NCBI GenBank assembly: GCA_013115145.1 | Contig: JAAPAO010000084.1 | Coordinates: forward strand, 1-64,000 | Length of the DNA stretch: 64,000 nucleotides | Direction: 5' to 3' | DNA from: Perkinsus chesapeaki ATCC PRA-425 | Lineage: Eukaryota > Protista > Perkinsozoa | Part shown: in pieces, positions 1 through 64,000 of the stretch | How the letters are laid out: every line of letters begins with the position of its first letter | How positions within the stretch are numbered: position 1 is the first letter of the stretch | Program-made: the position numbers and the translations under genes | Notes under the pieces: model-generated | What the model was told of the DNA's origin: nothing | Databases searched by the model: none | What the model saw: only the letters and a program-made list of their open reading frames with translations

Positions 1-372
1 CTCAACTTTTGGAGTGTGTTCGGGTTTCGGGTTTGAGTATTCCTCCCGCACTCCCGTGTTCGATGGGATTTTACGTATTGCAGTACGTCGCCATTGAGGG
101 ATGAACTTTTATAGATTCTCGTGGGGCTCTCACATAATTCATCACCATTGCCCTTACGAGTGAATACTTGCAGGTGTTGTTGAATTCCCCCTTCCTTTGA
201 GAAGTGCCCCATGCGAGTGGGCAACGCTATCAAGATTATCGCTAGTCTGATCGTGACCGGCGCGCTAGATGCACCAGTGCCGCTGACAGTTCACGACAAG
301 ATGGAGTACGGCCTCGAGACCATCTGAGGTTTAGCCACTTGTTTATTATGTACAGATACAACCCTGTGCTTC

Positions 373-945
373 TTGATCGCCCAACGGGCTCTGATGCGCA
401 TCGAAGTAGGTTTCTTGGTCGCAACGAACACCAAGGCTTGGTGGGTGGCACTGACTCCGAAAATGTTCTCCTCTCGGTCAGCCCTGCAGACTGATTACCC
501 CTTCTATGGAAGGCCACATGACCCCTGTGAGTACAACAAAATCAACAAGACTTTTGAAGGGAGCTGTTCTTGCCGAAATGGACAGGAACTTTTCGTTCAA
601 TACGTAAGGGGCAAATATTAAGTTTTCGAAGTCCTGGGTTCATTTTCATTTGCATACAGGGCGATTACTATGGTTTAGCTGTGTGTACGCCTATTTCGTA
701 CGTGGGTACCTGCCCCCCCGCTGATCCGGATGACAAGGACACGCCACCTAAGCATCATCCGGAGCTGGGTCGCGGTTTGCTGGACTGCGACGATGACCAC
801 GTAAGAGCCATCGCCTTTACTTATCGAGTAACTTAACTAGTCTTACTCTATGCCCTCTCAGAAATGCCTTCAAACTGGCGCTGGTTGTTTTCACTACCGT
901 ACTCTCTTCGACAGTGGCGCCGCGTGTATGTATCAAATCTTCTAG
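373..945 (+). CDS. Small secreted-type Cys-rich protein, paralogue A (5' end unresolved, possibly pseudogenised)
   Basis: Exons YPFYGRPHDPCEYNKINKTFEGSCSCRNGQELFVQY | GDYYGLAVCTPISYVGTCPPADPDDKDTPPKHHPELGRGLLDCDDDH | KCLQTGAGCFHYRTLFDSGAACMYQIF* (stop 943-945), joined by GT-AG introns at the same positions as paralogues C and D. A leader-like remnant near 125-165 (ALT*FITIALTSEY) contains a stop. Confidence 0.65.
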
Positions 946-1694
946 GCACGTATGTGGGAGGGAGTGTTGAAAAGATGGAATTTAGTATCAACCTTCACCC
1001 CCTGGCCTTGTAGTCAGCGCCCGAGATGTGATGATGAACCAACCCAACTAGAAGTCATCATTTATTCTTTATTAGCATTGACCGCGAGTCATTGAACACA
1101 AGTTACCGAACGAGTTTTTCAAGCCGTCGCCGCTATTGTGTTGTCATTTACTTGGTAACCCGTTTACAAGACGATTGGGTCTCAGATGGAGCTATGTATC
1201 ACGATGCGGGATACGTATCATACCTAGTGTACGCCAGCCCTGCGACGCAGGGGAGATCCATAATAATTATTAGTCACTAACGACACCCATAATATCAAAA
1301 CTGCGCTGCATCGGAGTCTCTCATGCAATACTCTGGACCCAGCCTGCAATGGAAGCTCGTTGAGCATTTTTTAATCTCGCTCTTATGCGGCGCTCTGTGC
1401 AAGTGGATGTGCTCCGGTGGAAATGAATTGATCACTCTCAAGTATTCATATTATTTATTTATGGTTGTGTATTCAGTGTTTCCGTAAGTATTACACGCAT
1501 CGCAGTAAGCTCGCTACTTATTGGACTCTAACGATGGAGGTTTCCTTACGATGAGACCGCTGAGTGATAATCTATCATTCTGTGGATGATCGAATCTTCT
1601 CCTTCTCGTCAGGCACGCGAGCGATCGAGTAGCTCGTGCTTCCAATATTACACTGTAGTCGAGTTAGGGTGGGATGCATGGGGGGTTGCATGTA

Positions 1695-1971
1695 CAGCCT
1701 GCCAAAATATAATATGATATTTCGAATTTTTCACTTTCTGCTGCGGAAACTACGTATTGCGTGATGAAACTCGATGTGTATGTACTTTCGAACATGGCGA
1801 ATCATAATCTCACAAATCGATCAACCGTTTCATGTATACATGTCAAGATACCCCCGCGTGAAAAACTTAGCGCGCGCAGGGATGCCAAAGAATAATATGA
1901 TATTCTGACAAAATGCGCTATGACGACACTGCTCCCAAACGCAAAATATCATATTATTATTTGGCAGGCTG
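1695..1971. mobile_element. Non-autonomous TA-flanked MITE (Tc1/mariner-type ends), 277 bp
   Basis: TA|CAGCCTGCCAAAATATAATATGATATTT ... AAATATCATATTATTATTTGGCAGGCTG|TA: ~28-bp near-perfect TIRs, TA on both sides, no ORF. An internal third copy of the GCCAAAnAATAATATGATATT motif lies near 1885-1905. Confidence 0.8.
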
Positions 1972-1979
1972 TATTAAAT

Positions 1980-2016
1980 TAAGCGGGCTACTGAAAAGTA
2001 GTTAGTAGCCCGCTTA
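1980..2016. repeat. Perfect 13-bp inverted repeat (hairpin) next to the MITE
   Basis: TAAGCGGGCTACT (1980-1992) / AGTAGCCCGCTTA (2004-2016), 11-nt loop. Confidence 0.85.
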
Positions 2017-2432
2017 CATTTTAGTCAATGTTGTATTTTGTAAATACAAAGCGTTAGTGAAGGTCAATGCTTCATCATGCGGCTAATCTATGTATGTTAG
2101 TCACTGCCAGGTTATATCCAAGCAATCACGGGCAGACATTGTTTTCCAGCATTTCAGTGTTTCATTTCAATGCAGGCGCTGCAGTTCACTCGGGCGTTCG
2201 CCAGTATTTCTGATTTATCGGTTGAGTAAAGTGAAGTCTACATGGCAATTTGCCTAATGATAATCGAACGCCGGTGCAATCACCGATAACATCTTTCATC
2301 ATTTAGTGATCTCATCCGTGAATAAGATATCTACGTCCCACTTATGGTACAAATGCTCAGCTCCATCAATATCATGACAGCCTAGAGTGCAGTGTACAAC
2401 CAGCACCGATAGAACTATACTCTATAGTAGCT

Positions 2433-3050
2433 ATGTGGATTGCAGTGGCCTCGACACCGGAATGTCTCTCTGCGACGCCTAGCATTGCATCAGTTGTTGC
2501 TGATGCCTTAGATGGTTAGCTGGTAGCTGGATGCAGAAAACCCGACAGAGCAAAATGACTGCCCATAGTTGACTCTTACGGGTTGTACTTGGAGACCAAT
2601 GCTCTCGACTCGCGATCTGATCTGCGTTTTCGAATGGCCTTCCAGAAGGCTTGTTCATACTATGGAAGACCAGCTTCTCACTGGCCTACGGCAAAGTCGC
2701 TCAGGAGCTTATCGGGGCATGCGAGTGCCCAGACAGACAAAACTGATTTGCTGCACATGTCAGCGGTCCCGCCAACACTCAGTCTAGGGACTGTTGGTAG
2801 CACTCACAGAATGGTAAGTGTCCACTTGTCGATGCCGTCGACGCCCACACCCTCCGAAGTACCATCCGAACCTGTCTCGCTGTTTCTCCTAGCGGTAAGC
2901 TCTGTATTCATCGTATTCTACATGTTTAATACCACCTCGTTGTTTATCGCTGGCCGCGTAGTCACCCGAACGGTAAGTGTTACTATTACAATAACCCAGT
3001 TGACAGTGGTAAACCTGCATGCATAAAATATGAGCCCCATATTAGCTTGC
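2433..3050 (+). pseudogene. Cys-rich secreted protein paralogue B, frameshifted pseudogene
   Basis: Starts MWI (2433). SYYGRPAS, then a frameshift to AYGKVAQELIGACECPDRQN*; CPLVDAVDA, then a frameshift to HPPKYHPNLSRCF; last exon HPNGKCYYYNNPVDSGKPAC. All segments are collinear with paralogue D but split across frames and contain stops. Confidence 0.75.
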
Positions 3051-4128
3051 TGGCTCACTGAAAGATTCTATTCTTGAGTAATCGCAGGCGTGGGTGATGC
3101 TAAAGCTATTCGCAAATCAGGGAGCTACAGCTATTTGTGTCTATGACATTGACTCCATGCTATTTGTTATTTTTTCACAAGAAAATTCAATTTCAGATTC
3201 TTGAACCCCGTTTTTAAAGTCACCACGAGAATTCCTCTGTTTTTGAATGTTCTTTGGATTTCGAAAATAGCTACGTGATAGAGTTATCAATCATCGACGA
3301 AGGTCTTTCTTGAGATATTAGGAATGATCTTAGGAAGTCGCAACGAATCGCAATAATTCCGTTGCGGCAGTGAACGCGTTGAAGGACCCCACAAACAACT
3401 AAGAGGGAAGAAGGCAAAATCAATGAGTGGTTTCTTGTCAACTGTGTCGCTAACGCGCTTTCCATAACTCTGCGTCTTTCCAATGACCATGCCATACTTA
3501 CAATGCGTTGTTCTTGCGGAAGACTGTTCACTACGACGACGTCGTAGTGGTAGCACGGTGAATGACGGCGGCGTGGTGACCCTCCACGTGACGCGCTCTG
3601 TTGTCCCATCCTTTTTTTCGCGAACTCTCGTAATGCAGGACGCCAAAAAGGCACTGAGGAGTTAATATGCTGGATATTGATAAGGAAGAGTAAGTTTTAT
3701 CAGCATCGGCTGTAGGATTCTATAGAGTTTTCTCGTTATATAGGCATCACTAGTGTAACTATTATATGATTGCTCGCATTCGCGGCTATGGCGCGTCTAC
3801 TTTACGGTATCGTCTAAAGGTTGACAAAGCCAATTTTATGCGAAGGTCAAAGCCGCCACCTGTGGGCATGAGAGGGCCATGCATCTTCTGGGATAAAGTC
3901 ACAGGTGCGCCTTACATGCAGTACTACTGTAAGGCTATTCTGCCGTACTGAATATGTACAAGTTCAATGGGACACCTCCACCGGAACTCGAGTGGCGACA
4001 CTTGGAATAAAGCTGAATATTCAAGCAGTCTGCTGGTGAATCGTCGCTGGCTTCTCGAGATTCCCGAGACTTCTTTAAGCAGCTCATGGGCGCTGACTTT
4101 TCCTTAGCCTTATTGTTATCCACACGGT

Positions 4129-4822
4129 ATGTGGTTTTGGCGTGCTACCGAGTTGACCATTGTCCTGGCATTCACCTTTGGTTGTAGTTTGCAAGGAGAT
4201 CAAGTGATAGAGTATGACCGTTATCGTGATTTTGGATTAGTTGCTCCTGGTAGGTATCTTATTGGACCAAAAGAGGAGAAAGAAAATGAGGATATCAATC
4301 TCAGTAGGTCTCCTTCTGTGCCGAAATGGAATCGATGTTTTTACTTTGACCAGCAATCCAAGAGACTAATCCAAACTATGGAAGACCGGAAAGTCCATGT
4401 TGGTATAACAATAAGACTCAGAACCTCGTAGGAACATGCAGGTGCCGAAACGGTCAAGGCCATTTCGATCAAATGGTAACGGTTACCGTTAAACGGTATC
4501 GTCTGCATTTGGGTTTGTGACCCTTCCGTTACTTCCTCAGGCGGGAAACGATTTCATGATGGCCTGTACGCCTAGTGCTGACCATGGTGTGTGCCCCAGG
4601 GGGGACCCCTCCTCTCCCAACTTTCCCGCGTATGATCCAGTAAGAAGAACATGTTTTTTGGCTTGCTACCCTTGGATGGTACGTTTAACATTGGCGTTTG
4701 AGATCCATACTTTAATCTGTCCTCAGAGATGTACGCGACCGGGCAGCCAGTGTGTTGCTTTCGACACGGGTGGAAGCACGGGATACGCTTGCTTGTATAA
4801 AACACCATTTTACCCTGGTTAG
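4129..4822 (+). CDS. Small secreted Cys-rich protein, paralogue C
   Basis: Signal-like MWFWRATELTIVLAFTFG; RCFYFDQQSK...GTCRCRNGQ | MACTPSADHGVCPRGDPSSPNFPAYDPVRRTCFLAC | RCTRPGSQCVAFDTGGSTGYACLY; GT-AG introns. Confidence 0.75.
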
Positions 4823-4944
4823 AGCATAAGTAGAAGTTGAAGCTCAATCTTGAGCCTTCTGATCGCTTACTATTTGACTTTTTCCTGAAGTTATCGTCAT
4901 CGGACGCTATAGCCGGTACTGTGGAATCAAAGATGGCATAGGTA

Positions 4945-6531
4945 CAGTGCGAACCAAACCGTTATGCAAATTCGTCTTTTTGGTATAACTTTTTTAATTT
5001 TACGACTTAGAACATGAAACTTGGAAGACAGCATGATGGTAACAGTTAAAAATAAATGTTGTAATATCATGACCGTTTCTCCACCCAATTCGATTATTTG
5101 GGCGAGCGAGATTTTTTCTGGCTGCGCAGCCGACCCAAACCGTTATGCAACTCAACTTCTCTCAAGTGTTATGAAAGGAACTATGAGGAAATCTAGTAAT
5201 CATGCACCAACATGACCCCCGTGAAGCTGAAGAAGCTTCGTGAGACGCTTATCCATGGAGCATGTTAGCTTCTTCACTTCTTCGGGGGTGATTTTCTTCG
5301 CGGCATCTTCAATTGCAGACCACAGGCTGTGAACCGAATCATATTGAGTGCCTTGACGATAAACCTCCCTGAAATAGTTGGGTGAGGTGATTCTTGGAGA
5401 ATACTAGAATCATTACCTCTTCAGCAAGCTCCAATAGTTCTCAATTGGATTGAGGTCAGGTGATAGACTGGGCCACTCCAGGACCTTCTTACCCTTGAAA
5501 CCATTCTTCTCCAGGAAGGAAGTGGTAAACTTGCTCGAATGTGCCGGAGCATTGTCGTGCATGAATATCAGCTTCCTCTTGAAAGCCACGGGGCGTGAGC
5601 GGTACCAAGGAAGGAAGCTACTGGCCAAAAGCTCAGTGTAACAATCGGCGGAAACATATAAGAGCTTCCTAGGTTGGTGTACTACGCTTTCGAGTCCATT
5701 TTAACTCCCTTCTCCACCCTGCATGGACCAACCACAGTGTCTCCAATGATACCCGCCCAAAACATGACACCTCCACCCCCCTGCTGCCTTTTCTTCCGAG
5801 CTGGTACTTCGGAGCCACGGAGGATCCAGCCTGAAGCCCACCCGTCCGGCCCGTCCAAGGTGGCCCTGCACTCGTCTGTGAACAGGACGGACGAAAATTC
5901 CCTCTTTATGTTGTTCTCGGCCCATTCATATCTCGTCTTCTTGTGGCGGGCCGTCAAAGCAGGCTTGGCAATAGCCTTCTTCACCCCTCCCAGCTGGTTT
6001 AGGACCCTATTACGCGAGGTTTTGGGCTTCATGGTAACTCCAGCGCCCTCGAAGATCTCCTTGCTGGTTGCCAGAGGACTCCTTGCCATTTCACGCTTGA
6101 GTCTGGTTTTCTCCCGCGAGGTTACAGACTTCTTCGTGGGTCCAGGATGACCCAAGGGACGCTTCGTGGGATTTTCGACGTACTCCTTGACAGTCCGGTG
6201 GTCCCGCTTCAAGGCTTTCGATATTTCAAGTGTAGTCTTGCCTGCTGCGAGCATCTTCACTATCTCGGCACGTTCCGAATCGGATAACTGTTTGCCGCGA
6301 CTCATGTTGAAACGTAATAACTAAGTTGCATAACGGTTTGGGTCGGCTGCGCAGCCAGAAAAAATCTCGCTCGCCCAAATAATCGAATTGGGTGAGGAAA
6401 CGGTCATGATATTATAAAATTTATTCTTAACTGTTACCATCATGCTATCTTCCAAGTTTCATGTTCTAAGTCGTAAAATTAAAAAAGTTATACCAAAAAG
6501 ACGAATTTGCATAACGGTTTGGTTCGCACTG
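4945..6531 (-). mobile_element. Full-length Tc1-like DNA transposon, DD37E (TRT-type), 1587 bp
   Basis: TA target duplication (4943-4944 / 6532-6533); 208-bp TIRs (4945-5152 and 6324-6531) with a few mismatches; each TIR has a 16-bp CCAAACCGTTATGCAA direct repeat near both ends (IR-DR organisation); internal transposase gene. Confidence 0.95.
5200..6305 (-). CDS. Tc1-family transposase (DD37E), three exons, 337 aa after splicing
   Basis: Exons 6305-5686, 5641-5417 and 5368-5200 (1014 nt). N-terminal HTH region; D in LFTDECRATLDGPDGW, D in MHDNAPAH, E in SPDLNPIENYW, with 37 residues between the second D and E. Intron 5369-5416 is GT-AG; intron 5642-5685 is GT-TG. Confidence 0.9.
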
Positions 6532-6533
6532 TA

Positions 6534-7984
6534 TAGCTGCTAGCTTATAAACCTCGTAGATTCTTTCATTTAATCGCTTATGGGCTACGAGAATGATCAA
6601 CGTGATGGTGTCGAGTTGTCAGTCATCACCTAAAGCTTCCAAGAGCTGTTACGGTCTCATGTAGACGAGACTACGGAGGACCGTTAAGTACAAGTAGTGA
6701 GAAAACCCGTACAGATGAGTGATGTGGGCGCGTAGGCGCCAGTAGACGCCAGCGATTGTATCTTCTATCTTGCGAGTCGGTGAATCATCTCAGCCGCCAA
6801 GGTTCGTTCCTAGTGTGATAGTTGTCGCTGCGCAAGCTTGACGCGATCATCGGAAAGGCACCACGACGTTCATATTAAAGCTTCGGTCCTCCTCCATCAA
6901 CCTCCTGTGCGCGGGGGACTTAATTGATTATGAACCACTACAGGTGGCAAACAATGCAAACTGCGGTAGGTGAGCGAAGAGAGCGAAAAAATGGCTCTCG
7001 CGAGGTGTATCATTCCGATATAAAGTATATTTCCAAATCTCGTGTCCATAGACTGGTCAGACACGACGACGATGAATTCGTGATGAGAGGCAGTCCGTAT
7101 CGTCAAAATGCGTGGGGCTGGTTTTCGTACTTTCGGCTACAGGAGAATTAAGATGTGCTTTCGGGAGGTTAATAGAGATAGCCTCATTTGGAGCTCGCCT
7201 GTCACTTGTGATCGTACTCATGCATGCCGCGTTATGGTGGCAAGTCGCCCTTCCGAATCCCGTTAATGGAAGCCATCATAGTACGAGACTTTCATCGCAT
7301 ATATGAAACAGTATTCATATGTGCAAATATACCGATAGTGCATTCGATAGGTTACCAGGGGACCGGATATAATCAAGTCGCCCCTCGTGACTTTCGGAGG
7401 TAATGTGTCGATCCCGCGCACGGGAAATGATGATGACTCGACTCAGTAGAGGCCTACACGGAAGCCGCAAGTACAGATGTCGACGGCAGAATGATGAGGA
7501 TAAAATCAATAGCTGTCTTCATACACCCACTCATCTTTGTGTACCCTTGTGACTGGTTACTGGATTATGCTACTCTCTCGACATGTGGCCGGAGGAGCTC
7601 AGGACGATAGTTAACATCAGAACAGTATAATCATTGAGCCAATTATACTGGGTTAACACTATTCATCCAGGCTCACCTTTCAGGTTCTCACTTAGGAAGC
7701 TGGATTCTTCCTTAGCGAGCGATGCCGGGTGGAACGTCCAATTCACCGTTTTAGCACCCGGTTTTCCCATGTATACTCAAGTTTGACAAGACAAATGAGG
7801 TACGATCGAGTTCGTCGACCGTCATTCCCAATTCACGTTTGGACTCCCAGTGGGTTGTCACATCCATTGGGCTGTCACTCTCGTCTTTCCCGACTACGGC
7901 GTCGTGTTTCATCGCGACTCCTCTGAAGAGTCTCTCCACCTGAGGTTATGGTTGATTGACGGCATCTTCAATAACGCGAGACAT
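6534..7984 (-). pseudogene. Decayed, apparently intronless coding sequence downstream of a relic SL (candidate retrocopy), abutting the Tc1 insertion
   Basis: ATG at 7984, 33 nt after the relic SL (MSRVIEDAVNQP*PQVERLFRGVAMKH...). Long stretches are open apart from scattered stops (e.g. PVYGHEIWKYTLYRND..., KIEDTIAGVYWRLRAHITHLYGFS) up to the TA at 6532. Parent gene not recognised. Confidence 0.4.
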
Positions 7985-8017
7985 GTTGAGAGACCGGAAG
8001 AAATAAAGCAACTAAGC

Positions 8018-8037
8018 CTTGAGCCAAGATATGGCTA
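8018..8037 (-). other. Relic spliced-leader sequence 1
   Basis: Minus strand TAGCCATATCTTGGCTCAAG equals the last 18 nt of the perkinsid SL ACCGTAGCCATCTTGGCTCAAG (recalled from knowledge) plus a 2-nt AT insertion. Confidence 0.75.
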
Positions 8038-8905
8038 TTGTCGCCTCAAGCTGAAATTTAAGACAGGCCAGCGAAGTCCTCCTCGTCGTCCAAGCCATTG
8101 ATCGAATGCATTGCGAAACTAGTGACTGATGAGAAGTCGCCTAAACAGGACTGTCTAATAAACGGTGACAGAGCGCCACCTCGGGCGGCTTCACCAATAT
8201 ACCCCAGATATGGTTCTACGAACTTCTATCAGTGCTGTATGATGCAGTGGGCTAATGCTTTATCCAAAATAACTCGGATAAGTCAGCCGGGCTCAAGGCT
8301 GGATAACTTGGGCGATAGCGAGGACAGATGATGACCTCGGGTTATCGACAACACGTTATTCGAAGTTCCACGCGCAGCCCTCAGGGCCGGAAGTAATTGT
8401 CGCATCGCAGGATGCCCATAGAGCCGATGTAAGGACGCTGATACTCAGGGTATTGTTGAGGATGAGTTGGTTTGGAAGCGATAATCCTAAGGCATTATGG
8501 ATTGCATTTGATTTTTATTAAATTATATAATCTGCTTACATACAGAGGTGGCGCGTCTCCTTCAGAACGTCCCGTGAGTGATCGGGTGATATAACCCAAA
8601 AGTACGAAGGCGAAGGTACCAACGTACGGTCTGCGCGAGAAGGTGGTATATCTTCGAGGATTGTTAGCCTCTTACTTGCTCTGCCCTCCGCAGAGCATTC
8701 CGTGTTGTCGAAGCTTAATAGTTGCAGTTGGAATATGGGAGCGTAATCGCACATCTCCACTGGAGCTCGAACTGCTCCTGGAAACCTCAGTTGCCAGAAA
8801 GTGGGCAATTCCAAACTGTGATGCACGGTAAATCTTCGTTGCTCTTCCGCCTATCACGGCATCTTAACCGCTCATAAGACCTAGACTTCTTGTTATCTTC
8901 ACCAT

Positions 8906-9607
8906 ATGTGGATTAGTCGCCTCACCGAGCTCACTATCATATTGGCTCTCACATCTGGTTATGATATGGCCAAACAAGAAATAATGTTACAGGATGTTGA
9001 GTGGGGCGCCTCAGGTATGGAATTGAACTCCTGCTGGCAGGTATAGTGCACAACCTTATAACCAACAGGAATCTAACAGTATGATCTCTGGTAGGTGCCC
9101 AGAATCGACTTGACTACTTGCTTTGAATAGGCGTCCCGTGGTCCTACTCGTACTATGGGAGACCGGCCAGCCCCTGCGCATATGACAAAGCCGCTAAGGA
9201 GTTCCTTGGAACCTGTATATGCCCAAACGAACAACGGGCTTCTGCTCAAGCCGTAAGCGAGCCCTCCATTAATCGGGCCTATGGATATCTACTTACTTTC
9301 TCAGGGCGATGTCGGACTGATGGTATGTGCTCCTGTGCGTCGCGACGGAGCGTGCCCCGATGCTGATCCTTCTGATGTATTCACCCCTCCAAAGTATCAT
9401 CCCAAACTGGATGGTTGCTTACTGGACTGCTTATCCACTCTCCTGGTAAGCCCCTCATCCGCTACGTAGAGCCTATGTGCTACAAATCATCTACCAATCG
9501 CATTCTGTCATCAGCCGTGTATGCAGCCGGGCACCAAGTGCTATAAATATCACAGCGTCACTGAGAATGGTACCGATGATGGTTACGCTTGCATGTATGA
9601 AATGTGA
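8906..9607 (+). CDS. Small secreted Cys-rich protein, paralogue D
   Basis: MWISRLTELTIILALTSG leader; YSYYGRPASPCAYDKAAKEFLGTCICPNEQ | MVCAPVRRDGACPDADPSDVFTPPKYHPKLDGCLLDC | PCMQPGTKCYKYH...GYACMYEM*; GT-AG introns. Confidence 0.8.
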
Positions 9608-10317
9608 GCCAACTGCTGCCGGAGTAGAAGTTCAACTGTAGGACAATGTCCCGAGTCTTCTGCATGCTCGCCGATCCTCAGGCTCATTCCTGCAGCCCAG
9701 CTCCTCCAGCCCTCTTTGGAACCAAGCTGCCACAAATGTTTAATTGTTAATCTCGCCACTCGTCAACTCCGATTATAGTACGTTATATCAAAGAATATTA
9801 TGAGTTTATGAAGGTCGTCAGGATACAAGCCATTTATCAGAGGCTCGTACTTCCCCTAGTATTAACAGCGTCGAGTTGTTAATGATGGGTCAACGTTTTC
9901 TCTTCGCTATTCGGACTCGGGGATTTACGTTAATGCTTTTTTCACGTTCGAATGCCTGGAATCCGAAAACAGACTGTTTCGAACAGTGAACGATGTATGT
10001 GAGAGGGAAGAGGCGAAATTCATATTCTGAAGACAAACTCCTATTGGAGAGATGGTTCATGCTTTTTTATATCTATTCGGTACACTTTCGTTGATATGCC
10101 TTACTGGCCACCGTGTACTAGTATAATCTCTGTATTGTGCCAGAGATCCCAAAGATCCAAGTACTAAAATCCAGTACCGCGTAAGATGGAGAATATCATA
10201 TCAGTTAAACAGCTCTTAATGGTTTAGCAGTCGTTCGTTCAGGCAGTGAAGGATGGTCCCACCCTAGGTCCTAGAGTCTACGAGTATACTCTATTCAATA
10301 GAGTCTATTGTTCCACT

Positions 10318-13300
10318 ATGGTCCAGTACAGAGTTAGTCATCCTGTACAGTCATATGGATAGAAGAAATAGCCGACGGGCAAGCCAATGCTAAAGGACAT
10401 CCTGAAACCCGTCCTTCTCGGTCTGCGATGGTTAATGTTCAGCTACTCTAACTGGGCTTCCCTTAGACTTGCGGATTCTTGGGGGCACTTTTCTTTGTCT
10501 GCTGACTCGTGTCACTCGCAGTGTATTGACTAGAGGCTCAAATGACAGAATCCGAGGGAGCTCTGAGAGTGTCCAGTTCTGCCGCTAGTACGAGGCTCTC
10601 CATCGTTGTCGTACGTGCTGCGGAGTGAGGGTAGTTTGATTCTGTACACTCCAGGACCACATCGAGGGATGGAAGGGGAGCTCTACTACTTGCTTAGAGT
10701 TGGACCTCACGTCTATCTCAGACGAATCTTTAGTAGCTCGCTCAAAGCCCTTCTCTAGCAGTGGAGAAGGAACCAAACTGGTAGACATAACGCAGGATCT
10801 CTGTAAAGCAAGGGCCAGTGTCACGAACGCTTTTCTCAGTCGGGGTGGATGTTCGAGAATTCTGATAGCCCGACCGAAGAGGAGCCCGTATGGATTTTGA
10901 ACATTGAAACAGGAAAGGTGAATCAGACTAAAGTATAGAAAGTCTTGGTTGGACTTCATCAAGTGGGCGCATATCAGGTATTCGGGGGATATCTGGAAGT
11001 ACGCCTTCTAGACGAGGGCAACAGCTCCGCTATAATCGCTTCTGGGCGCGTGCCCATTTGGTCCTTGCTCCACCAGTCTACTATTATCGAAGGCCCTTTC
11101 GAGTATGTACACAGTATGCCAGATAATGCCTTGTAATCTACCCCAGATTAACCCTATCCAACCCTCCCGATAACACTGCTGAGGGCAACGAAGCCGAAGG
11201 AGAAGGTAACTCCCAGCGTGCGCCAGGTCACAGGGTGATGTCCCGTCATTGCTCCATTTAATTCGTCCAATATGTTTCAATCAATGCTTACCTGGGCCGA
11301 CTAAGGATATTCCGTTTGTTCTCGAGGGAGGGAATTTTAAACAGGGTGGCGCTTAATTCCCCCATTAGACACGGAAGACGGTGGCTCGCCCGCGGTCCTT
11401 ACTGCTTCGGTGAAGATTAAAGTGGACGATTACCTCGGTAAGCATATCCAAGGTATTGTGCGTACATCATAAGTTTGACGTTATGAGTTGCTAATTAGCA
11501 GTTCTGTAGCCTAGTGGCCACAATAGAAGGCTTTCTTGTGCAATTAAAGCTACCTTTCCTCTCAGGCAATGTAGAGGACTTCCCCGATGACTGGCGAATG
11601 CTTACGCTGCACATAGAGGAAATGTGAGTGCCCAGCCCAGAATTCGATACGAACTCATCCATTCGCTTCAGCCTGAGTATCGAACACCTATTAGGTGCAA
11701 CGTGCCAGCTGCTCTACTCAATATCGCTCCATTCAATGACAGTCAGACACTCGAACAGGCGGCATGCGCAGTGGACGGTTCTCATCCGCTAGAATACCGT
11801 GTAATGCCTCTGCACATGTGCCTCGAATTGTTTTAACAAGAGTCTCTACCAGGCCACCTTCAACGGTCTAACGCTCGCGGGTGGAAAGCTGTATCGCTGG
11901 ATCCACCCAGATGCCAGAGATGACTCTAAACTCAACGCTAACGGAGAGCATCAATATGACAACTCTGAGAATGTAAACACGCATTACTCGGGAGTTGAGG
12001 CAGCGAGATGTGATGTGTCGCAGATTACACAGTGGAGAGAAGCATGTGTTACGGAGGATGAGTTCCGAATGACCATGAGGTGAGAAACAACACGGTGCAA
12101 TATCAAATGCATCTCTGCGGTTTGCTATTGAGTCGCTTAGAAAGCAAAACTGCGACATTTATGACTCATCTCCTTATATCGGATTATGCTTGATTGATCG
12201 GTGCAGCCAGGACATGAACGAAGCTTTTCGGGGCATCTTCCACGCAACCGTAGAAGCCTCCCGAGATTAATCACGTTGGATATCAAAGAGAGATTGATCA
12301 ATGCCAGGAACCTTGGCTACGGCAGCAGAGTCCAGAGCCTAAAGGCCCTGTTCGAAAGTCTCAGTGAAGGTTCTTCGGACGGAATGACATACGCCACTGT
12401 ACCGCTTGAAACTCTCTTTGTTGCCCGACGTGTCCTTGATCTTAGTTCGAGAGAGCTTTGGCTGTACCGGACTCCAGACAGTCTCTAGATAACGTAATCA
12501 AAGTAGCAGGTTACATCTACAAGGTTAGTAAATCTTACCCTTGGGAGCTGGATTAAACATTCCTAGACCTACGGGACGCCTCTGATGGCATGGAAGAGTA
12601 TTAAAGGGAAAGATAGAGAGACCGGGATCACTCGGGTAGAGGTAGACACCACTGTGCATTGTGGGCCTGATGATCGTCGAGTTTTAGTTGGCCAACTGGC
12701 TTAACAGCCTTAATATCTCCCAGGGTTCAGACGAGAAGGGTAAAGCCTTGCTCATTCACTTATCGGAACTTGAGGCTGCTGGGTCACTCAGGTTCGTCTG
12801 GGCAGTCCAATGACATTGTCGAAGGCGTTTTCGAGTTCATGTTAGTTCCCGATGGAGGAGCCTTATCCATCGAGCACCTTAGTAGAATTGAAATTTACAG
12901 GTGAGTGTGTTTGCATTTCCTGGCAGTTTGTGCTCCATTTGTTCGATCTCATTCCAGTGGGAAGTCTCGTTCTTCATTGATTTTTGATCAGGCGAGTAGC
13001 GGTGTTCTTGAAAATCGAAGATCTCCGAAGGATCTGCATCGACCGTGATCGCAGCATAGCTCAGGCTTATGAGGCCATGGCCTTTGAGACTGGCGTGGTG
13101 TTAGAAAGGTGACAAACAACATTCCATGGCTAGAACATCGTGTAACACGAAGGTTCCTCAAGTATTTCGCAGACGACGCTAGTACAGTGGAGTTAGGAGA
13201 GATTTTTGCCTGGCTGGACACTGACAGAGACGGGATTATCTCGGCGTGTGACTGGATGGTTCTGGATGAACTAGATGTCGGTTAGTGACTTCCTGCGCCG

Positions 13301-16300
13301 AGCGTATCCCTGCTCTGGCCAATTCAAAGTATGGCGGAAGCTCAGGTGATCGAAGCCCTCCTAGAAATGAGGATACTTGCACGACGTATAAGCAAAAAGG
13401 ATGAAACTCAAAGTATGTTCCATTACCAAGCTTTGCATTCCCAGTAGCCCTTGGCAGATTCTCTGGATCTTCACTATATCACGTCAGCACTGAAAACAGG
13501 ACTGGACAACGTTTTCATACGCAAGAGCGGTATCACAGGAAGGTATCATCCAACATATCACAATGGACAAAGAATGGAAATTCAGACACTTCATCAATTT
13601 CCTCACCTTCGAGCAGGAGGATAAGATAGACAGCGTTATGGTGAAAGAAATGGCTAATTTAGATATTGTTAAAATATGCAGACTGGATTTGTCATTCAGG
13701 GACTGGCTGTTCCCGAGGTATATAATCCTCTATGGGTTACTTTGTACTACATTCACGCCCTGCATAGATTTGGTAGCGTTGACAATGCATTCGAGCATTT
13801 CGCCAAGAGCGTGACTGCAAACGACCTGGGAGAAGTTGTCGCTGAAGCGCAGCGAGGACCTGCTATTAAATGGAGCCCGCCGAGCGAAACCTCATACAAG
13901 GTGACATGCGTATGATTGAGTATGAATTATAGTCACTGAGGTTGTTAATGGTGAGGCTTGCCATTTCGATGCAGCTGCGATCTACTTGCCTCGACCTCCG
14001 AAAATCGTCTCTGTTTGAAAAAATAGTCGGTCTGCCTGGCTCGACCACTGGAGTTCAAAGTTCAATGTTGATTGAACATGGCATAATGTTTATCACAGGG
14101 ACGTCGATTTCTCGAGGCCGTGCAATCATTGTACAGCAGCTCCATTCAAGAGTCAGAAGATGAATGGGTCTATCTGGAACCGTACGTACCAATTTCTGCA
14201 ACAGAAGTAGTTGACAAGAAAGCCACCAAGGTAGATTTCCCCAAACGGTGCATCAATAAGGTGAACTTTAGGGTGCCAAGAACGACACTCATGTAGATCT
14301 TGAAGGGCTCGCAAAAGGCTATCGTGGAAAGGCTCGAATCTGCTTGGCGGATTTGGCCCACTCCAGCTCGGTCGAGTAACAATATACTGAGTCTCGATTT
14401 CACAACCTGTTATGCAGGGGGACTGCTTCTGTTGTAACGGTAGAGCCGCAGGATATACACGCCTATGGAGAGGTACGTACTGTTTGCTGTACTGGCTAGG
14501 CGACTGCCAGGCCGACACTTCCCCTATGACCTTCGAACTTGCTGGGACATATATTCGCTATCGACTATCAGTTGACCGACCAATAAGCGCTCTGGATACC
14601 ACCGTGAGTTCCGCCAGTTGGAGCTGCATAAGATTTTTTGTTATGTCGTAGTTACTAGCACCTCCCACAGCAGAAGGACACATTGTCGCTGAGGTGAGCC
14701 GTCCTTGAGTAGATTATTTGCTTCATGCAACATAAACACGTTAGAGCAAATGAACCATTTGTTATCATAACAGAGTCATCATCGATCAGGTGATCCCACG
14801 AATAGTCGAACAGCCTCCAAAAGTTACTCTAGAAGATGGCTTCATAGACAAGGTATAGCCACCACTCGCCGAAAGCTATTATTACAATATCATTATAGAT
14901 TGCCCGATGTGTTACGCAGTATATAGTACCAGGTTTTGCCGAGGATGCCAACTCAGTCAACCAGCAAGAAGGTGCATGCAGCTTTTCATTTCTGTTTAGC
15001 GATTCTCTTTTCAGCGGAAATGAACGTTTGCGCGGAACGCCTTTCGGTTGAAGTGCGAAATATCCTCATTGGCATATTCCAGACCTGCCCTTTCGGCCCG
15101 CCCTCTGCGGTAGCCCTCGCGAATCCAAATTTTCGGCGAATCACTATCAGGCAACGGCTGAGCATGGCGACCTTGCCGGCATCGCAAGCCTCTTTACATA
15201 CTCTATGCAATTGGTAAATAAAGCTATCAACGCTGTGCAGGAGCATCAGACACTGATAGAAGATGAGGAACTTTGGAACGGCCAGTGAGAGACTTATAAC
15301 ATGACAGATCATCTTCTTATCAGGCGATCTCCCAGCGATAATGAATTGAGCCGGCAGCAAGAGGTTTTACTTACTGATGGTTCACTCAGGACTGGCCTTA
15401 CGTTAGTTACTCTCAGCGCGCTATGCACGCCTATCCTTCGAGGCGGAGGCCAACGGCTGGAAAGACCGCGCTATCCTTTTCTTCGAGAAAAGGCTGGCGC
15501 TCAGCATGAATGATCGGGATGTTTGGTTTGAGTGCGCGAGCATCTTCAACATGGACGTCCTTCTTCATTCATGTGCCCAGATATGCGACTTTTCTCTGCC
15601 GAATATCATCCGCTTACAACACGGATCAAAGTCGACAGTCTATCGCAAAGCTGAAGGCCATTGGTGCACTTCAGAAGTGCTTGGCCTTATCCGGTATCTG
15701 TGGTTCCCTGACAGAGGAGCCGTCGAATGGACTACAGCAGCAGGTAAGCTGCTCGAGTCCACAATAATTTCTATTCACCATAGGAACTTGTCTCGGCTAT
15801 GAAAGCTCTCGCGATACTTCTTGGTGAAGAAGGACAGTATGACGCGGCGAAGCGCATTCTTTCGTGAGCTTGCTTTAGGGATTCCATACTGAACACTTCC
15901 AAGGTACATTCTCACGCATCAAGCTTCAAGTAATAGAGATGTTTATATATTCTATTGGGTGATCTGCTCCACAAATCCGGAGAGAAACGGCTCGGGGATA
16001 AGTAGAGAGCTGAGTCCGCAATCATAATGCAGGTGCGTTGATAGATATTTCCGTCTGGTAAACCGCCATGATGTCAAGAAACCCACAGAGAAAGAGGGTA
16101 GGCTAGCAGGGTTATTGTATGGTTGAGTTGGTGTCATAGTGACGTCTGACGAGCACGAGGAAGCCGCCGCGAGAGGACGTGAAGCACACCTTCGCTGTAT
16201 GGCTGACTTAGCGAGTTGTTTTCCCTTTAGCAAGCTTGAGAAGCATCCGCACTTATTCAGTGGACGAAGACGGTCTTCCATTGGATCCAGAGACTCCTCC

Positions 16301-17822
16301 GATCCCAACAGCCGATCTTATCACTACTAACCTGATCGAGGACCTGGCTAACCTTGGCTTGGGAGATGGGGCTTTGTCAATATTATCACTGGTGGATGCA
16401 GGTTGGTATATCACACTCGAACTAACACAGAAAATATTACAGGCACCCTCCAGCTGGCCTTCTCCACTCTGCAGAGTTCTTCGTTTAATATGCTGCGGGC
16501 ACAAGTGGCAATGCTTACAGGTGTTTACAGTATGAAGGGATCCTTTTCTACTTTCACGCGGTAGGCGACTTTGAACAAGCTGCGGCACTGATCAGAGAGC
16601 ATATTCTCCCCACTGGACTAACTGTCCTAGGAGCTGTAAACATACTATACGGGGAAATTACCCGAAATCTCTCGGCAGGATAACGATAGGCATCAAAAGG
16701 CGTGGCTTTACCTCGCGGAGTGCAATTTTCAACTTGCGAGGAAGCAAGAAGCCTTATCTTGTTATCGGAAGGCAACCGACTCGTTCACCTCCCAGCCAAG
16801 TGACACAGTGGTATACTTAAGGATCGGTGAGTAAGGCTTCATCTTAACGGATATGAGACATTGCTTTTAAGGGACTCTATGCACCGAGCTTGGCTATCTT
16901 AGCCAGGCTGCAGATGCTTTCAAGAAGAGCTTGCGTTGCAGGCAGACGTCTTTGGCGTGGCTCGGTCTCGCCCAAGTCGAGGAAGCGAGTTGAGTATTTT
17001 ATCCCTCTGCGGCAGTATAGCGGTGCATTAGCAGGATGCATTCCTTCCGCGAAGTTCCTCAAGGCAGCCAATGCCTTGGACCCGTATCGGGCACGTATTT
17101 GGGCTGAACTATGCGTCGCACTATTGCAGAGCCAAGATATAGTAGGGTCTGCCATGGTAAGGCCGACAGCGCACAACCCCCGCAACCACTGGCCGCAGGC
17201 TCTCCAGTCATTCGTGAAGACTTCTGGCATTACCTTGGAGGAACCTCTAGAGGCGTCCCAAATTGAGTACATGTCAAACGAGGTCTCTTCCCATATTTGC
17301 CATCGTGAGTGATTAGCTGCCAGCAGGTCCACTCCCTTCGAATGCTCATCAAGGTGACATGTGCTTTACTATCGCATGGGAAGCTGCCGAAAGAAGTGAG
17401 ATGGAGTTTCGAGTCGACACTCTCGACGCAGATACTTTCAAGAGAATTTTGAAATGAGTTATCTTTAGGCAGAGAGTATCATTCACTCATATCAACGTCA
17501 TGGTGTTGCGGGAGTCTCGGAGTCTTCGGAAGTACAGGAGCTGCTATCGAGAAGCCTATTCCAGCAGGGCAGACGAGCTGGGGCGCTTGAAGCACTGGGA
17601 ATGGTTTCATAGTTCGGTGAAACCCGATCCTGGTAGCTCAAGTCTGATGCTACTGCGTGAAGAGCTTTTGAATGATGGAGTAGGTGACCATGCACTTTGG
17701 TGATCATCATGCGCAATCTAATAGTGTTTGTGTTATACGAGCGTACCACTGCTAGTGACCTGTTACAATGTGCGCTTTACCCTCAAGCATACGAAGTATC
17801 AACGGGCTTTACTATAACATGA
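10318..17822 (+). CDS. CFAP70: CFAP70/TTC18-like TPR axonemal protein, many short exons (ends approximate)
   Basis: C-terminal exons AWLYLAECNFQLARKQEALSCYRKATDSF...VVYLRIG, TLCTELGYLSQAADAFKKSLRCRQTSLAWLGLAQ and FLKAANALDPYRARIWAELCVALL match the remembered CFAP70 TPR series; upstream ATFNGLTLAGG; continuous exon/intron pattern from ~10.3 kb. Confidence 0.7.
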
Positions 17823-17923
17823 CCCCGGAGAGCTTCTCCTTCGGATTGAGCTCCAACTTCAATAGTCGACCGCAGAAATTGTGCCAGAACAAACCAGAAG
17901 AAAAATTAGCAGTGATGCCTCAA

Positions 17924-17944
17924 CTTGAGCCAAGATTACACGAT
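17924..17944 (-). other. Relic spliced-leader sequence 2 (possible second, more decayed copy at 17947-17960)
   Basis: Minus strand ATCGTGTAATCTTGGCTCAAG: the 3' 13 nt match the SL exactly and the 5' part is degenerate. ACTGTATTGGCTCG lies immediately upstream. Confidence 0.6.
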
Positions 17945-18427
17945 AACGAGCCAATACAGTAAATTGACCTGTATTCAGCTTACAGCTGAAGCACTCACTC
18001 ACTAGCCAGACTGACTAAGTCAGTCTGACTTGCACAAGCACTGTGTTACTATAACACAATGGGACAGGACAAGGAATCGACTCCGGCTCGAACTGTACCT
18101 CCAAGCACACGTGCTTTCCAATTCGTATATGCTTATGTCTACAACGGTGTCCAGGGTTACTCTAGATGTGACTTATTCGACCGGTGCGTTCTCGGTTCCT
18201 ACGACTAATTATGACCTACGCCTCGTGGGATTACGCTAAAAGCGTAAAATTGCGTTAAATTGTGAATCAGTCTGTAAGGTAGTTCTGGTCGCAAAGTCCA
18301 TGACTGAGATGCTTCACCAAGGTTTGGCGGGTATTCCGGTATGTTTTTGGATAGGCCGCCTTTTTCCTCTAGCGAGGTAGGGTCAAGTTAAGAAGAGTTT
18401 ACTTCATCGTTTCATTGCACTCCTGCA

Positions 18428-21400
18428 TCAACCCGCATTAGACTGGGTGGGAGTCCGACTATTACCGCAACACCAAAAATGTACGCAATGAAATTTTCGC
18501 ACTGGAACAACACGTGACTGCATGTGTGAAATGCAAGACCGAATATCAGTCGCCAAATCCCTCAATGAGGGCCCCTCATTTGCTTCGTCACCTCGCTGCC
18601 AAGTGGCTCGAATCTCCTCGACGGTTGCGGGAAGACATCTCAGCAAGTTGTCGTATCTGTGGCACACAGAAGTGCTGAGCGGGTTATCAAGCAAGTGCTC
18701 ACTTTGGCTAGAGGATCCACAGCCGGGGCTTTCGAAGAGGGCGAAAGTGCTCTGCTCTCGTTTTTGAGGGCTCCTGTATGATTAGCTGCGGCTCTCGATG
18801 CGGGCTTCGTAGAACCTGCGATGGCAGATCGGGGTCGACAGGGCCCATCTCGTGGAAATAGTTCGACAGCGCGGCTATTCACCTCGGCTCGCTCGGTTGT
18901 CCCACTGTACATGAGGGGTCGGAGGCAGGCCGGTGTTTCGGTTGATGATCTACAGCTGTCCAGTTGTAGAGACCTTAGGAGGTCATCACTCACTGGACTT
19001 CTATATCGGTAAACGCCGTTCTTGTTCTTGCCGAAACGGTTGTGTACAGCATATGCCCCAACAGGAGAGCCATTGGTCGGAGGTCGCCTATTGTAGCTAA
19101 CGTGCTGGTGTCCTATAGGACAAGACTCTGCGTAATTCGCGAAGTTGGCAAGTACTGTCTCTGTGCTCGACAGAGCTTCCGACGTTCCTACGTTGAGTGG
19201 CGATACCAGGCCTTCGATATTGTCGAGCAATCATCTTATAGCGAGCAGCTGAATGTTCTATCCTCGGGAGCCTCACGGTGGGTGATGGCGGCATCTTAGA
19301 TCTGCTAGGGGGTTTATACTGGGGTGAATGATGCTCTTCTATTTGACGGGACGTGATAGTCCCTTTTGGTATCTCATCAATAAGCTCCTTCATCCCTCGT
19401 ATTTTGCTCGCCCGAGGAATCCCCAGTTCTCGGGCTTTGTCTCCTGTAGAGGGATCAGACGGGGGCAACACTCCAACAGTAGGCAGATTAGAGTCCTTCA
19501 GAGTGCTGGCGAAATCTCCAGTACGCAGCGGTATGTATCTAAGTCCCCATTAGTTTTCCTACGGAATACTCTTTATTCCTACGAGGCGTGACTGTTGGCT
19601 CGATCAACCTCACCTCGCTGTTCGTCAGTGAGCACAAGTCTATGCTCTTCGAGCATCTGGTCGCGTAGTTTTATTTGGTACTGAAGGACAGAAAAGCCGT
19701 TCCCTTATGACGCAGGTTTGCGTAACAAACTCGGCTGCAAGTTACTTTCAGCCTTTGAATTTCCAAGTTCTTCTGATGCACCACCATCTCATGTGCTTTG
19801 AGCATTTGCTGGGCCTGCTCATACGATTCCATAGCTTCAACCTCTAGGACCTAAGTGAAACTAAGAGGCAAGGGATTTCCCCAACGCTGTGAATGCCCGG
19901 TACTTGATTGCGGAACATGAGCTCGAGAAACGCTCGAACATCATCGTTATGTACCTGATAAGTTGTCTCTAGCGCTCAAGTTATGATGGGTGTTACTGTA
20001 TTAGGGAGCTCTGCCTGCAGGGCGTTCAGCACCTCCTCGTTATCTTTCAGCCTTTGTGCTAGCATATGGCGATTCCTGAGGTCCACCCAAACGAACGTGC
20101 ACAAAACCGCTATTCAGCTTTTGTGTCAGTTTCCCCTCACTTTTCATTGGATTGAATCGTCTCCTCCACGGCACTGAGATTCTGTTGCAGCTCACTAATG
20201 GGCTTAACCGGATGGTCGCTGCTACTGGAACCATCTCCGCGTAAAGCTTGCTCTTCCCAGCGGCTTATAGCCAGCATCACTTTAGCTTTCTCAGTCTGCT
20301 GGGCTCGAACTTCAATCTCAGTATCAATCAGACTCCGCTTGAGCTGGACTCGTTCCTCAACATTGCTGACTAAGGCTTGGCGCCACCTGATAGGATAGTA
20401 GTAACCACGCTCCTCAGACAGGGAACTGATATCATCGATCAAGTATCCGACGGCTCACTTCTCTGATGCTTCGCGTTCTGGATCGTTCGTCGGTGACATC
20501 TGCAATAAAGAGGGCTGGTCGCAACGATAAGCGCTAAGACTAGGCCTACCAAATCCTCCGGTGCCACCGAGCGCGATTTAGTCGCTAGCTTCTGCCGAAG
20601 GTCTGTTACCTACAACCAGCGATGGCCTTCGATGAAGCGTTCATCTAGCAGTGCCGGACTCACGACAGATCGAAGCTCGTTGATGATCTGTGTATACTTG
20701 GATATATGGAAGCTCACGTTGAGGACATTTCGTGTGGCCTGAATGACGTGCCGGTCACTGAGCTGGTCTTAGGGATATCGCTGGTCTACCTTAGTCTTTA
20801 TTTTCTTCGCTCTGTTGGCATATTTCAGAGTGTTGTGCGTATCCTCGTAGTTCAAGTGACAGGGCGATATGTTCGCTATCATCACCGTCCGGCAGTTGCC
20901 ACCAAGGGAATCCTTGAGCAGCCTTGTCAGCTTCGAATCTCTGTAAGGGACGAAGCTGCTCTGCTTGCCACCCGCTTGATCAGCAAGAGCTGTGATACAG
21001 TTGCCCAGAGCCAAGAGTGATCGGTTTATGTTAGCTCCTTCGATCATCCGGAGACCCTTGTTGTTCGTCTGGCTAGCGCGTTCGCTGCCCGCCAGGTCTA
21101 TCATTGATAACTTTCCAACCAACACCTCAGCAACCAATCCGCTTCCCTTCTCTCGTTGCTCTACAACAACTTGCAGGACAGCATGTGACCGTGACGAGGT
21201 TTCGTTCGCGGATGTGGGTTCAGTGGTACGATTCCGGTTTCCTCGTTGCAGGAGCTCCATAATCTCTCGGGCGGATTCCAGACCTCCAACTTCGCTGATA
21301 CCAGCTACACTCATCCCCTTCACTGGGTCCTCTCGGAGATCTAGGTAGTCCGAAGTTGACGATGCCAACAGGTCTCGGATATTCTCGTTATAAACCTGCA

Positions 21401-22612
21401 CAAGCAGCGCTCAGAATATCTTGGAGACCTCTCCACTGATGACTTCATACAGTGGGAAATCCTATGGACAATCTCAAAGTAACAAAAGATGCTCCTTAAC
21501 TTCCCACACTAAATTTTCAACAGTCGTAAGGAACAGAGGGTTCTACAACTGGCGGACCGCTAATTACCTCAAGGAAGCTGCATTTTATTTGAACATGTTT
21601 CTCATTCTGCTGCTTCACAACCTTAACATGCTCGAACAAGTCCCTGCGTATAATATCAGCGCGGATGGCCGCTATAATAACTGCCTTAAAGTGAGGGTCA
21701 TAGTTCCTGGCTGTGAGTAGCTGCCGAGCATCGTGTATGTTTTACCTGGAAATAGACCCATGGCATGCTCCTGTTAAGCAGCTACCTGCGCCCGTTGCTC
21801 CATATGCGAACACTGTGGCATTGAAGCCCTGCAGCACACCAGGAATGAGAAACTTCGCCGTATTCTCATAAACGTGGTTCTGGGAGCAATTGGCCTCAAA
21901 CACGTGATCAAAGGCATATCTGCGGCAAGTTCCCTGTAACCGTCTTCGGGAGTTTGGGATACCTTCGCTCCTTCGATTTGTTAAGCCTAAGATAGTCGTC
22001 ACTCGCTGTTGTGCCGGGGTCCATTAAGACCACTACTTCATGTTCGAGAACCTATTGCCGACGGCTCGGCAACGAATGTTCCAAATTCGTGCTACTTTAA
22101 CGATTTCCCTTCCACCTTGAGCTTTCTCAAATGGTTGCAGGTGTCTTGTTCTTACAGCTACCAAGATGTTGCCTGACACCAAGGAGTAACCAAGCCGGAA
22201 GGGGTTCGCAGGCAAGCTGTTATTGAAGTGTCTTTCACAGCCCTTTCGTTGGCCCACTTGATCCGCTGCCCATCTGTTTCATGTGATCTTCTGTAGAACT
22301 ATCTCTAGCGATCAATTGGCTGGTAGCGCAGCGATCGGTGTCTATATTCCTATGGAAGGTCGACGGTGAATAGTCGCGATCACAACGGCTGCTGCTAGCC
22401 CCTTGGCGATTCACCGAAGCTGGTGATGTCGATTCGCTGGCATTAGGTGGTACGCCTTTGCGGCTCTCCCGGAGCAGTTTCGGCGAGAGTTCTTCGGTAT
22501 CGTGCGATGCAGCTGGAAGAACCATCCATCGAATTGATTCTGGTGCGGAAGACCGTGAGTACAGCTTTCCCGCGTTACAGCCCGCAAGTGCTTCCCGAAC
22601 CGCGAGCGGCAC
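18428..22612 (-). CDS. Kinesin-8 family motor (KIF18/KIF19-like), multi-exon; ends approximate
   Basis: P-loop [74 protein letters not shown], neck [13 protein letters not shown], coiled-coil and low-complexity tail. Includes a 41-nt GC-AG intron at 21644-21684. Confidence 0.9.
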
Positions 22613-22763
22613 GCCGCGGCGTGCCTCAAAGGCTCTATATGGCGAATGTGACTAACTCGGAACATTACACTTTCTTGGTAAAGTAATGCGGTCAACTTCA
22701 GCGAGAGCCGGGGTCTCAATATTATGAAGTGTGGCCCAGCCGGCTTAGGTAAAACTGAGCCCC

Positions 22764-23742
22764 TCACAGTCTCGAGGAAGGTAAACCACCAGCCTCCTCG
22801 ATCATCGTTTTCAGTAGCTCACTAGCAGAGTCAGTATCCTTCTCCATGAAGATGTCACGGTAATTGTCCATGCGACCAAACCGGAACATGCCGTGAGGCG
22901 GAGACGATAAATTAACAAGTAATCGAGGAGTAGTTCTCGGCAGCAGAATGGGTATTTGGTTGCAAGGCCCCACTTGAAGGCTGGTGCCCATTACCACAAG
23001 AAGGGTCGCTCTACCAAGATCCTCTTGCACACAATCGAAAAAGCGCTCTGGCAGGTTCTCACCGAAGAACACAACGTCGGGTTTGACCAGGCCGTAGCAA
23101 GCGGCGCAGTGTACAGGCTTCTCAGAGGTAAGCAGGTCGGTCATTTTGCCACCGTAAGGGCAACCACAATCAATACACCGCGCCGAACGGAGATGGCCGT
23201 GTGCTTGTACGACGAGGTCCTCAGGCACCCCAGCGTCAATCTCGAGGCTATCAATATTTTGGGTGTAACACCGTAGCAAGGCTCCTTTATCGGCCAGCCA
23301 TGCGATGAACTTGTGCGCAGCGGTAGGCTCGTGGGCGCCCCTGCCAAGCTGGGCTTCATGACACAGTTTATAGAACGGATAAGGATCATGTCTGAAGTAG
23401 TGGATCGAGAACAAGTCCTCAGGGGCTCGCAGACTGCTGGTGTATTTTTTGACGTTGGCGTAGATGCCCGTGTTAGGCGAGCGGAAGTCTGGAATACCGG
23501 CGCTGACCGATATACCAGCGCCAGCCAGAACCACTACTCTCCGCCAGTATCTGCTTGGGTCAGAGCATAACGCCTCCAATCCGACCTCCTTATCTGAAAA
23601 CAGAAAATATGAAGAGTACCCGGGAATCACCGAGCTTCTGGCGTACCTCCGAAAACCTCTCTAAACCGTTGCGGAATACTGGTTGGGCTTGACTCTGAAG
23701 CGGTGCTGAAGACGATCGACTCCGACTCGGCATCAGAATCAT
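22764..23742 (-). CDS. SIR2: NAD-dependent deacetylase, class I sirtuin (SIRT2/Hst2-like); 5' exon approximate
   Basis: GAGISVSAGIPDFRS, YTQNID, HG, CxxC...CxxC zinc site, KPDVVFFGE, GTSLQV; catalytic domain in one exon. Confidence 0.93.
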
Positions 23743-25017
23743 CACTATAGGGTTCGCTATGCTGAGACAGTGGGGATGAAGACATATAGGTGACGAGAAA
23801 GATTCAACTGGTGAGCGGATAGGGAGAACTGTTCTGGTATGCGAGTAACTCAACCCCTCATGGTACAACAGGCACTGCTAGACAAAAAGGGAGCGGGATT
23901 CAGTTCACAGAAAAGCCGTCCGATGGGTGCGTACGGGGCCTTCTTTTCGCGCAATGACTCACGCTTTCCTCATCAAGCACATACGACGATGGTCTTGATG
24001 AGTCTAGCTGCCGGAAAGCTACCGCTCCTCCCGCCAGGTTGCGCGCTGAAAGCAAGATTTCGCTGAGTAACACCACGGCAGTTGCCTACCAGCTCGATCG
24101 CTATATGCATACTTGTCGCTGGGAATCTCGCCGTTGTCCAAAAGCCTCACCTGCACCTGACCGTCATCAGTGCACCGGACATCATGTATCCGCTGGACGC
24201 ACCGAGGGCCGCTCTGCCATCAAAGAGATGTTACAGCTTTTGGGATCTCCGACAGATTTACCTCCCATTTCCCAGGAATCGGCTGCCGAGTTTTCGGGTC
24301 GAAGGTGACTGGCCGGGACAATCGAGTTCCATCTCGCAAATCAATCTTGTAGCTGTGCCAGGGACAGCTTAGGCAAGGAATGCCCTCAATCTGAGCACCT
24401 AGCTACGCCGCGACGCGGGGAACTCGTCCTACTTCCTCTATGTCGCCAGTTGTGAGGGGCCCACCCATATGATAGCATATTGAATCTAAACAGTAGATCG
24501 CTGGGGAGGCATCTGCTCTTTGGGAAGGCTCGGAACAACGCTTTGCTGATGGGTCAATAATGACTGATACGTAACGACCCTCAACCTGACGGCAAGTGTG
24601 GCTGCCACTAATTGCGCCGATCCACCGAAGACTATCACGAAACTCACCTGAATATGCACACGTCGGAGCCTCCTCAGTTTTGAGAGTGAGCAAGCGTCAT
24701 GCCATCGATGCTTTGCCCCCTCGAGCGAGCATTCTTTGTCTCTGGGTGCCGGCGTGACGGAGCTCTCCACCACTCCCGCCTTCTTGACAGAGGAACCCAT
24801 GAGATGTAACAACAGAAACCTCAATACGGCAGAGATATCCTTACCGAACTAGATCCCATTCGTCCGGTATGAACTAGCTACCACACCCTAATCCACTGTT
24901 GTCAACCTGACGTATGCCACCGGGTCCATAGCAGAGCACAACCATCACCTGACCGCCCCTCGAAATGAAACTCTGGACAACCGGGTAAGTAGAAACATTT
25001 TTATGGGGGTTCTGATA

Positions 25018-25917
25018 TCAGAACGCTTTCTTATTGGTAGAATAGCGTACGCCAGCAGCTCTCTGTTGAGCCCTATACGCTTCCAACCTGGCCTTCTGCA
25101 GTGCATCTTCTTGGGCCTTGGCCTCCTTTTGCTTCTCGCGCTTCCCTACGAATGGAAGATATAGACAAACACAATATATCGCAGCCGTGAGGTTTACGTC
25201 GATTCTTGGCGGCCTTTCTCTCGTCTGCTATCATTTGAGCATCTTTAGCTCTTTTGTGGCGCCGAGCTGCTACTGTGTAAAACGCGGTGTCCTCTGTCCC
25301 AGCGGCAGCTACAGGAGAATCCGGATACATCTCCGGTTCGGCAGCCTAAACAGGACACAACTCCGCAAATGTAAGCGGGCGCTGCCAACCTTTCGCTCTC
25401 GTTGTTTCTTCTCAACAGCTTCCCAGTCTTCCTCTGCTTCAGAATCGGACAACTCTTGCGTGGGCGGTGCAATTTCCACGCGCTCCGGCAGAGGCTCTTC
25501 CTCCTTCGGTGGTAAAGGGGCGTTTGGATCTTCTATGGCATCACCGTGCTTCCCTGTCTTGGCTCTGAAAGATAGCACCCCATTTCTACTTAAAAAGAGA
25601 ACCCCACATGCATAAATTGGCTTACTTAGTCTTCTTCTGTTTCTGCTGTTTTGATGGCTTCGCATGTTCTTCCTGTACATCCTTCACGGTGTTTTTCTTC
25701 GCCTTGGCCTTCTTGGATTTAGCAGGCCGGCTCGGCTTTGCTTCGGTCGCCTCGGTCGCATTATTATCAGATGGAGCTAAAGTACATTCAGAAGGACTAG
25801 TAGTCATCCTTTCGGTTCCGGTCTACTTTTTCCGCTATTGGTATAGACCAGGTAGGCGCCATAACCGGCGCCTGCTGCGAGGGCCCACGAAATAGCAGAT
25901 GAGATTATCCAGTGCAT
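25018..25917 (-). CDS. Hypothetical protein, N-terminal membrane anchor plus Lys/Glu-rich body
   Basis: MHWIISSAISWALAAGAGYGAYLVY, then GT-AG-linked exons EAKPSRPAKSKKAKAKK, EELSDSEAEEDWEAVEKK-type acidic stretch, ...YRAQQRAAGVRYSTNKKAF*. Confidence 0.6.
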
Positions 25918-26072
25918 GGTCGCTCGAACGAGGGAAAGAATAATGAACTCCCAATAGTAAAACAAACTGCGGCGATTGGAGCGCAGGAGATGAACTAAAT
26001 GCCGTAATTGTGAAAAAGAGTGAAACACATCGGCGCTCGTCATGGCAGCTCATGAGGGATAAAAGAAGGCCA

Positions 26073-29000
26073 CTAGCGCGGCTCTGTCATACAGCTGTTA
26101 GATGCTCGATCACACCATTTCCCATAAGGGCAGTCGTCATCAACTTTGCAGCAGCCTCCATTGTCGGAGCAGTGGATACCACAATTCGCACCTGACCATC
26201 GATGCTCATCATCTTTACTCTTCGTGCTGGCTTACCACTATAACCAGGAATACAAGTGCAGCTGCCAGTCTGTGTGAGGCCATCAGCGCTCACGTTACGG
26301 ACGCAGACACCTTGACCCGAACAGGGAACCTTCATAACGGTGATGTGGAGACAACGACCAACTGCATTGTGAAGGAAACCGGCTGCACTCACCTGGACCC
26401 AGGGCAGGAAGCTCGATGGCCCGCTAGGACATACACGATGACCGCAATGACAGGCTCTCTCGGGCTTGCCGAAATGGCTCTCGTACAGGCCCATAACTTC
26501 CTCGGATAACAGGGCGCCCCGCAGAAGCGTCACTGAATGTATGGCCCCGGAAAAGAAGTTATTGTGGGAATCGTCATGGAGGCCGACGATGCCTTCTAGA
26601 AGAGTACCAGTGAAGTTAGAAGCCGTCGAGAGATTCACGTACCTAAAAAATAAGAGTGAAACCGAAGCTAGCAAGGAATCGTGCTCTCACGCAGACGACC
26701 GAACGCCCATTATCAAGCGAGAATTGTTGTTCCATATCGAAGGGCTTGCCGAGGAGCTATTATAGGGCTGCCCGTATTTTTGACCGTTGCGGTAGAGAGT
26801 TATAATGTTTCCTCCGAATACAACGACGACTTGGACCTGGAAGACAATGCCAAGTGACGGCTCGGAATTGGCCGACAAGCTGTGTGGTGTTCTCCTTCGC
26901 GCCCAAGACGTCTCGGCTCCTGGTGTCTCCTTCGGATGCCAGCGACCATTCCCTAGGCTGCCTTAGACCGTATGTTATAGTGTCATATCTAAAACCATAT
27001 AGCGGCTACTACTGTCGTATGGTGTTCATCGGGAACACCTCAGGCCGCAGTTGGACGCATAGCAGTCCTCGATTCCAAAGACACCGCCGCCACCAGCGTG
27101 CTCGAGCAGGGTAAACTCTTTAACAGCGATAACGCGTAACCTCGAGTCGCCGTCCTCATAGCGATCAGGATGCCACATACGATCGCGGGCGCCACTCAGA
27201 TTGACACGGATGCAGCGGGCTTGGAAGTGTGTGGTCGTTGGAACGTAAAAAACGTATCTGGTAACGTACAAAAGGTCAATAACTTAATAAGGCAATACAC
27301 AAGCGGGATCTGTGACACTGTTCTGACCAAGACCTTAGCATAGGCTATAGATGTGGAGATAGCGATATGCCTAATGTGCTTACTCTTGGTTGTCTATAAT
27401 AGACTCAACTAGGTTAAATGATATGCAATCGGTGCTCTGATAGAGGTATATGTCTATGGCACGATAAAGGAACTCAAGGTAGATACCAGCTAAGTTGAAT
27501 AATTCAGAGAAATACACCTGACACGGTGTTCTCATTCGATACCCCACTGAGGAAAGTCCCACTGTAAAGACTGCATCCTCTACACCTTGTTTGGTGCTCC
27601 AGTAGGTCTCTCGGCTGCCGTCCAGGGCAGCTCCAGATGGGAAGGACCAAGTACCAGTCCGAGTCACACTATAATGCCAGCGAGCTAGATTCTGGAGAAC
27701 ACGGGTAAATTAGAGACAACCGACGCCCGCTGACCTGGTCGAGGCGAACATAGAGGTTTCTGATGGACATCCCTATCCTATTGGGCTCATTCGCGGCGTC
27801 ATCGAAAGGACGGACAAAGGATACCCTTAGGTAGCGCAACCTCACAAAGCCAGTGAACTGCTCTAGCTTCTCATCGAGATTCACTGGACCGATCACGCGT
27901 ATTTCTGAGGTGGCACAGAGAGTTGATTGGATAACCTCAGGAAGGCACCTGTCCAGGATACCGCATCCTCTGAGACCTCGAAAAACCTGTCACCGAGGGA
28001 AGCTGGCTGCATGCCCCACAGGCACCGGACCATGTCGACCGGGTAGACAGCGAGGAGGTCAAGAGTGATGGAGCCTGGTTCTTGGGGTGGCCCGGGGATT
28101 GACATCCACATGGTGGAGTTGTTCGGGGAGATCGCATTAGCTGGATCTACGGAAACAGAAAGTCTGGGCAAACAATAGCAGGTAGCCTGTAGCATTTCCC
28201 AACAAGTCCCACCAGGCTACCTCACCTGTAGTGAAAAGGTCAGAGGCCTCAGCGGTAGCCCCAGTCGGTTGCTGGTTGTCCTCTGCCCTCCAGACCTCAA
28301 TCTCCGCTATTCGGAATTGCGCTGCCAAAGGGTCTACGTTCTCGTGCATCCTCACCCAGATGCGTCGGGCAGGTCGAAGGAGCAAAACCTGTTCCTCGGC
28401 TAGAAAGGTGCTGTAGAAGCGTAGCGGACCTCGTTGATCTCGTCGGTGTTCTCAGTGAAGCTCATGACCTCCGTGTACTCTCCGCTTCGATCTTCCAGGT
28501 CCACCGAAAATCGTTTACAGATGTTCACAGAGTTCCAGCTGAGATTGCGCATGCTAGTGGAGCCGTGCGTCAGCGGTCTCACATAATGCGTATCTTTCCG
28601 ATCATAGCATCGGTTGCGGGCGAGCTAGACACGTAAGCTCGAATCCACGTCTCCAATGAACCAACATTCACCGAAAATTTCCTGAAAACAAGGTACAGTG
28701 TGGAAGGCCAACACAGTCCCTGGAGACGCACGAGGCGCTGAGGCCGTCGAATGCATAGAGAGGATGCTCCGTATAGTCGGAAGCCTCAAAACCGCCAAAG
28801 CAGCATCCGCTCCAACAAGTATTGGTTGTGCACTTTGTCCCAGGGGTATAAACCCTGAGGCTCCGGAGCGCTAAATACAGAAGCGAGGCACTTCTTGGCT
28901 TCGCAGCCTCATAATCTTACCCGTGAGCGGGACAGATTGATAGTTGTTGGATGCTTCCACGGTTACCCGGAACCTATCGCAGGTGAAGCCCTTTCTTAGG

Positions 29001-32000
29001 TACGTACTTTGCAGATTCCCGGTGATAGTGAGGCCGGTGAAAGAGTACTGCATGGACATCAATCGTAGAGCATTACCGAGTGCTCAACTCACTGGTGGAC
29101 TCCATGCAGCTTGGGCAAGGTTCCAGTAGTATATAGAGAACTCTCGAGGAGCCGCTAGCCACGTAAATAGTATTCCTGATACTTCAGTACCGGACCCTGG
29201 TGATGCAAATTCGAATGTGGCAGAAGGGGAAGCAGCTGCTCCAGGGTTTGGAATCCAGAAGGTCTGAACCAGAGCAGTGGAAGCCAAGGCTTGGCTACCG
29301 GACAAGACTACCCTCAGGGAACAACAATTTATATACCCGAGGCTCTACAAGTTTTCCTAGTGCGGATAAAAAACTGACAATTTGATAAAAAATATATTCC
29401 CTGTGAAGAGGATCTAATGCGTTTCCAACAACCAGTTGTTGGTCACGATGTTGTTGTCAACAGCTGCTCCTTTAGGGCTCCATGAATCGATTCCGAAGCC
29501 ACTAAACAACTGCCTACCGAGTCGAGATCGTCAAGAGCTTGATCTGGATAATACTCGGCTGCCGAAGCTTGAGTGTCAGACCATATACTCTTCCCAAGCT
29601 GCAGCTGTGTATCAAAGGTAACGTCCACACTGTAGATGCTATACAGCTTCGGTTGCCAAAGGCCATCTGCCTGGGAACCGGTTGTTGGAAGATGCCAGCG
29701 CACGCGGCTGGTACCGAAGCCAAGTCGTAAGCTCTCCGAGTCATCGATAGTTTAATGTAGTTCGCTTGGAAGTACTCGCTGATGACGACGGTTTTAGCAG
29801 TATTGCCGCGATGCTGCTTAAATAGGGACCAGCTGCTCTTGTCCAATGACAGGTAAACATCAAAATCTAGGGGCTCGTCACGGAACTAATGAAACAAAGG
29901 TTCCTAAGCGAAATTGGAGTGCGACGGTATCTTCACCTTGAAGACAACTCTCGACACAAAGTAGGGATGGAGGACCTTGGCCGTTGCTATGTCTCTCAAG
30001 GTGATGATAAGATCGGCCTCGTTAGCATCCACCTCGCTCACCCAAAAGGTCGAATCCACCCTGAGCCCATATCAAGTCGCACTATACCCAACCAACGCAC
30101 CCGTCGACAGCCTTGGAAGCCGAATGATCCCAGTGGGCATTTGAAACCGCACTGGCGCCCCGATTGCTAAGTGCAAGGTTTCCTGACTGGTAAACCTCGA
30201 AAGCTTCCAATCGGTATTCAGTGGAAAATGTATCTATACTCGGCCGTGTATTCGGGCGCAGTGAAAGGCTACTTTCCGCTAGCTCCGCAGGCAGCCTCAA
30301 AGTGAACATCAAATGCAGCGCAGGTCGCGTCGTGAACTTGATAACAATACTGCTGTCTTTGTTGAGGTCAGTCGTATAGACTGTAAGAGAGCTCCAGTCA
30401 CAGTCACTCACAATCGGCTCGAGGCATATTCCTAGGGTGTAGGCGCGCGGGAATGAAGAGGCCTCAAAGATGGCACGGACACCCCAGACATCCTCAACGT
30501 TAGCGAGGGTGACTTGAAGGTAGTGCACTCCTTCGGCATCAAGGGTTCGAGCAGCCGAGGCTGCAACACCATCAAGAGCAAACTGAGCTCCGATGAGCGA
30601 ACTCTCATAGATGGCTTGGAAGGCCGCATCGGCTCGTTTGACTTCAATCTCCGCGATTCTCACCAAGCCATCTGGAGGACCGGCTTTGAAGGTCACCCGG
30701 ATGCACTGCAGACAGCCGTGGGTTACCGAAAGATACACACCCTCGGTCGAAGGGAAGCTCGGGGCCTGAGCGCGATCAGCATGGTTTGCCATTAAGACCA
30801 GACAACTGCCATGCTGCACCTGGTTGGCATTCCCCGGTCCATAAGACTCGCCAGGATCAGAATAATCGGCGCAATCCGAGCTTCCTTGTATAACGAACTC
30901 TCCCGCTGTGTAAGCTTGCGCTCCGAACCACAAAATGACCTTCGAAAGATTGACGCAAGAGCCGAGGTCCAAGGTGTATGTTGGTTGCTGCGAGGCGGGA
31001 ACGTCTGTATACCAGAACCTATGCGATAAGGAGCTTTGAAATCAGCGAATATGGAAGCGCGCACGTCTCCAAGTCACCGTCAACTGCAAGGGAGGTATCT
31101 GCCGACGGAGCTGTTATCTGTGTTGCCAATGGCGTGCTTGTAATAGCTATGTTGTCGAACGCTGAGTACGCCTCAATAGCGGCAAGGCCCATTATCTGAT
31201 GCAAGATGTATCGACCGTTCGTAGCGCAAATAGCTGTCCCCAGCACACAACTGTACCCAGTCATCTCCTGCTCTGTCGACCATGCTGTCCTTCATTAGTG
31301 TCACTCTTAAGAAACGACGATAAAACGTACCAAAGGCCCGGATGCGCATGGCGAAGTAATAGTTGAACGGATCGATCTTCACTATGCGACCAGAAGGGCA
31401 GGAGTACTCAATGGCATCTTCAGTGCTCAGGAGCCCGAGGTCGCCCAGCGCCGGGCTCCAGAAGCAGCTGTCCCTCCAAGACTCCGTCGCCCCATCTCGG
31501 AGCTGAACACGGAATGCAGCCGACCGGTAGCTTAACCTCAGATGCACGACGTCGATTGGGAGCCTGGCGTTCAAGTCGACGATGATGCCAAAATCTGTAA
31601 CATCTGAGACAGCACCGGTTGCGGACACACCGGTGATGCTGAGGTACGAAGGTTGCCTAGCGCCGTACGGCACACGGAAGTCTGTGGAATCGTCACCATC
31701 GATTGCATGAATAGGGTCGCCTCTGGTGACAAAGATGCCTTCACCTGCCTCAGCGGCCAGCCAAGAGGTACCGGCAACGTAGTTATAAGTAGAATCCAAA
31801 CCAAGCGCCAGATTCGAGGTTAACCCGAAGATTCTGACCTCCACCACACCTGCGGTGGCCGCATTGGAGTGGGGCTGCTCTATCACCAGCTTCACCTTCT
31901 GAATCGGCGCGTGAGACTTGTAAGTGAACGGGTTCGGGTTGCTGACCGTGTTCTGAGTAGCCGAGTAGATCTCTCTGTAGGAGAGGCCATTGTCCATGGA

Positions 32001-35000
32001 GATCAGCCAGCTAAAGGAGCGTGCCGGAAAAGCCGGATCCAGTTGAACCTCGAAGCGCCCTAAGGAGACCCCAGCACCAGTGGCGGCTGCCACATCCATG
32101 ACAATAGCGTCTGAGACCCCCATGATAAAGGAAGCGTTAGTCAGGTTGTCCACGGCCAATGAGGGATCGGCACACGGTACAAGAGTACGCTCGTTGATGC
32201 ACGTAAGGTTATGTGGGTACACCAGATTGCTGGCAAGGTTGGCATCTGTCCAGGCGTAGAGCTCAACTTCGGCAATTTGGAGGATCGACGAGGAATAATA
32301 AGGGGCGCCTTGGGACACCGCAAGTTGGAAATGGCGAAGGGAGAGTCCACCAGGGATGTGGTCAAACGGGAGCTCCATGCTTTGGACCGTTGAAACTGAA
32401 AGTGGCCTGTAGAATCATCGACAGTGCGAAGCCTACCGGTGTCACAAGTGCTGGTAGAGCAAGCCAGTGGGGACCAGCTTGAGCCGTCACTGCTGTAGGA
32501 GAAGTCCACCGCGCCAGGAACGTAACCTTTTCTGAATCTTACTCGGATCAAGCTCACTGCGGTCCGGATTTGGCCCAAATCAACCCGCAACCAAGCAGAG
32601 TCCTGCCCAGGCTGCGCGCTCCACCAAGTGTGGTCGTCACCGTCAAACGCGTAGGCTGGTGGGTAGTTCCATCGATTAACAAAGCTAACTGGCTTAAGTC
32701 TCGCGATGTTAGTGTCCAGCTTAACCTCGACCTCGCGTATACTGTACACGAACAGGTTGGCACTCGGTCCCGGCCCGCGGACAGTAGCTGCCCTATGCAT
32801 GCTGATACGGAGCATCTCAGCTGCGAAGAAAACTGTACTGGTGGTAGTGTTGAGTGAATTGTCCTCATAAGTGTCAACAATCGTCCATGATGATCCACCA
32901 TCAAGAGATACTTCTATATCGAAATCCAATGGTCTATGAAACCAATGGATCACAGTTTCCTCAGCGTAGATGGTGCCGTTGAAGTCGACCTCCCAAGTAG
33001 CCTCGAAATTTCGAACCACGCTCACGTGGCTCGACCAATAAGTACTCATGTCGCCGTCAACAGCCATCTCCGAGGCATAGGCCTCGCTCCACTCCGAAGT
33101 CACCGTAGAAGTGGTAGAGTTTTTCACACCAAGATTCGTCACCTCTTCGCTGCTGTTAACGGTTACCCAGACCTCCAGTGTCTTGTCAGCCAACTGGCCC
33201 CAGGCAGCCGGCAGCGGGTCAGTGTAGGCCCACTGCTTTTGTTCCTTGTCCAAGATCATAGCGCCACCCACTATCGGCGCACCGTTTTCAATGTGGCAGC
33301 CCAAGCCGGAGCCGAGGGAGTCGTGGCAACCGGTAGTGTCGTTGAAGACAAATCTCGCCAGTTTGGTGTAGCACTTGTCCCGACTGGTGAGCTCACAGAT
33401 GGCATTGATACACTCGAGGCCGTCATACCACACAGTGTTGTTAATCGCGGAAAATCTCGATAGGACTTGGGAGGGCAAAGTGTTCATCGCCAGCAAGTTA
33501 GGAGCGCACACCGCGCCGACCTCGGTGAAGTCCCGGCCGGGACACTCGGTCAGAAAGTGCGTGGCGACACCGTTGAAGAGGTCGGTTGTGTTCTCGAAGA
33601 GCGGCGGAAGGGAGACTGCCAACTCCTGGCATGCCGACCACGGGTCATTGCCGGCGTTGATGGCCGAGTAGGCGCATTCCTTCAGCTGGTTCCTGTAGAA
33701 ATAGTTGAGCTCCAACCTGTAGAAAAGAGCCGGTGCAAGTGGAACAGCTGACACCCGAAATGCTACAACTTGGGTCCTGCAAACATGCACGTTGCACAGC
33801 TCTGCCCAGCGGGCCAATGGAGGAACGGCACTCGAGTCGGCGGGCCACACTGGTACTTGCAGAACTCCGCATCGTATAGCGAAAGGCAATCAAAGCACTC
33901 CTGAGGAACAGTGATCCTGCCAGGCTCGTTATAAGGAGTATTGGCAGTCGTAATATGCTAACCTGTCTAGTTCGCTGCAGTGTCCTCAGTAGGAATACGG
34001 CATGAGACTGCATCTGCCCGCGAACGTTCAAGTAGTTATTGACGCCATCACCCATATCTTTGCAATCACACGTGTCACCCTTAACCTCTCCATTGCCCGG
34101 CAGCCCATTCCCATCAGCCCAATACAAGAATTGCGGCTTAGGTGTTACCTGAAATGAAGGTGAATTTCTTGGTGCATTGAAGATATGTTCCACATTCAAG
34201 CAAGAGGTCAGGCCATTCGACCTTCCTCGACAACCTCGTACTCTGCCAGGCAGCAATCGGTGAATGCCTAGCACTTACCTGCGGTGCCGTGGGGTATCCG
34301 ATTCGGTAGACCTGATAAGCTCTACTACACGTCCCAGCTTTATAAACATAACCACAGTGACTATCGTACTTGCACCCTGAGAAATTCTTGCGCGCCAGGA
34401 AATAAAAGACGGCCACCAACCTCGACACACCGAGTGCTTCTGGTATTGCAGCAGTGGCCTGCCCTCATTCAGCCCACCGACCGGCGGCAGCTGCCTCCAG
34501 GGGTCGGCAGTCACAGCGAAGGACGAGTCCAGGGCGTCCCACGTCATCTGGGAGGCCTCCAAACATGTGCACGTGAAGCCATACCGCTCGCCGCAGCGCT
34601 CTTGGTGGAACACAGAGTACATGTTCTGCATAGCAAAGACTCGAGTGCAGTAATCACAGTTGCACTGGGCAAAGTAGAGACGATAAGGGTTATAGCGGTG
34701 CTCCATCACGCAGTAATGAAAGAGGGAGCGCTTCTTGAAGGAAACCTACATACGAGGAGATGGATGGTGAGCTTATCTGGCATCCGAATATACAACGGCG
34801 GCGGTGAGGTCCATTACGCTACCGGCTTAAAAATGGTTGCCGAAGATTTCATCCCAAATGATAAGATACGCTTCTTCGTAACAAGAATCCATGGATGGCG
34901 CATGCAAACTTTGTGAAGGCGGTTCGAGTGACCGAGGGTTCGAGTGAGGCCTTCAGTTGGCCGTCCCTTACCGTTCCAGCGCCGGTGGCGATATTGAGCA

Positions 35001-37079
35001 GATGCGTGTCATCGACCTTGACGCTCCGTGTTCCATCTTGGCTCGTAATGACCAGCGCTCCCAGTGAGTTGGTGAAACGGAACTCCTTCTGGCAGCCCAG
35101 GAAATAGGGGTGCATCTGGTCCCATTCCAGGAGACCATTCCGGCACGGCCGACTCCTATAGGACTTCACCGAGCTTAAGGCAGATTGACCGGCTGTAGCT
35201 TCATTGGTACCGTTCCGCAACAGGGCGTCTGTGTATATAGCGGAGACTTCAACAGCGGTACGACCAACATTCTGAATTACGATGGCGCAGTGCCTGCCAC
35301 GGAGCCATCGGCGAACAGGGATTTATGACGCCTTACGTATTGCCAGAAATCCCAGTGCATGACTGGAGGGTGTCAAGAGGCCTCTGCTCGTTATCACAGA
35401 CAGCCACGCCGCTCGAAACAACGCCCTTCCGCCCAACCCCGCTGACAGCACCAACAAGTTCGCTGTAGTCTCCACCTGGACACCTATCGTGCGTCCTCAA
35501 TTTCCAACTTAGTATCGTTGGAGCAGCAAATTGCTCCACATCAGTGGCGGCCACGAAGCCCACCCAGGCATTGCCGGGCCTCGGATCATCTTCCCCTTTG
35601 GTCACATTCGGGTGCTCATACGTCTGCACGCCATCAGCTCGTACCACCTTCGCCAAGTCGACCAATGTGTTGATAACCAGCTGACCATTAATTTCCACAC
35701 TCAGAGCCCCAACTCTGCCATTAACCCAGTTCTCCAGTGCATATAGCTGCTGGCTTCCCCCTATAAAATCAGTGGACCAGCCAGTGAAGGGTCTGTCCCA
35801 TCGGGGCTCGCCGTTCTGCACGTCGTAGCGTATCGTCACTTTATGCGTGCCATTCCTCAGCTGTGGTAAACGGTCGCCAGTCGCCTCCGCCAGCATGTTC
35901 ACAGCGTGGTCACCCGAGTTCGCCGTTTCGCCCTCATTTGCCTGCTTCGCCCACGGCACCATCACCGCAACATGATTCCAGGTCGCGTCGTTCGAACCCG
36001 CGTCAAAAAAGAAGTCAAATTCCACCGCCAAGTTTCGCGCAAAGCTGTAGCCCAACTGTCCGGCTTCCGAGCCTGCTATCTTCGCTTCCAGAGACGGCGG
36101 ACTGCCTTCATTCTGGACCACGAAAGCGAAGCCTCGGCCACCTTGTGGCATGCACCACCGTCGGCCTTCACTTGTTGGTGCCGATATCGGACAGTACAGT
36201 GAGGCGTGGAGCACCGTAAAGTAGAAAGTAGTCTCGAAGCCATAGGCGACCGCTTGCTTCTCCTTGAAAAATACACCTCCGTACCGCTCTGGTTTCGGAG
36301 ACACTAGGCGTGCACCATACACGCAGATCTAAGTGCAACGGATGTGTCCAGGGGAGGCCGAGGCCTCACCTGAGGCCTGCTATGTGGCAGAGGATCCAGG
36401 CCACCGTCCGGGACCCAATCGGTCGTTCGACATACGTACGTATACGATTTATTAACGACCTTCCCTGCCTGGGAGCTGTCCAAGTAGGCAAAGGCGTTCG
36501 GGTGTGTGGGAGGGCATGGGCCCTGATAGACGTTAATTTGCCGGGGCGCCAACGGCTCATCTGTTCTGAGAAACATGTGTATGCTATGGCTCCTGTTTTC
36601 AAGACTACGAGATTCCACTATAAATAAGCTCAAAGCTCCAGGGCAAGCTGGAGTTCAGGTGCCATCCCCATTTCTAGTATGAGAGTAACCTGGCCTTTGC
36701 CTACCCGTTATCAGTTGGTGCGGCATAGAAGCCAGTGCCAGTAGAAGGAAACGAAACGCTGACTTACCGCATCTGCTGAAAGCGGAAGTAGTCGGGTGAT
36801 CTCGGCTGCGTCCGAGAGTCGTCTATCACTTGTGCCATCGCCGTATCGTTGCAATATTCCTCTTGGAATTCCGTGGAGAAAAAGCCGATCTGAAAAGGTT
36901 AAATGAGATACTAAAAATGGCAGCTTGAATCCCACCTCGGCGTCCAGCAAGACGTGCATCCCTGTCAAACTGCCGGTCGGATCCACCCGGAAGCGATCAA
37001 TGTCGATATCGCTGCGCACGATAGTGGCGCTAATCAACAATAGGAGGATTAGGCTCCATTGGGGTAGCATAAGTAACAC
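26073..37079 (-). CDS. Giant secreted multi-lectin protein: signal peptide, L-type lectin, split LamG-like domain enclosing tandem F5/8-type-C repeats, EGF-like/Cys-rich C-terminus
   Basis: Signal LILLLLISATIVRS; legume-lectin motifs (FETTFYF, GGRGFAFVVQN, LAVEFD, NHVAV; ORF 35333-36322); repeated AxDGD..T.W motifs (AVDGDMSTYW, AFDGDDHTWW, AIDGDDSTDF, AVDGDLET, ALDGSRETYW); CSGQGVC...CTCIPGYSG EGF-like; stop at 26073; no TM segment seen. Confidence 0.8.
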
Positions 37080-37184
37080 GGACGCCTTCTCATAGGCATA
37101 TAATATGCCGAGGGGCCGACCTCAAGGCGAACAACACAATTGCAATGGAAACGTAATTGTTCTGGTAAATATAGCTCCACTAGT

Positions 37185-40100
37185 TCACACGTACATCATA
37201 CCCGCCAATATCGGTACCTGCACCGGGACCAGCTGTGAACGGAGGATGGCAGCTATGGGCTTACCGAGGAGGCAATGACCGCTCCTGTTAGCCCAATCGA
37301 TCGGTCTCTCCCGTTCCACGAATCCGCTAACTTCAAGCCTTTTGACGAGTCTCCCAAGAACGCCACTGGAGAGGTCGCCGATGACTTTTCCGAGGCTCTC
37401 GCCGACATACCACCCGCAACCGGCCACCGACAGGCTTGGCATTTGGGCAGCGCGAAGACGGTTGAATTCGAGGAGCGCCTGGCTATGTCCCAGAGGAAAG
37501 GCCGGCCATGAGTCGTGGCTAATTACAGTATGGTCGGGGGGCGCGGAGATGCCAAGGACCTGAGGGACACTCAATAACAGAGAGGCTACAGAAGCGGAGC
37601 CTAATAAAGCAGGCAAGCGTTCTACTGTAGAGAGCCACAAGGCAGCTTGGACCCATTGGCGACCTACCTCTAGCGCACGGCCATAGAGCTTGTCTTTACT
37701 GGCGCCTTTCTTAGCGTAGACGGTGACCTTGGTGCCGAACTCTGGATCGATGCCCGGGAAAATCTCCGAACCGAAAGAGAATCCGAAGATCCTGATAGGG
37801 ACAATTTCGCCTAGCAGTCTACACCCTGCAGAAACTATTCCGCCAAAGCGCTCGAGTAACCTACTTTGTGAATTGGGGGCACGCGACTACAGTAACAGTA
37901 GTCGACTACAGTAACGACTACAGTAGCTTATCGCTGTATTGAGGAAAAGCGATTAAGTGATACTAGCACACAAGCAAGAGACAGACTGGGAAGGAGTGGC
38001 CACTAGGCATCTTACAGTTGCTCCTCCGCTCATTAATGGCGACCATCTCTCAAAAGTGCGCGGTTGTACGGGCACGTAAGGTGCGATAAGTCTATCCCTT
38101 GTTTTAGCAACAGCGACAGTTCAGCTCATCTACAGGTGGTCTTCCCCAGTGGGAGTCCCCACACCCACGCACCATTCGATACTCCCCGCTGAGATTGACT
38201 GATCACGTCTTACCTGCAATCCTCGCCGTTGTCAACTCCAGTCCACACACCAGCGTTCCCCTTGAAGGGCTTCTTCAACACGCCGTCCTTATGCCAGTAC
38301 AAATCCAACACCTCCACCTCCGTCACAGCTGCCAAGGCCTCTGCCGCCTCAACGCTGAGCCCCAAGAGCTCCTGACTCACCAATGGTAGGAGCTCCCCTG
38401 GAGACATCACGGACACAACCGCCTGCGCCGCAGGATCGCAGGCGATCGAGGAGACGTCCGATCGGTCCAGCAGCTGCCCTTCTTGGGAGATGGCGGGATT
38501 GCCTTCCACAAATCTGATCAGAGGATGAGCCTCAGCGGCAAAAAGTCAGTGAATGCTTGCATCTGGAAGCAGGCGGGGTGGGTTAATAACAGAGTAGATT
38601 GAATTTAACATTATCCTTGCACTTCAAGTGCAATAGGGCCTTGGAAAGCCAGGCGAGAATCTTTGTGTGCTACATGAAGTCGGAATATCTCATATGGGCG
38701 TACAAAGCAGACATGACAAGCTACCGGATCTCACCTAGCCAGGTCCTTCTCCAGCCTTTCATAGCCGCCTTTAACAGTCCACACTCTACCGCCAGTAGCA
38801 ACGGACCGCCTCAGGAACTCATCGACATCCACCGGCAAGTCGAGCTTGAGATCTCCCGCCGGTGCTGCACTACTCGGACGAAGCGTGTCCAGGAAAGGCC
38901 CCTGAGATGCGTGAAATTTCCAAGAAAACCGTATCGCCAGTTGACTGACCCAGAGAACGGATCGGCGCCACCGCTCGGTAGTGTAGGCATGCGGGACACA
39001 GCTACGCAAACTGACGTCACTTGCGGCAGCTCCACATTGTGAAGCAGCGAATACGTCGGCGAATCTTCGGGCAGCCCATCTCGAGAACCTCCGGTTAACC
39101 TACCAGAGGGAGTTAGAGAGGAGACAATTGAATGCGAAAAAACAAGGCTTTCGGCTTGGAGCGTGTACAACTGCTAATAACCTCATATAGCAACTTTTAG
39201 TTAAATGGTACACATGAATACACGGCGCGTGACGAATTTGTGATTGAAAATAATTTTCCTCACCGAAGTATCGAGCCCTATCGAACTTAGTGAGGTATGG
39301 TAAATGGTGGTTTGGTTCCTCGCGAAAGTAGGCTGTTGAACACTGTGATACTCTTTCCGGCCAGGGCGCCTAGAGCGCTCTTCAAGCCATGCCGCGAAGA
39401 ATAACAAAAATAAGTCGAAGTGAATGCTACAATAATGAAGTGCTGCTCAAAGTGCTGTACCGATAAGCCCTCCACTCACAAAAGACTGTATAGAGTCCTC
39501 CGTCCTCGTGCTCCCCTTCGGCCAGAATGGCTCCAGTATGCACTCCGGCGCATATCGTATGGAATCGACAAACCTAGGTATTTGTGTCAGTGAGCTCATG
39601 GACTTCCCGATCAGCCATCGACTGGAGTTCTCTATGTGGCCGGGTATGATATCGGAGTCTGGCACCTAATCCACAGAGGCGTGCAATTATCGAGGTGCTG
39701 CGAGAATCAGGATTCAAGTCGAATACCAGAATAGCTGCCGAATGGATGCATACATATTCACTAATGATTAATGGTAGTGGGATTTCTACCAAAGAAAACA
39801 TACTTTCTACGAACTGTTTTCTTGGTTGCAGTCGGCTCTGGCGGCATTAAAACCCTTGTGGCGACTCGACGGTAAAGATCTCCCCCTCAACTGAGGAAGG
39901 TAGCGATGCATCCAAACAGTTCCGAGTTCCCTGTGATACATCCCTCCACCGAGTCTACCATGAAAGAGAAGCCTGGCAGGCCCAACGTAACAGAGACCAC
40001 TGGCGTGAGAAAGCCCCCTGCTGCCTTACATCGATCAGCTTGAGCAGACTTAGGCATTCATTTCGGCCATGTTGCTTGCTAGAGCGAAACTCACAATCAT

Positions 40101-40245
40101 GGCCCACCGGTCCCCGTGAACTCGGCACCTCATACAGCTCCACCTTGCCTCGAGGAAGAGTCTCTGCGAGCGAGGCAGCGGCCGCCATTCCCGACAATCG
40201 ATGAGAGGCCGAGGCCACCACCCTCACCAGAGGATAGGACGCCAT
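37185..40245 (-). CDS. Protoporphyrinogen oxidase-like flavoprotein (HemY/PPOX family), multi-exon
   Basis: N-terminal LSGMAAAASLAETLPRGKVELYE; central WTVKGGYERLEKDL; C-terminal VLGISAPPDH...WPAFPLGHSQ...LSVAGCGWYVGESLGKVI resemble PPOX segments. The GxGxxG motif is not evident. Confidence 0.55.
37885..37925. repeat. Three copies of GACTACAGTA in an intron of the PPOX-like gene
   Basis: Copies at 37885, 37904 and 37916. Confidence 0.8.
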
Positions 40246-40386
40246 CAGAACTGACAAAACCTAGACGGCTTGAAAGACTGAACACAAAACATCAAAGGGG
40301 TTAGTAAGAACACCGATAATATTGTAAAGCATGCATCAAGCTTGGATTCTCTTTTCCATTTGCCCAGAAAGGCGTCATGCCTCGCC

Positions 40387-42900
40387 TCACCCATTGCTTA
40401 GAGAGCGCTTGCGATAAGATGGCTGGAAGCCCGACGCATTCTCCAAAACCACCAAGTTCATCTCCTTCAAAGAAATCTCCTTTGTCTCGGTTTCCGTCTC
40501 GCTCTCATAAATCGTCACCAGAACCTGTCCCACATCAGACCTCCTCCTCACCCTCCACACTTACGTTCCATCGCTGCTCCTCTCCTGCTTCGATCGGGCC
40601 GCTCTTAATGATCCCGTCCAGACCGTTGTACCTACCGACAATCCCCACGACCAGGCCAAGCCGCCTTCCTCCCTACTCGACCCTTCTCAGGCCTTTCAAT
40701 CGAACCACGGCACCAACATGGAGGGGAGTTTCCTCCGAGCCTTTCCGGAAAGTCCTCCGGTCATCTGCTGGAACCACTTTATTATGCCGCCACGACAAGG
40801 CTGACACAGGAACAGTTGTCTGAGGCATTTGCGTAGGCAATAATTAGCTAAGTCGAATCAACCAAGTTGGGCAATAAGATCGCATTTTCCGTAGAGGGCA
40901 TGTACGTGTTGATATACAGCAGAGGGAGAGCATGATCCCACCGATGTTAAAGTTGCAACAGCCAACGCTAAATGGCTGACCTACCTGTTGCGATGCGCCG
41001 GGGGCAGATACATCTTAGCGTAACGCCATTGCTAGCCTCATCCTCCCCCTTATATCTGATCGAACCTAATTCCTCACTAACACCACCAGGCATCACCTCA
41101 GCCCCTTTCTCCTTCTATAAGCAAACAAGCACCCTCCCAGCAAAAGCAGCTTCACCACCACTATCACAGCCACAACCTGACCAGATGAATTCAGAGGTAC
41201 CTTACCACCAAGCCCTACCACTCCCCCATTCCCCCCGTCGCTGCCCTCTTCGACAGCAGACTCCTCCTCTATCCGCACCGCAGCAGCCGTCGGGCCACTT
41301 GTCACGTTCACCCAAAGTGTGTCCGGCACCGTTGCTCCGTTGGAGTCCTGAGCCATGCCTTTCCCGTTCCCTCCGACTTATCGGCCTACTAATGTCCTCC
41401 TCAGCACTATCAATAACTCCCTAGTAGCACTCACGTCATCCCTAACCGCCCTCAGCCATCGTACAGCTGCCACCCTCTCACTTTGGTAGAAGGTCTCTAC
41501 GGCCACCACCACTATTAAACTTTCCCCTGGGACCTGAGGAACTCGTCGATGTATCACTATCAAGACATAAAAGACACATCCACGAAAGCGTGAAGTAATG
41601 GCAATTATTCTTCCTCAAAAAGCATGCACTTGAGCTCGCCGAAGCCACTATAAAGCTCAAGAGGGAGTAACGATGAGCCTCTATCGACTAAGTATATCCT
41701 ACCTCCCCAATAGGCGCCTCAGTTGTCGCCGCCACCGGTGCTCGGCTCCCCCCTTCACAAGAATCACAGCTAACTCTGCACGCTGTCCTCATAAGCTCCC
41801 CCATGTTAGCATCGTCACAGGCAGCCGACACTCCAATGAGCTGCGCCGTGGCAGCGCAGGTGTCCAGTAACGCCCCTCCCAATCTCAGCACCGACTCTTG
41901 GACCAAGTAGGCATCTTGGTCTTCGCACAAGCCGGAGTCATGCAACAGGGAGGGAGCAGTGGGCGGCGCTACTGTAGTCGTCTGAGAGGATGGAATCACA
42001 GAAGAGTACTCCACAGAACACATCAAGAAGAAAGACCAGTGTGAAGTCGGCCAGGACGTATTCGGCCAGGAATACATACAGGAATAATAATTTTTGTTCA
42101 GCACTTCGTCACTTTTGCCAATCTCGCAGTAAGACACTCGACGATGCCAACAAAGCGTAATATTAGTTCCCCCGCCAACTAAATTCCTACGATATCTCCG
42201 CACTAGGTATATTTTCCGATCCTCAATCAACTCATTTCCCTAGGCATAAGTTACCAGCCCCCCCCTTACCGTCCCCGGTGCCACAGTTGTACTAGTAACC
42301 TGCATTCTCCTCCTCCTTCTCCTTCTGCTGTCCCTCACCTCAACAGATACCTGCATTCTCCCTAACATGACCAACCAATTGCCATCCCCTCTACCCTAGC
42401 CCCATCTGTTATCTCCAGTATCTCCATCACAGCATCCTTCACCCCCCTCAAAATGCTCTCTTCCTCCCCACCAACCAACTCCCCGTACATCGTCACCTCG
42501 CCACTGACCCTGGCTCGCTCCACCACATCCGGCCTCGCCGTCGTCGTAACAATAGCCCACATATCGAACGGTGTCGTCGCGGTGGTCGATGCCGGCGGGA
42601 AGCAGCTCTCGGCCGCCAGGGCGTTCGAGGACAGCGCTACCTCCGAAACCCCCTCAGGTAGAAGCACCCTAACCACTCCCGCTTCCCGCCACACCGCAAC
42701 CTGAAGCACTAAAGATTCCACATGCGTCTGGTGTCCCACAACTACTGTCTCCTGGTCACAACGACCATTACAGTGACATATCTTGAACTCGCCACACTGT
42801 GACACCGTGACGCCATCCCACCGATGCCAGAACTGAGCTTCTCTAGTCGGAGGAGTATCCCCGAAAGGGTAGAAAGCATCCGGAGCTCCAGCCTGCAGGA
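40387..42900 (-). CDS. Type I membrane protein: Cys-rich/ShK-like ectodomain, TM helix, cytoplasmic SH3/KOW-like module (may be one gene with 43218-44292)
   Basis: CGEFKICHCNGRCD; CEDQDA...MRTACRVSCDSC; TM VVAVIVVVKLLLLGGCLFAY followed by RRRK; spliced tail LHVGAVVRLKGLRRVE|YNGLDGIIKSG...RWN|VLV...EISLKEMNL...LSNG*. Confidence 0.6.
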
Positions 42901-43217
42901 GGGGTGCACACTAGCTCACAAACCACTAACAAAAGAAGCTCTTGACTCGGAATAGCACAGATGAAGTGAGAGTCGACTATTAGTGAAATTACGAAGAGTA
43001 TTTTATGAAGGGCAAACGCACATAACACTACAGAACATACTGGAGCGAATGATTGTCCACAATAGCTCAGGAACAATGAAAGGAGAGTTAAGGATGCTGA
43101 CCGATACCGACGAATGGTGAGACGCTTGGTTATGCTGGAAGTTCCGGAATGATTGCAGATAGGCCTATATAGCACTACCTAGGCATTCGCTACATATATA
43201 CGCCTATATGGTCCCAT

Positions 43218-44292
43218 TTATTCCAAGAGTACCACTTCCTCCCACTCCAACCCCTCAACTCCTCGTATCTGCTGTCCTGTGCAGCTACTTGATCGATACA
43301 CTAGCTTCAGCCTAGCCTCTCCTCCAGTATCCAAGCCCACTCCTGTGAGCTCGATACCGAAGGCCTCAGACAGCTGAAACCACAACGTCACCATCCACCC
43401 CAAACCCGCGTGTTGGCATGGAGATAAGGTGTCCAGGAAATTCGACAAAACTTCGGCAGACCCTGTGACCTCCTAGTTCCCCGGGCCCCGAGAGTATCTC
43501 AGAAGTTCAGATGAGGGAGCCTTCAGCCACCACCTGTCCCCACCCTACCTCAACACTGAAATTCCTATACAGTCCGACGTCCCTGCCGAGCTCGAACGGC
43601 CCTCCGCTGTACTTTCTGAAGTACTCTCCATAACAGGTACAATGGCAATCATAGCCACTAGCCGTCGCCTGAGTGCATGTCAGCGATGCGGCGCCATGCA
43701 CCCTGTCCCAGCAGACCAGGCCGTCCTCCCCGGGAGCCTCATCTCGACGGCACCGATCGCTGCATTCATTCAACGGATCTCCACACGTTTCTGGACAGAA
43801 CTTGCCAACAGGCACCACCGGCTCGACGCCTTGGGCATGCGTGCAGCCATACCGACTTTTCGCAGATTCGCAGCTACCAGTGCCCTCGAACCCGCCATAC
43901 ACCACCGATAGCATCCCAGTATGATCCGGACATCCTCTCAAGCACGCCGACATCCCCAAATCCATCTGATCTGGCGGGCTGCACCCCGGTATCCAGTTGC
44001 ACGGGAAGTCCTCATTAAGGCAGTAGGTCGCCGTGGCACATGCGTAAGGCGGCGATTGGTCCTCGCAACCCAACAGGCACTGAGCATCGTCCTGACCAGG
44101 GCACAGCTCCGTCTGGCTCTTCACGCACTTCTTCTGGACATTCGAACACACCAATGGTATGGTGTGTGTGGCATTGGTGGAGACCGAACACTGGTCATCT
44201 GACAGACACCTAAGAGCGTATTTGCACAATCAATTTGAAATGCAATTCTTCATCCCACAAATGCCTCTATCGGGTTTTCAATATCAGCCATG
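43218..44292 (-). CDS. Cys-rich extracellular protein segment with ShK-like CPETCG motif (5' end uncertain)
   Basis: ORF 43507-44229 has ~25 Cys, including GCTHAQG...KFCPETCG; the next exon ends EWEEVVLLE* at 43218. Confidence 0.55.
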
Positions 44293-44428
44293 GCAACACA
44301 CTATAACTACTTCACTTCCGTCTACGTGAACAACTCTACGCCTCTAGATGATGGTAGCGAATAGGTTCACCATTACCGCAGCTACTGAGATGCGCTAGTA
44401 GCACAGCGCTATAGCGTCCTTGGATTCT

Positions 44429-44595
44429 TTACAAAAAACGATTCAGCAATGTTACGGCACTTGTGAAGTGATCATCAATCTTCGTGCGTTCTTCAGGGAA
44501 CACGGAGGACGGAAGGGCGGCATTCGCCGAGAGCGTCGAGAGCTCCGCACCAATCCGTATATTCCTACATCATGTGCTGATTTCTTCTTCTTGTT
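44429..44595 (-). mobile_element. Diverged 3'-terminal fragment of the same LINE family as 60880-61762
   Basis: Minus strand AAGAAATCAG...TGGTGCGGAGCTCTCGACGC...CCGTCCTCCGTGTTCCCTGAAGAACGCAC...GATCACTTCA...GCCGTAACATTGCTGAATCGTTTTTTGTAAA aligns with 61610-61757, with small insertions and frameshifts. Confidence 0.85.
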
Positions 44596-45198
44596 CTTCA
44601 AACCACTACAGCATTTCCCAGGCAGGTTTCCGGCATACGCAATGTTATTCCCGACCATATTCGTCGGATATTGCACATGGCCGCATCGAGCGAATGCGTG
44701 CTGGTCGGAAATAATTGTGTCGCGCCAGATATTTGCTCGCGGTCCCTCGGAAATAACAGTGCGCATGTCGGAAACATGCCCGGCGGGAAATGCTCTAGTA
44801 CTCGGATCAGCCGATCCTCTCACAAATAGCTTTGGCCTCACTATTGAACTACATCTAGTTTATTATTTAGAGCATTGTATGTACAACCTAAACTTGACGT
44901 TCCTGCGTGACCAATCATAACCAAGCCGCCCATTTCCCTCAGGGGAATCCCGTGCTCTATCCCCTCCTTTCTACTACCTCTCACATTCCCCCAAAGACCG
45001 CAGTTCTACATTCCTGCAAGTTCCGCTGCCCTGACTTCCCGCCAGCCCTAACAGTACCGCCCATCCCATCACGCTTGGACTCATAGGGGCCAAAAGGCTG
45101 CTGCCATCATGGACACAATCTAAAACCCAAATACCCCACTCTCGCCAACTCAACCCCCCTCAAACAGAGCTACATCCGCCCCCTTCACACAAAGCTTT

Positions 45199-48100
45199 TC
45201 ATGTCTTCTTCGACGCCGCTGCTGCTGCCGCCTTCTTCCTTTGCTTCTTCAGCTGTTTCTCTATTATCTGCTCGCTGTTATACCTGCCCATCCAACAGTA
45301 ACGTCTTACCCTTCTTAATAGGGGAATGCAAATAGTACTAATGTGAATAATCCGGCAGAAGATCTACTCACTACGACGAAATAAAATGAAAATATGGATA
45401 AGACCCTGCCAGCAGCAGCCCTACTTCACATGTTTCCTGTTCCACACATCATCATCAGCTCCACCATGGCCCTGACCACTAGCTCGCTTCTCATCAAAGC
45501 TGCCATCATCTTCTTCCTACCAACCCAGTCTCCCCTCCCCCCGCCGACCCTCTCCTACTACTACCTCCCCGTCATCATTCGCCATATCATCCTGCTCCTG
45601 CTGCTGCAGCTGCCCCTCAGTAGCCTTCACTCGTATCAGCCCAGACTGCATGTCCGCTATCTTATCCAACAGACGGTCCTCGAACGAGCTGCCTCCAGCT
45701 GCCTCCACCACCCTCTTGTTCGTCGCCGTGGTGGCCTCCCATCCAGTCAGCGATATCAGCTTCGACAGCTTCAGCTCCACTTGGGACAGTATCTCCTCTA
45801 CAGAATCATCGATCACATCCCCCTGACCCTCCCCGTCCAAGTCGACCGCCTCAAGCTTCCCAGCCAAATGAAAGACACCTACAGGGGGACAGATTGCACA
45901 ATCCCCCGTTCTCTGCGCCACTCACCAGCGTTCACATCTACTATCATCTTCGCCAGCCTCTCATACTTAGCCTTATTCCTCTCAGCTTTAACCCCTGCCT
46001 CCGTCAGCCGTGTCTCGAGGTCCTCCACCACCTAACTCAAATACCTTCCTGCCTTTCCCATTTCCCCACTCAAGCCGATAAATTTTCCGTTCCTCCTCAA
46101 CATTGGTATCAGATACCATCACAGGATGCCCCAAAAAGAAGTGAACTTGATCTTTCCTTTTCAACCAGGAGCGTATTTTCTATTGCACACCATTTGCAAG
46201 GCCGATCTACACATTTCTGTGAGGCTAGATAGCTCCCTGATTCATAGAAGATACTATGTACACCTTGCCACGCTGCCTTGACCTTCCCCTCCACCTCACC
46301 TGTCGTCGCCCCGCTCCCCCCGTCACAGAGAACTTCAAGTCATCCACCTTCCTCTTCAAACTACTATAACCATCAATCAGCGAATTGATCTTGGCCTGAT
46401 AATCGTTCGTCAAATTCAGCAAGTTGGCCTGGGTATCTTCTTGATTCAAGAACTTCTGAATAACCTCGTTAACATCGCTGACGCCAGTCGCCTCCTTTAT
46501 CCTCCTAAAGGCATCCTCATAATCGTTCATCCTTTGCCGCTCCTCTTCCGCTTCTCCATGAGTGATCCCCGATGCCACATCAGCCAATGCACTCGTAGTT
46601 TTCAGAGCTAGCTCTCCCGCCTTATCCAAATCCTGCTGCTGCCTCAACATCCTCTCCCTCTGCTCCAACCTATGGTTCATCTCCACACGTTGCTGGACCA
46701 ACGCCTTTTTTTCGTGCACTTCCTGATCACAAATTCTCTTTCTCTTATCCCTTAACGATAATCAGCGCAATAGTAACCTATATATCAGGTACTCACTTAT
46801 CAGTTCATATGATACGTCTTTGGAAAACGCACCCTCTTCTTCAAAGGGGATGGCGAGATTACACACAAACGAGAAATCTATTCCGAATGAACAACCGTCG
46901 CCCCACTTGGCATCGCATATTTCACTGCGCCACGAAATTAATCTGCCCTATTTTACCTTATCCCTCTGATTCCTCTCCTCCATAACACCTTGCTCAAACC
47001 TATGCAACTCCGCCTGTGCCATCTCCTTCGCATGATAAGCGTCATGAGACAACAACAGCAGCTCCTCATAGTCGTGCTCCTTTGACTTCAAAGTACCTAA
47101 TCAAAGTGCCAAGATATATAGCTGTATACTCCAACAAAATACAACTAGCAGAACGGTACCTTCCAACGGTAGCCCCGATGCATAGGCAGGAACAGGTAAG
47201 CTCCCAGTTACGAATAAGTTAGTTTTAACAACAACAACGACAACAGTGCATTGGTAACGCTAAGTCACCGAGGGTGACTTTCATCGAGTACGTTCTATGC
47301 TATATGAGCAGAATACATAGTATGTGAAGGAAAGGGAATAGAAAGTATTAGAGATCTCAGAAATGCTAAGCTAGTTACCCTAAATGTTATGTACACAAAT
47401 GTATGCTGTTAGACTAGCACTACAGCGAGAAAGAATTTACCACTTCTGAGACCTCATAATGGTGACTACAGAAATCCTCCTACGTTCCACAGCCTGCAGT
47501 TGATTATCAAAATTAATCCTCTCCTCTTGAAGCCTCCTAAGGATCTGCTCATACGTCCTCTTGATCGACTGAGCTTCATTGAACCTGCCAAACAACTTCC
47601 CTCCCCCCCCACTATCCACCATTCCTACTTCACCAACGTCTTGTCCAAGCGATTCTCGAGAACCCTGATCTGTCGCATCTGTGGCGAATTGTCCGATGTA
47701 GGCTTCTTAGCATCAGCGCTCATCTCCCGGACCTGCTCGGCTGGAGTCCCCCATCCTCTATCCACCTAGCCTAACCTTGTCTGCTAGCTCAGCAACAAGC
47801 TTCTCCTTCTTGCTGTTAGCATCGACCACGGCATCCAGTTTATTCTTAGATGTATTCAATTCAGTCGTCTTGCTCTCTAGCTGTTTCTCAACGCTCTTGG
47901 GGACCTCAGTCCTAAGCTGGGCAATCTGACTCCTAAGGCTGCGATTCTCCTCCTTCATCTGCCGAATGATCTCCTTGTTCTGTTTTATATTGAGCTGAGC
48001 CGTCTCGTAGGTGGCCTTCCGCTCTCCCTCTGAGACACGGTAACTTCTCTAAGCTCTTTTAAATCCAACCGCTCTCCAATTCAATGCTTTACTAGATTAT

Positions 48101-48745
48101 ATAACGAGATTAATATTTTGCAATAATCATTATTATTGTCTACATTTTCGAGGAGCTCCGCTGCTCAGCTCCCTGCTCTGCTGCTGCTCATCAAATCATC
48201 CATGGCCTTGTATATGTATAAGACTATGATTAGAACTCGATTTAATAATTAATAAAACCTCAACTGCGGCAAGGTATTTTACGCGTGACAAGTGACCTTG
48301 AAATAAACCACGGGCGTCGAAGTCGTACAGAGAAGTCCGCCGAGTTCTAGGGTGACTTCCGGAAGTGAGCTTCGCACTCAAACCGCGATTTGCCACAGCT
48401 CTGTTATGCATCCTCTATCGAAGAGTAAACTCTACCAGATACAGAGACGCCCAGTTCATTGCGACCTTGAGAGACAAATGCCGACACTAGATGAACGGCC
48501 GCGATTCTACAGACGACCAACTGAGATCAGTATACGTCCATTATATTTAGTTACCTTTTAGTTTGATATACCGCTAATATATTGCGCTCACCATGGTGAA
48601 AAAATCTTCCTAAATCTCTCCCAATACTAACCGCCAAGCCAGACCCACAAACCCTCCCCCCTTCCCCATAGTCACTACCGAGCAATTGAAATCTCCGCTG
48701 TAAATCCTCCAGCTGCTCCTCTGGTGTCATTGTAGTCTTAGACAT
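45199..48745 (-). CDS. CCDC151: Outer dynein arm docking complex coiled-coil protein (CCDC151/ODAD3-like)
   Basis: LEDLQRRFQLLEGERKATYE; IRVLENRLDK...FNEAQSIKRTYEQILRRLQEERINFDNQL; YEDAFRRIKEATGVSDVNEVIQKFLNQEDT; ends AAAAAASKKT*. Confidence 0.85.
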
Positions 48746-48982
48746 GATGAAGATACGAAATGAATTCTGCAAGGATCCCTCCCTCCAGGCCCCATTAACG
48801 AAAGCAAGCCCCTTCCCTGTAGAAACTGTACCTCACCGTTACTCTAACGGTGATGTGGCAGATATAGCACCATCTCTATAGCACGAGGGAAGGATACTAT
48901 CGTACACTAGTAATGCTAAGGTATTGTTATTAACTATACGGTATGAGTGGGAAAAACCTCCCACATTGAGGAGGTCCGCAGT

Positions 48983-50923
<1,941 letters not shown>

Positions 50924-51199
50924 ACGCAGAAGTAGAGAACAGAATAGCGGTAAGTACATGAAATATGGTTGATTCTATTTTATTTATCTGGAGGCACAGC
51001 ATCTCCTGCTAGGCAGTATGGCTGTGTGGCCTCCGGCAGCAGTGTACATGGCGTGCACGATGCCATTCGGATACAGATCTCACATCCGCTTACTGAAATA
51101 TGGTTGATAATAACAGATAGAGTTAATAATAGGAAATAACCCTATTATTTGGGTATAGATAACAAAGCTAACAATAGGGACAAGCCAGTAGCTACCAGA

Positions 51200-53937
51200 C
51201 ACAAAAAGACCACATATCATTTCCCACAACACAAAGCAGCCACTATTGTTAGGTGAAGTATAACAGAGGTAAAGCCTACTACTGCTGTTGCTATGTCAGA
51301 CACCACTCAATCTACCCCGGCCGTTACGGAGAGGGCACTTACGGGGGAAATGTAGAGGCTAAGTCTTGTGGTAGTGGCCACAAAAAGGAGACAGCAATTG
51401 TGCAATTTTCGAACAACGGGTGATCAGCAGCAACAGGCTTTGTACGTAGAAGAACTGAAGTTAGCAATCAATGCTACAATCATCTCAATCGTAGCCTATT
51501 CGATGGCTGTGGGCCATCGCGGCCTCGAGCGCTCCTTGACAGAGCGCTGCAATAAACCATCCTACTAGTGAGGACCTGAGGGAACGAAAAGTGGACATAA
51601 ACTGTTGGCAGCAAACCATGACGTTGGATTTCATTTAGCGCGCAGTATTGCATCACACCTACGCACATAGGAACCCCCCCCCCTAACACATGGGAATAGA
51701 ACTACACTCAATAGGGTTAGGAATATCGCCAAGTAGGCGAGAACCTAATGGTGACGCAGACTTATTTGGCGGTAATAATATCAAACACCAGTGTGCCACC
51801 GTTAAGCATGTTAATATTTGATATAATAATAATCCTGAAGGCCTACTACATCACATTTTATTATGACACTCTTACACTATCACTTTCTCGAAGACATTCA
51901 GAAATATCGTTAGCATTCAAGAACACTCGATAAATCCTATATGTCTACTTAACCATTATCATATCCTCACTCTATGATTGTCCCACCTACCGTCCCCCAG
52001 CTTACTTAAATCCATATCGTCATCATCAATGTCATCCAACTCTTCATCCTCATCATCAGTTCTCTGTTCAACAACAACATTACCAGATTGTATCAGACCA
52101 AGGAGGGTATCCAATGTAATGATTCTCGGACCTGCCACGCTTCAACCTAAGATTCTCTACAATACCCACTTTCCTACCTCTCTCAGCCCCTTCCTCCCCT
52201 GCAGCTCCCGTCCGAGCTGGACTACGTATCAAACGGAACGTGTGGTGGTCTGAGGTAATATAATACACACTCATTAAGACGAAAGCTACATGGCATAAAG
52301 ACATACACAGACGAAGGCAGGAAAAACGGTATATACCATATTTTGCTGAATCTATATAGTCGTCAATAGCTTCCCACATATTTGCACTACTACACGATGC
52401 AAATTATACACCCTGTCCGCTACATAAGTCGGACCGAATCAGATAGTAAACCAAAGTGCATGCCAGAAGAAAGCCTATATGATTGATGCCCCAAAAATGT
52501 GTAGTTCAACATGACTAAGGAGGTGGTATGCTCCCTGACAGTAGACTCTAGAAGTCGTGATATCTCGTATGACCCTTCCACTATGTAACTCGCCACATTA
52601 TGGACCAAAGATACTAAATAGCTCAATATCATACCTCCTGCGGCTTAGATTCACCTCCAAAACTACGAACCGTAATAAACTCTTGAGCAGGGTTGCGATA
52701 TTCTACGATTATTCACGTGTTTTCCCACATAAAAAACTTCGCTCCGCTGTCCTCCAGCCACTACCTTGTCCTTCGGGAAGATTGGCCGTCCTAATAGGAT
52801 GCTCCGGTATAGTGAGCTGAGCGTCCATATAGGAATGATAACACCCATCACAGAGATCATAGTCGTCACACTGCTCGCACTTCCAGCGATTGCGCCCGAC
52901 AATAGGGGACATGTCGCAGCAGTCACAACGGACCCCAGGGTGATGGGGACCGGCTGGCTCGGGGCCGCGCCCCATCCCTCTCGAGAACAAGGCGCGAAGA
53001 GGATTCTGCCTCCGACGCTCCGCCTCTATTTTATCAGCTTCCGCGTCCTCTCCAATCTCCCTTAAATACTTGACAGAATCCGTAGGTAATTTATGCCTAA
53101 TGAGATAGATAGTTAGCCTTCCTTCCGAGCGACCCAGGTTCGATTCCACTCACCGACACACTGGACAAGAATCGCTTTTCTCCAACCAAGGAACTAAACA
53201 GTCCCTATGAAACAGATGCCCACAAGGCAAACTAGTGGAGTCCGAGTCACCGGCATCTTCCCTATTGAACTCCAAAGTACCTATCAACACCGAAGTGAGA
53301 ATCAATGAGACTGGTGGGGAAGCCGGAACAGAGAGTAAGTGCAAGAAAGAGCAACCCATTGAACTACCAATTAGTATAATAAAGATACACATCTACGAAA
53401 TTAATAGTATTATACGATAGTAGGTATAAAAGTATTAAAATGGATCCCTTTATTACAAATGCTACACTCATCCACGGATGACTCTATAAGATCCTCAGCC
53501 TTCATCTCAGTCTTCACACGTTTGGGAGCCACAGGCAGTCGATCAATAAACGCCTACCCTCATACCGCTCCTTCCCCAGATCTTACTGTCTATATTACCT
53601 TGCACGTAGCAGGAGTAGAGGCATCCTGTTGACGCCTGTTCACTGCATTAGAGCTCTCCTCAGTCTGATGGCGCTCAGCTCCAGCCAACATCATCAGCGT
53701 TTGTAACAGATCATCCGCTGGCACTCTAGCGGCCTCCACGAAACTACCTCAGGCATATCTTTCCTACTCAACCTGGCCCGCTTACCCTCCGCCGCACTCC
53801 GGGCAACTGTTATCATCTGCAAGTCTGGGAATGCTCTTCCGACATTCATGACAGTAGTACCTATTAAAGCACATCTCTTCCTCTACTTAAGCTCCCTATT
53901 ACTGATTAGCAGCTCCCCGGCCACCTCCGATCCTCAT
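51200..53937 (-). CDS. RING-H2 E3 ligase with N-terminal RNF126/115-type zinc ribbon and a ZZ finger; 3' end uncertain
   Basis: YYCHECRK...CPECGG..FVE; CSICTLEF...[26 protein letters not shown]; [35 protein letters not shown]. Further short exons continue toward ~51.2 kb and might be a separate gene. Confidence 0.75.
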
Positions 53938-54486
53938 GGTGAGCATGCGTGGACGACCGTTTGGTTCACCAGAGGATTGATCACGAGCGCCGCTGCCGTC
54001 CATTAGTAGCCCTTAACAAACGCTCTACTACGCGAAAATTTCGCGACAATTTTACTGGGAAAAGCGAGAAATTGCTGTGCTCAGATGGATTAGCGAAATC
54101 TCTGAAAAGGATGGTAAGAAGTAAATCTGGAAAGCCTCGTGGTAAGCCGGAAATGACCGAAGGGACAGAAGGTCACGTTGAGGAAGTGTGAGAAGAGGCA
54201 AGTGAGCAAGATTTATCGTACTGACGAGACAATTCAAAAGGTCTGCATCAGTTGTGGAGGTCCATTCTGGAATCGATTCCGCTGATTTTATTCATCAATC
54301 CCACCTAATCGATTAGATCTTATAATTCCAAATTATTACCGGCAACTATCGCACAAGAAAGACAAAAGCTAGTGGACAGCTCGGGCCAGCTATCAACCTC
54401 TCAGGAATCTTTTGTCACAGTAGCGGATACTCTAGCGCCTAACACTCCACCTTACCTATGAACGCTTTAGTTAAATCATATATAAA

Positions 54487-55260
54487 TGTTAAAGACGGGG
54501 CAATTGCCTGCCATTTCCCCGGAGTCCTCTACAAGTACTCCTGCGCATGGCTTTGGTCAATCTATCAAATGGCGAGACCGGTAAGGACTCCCTATTACTT
54601 CATCTAGTCCCTTATTACTATCAGTTCCATTATATCTCCGTTGCTTATTTCCACATATTCACGTTCGTATTGCCCACGCTTTTGCCACTATTGAATTCCA
54701 AGCTTCGGCTCTCCTTTCCATAAGATTCATTTTCAGGTCGAAACCAGGCAGCCTGGACTACTGTTGTATATTCCTCTTCTGGACCTGTGCTCTCGCCCAG
54801 CTTATTTGCGGTATAGTAGTCGCCAGCTCCACTAACTACACTCGTCCTTTCATCAATGATGATGTAAGGTCCTCGGAGAGCCTTTTCTGCGTATAAATTA
54901 CACTTTAATCTACACCTTTTCAACGCTTATTTCGACAATAGTAACTTCAACTTGAAAAGTTGGTGTAACTTTATATATGCGCTGTTCCTTGATATTTCCA
55001 AAATTTCTTGGCTAGGGCTTGCATCCAGAACTCTTTGGTAATCAACTCTGAGGATCGAGCCAGGTTCGAACTACTTTTCTTGAACGGCATTGTTTGTCAT
55101 TCCCACTGTGTGTTCGTTTCCAGGCTCTAATATGCCCGAACGGCTACAACTTTGCGATTACAGATTGTGTAGGAGAGGCCACAACGTTACTCAATCCAAG
55201 GTAAGCGACTTGAACAAGCCTTGGAGAATGCTATTGAGAGCTAAGCCTTGGCGACTGGCC
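54487..55260 (-). pseudogene. Hypothetical gene relic with in-frame TAG
   Basis: Frame GILEPGNEHTVGMTNNAVQEK*FEPGSILRVDY...EISVEK, then a GT-AG intron to KALRGPYIIIDERT...; no family recognised. Confidence 0.25.
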
Positions 55261-55483
55261 TGACGTGGCCGATTCCCGAGGGCGCGGGTGGATGTTTTAT
55301 CGACTAGACCGTGCGTCTGAAGTTCCCTAATTATTCAGTTTTCAATGTAGAGTGTTAATATTAGTATATGGCGACTCAATAGGTTTATGTAGTAGTGTAT
55401 GTTATGTATATTAATGTGTATATGCTAGTATATGTTATATCGGTAATATCCGAATAACTGTATTACCGTATGCCATTGCCCGA

Positions 55484-57483
55484 ATGGCAGTAGTACGAAA
55501 TGAGGGGCCCCGGCGGCCTACGCCCTTTAGACAATCTGATACAGATTGAGAACTGGTGCTTGGTTTTGTCTTTGTGAGTGACAGCAGTCTTACTATAAAA
55601 AACTCAATATTGTCATTTAGTCAATCTTACTGTAAGTAGTTTTCAAATACTTATCACTCGGTATATTGTAATAGCAGGTCGATATTCATAATGTTAATTT
55701 GTGATCATCACATTTAGGTTTTATTAGGTTCCCTGTTGGATTGCTCCAAGGTGTCTTTGTCAGTTTATTCTCGTGTGTAAACGATTCCCTGTGCAACGAG
55801 ATTCGCGCATGTACCAATTCCAGAAGCCTCACAGAGACGTCTTCGAGGAGCCTTGCTGAGTTCGCAGAGACCGCCGTAACGACCACATTTCTGCTAATTC
55901 CTTTCATGCCCTTCATGTAGGTCGCTGCCGATCTATGGGAGGCCCTAGGTGACTATTGGTTCATCCCAACCACTATATTCCCTGCCATGGTCGTCATAGC
56001 TCTCCTGTGGCTTCTAGCTTCCGAGTACCTTCCCAGGGCCCTTGTGTGGTCTACTCTAGGCTCCTCGGTGGTGTTCCTCATTGCCTTATGGGCGCTCTGG
56101 TAGGGACGACGCTTCCATCGACATTCTGCACACAAACTTTTCAGGACCTTCGAGTACGGAATTAACAATTGGATGCTTCTCGTGGTTGCAGGGATCGTTG
56201 TCATTCTCAGTGCGGTTTTCTACAAGTCGATAAATCGTGCTGCGAAAGTTATGTCAGTTGCGGCCAGTGGCCTTCGTAGCACTCCATCCATTATCGTGGT
56301 TTGCCTTCTATTGAAGGGTATCTTTGTTGGCTATGTAATTCTTTGGATATTCTTTATGGTGCGCTCAGCCCAGACCAAAGAGCTCAACTCGAGCGATTGC
56401 TCTTTGAGATCTTCGCCTGGGATTGGGTTTGCTCGGTTCCTGTTCGGTTTGTTATTTTGGATATTCACATATGTATTTCTTAATATGAAAACAGTAGTAT
56501 GTGCTGCTGGTATTGGTGCATGGTATTTCCCAAATGGTGATGGTGAACCAACAGTACCAGCTCTTAAAGGTCTACAATGGGCATTTACGTCAAGCTCTGG
56601 CGCAGTTATGTTTGCAGCTACTATAGTTGGTGTTACTAGATTCATTCTCAATCGTATAGGAAATGCCTGTCACTGTCTGCCATGGTTTCTGACCCCTCTC
56701 GGTTGCCTGTGGAAATGCTTCACTTGTTGTTGCCTCAGTATCCTTGAAGCTTTCTCCAAATTCGCAATAATCGGCCAAGTGTTTGCTGGTGGTAGTTTCT
56801 GCGGTGCTGGTCGGAGGTCTTTCCTCCTCATAAAGGATCGACTAGGAAAAGCCTTTATAACTGATGGTGTCGGTCACACTGTTGTATCTGCTATTACGTA
56901 CCTTTTCCCTTTCTCCCTCGGAGTCGCCTCGTGGCTCTGGCTCGATGCCGCTCAGGGGTATCAAACACTGTCGGAAGTTAACACTTTTTTACTCATTCCA
57001 ATTCTGCTGGCATTCGCATTGCTTATATCTACGCCAGTCTTCACCGTCGTCCTAATCACTTGGCTATCGCCTCTGCTGCACCAGTGGACCTGTGGTGACG
57101 ACGGCTGCGACTCTGCCATCCAGGCCGATGCCCAGAGGGCGATTAACTCTGTCACAGGAGCTTTGTTCATTGGCTCTGTTTGCTTTACATTCTTCAACTT
57201 CTTGGCCGATGTGATTCTTTGTTCGATTGACACCGTATTCTTCTGCTTCGCCATCGAGGTTGACACTATGGGTTACCAAAGGCGACTGGAGGGCGCCGTC
57301 TACTCCAAATTGCAAGACGCCTACGAGCTGAATCCTCCGTCCGATTGTTCCAGCTCTCCGCATACAGCGTGCGAGGAAGCCGAAGCGAATGGCCAGATGC
57401 CACCAGAAGGTCTTGTGAGTGCCCAGCAAGCCACGCTGGGTTATGTGGCAGCAAGTCCAGGGAATAGCATATGTTATGTTTGA
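55484..57483 (+). CDS. Choline transporter-like (CTL/SLC44) multi-pass membrane protein; 5' end approximate
   Basis: Many TM helices; AGIGAWYF, SSGAVMFAA, EAFSKFAIIGQVFAGGSFCGAGRRSF, AFITDGVG, IDTVFFCFA. Short 5' exons are spliced to a 1.3-kb terminal exon. Confidence 0.88.
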
Positions 57484-57994
57484 AGACATTTGTCTCTATA
57501 TTTCGACCGTGTCGGTATTTTGTACGTTGTTTGTATTCTAAAGATTATGAAACAGTCTTTCAATAAAATAATGACCAGGTAAAGTCATTAGATTATTTCT
57601 ATTACGTGAAGCCTCGTGTTACCAGTATTATGCTGTGAGTGATTGGAGCTGGAAAGGCAGACGAACTGCTCAAGTCTAGGTAATGACTTATAGCGATGTA
57701 CAGTTTTCGTGCATTTGACTTCGAACTCCGAGGGAGGTAACTGAGGCGTGGGCCACGCCGCGTGGCTTGCTGCATTTCACTGTCTAACGTTCATTGGGTC
57801 TAGTCAGTCTCTAGATCTCCTTCTACAACAACCGATAAGACTGGTGTTTGTGAGATGTCCATGGCCCAAATTGTGATTCCCACATAGCGGTGTGTCGCAG
57901 TATTCGTCGCCTATGAACATGGTACCGGTGAATCATTGACACGATACCGTCGATGTGATAATAGTATTCCAGGGCATGGTATTTCCAGAGAGAA

Positions 57995-59513
57995 ATGTCT
58001 AAGCGTGCTTTCCTTTGGGTTGCAACACTCTTCTTCGATCGCACGGTCCTTTCTTCTGAACTCTCTTTAGTGACATGGAACACTATGCAGTACGGCGATG
58101 CGTAAGACCAGGCTTGAATTACAGACAAGTGTGGATAGCAGTTACAGCACCGAATGGGGCACACCTACCGAGATAGAGCGAGCTAATAGACTGGCAAAGA
58201 AGCGCGGCATCAGTCTGGAAACAGCTCGTGATGTGGGATACCTAGCTCAGTGTTCCGTTGTATTTCCTGACCGTGGTCAGATACTCGCGGACTCGAGGTT
58301 CCAGCGAGAGGCAGACCGACTTCGAGAGTGGCAGAAGAAGTATGATGTTATCGCTTTGCAAGAAGTGGAGTTCACTCATGAAAATGCGGTGCGCCTGATT
58401 GACAAGTAGGCCATCGGACGGCAGAAGGCTACGTCGACATGCTCAGGATCGAACTGGTGACATCTGAGTGGATAGCAGGGTGTCCATTGCCTGCACCAGA
58501 GTCCACATCTACCTTCGCTACGCCTCTCCTGCTCCGCCGGCAGCGCTTCACTAATGTTGTCCCATTGAGCAATGGTACAAAAGACATTCCTGGGTGCATC
58601 GTCGAGGCTGTGACACGCGAAGGTCGACCTACTTCCTGCTAGTGGTTTTATGCCTGTAGTGTTTCAGGCCTAACGATGGTGATTGGTAGCCTTCACGCAA
58701 AGTCGGGACCTATAAGGGCTGATGCTGTATCAACTGTCAGGAGCTTCTTGCAGCATCTGGATGATAATCTTAATAATCGCACTGATCAGCTCATCTTCCT
58801 TGGAGGAGATTGGAACTCCCACATGTAACAATCTCACTCGTCCTCGAACCCTTGCAACTTGCAAGCTGCAAGCCACGCTTATCGGGCCTGATGAATGATG
58901 ACATTGCGAAGATGGCAATCTTTAGCTTGTTCCATTCAAAGCCTTCCGGTGTGGAGCGCCCTGTCTGATCAGGTATGACCTGCTCCCACTATTCCAGTCA
59001 TCATCTCCCGACTGGACCCTCCACACTGTACCGACGAATGACACCCCCTTATGGTCTTTACCGAGGTTCACTAGTCAGCATGAACATAATTGGCTGGCTG
59101 CTTATGACGGATGGTTCGTGCTAACTCCAGCGTCAATGTGAGATATTAGGCAACAATCGCATGCCGTAGCTTCTTCTTAGTCCACGTTATCGGTTCTCCA
59201 CAACAGAGCTTCGTCAAGGCTTTCTCCCCAAGTACTTGCTTCGCGAAGGTGATAGCACGTACCGGGCGAGTCCGTTCTACTATGGCAACTGCCGAGGCGA
59301 GGACGGTAGGCCTGGTTTTCGCTATCCGGAGATTACATGACTGCGGCAGGTCCCGCGTCACGTTTCCCTGAGTGCATTTCTGGGCAGCTGAAGATCGAGA
59401 CGAACGGAGCTACTTGGATATACCCTCATCTACTTGCCGATGTCGGCCTTTCAGACCACATGGCAGTCGAAATGAGAATACATGACGAACGCTGGGAAAT
59501 AAGTTTAACTTAG
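57995..59513 (+). CDS. Secreted endonuclease/exonuclease/phosphatase (EEP, DNase I-like) family protein
   Basis: Signal-like MSKRAFLWVATLFF; the four EEP motifs in order across exons: LSLVTWN, YDVIALQEV, IFLGGDWNSH, GLSDHMAVEM; stop 59511-59513. Confidence 0.75.
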
Positions 59514-60321
59514 CCTGGCTTGCTACGAAACGTGATGGCGAAGCAGCTTAAAGGTTTCTTGTCACGACGTGTGATGGAGTTAGAAAAGGCTCGACGTGGT
59601 GGAAGAAACGTACGGACACCACTATGGTGCCGCCATATACTCCCAATGTGTCCTAATCAAAGGAATTCCACAGTTGGGAGTCAAAATCCAACAAGCCGGA
59701 TACTGCGCCTACCCACACTAGTGGCTTCGTCGCTAGCACCTCGAAAGCACAAAAGAGTTTACCAGGAAGAAACCGATTGCTACAGTTGACAAATCGCAAA
59801 TAGGTCGCGCCTCGGAACTTCGAGTTCATTAGATATCTATCTTCAGGCTTTTAATGTAATTTCCCTCAATGGTTGAGGAGCACTCGGACCTGTCCAATTG
59901 GCTAATCATTCAACACTAGCATTTGCGCGGCGGGGACCGCGCGTAGACCTACGGAAGGTGCAGAGATGCATGAATCCAGTATACTCCGAATGTAGACATG
60001 CAAAGAGACAGAGCAAATGAAACGCCATCAGTGAGCTTCATCCGGTAGAGTTACACCCACATGTTCTGTTACACCTACCAGAAAATTCGCTCCAAAGACC
60101 AGGGATAGTGTGGACCACAGTATCCCTGGTCTTTGAAAAAGAAATCCCGACCACAGTCTGTGGTCGGAATTTCTCACAAATGTCGTGACACCGCGCAGCG
60201 GGGAGATAGTTGGCGGTTGGGAAGGCTTCGCGCACGTTTTCGTACTGTATGTGTTCAGGGGGATGCCACGATCGCTCGAAAAGAAATCACGTCAACGCAA
60301 CCGAGTGCTTTAAAAACGAGC

Positions 60322-60501
60322 TCAACCACCCGGAGCAGTACCGTCGTTCAAACGCGTAGGGCAACGACACATCGGGCATTGATGCTGGGTCATAGGCGGA
60401 CTGCTGAAGCAGGTCGGAAAGCAATATGTGCGATAAATATGCTTGCACGGGAGCTGAACCACATTGTCATCATGGCTGAGGGGTTCCAGGCAAATGGCCC
60501 A
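60322..60501 (-). pseudogene. Degenerate RING-H2 finger exon (absent from the ORF track)
   Basis: WAICLEPLSHDDNVVQLPCKHIYRTYCF...QCPMCR*: the first Cys is Trp and the second His is Arg; no upstream exon found. Confidence 0.65.
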
Positions 60502-60879
60502 TAGATAATTAGCCTGAAATATTTGTAAATCTACATCTAATAATAAAAGAATTAACTCTGCTAGGAGTAGAATATCTTAACAGCAGTTACATTCTTCTGG
60601 GTGAACCAAAGTTTAGTTACCAAAGAGTTACAGAACAGTATAAGCTCTATACTATAGGTATTAAACCCTTCCGGCAGTTGCACATGGAATGGATAGCCTA
60701 ACTGAGGCATTCTCGGCGTTGAACTATAAACCCTCTCACACACACTAATGCGCGGTTGCTAATGCGCGGTAAGCGCAGCTGCTGAATCGGATGACATTGC
60801 TGGAGTCGGGGATGCGCAGAACCATGCTTGAGGAGATGTATCGGTCGAGAACACTAGGGATTCTCATAAATGTCATGAC

Positions 60880-61762
60880 AGTGTTATTCTCTGAGATAGC
60901 TGGTGTCTGCCAAGGTTCTTGCCTTGGCCCTATTCTATGGCTAATCTACTTTTCACCCATACAGCCTGCTGCTACTATCGCTGCTGGACCCGGCCTATCC
61001 ACCTACACCTTCGCTGACGACCACACGCAAGGATCTAGCAGCCGCGACCAACTAGATAGAGGAGAATCAGGAGCCCTGCGATTCACTGCTGGTGCCAGGA
61101 TAACTATGGAACCATCAAAAAAGGTTCTGAGTTGCTTTACTAACCGAGCTCGCTCTACTGCTGATAGTTGCCCCATCCTACTTGGACTTCGGATTGACCC
61201 CGGTCTTACTATGTCCGTACACTTCGACCATGTTCTTAAGCGAGTTGCCGTGAGAACGGCCCAACTCCTTCGACTCCGACCCTTCATGGACACTGAGCAA
61301 CTAGGGCGTTGCTTCAAACAGTACTGCTGGCCATATTTGAAGTATGGCATGCCTGGTTTTATTCATGCTAGCGAAGCTCAGTTAAAGCGACTTGATGCCT
61401 GTCAAGACCGTTTCCTGGAACTCACAGGTTGCTCTCTCCCGTCTCTTGGATGGAGGCGACATGTGGGTATAATGACTTGGCTTTATAAAGTTATAGTTCT
61501 ACACAGAGGTTCTCCCTCTCTCCAGTCACGGTTCACTATAACTCAAGGACAGAGTCGTTACACTACGCGTTCCACCTCCCGATTGCACTCATACCAACTC
61601 GAGATCAAAAAGAAATCAGATGACATAGTTATATACCGTCGGTGGTGTAGGGCTCTCGACGCATGGAATGCCCTCCCGTCCTCTGTATTTCCTGAAGAGC
61701 GCACAAGGATTGATCACTTCAAAATAGCCGTATCATTGCTGAATCGTTTTTTGTAAAAAAAA
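60880..61762 (+). mobile_element. 5'-truncated non-LTR retrotransposon (CR1/L2/Jockey-like RT C-terminal half)
   Basis: GVCQGSCLGPILW, FADD, LGLRID..LTMSVH, terminal WNALP. ORF 60791-61756 is open; the stop TAA runs directly into an A8 tail (61755-61762). No TSD found. Confidence 0.9.
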
Positions 61763-62144
61763 GTGTCACGGTGACACCGCTCCGTCGAGACATAGTCTGC
61801 GGATCTAGTAACTGCACGCATGTGCACCGTTTGCTGACAAGGCTGGAGGTTCGCATATGAACCGTAGTAGCACAGAGATCATATGGCCAAATCGCGTCAA
61901 ATTGTTCGAGTGGTTACCCTCCCTTTCAATTCGGCCTTCGAGCTGCTCACCGTCCATGGTACAGCCTTCGTGCTACTTGTTCACAAAATAATGTTTATTT
62001 AATAACTGAATCCAACGTAGGAAACGTGTCTAAAAACGTTAGTTCGTTCCTCACTCTCCTAGGAATGAGCGCCTTGTGGTCACTGAGCTCTCATCCTGTG
62101 ATCCTTTACCTTCTAATCACTAGGTGCTCTTTTTCTCTCAGCGA

Positions 62145-63131
62145 ATGTCTAGAGTAATCTTCCTCGTGTATCAGCTGCACACCATTATCATCACGGTGGC
62201 TGATGCTATCGGGGGAGGAAAGTTTCACAACTTCTCAGACTACACTCCCAGGAGCCCAGTAGTTGGGGTCCTAGCCCTTCCTCCTCAGGGGACCCTCAAA
62301 GGGCCGTTCGTCTCTGAGTTCGTGGTAGAGTTCTTAGAAGGTGCTGGGATACAGGTCGCTCCAGTGCTCTACGACGACCCTAACTTGGAGTCCTTACTAT
62401 CCCGCCTCAATGGCATTTATTTATCCGACGGAAGCATCGACATTACCTTCGATCACCCCTATGTGAAGGCAGCCTCGAGAATTTACCAATTTGCCCTAGA
62501 TAGGTATTCTAAAGATGGCCCTTTCCCCTTGATCGGGTTCTGTCAAGGCCATCAAATTCTTGCTGCTCTGGCGGCGGGCACCACTGATGTTATTCTCAAA
62601 CATGCCTACAAGACTGATGATGTGGCCCTTACCCTGAAGATAATTGGCAATGGAGGGAGGATGCTCGGCTCGCTCCCATCGAATGTGAAGTATATATTGG
62701 AAAACAATCCAGTGACGCCCAACCTGCATAGGGATGGCGTTCCACCTGGGATGTGGGGGGCTTACAAGGGGCTGAAAGACCAGTTTGTGATGACAAGCAC
62801 CAGCAAGGATCCATATACTCAGCAAGACTTCTCAGCCACTATGGAGTCCCAGCCTGGTAAGCCTGTTATGTACGGCCTTCAATGGCATCCAGAAATGATT
62901 CCGTACAATTGGGATCCCTTAGTTAAGAAAGCGATTGTTAAAACAGAAGATTCTTTTCTGGTCAGCAGCTCTTTTAGCTTTTTTGTCGGTAGTCTCTTTC
63001 GCGGTAAGACCCATAAGTTCTCGAACCCCAGAGATCTGGCTAAAGCACTTGTTCGTAGCTATCCTCGTCTATGTGAGGAGGATGATGTTGTAATGGGAAC
63101 ATGCGTTTACCTCATCCAACACTCAAGCTGA
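62145..63131 (+). CDS. GGH: Gamma-glutamyl hydrolase (peptidase C26), predicted secreted, catalytic region intronless
   Basis: PVVGVL, FLEGAGIQVAPV, nucleophile FCQG, QWHPE; hydrophobic N-terminus MSRVIFLVYQLHTIIITVADA. Confidence 0.85.
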   Translation: MSRVIFLVYQLHTIIITVADAIGGGKFHNFSDYTPRSPVVGVLALPPQGTLKGPFVSEFVVEFLEGAGIQVAPVLYDDPNLESLLSRLNGIYLSDGSIDITFDHPYVKAASRIYQFALDRYSKDGPFPLIGFCQGHQILAALAAGTTDVILKHAYKTDDVALTLKIIGNGGRMLGSLPSNVKYILENNPVTPNLHRDGVPPGMWGAYKGLKDQFVMTSTSKDPYTQQDFSATMESQPGKPVMYGLQWHPEMIPYNWDPLVKKAIVKTEDSFLVSSSFSFFVGSLFRGKTHKFSNPRDLAKALVRSYPRLCEEDDVVMGTCVYLIQHSS

Positions 63132-64000
63132 TTTTTTTCTCGGGTGTTGCTGATGCTGAAATAGTTGAGCCTCCTCTATCACATTTCTCCATTAATGTAG
63201 GACGGCGAAGCAGAGTCAAGACTTGTTCTAACTATTCTTCAAGGACTTCATTTAGCTGATCACTATTTTCATTGTAGTCTAGTGACTAGACTCTAGTCGG
63301 GCACCCCATTTAGTGCCTCATGGCTGAACTTGGTAGTGTAGAAGGGTACGTGGTATTGTGAGCTCTTTCTATACAGTGGACACACTATAGACCACAACAA
63401 CATTTTGGCCGCTTTTTCTGTCCATCTCATGACAAGTACGGTATCAAAAAGTCAATCTTGAGTTTCAAATAATATCCATTCACCGTCTCCATATCCACTG
63501 TCATATACTGCGGGTGTTGGCCACAATGTTTCCGAGCTAACCGCTAGCAAGGTCATAGTTACAAGGATATCGGTGGATTGGAGCATTGCCTGATCGTGTA
63601 AATATGAAATGCTGTAGGAGCACTCGCCTCGGAAGCCCGGGCCACCTGGGCCAGGGAGCCGGCCCCCAAAGTTGCCCAATGTCTCCGAACTCTGAAGGGA
63701 ACCATATCCAATTCGGCTCTCAAAATGTTCCAATTCCTTCGAGTATAAAATACCATGGTAGCCGGAGTGGTTGGTAGCTCGCTCCCGGAAATAAAATCAC
63801 TGAGAGTTCGCAAACTATTACCTGGACCCCAGGGGCGGTGCACCCTTTTCTGTACACCCAGAGGAGGGGGCACCCTCTATGATGGGCGCTGTCAGCTAGC
63901 TAGCTACTATCTCACAGATGTACTTCACAAACAGGAGCAGAAACTTTGGTCTTTCGAAGTTGGCGTGAGAAAAGGACTTGATATGTCCGTTTGTGGTGTC

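Follow-up and report, generated by a model that had tools for sequence, protein, structure and literature searches.

Does the long minus-strand gene at this locus of Perkinsus chesapeaki encode one LamG domain, split by a tandem array of discoidin repeats, or two separate pieces at either end of the array? A preliminary description of the window (the whole analysed stretch of contig JAAPAO010000084.1, 64,000 nucleotides) had proposed the former. We examined the gene model, the two junctions, the LamG parts, the inserted repeats and the relatives of the protein.

The gene encodes a predicted secreted multi-lectin protein

The gene was modelled ab initio by dynamic programming, and four junctions were corrected by hand with the relatives as a guide. 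All introns are GT-AG, ranging from 40 to 202 nt and mostly 40–64 nt long. The model is uncertain at three micro-exons (25, 34 and 16 nt) and at several internal junctions. A previous version, lacking the 5' exons, aligned collinearly in a single alignment with a 2,855-aa relative (P0005) over residues 2–2869 of 2,917. The main features are as follows.

37070 to 26073, minus strand: whole gene, ~32 exons, ~3,049 aa; ATG at 37070, stop at 26075–26073
37011 to 37070, minus strand: putative signal peptide MLPQWSLILLLLISATIVRS, recognised by eye from the translation
35337 to 36328, minus strand: L-type (legume-like) lectin domain (Pfam Lectin_legB, 29.1 bits; cutoff 26.3)
33140 to 33373, minus strand: LamG N-part, aa ~1029–1106, ending in ...KTLEVWVTVNSSEEV (match to the unsplit bacterial profile; hhalign)
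27104 to 33139, minus strand: F5/8-type-C (discoidin) array, aa 1107–2788, 1,682 aa (family repeat HMM)
26480 to 27103, minus strand: LamG C-part, aa 2789–2951 (in-frame splice model, alignment with nine relatives, profile matches)
26076 to 26479, minus strand: EGF-like module and Cys-rich C-terminal tail (...GGCCKVDDDCPYGKWC...; Pfam EGF E 0.005, under the family cutoff)

The product is thus predicted to be a secreted multi-lectin protein of ~3,049 aa. Its predicted domain order is signal peptide, L-type lectin, a Cys-rich region of ~700 aa, LamG N-part, 10–11 discoidin units, LamG C-part, EGF-like module and Cys-rich tail. The L-type lectin domain was also detected in the relatives by Pfam scan, and the EGF-like module and Cys-rich tail can be aligned with theirs. 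A hydrophobic C-terminal end is absent from the predicted protein.

The region 26076–32000 is covered with 0 differences by DNA contigs from two public runs, and one contig from an independent run spans all of it. Two small public RNA runs yielded zero contigs matching the locus, and searches of sequencing runs returned no RNA run containing it.

Both junctions lie within continuous reading frames

On the minus strand, KLARFVF begins at 33364, ...SSEEV finishes at 33140 and TNLG begins at 33139, so that the N-part runs directly into the discoidin array inside one stop-free ORF (33889–32144). At the opposite end, ...RVIAVKEFTLL finishes at 27104 and EHAGGGGVFGIE begins at 27103, both in the ORF 27283–27029 (minus strand). 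The peptides quoted in the preliminary description were located at both junctions as it had claimed. Each junction is in-frame and without a linker, and because both lie within continuous ORFs, neither depends on a splice.

The C-part itself is encoded by four exons (27103–27039, 26988–26877, 26836–26691 and 26642–26480), separated by GT-AG introns at 27038–26989 (50 nt), 26876–26837 (40 nt) and 26690–26643 (48 nt). The C-half quoted beforehand skipped the exon 26988–26877 (YDTITYGLRQPREWSLASEG...), which the relatives place within the domain.

The two LamG parts are complementary in sequence

The N-part supplies the opening third of a LamG/ConA-like domain, and the C-part, directly after the last discoidin strand, to the remaining two thirds. 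For comparison, we used a profile of 219 columns from the unsplit LamG domains of Planctomycetota and Verrucomicrobiota proteins. The N-part matched positions 24–75 with 22.4 bits; the highest score among 2,000 shuffled controls was 6.4 bits, and 0 of the 2,000 reached 22.4. The C-part matched positions 80–210 with 66 bits. By hhalign, the N-part occupies columns 12–77 (probability 98.1%, E 9e-14) and the C-part the adjacent columns 81–212 (probability 99.8%, E 1e-27), so that the two parts are complementary in sequence. When the N-part and C-part were fused in silico, one continuous match ran across the junction (profile 28–181, 87.5 bits; 92 bits in total).

These comparisons support the idea, put forward in the preliminary description, that the N-part and C-part are complementary pieces of one LamG domain, of the type found in PVC bacteria. 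All regions of the Laminin_G_3 profile, N-terminal and C-terminal strands alike, are present, though not contiguous in sequence. In Pfam searches, one C-part exon of this gene matched Laminin_G_3 at profile 83–125 (E 0.0017, 19 bits; cutoff 27.6). The C-part of the relative P0005 matched at 45–125 with 46.2 bits against the same cutoff, that of P0009 gave 29.6 bits, and the whole P0005 protein 36.1 bits; the N-part of P0006 showed a weak match at profile 3–38. Neither the N-part nor the C-part profile found a match among solved structures.

We also considered that each half might be completed into its own LamG domain by neighbouring sequence. We rejected this, as each inner junction adjoins a discoidin domain and a search for further LamG-type pieces elsewhere in the gene found none, so neither half can be completed in this way. 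In an AlphaFold2 model of the exon that carries the N-part, discoidin unit 1 was confident; the N-part was incomplete and showed no packing against upstream sequence.

An unsplit bacterial relative modelled with AlphaFold2 (pLDDT 91.6) gave Foldseek matches to ConA-like domains. On this model the insertion site is the loop 74–81, between strands 65–73 and 82–88, which places the discoidin array in an eight-residue loop between the strands KTLEVWVTV and GGGGVFGIE. Host segments flank the insert and the site is a host loop, as in a domain insertion of the A1-B-A2 kind. We infer that the strands of both parts would fold together as one sandwich.

The insert is a plain tandem array of discoidin units

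The array contains 10 clear discoidin units and one degenerate unit, listed here with the E values of the repeat HMM.

32723 to 33139, minus strand: unit 1, directly after the LamG strand (E 2e-37; unit 1 is also its top match in 8 of the 9 relatives)
32229 to 32722, minus strand: unit 2, including a 41-nt intron at 32436–32396 placed with the P. olseni ortholog as reference (E 1e-40)
31803 to 32228, minus strand: unit 3, divergent (E 4e-14)
31473 to 31790, minus strand: unit 4, divergent, partial match (E 1e-9)
30613 to 31225, minus strand: unit 5 (E 9e-21)
30325 to 30519, minus strand: degenerate discoidin-sized unit, doubtful (E 0.44)
29733 to 30249, minus strand: unit 6 (E 5e-36; closest to unit 6 of Vitrella and of the dinoflagellate relatives)
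28901 to 29720, minus strand: unit 7, in several small exons (E 2e-23)
28263 to 28766, minus strand: unit 8 (E 4e-13)
27807 to 28259, minus strand: unit 9 (E 3e-18)
27104 to 27806, minus strand: unit 10, whose last strand RVIAVKEFTLL adjoins the LamG C-part (E 1e-34)

Pfam F5_F8_type_C matched units 1–2 with 72.9 bits (cutoff 28.2), and AlphaFold2 modelled unit 1 as all-beta with pLDDT 70–93. Only the family-specific HMM picks up units 3, 4 and 8 and the degenerate unit. An earlier estimate of about a dozen repeats was slightly high.

The split is kept in distant relatives

The same split was found in nine near-full-length relatives (P0002–P0010) from Vitrella, dinoflagellate transcriptomes and other assemblies. 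In these proteins the two LamG pieces lie 1,400–1,700 residues apart, and 10 to 12 repeats occupy the same loop. The repeat units correspond one-to-one by position between species: unit 10, for instance, matches the last unit before the C-part in 8 of the 9 relatives, and unit 10 of 12 in Vitrella. The Vitrella protein has 12 F5/8 type C stretches (417 bits summed), and its LamG domain carries an additional single discoidin nested in another loop.

Transcript-derived relatives (MMETSP, Polykrikos and a TSA entry) contain both halves in one ORF. The split, together with the positional match of repeats in distant relatives, indicates that the architecture is old and that it resides on single mRNAs elsewhere. 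The split arrangement is kept across Perkinsozoa, dinoflagellates and chromerids. Short relatives with few repeats were sought by word-index searches, which yielded only fragments and the long proteins already known.

Comparison with known systems

Outside these eukaryotic proteins, this LamG subfamily was seen unsplit, in proteins of Planctomycetota, Verrucomicrobiota and Kiritimatiellota. The unsplit Laminin_G_3 domains of PVC bacteria (PF13385; in DUF1549/DUF1553 proteins and GH32 fusions; for example P0264, P0257 and P0269) show the same motifs in the same order, namely W.F..., G.L.LDG and KTLEvWV.L, then RGGG...Q and FDAIVFGE..P..W.AGS, followed by YRNG..YG, FGLRH and G.i..a.lY.RAL...Ev. 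The bacterial consensus given in the preliminary description, KTLEAWV.L....Q.GGGV, proved to be real, as the unsplit relatives read ...KTLEAWVQLNNLSQRGGGVMTVQ... there. The bacterial domain is contiguous, with ~215 aa and a fixed eight-residue loop, whereas the eukaryotic proteins carry 1,400–1,700 residues at that loop. The partner domains of the bacterial LamG proteins are also unlike those of the split proteins.

Domain insertion is a common phenomenon. As in domain insertions generally, a host loop is interrupted here by autonomously folding domains. In a survey of inserted domains, the median length is 115 residues, usually less than the host (PMC13114784). Arrays of 8–10 small domains can also be inserted, as in SI3 of the cyanobacterial RNA polymerase beta' subunit, with 640–690 aa (PMC13114784). 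By comparison, the insert described here, at ~1,680 aa, is about 7 times the size of its ~240-aa host and forms a plain tandem array rather than a recursive nesting. In RTX adhesins, ligand-binding domains are projected from split beta-sandwich domains (PMC12077191, PMC10865825). The architecture is an extreme case of known domain insertion, in a protein family that has not been described.

Among alveolates, the apicomplexan PfCCp/PbLAP proteins are secreted multi-lectin proteins with discoidin, LamG and 'levanase'-type (ConA-like) modules (PMC10892792). The protein studied here resembles them in being a predicted secreted alveolate multi-lectin protein that combines discoidin and LamG. The lack of an LCCL domain led us to reject membership in the CCp/LAP family: Pfam found no LCCL match in the ORFs of the window, and no LCCL, ricin or PA14 in three relatives sharing this gene's domain order. 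A split LamG is likewise not described for the CCp/LAP family.

Discussion

We favour the reading, with a probability of roughly 0.8, that the LamG domain is split by the discoidin array in one loop and closes in cis, within a secreted multi-lectin protein acting as a glycan/lipid-binding platform. Once the chain has entered the ER, its discoidin domains would fold singly, while the six strands of the N-part wait for the seven strands of the C-part, which would emerge ~1,680 residues later. Closure of the sandwich in cis would then secure the array as a closed loop or rosette (a 'lasso'). The product would be a geometrically constrained, high-avidity platform for adhesion at the cell surface, wall or matrix, a function suggested by the domain types.

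Alternatively, the halves may pair in trans: as in 3D domain swapping, the N-part would join the C-part of a second molecule, and a wall or matrix protein would form dimers or head-to-tail polymers. At a separation of ~1,680 residues, closure in cis would lack the kinetic advantage of sequence proximity, and the predicted protein is secreted and multivalent. We nevertheless consider pairing in trans unlikely. Natural discontinuous domains normally close in cis, the termini of inserted domains are typically only ~14 A apart (PMC13114784), and in Vitrella the lone discoidin inside another LamG loop is consistent with simple insertion in cis.

Less likely still, the pieces may be decayed remnants of two LamG domains that once flanked the array and do not associate, the N-part being a relic or linker. 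The isolated N-part had no match in a Pfam search, and an AlphaFold2 model of its exon gave it low to moderate confidence (pLDDT 36–73). Against decay, profile columns 77 and 81 adjoin with neither overlap nor gap, so that two deletions, independent of each other, would need to coincide exactly. Conservation of the N-part also extends from Perkinsus to Vitrella, and residues including the E and W of TLEVW are invariant. A jelly-roll fold generally requires strands from both LamG parts.

An artefact, in which two genes or a misassembled repeat mimic a split, is hardly credible: some internal exons do rest on ab initio modelling and the small RNA runs are silent at the locus, but both junctions lie inside continuous ORFs, the independent DNA contig shows no differences, transcript-derived relatives keep the order in one ORF, and the divergence of the repeats makes repeat collapse unlikely.

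Here, one loop of a ~240-residue beta-sandwich appears to accommodate ~1,680 residues and 10–11 domains. If the halves reassemble, this would be, to our knowledge, among the most extreme natural discontinuous domains. It would then provide a natural test of the sequence distance over which parts of a fold can meet during secretion, and a template for ring-closed multivalent lectins. The trans version, if true, would represent a new principle by which protist cell coverings are assembled. We also entertain the rather doubtful idea that the split LamG might be a built-in clasp. It might hold 10–12 lectin domains (~1,700 residues) in a topologically closed cis ring, with a geometry fixed since the ancestor of perkinsids, dinoflagellates and chromerids, or join molecules in trans into a head-to-tail extracellular lattice.

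The finding defines an undescribed conserved family of predicted secreted myzozoan proteins; the unsplit LamG domains closest to theirs occur in marine PVC bacteria. Since the protein occurs in free-living and photosynthetic relatives, it probably has a general function in the cell coverings of myzozoans, not one tied to parasitism.

Gene model and inner junctions of the LamG domain

The locus is a multi-exon, minus-strand gene, and introns in this eukaryotic genome are very small. Both inner junctions of the LamG domain lie inside continuous ORFs and can therefore be read directly from the sequence. The ORF at 33889-32144(-) encodes ...CYTKLARFVFNDTTGCHDSLGSGLGCHIENGAPIVGGAMILDKEQKQWAYTDPLPAAWGQLADKTLEVWVTVNSSEEV and then, without a stop or a linker, TNLGVKNSTTSTVTSEW...AVDGDMSTYWSS, with which an F5/8-type-C (discoidin) domain begins; Pfam F5_F8_type_C matches this ORF in two stretches (72.9 bits). 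The ORF at 27283-27029(-) encodes ...RLRVIAVKEFTLLEHAGGGGVFGIE, the second inner junction. Both ORFs bear out the coordinates assigned to the junctions in the preliminary description.

Features of the split LamG domain
33373-33140, minus strand: LamG N-part
33139-27104, minus strand: discoidin array, aa 1107-2788 (1,682 aa; family-specific repeat HMM)
27103-26480, minus strand: LamG C-part
27038-26989, minus strand: GT-AG intron of the C-part, 50 nt
26876-26837, minus strand: GT-AG intron of the C-part, 40 nt
26690-26643, minus strand: GT-AG intron of the C-part, 48 nt

The spliced C-part reads EHAGGGGVFGIEDCYASNCGLRYDTITYGLRQPREWSLASEGDTRSRDVLGAKENTTQLVQVVVVFGGNIITLYRNGQKYGQPYNSSSASPSIWNNNSRLIMGVRSSAYVNLS...FFSGAIHSVTLLRGALLSEEVMGLY and is alignable end to end with nine relatives; it includes exon 26988-26877, which the C-half quoted earlier had missed. 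The remaining gene model was built by dynamic programming on codon, splice and intron length, and four junctions were corrected by homology. It runs from the ATG at 37070 to the stop at 26075-26073 in ~32 exons, encoding 3,049 aa with 0 internal stops; three micro-exons and some internal junctions are uncertain. Draft model2 (2,917 aa, without 5' exons) and the relative P0005 (2,855 aa) give a single collinear alignment over query residues 2-2869. Nearly all introns of the gene (26073-37070(-)) measure 40-64 nt and have canonical GT-AG ends. Several modeled exons are only 16-34 nt long, and automated annotation may therefore split the locus into fragments.

The model protein carries a signal peptide, MLPQWSLILLLLISATIVRS, and its C-terminus has no hydrophobic tail. 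Besides the split LamG and the array, it contains an L-type lectin (Lectin_legB), an EGF-like module and a Cys-rich tail with GGCC..DDDCP. The L-type lectin and the N-part are separated by a conserved Cys-rich stretch of ~700 aa (window 33827-35293(-), model aa ~330-1030), with motifs such as LFNGVATHFLTECPGRDF..GAVCAPN and NAICEL..R..CY; it has 0 assigned Pfam domains and low AlphaFold2 confidence.

Two DNA runs, which may themselves be the source of the assembly, cover 26076-32000: X3 in one contig with zero differences, and X4 in contigs that tile it. The X4 contigs break at window ~30569-30603 and 31822-31856, both bridged by the X3 contig; at each break lies a 35-nt piece with roughly twofold depth, the pattern that heterozygous sites or allelic bubbles would produce. 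Two small RNA runs labeled with the same species contained no sequence from the locus. Only orthologous transcripts from other species provide evidence that a single mRNA carries both halves.

Eukaryotic relatives

The top match, at 81% identity, is an incomplete Perkinsus olseni protein, which makes another Perkinsus species the most likely source of the window; the P. olseni ortholog entries are partial, at 499 and 967 aa. Across the boundary from the N-part to the first discoidin, the ORF is matched by nine relatives (1,789-3,320 aa), of which most are full-length and some are N-terminally truncated. Among them are Vitrella brassicaformis CEM39928 (3,320 aa), MMETSP transcripts (P0003, 2,651 aa; transcripts of 8.4 kb), one Polykrikos kofoidii Trinity transcript and one TSA transcript. 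The N-part is followed by the C-part 1,400-1,700 residues further on in 9/9 near-full-length relatives, and the C-part is present in an Alexandrium catenella fragment too. Junction motifs are conserved as ...TLEvWv.v..sE.vTN... and ...E(I/F)..(W/F)EH.GGGGV...

Two pieces of one LamG domain at sequence level

Searching with the C-part profile retrieved bacterial proteins with an unsplit domain, such as P0156 (...DKTLVSWVALADTKQRGGSALTIQCGEQFDAIVFGERAPGKWMAGSEFF...), and further search gave 124 of them from Planctomycetota, Verrucomicrobiota, Kiritimatiellota and others. The PF13385 annotation is shared by all 124, and fusion to GH32 or DUF1553/DUF1549 is frequent among them. The full N-terminal strands are present in DUF1549/DUF1553 members such as P0264 (PFAAWDFGKGTDDQIGKLNLSLHGGAKVENGALVLDGRAAFARSAPLTQPLRAKTLEAWVQLNNLSQRGGGVMTVQT...), which bear out the consensus KTLEAWV.L....Q.GGGV given in the preliminary description.

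An HMM built from ten unsplit bacterial domains matches the window N-part at positions 24-75 (22.4 bits; 2,000 shuffles <= 6.4) and the C-part at positions 80-210 (66 bits), with no further match elsewhere in the gene model. The in-silico fusion of the two halves, suggested earlier as a check, yields a single continuous alignment over positions 28-181 (87.5 bits; 92.4 total). Per whole relative, the HMM matches the N-part and C-part only. By profile-profile comparison, the N-part falls on columns 12-77 of the unsplit alignment (98.1%, E 9e-14) and the C-part on columns 81-212 (99.8%, E 1e-27), which indicates that, at sequence level, they are exactly complementary pieces of one LamG domain. 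Generic Pfam agrees more weakly: Laminin_G_3 matches from profile 45-125 and beyond in C-parts (P0005, 46 bits), and at profile 3-38 in one N-part (E 0.1).

We modeled the unsplit bacterial domain P0264:87-302 by AlphaFold2 with a 40-sequence alignment (pLDDT 91.6, pTM 0.89). The model is all-beta with 13 strands, and its Foldseek matches are the ConA-like sandwiches AbnA domain 4, trans-sialidase lectin domain and C-reactive protein. The insertion point lies within loop 74-81 (NNLSQRGG, eight residues), which connects strand 65-73 (KTLEAWVQL) to strand 82-88 (GVMTVQT); six strands precede the site and seven follow it.

In the model of window exon 33775-32477 (14-sequence alignment), discoidin unit 1 is confident (pLDDT 70-93). 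The N-part is partly formed (pLDDT 36-73), its KTLEVWV strand is not formed, and the region upstream has pLDDT < 30. The N-part is thus predicted to complete no domain with its neighbors.

The discoidin array

The array consists of 10 clear units and one degenerate unit-sized stretch; the earlier estimate of roughly a dozen repeats in ~1700 aa was right in size and slightly too high in count. By the same family-specific repeat HMM, the count is exactly 10 units in six dinoflagellate-type relatives and 12 in Vitrella; in P0005 and P0009, 9 units are detectable, with gaps. Best matches across species are positional (units 1-1, 2-2, 6-6, 7-7, 9-9, 10-10), so the array was present before perkinsids and dinoflagellates diverged. 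Variation in repeat number at this loop, raised in the preliminary description, spans 9-12 detectable units, and the array is no fast-varying repeat.

In Vitrella, a thirteenth discoidin (residues 2725-2838) occupies a different LamG loop, between profile positions 179 and 185, and the last LamG strands resume at 2862-2891. Its LamG (P0002 residues 2606-2891) is in three pieces, with the single discoidin separating the FGLHS strand from the FFSGRI...LY strands. This nested insert shows this LamG to be tolerant of discoidin inserts.

Discussion

In discoidin domains, as in the factor V/VIII C domains, the N and C termini are adjacent, so an array in the LamG loop would be sterically feasible. 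Inserted domains generally have close termini, ~14 Å apart (PMC13114784). The LamG sandwich of the secreted protein would form only once the whole array is made, and if it closed in cis, the 10-11 lectin domains would be held in a closed loop or rosette. Complementation of LamG halves in trans, giving dimers or polymers, seems to us improbable.

Domain insertion is common, occurring in 20% of multidomain proteins, with surveyed inserts of median 115 residues against hosts of 199 (PMC13114784). The multi-domain extreme cited there, cyanobacterial SI3, has 640-690 aa, whereas the discoidin insert in LamG has 1,682 aa. RTX adhesins have split beta-sandwich domains, which project ligand-binding domains (PMC12077191, PMC10865825). 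Neither the protein family nor a LamG interrupted by a discoidin array is described in the literature that our search, limited in reach, covered. Because surveyed inserts are small, SI3 is shorter and the searched literature describes none like it, we rate the split as a new, extreme case of domain insertion.

Among alveolate multi-lectin proteins, the closest group described is CCp/LAP. Pfam detected no LCCL, ricin or PA14 domain in three full-length relatives of the same domain order and no LCCL domain in the window ORFs, so the gene is not a CCp/LAP member.

The nearest unsplit relatives of the eukaryotic LamG are PVC-bacterial proteins (P0156-P0276), many of which start with the KTLV.WV strand as soon as the signal peptide ends and are fusions with GH32. 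The myzozoan LamG domain may therefore have come from bacteria, and there may also be a relation to the 'levanase' domains that apicomplexan CCp proteins are described as having.
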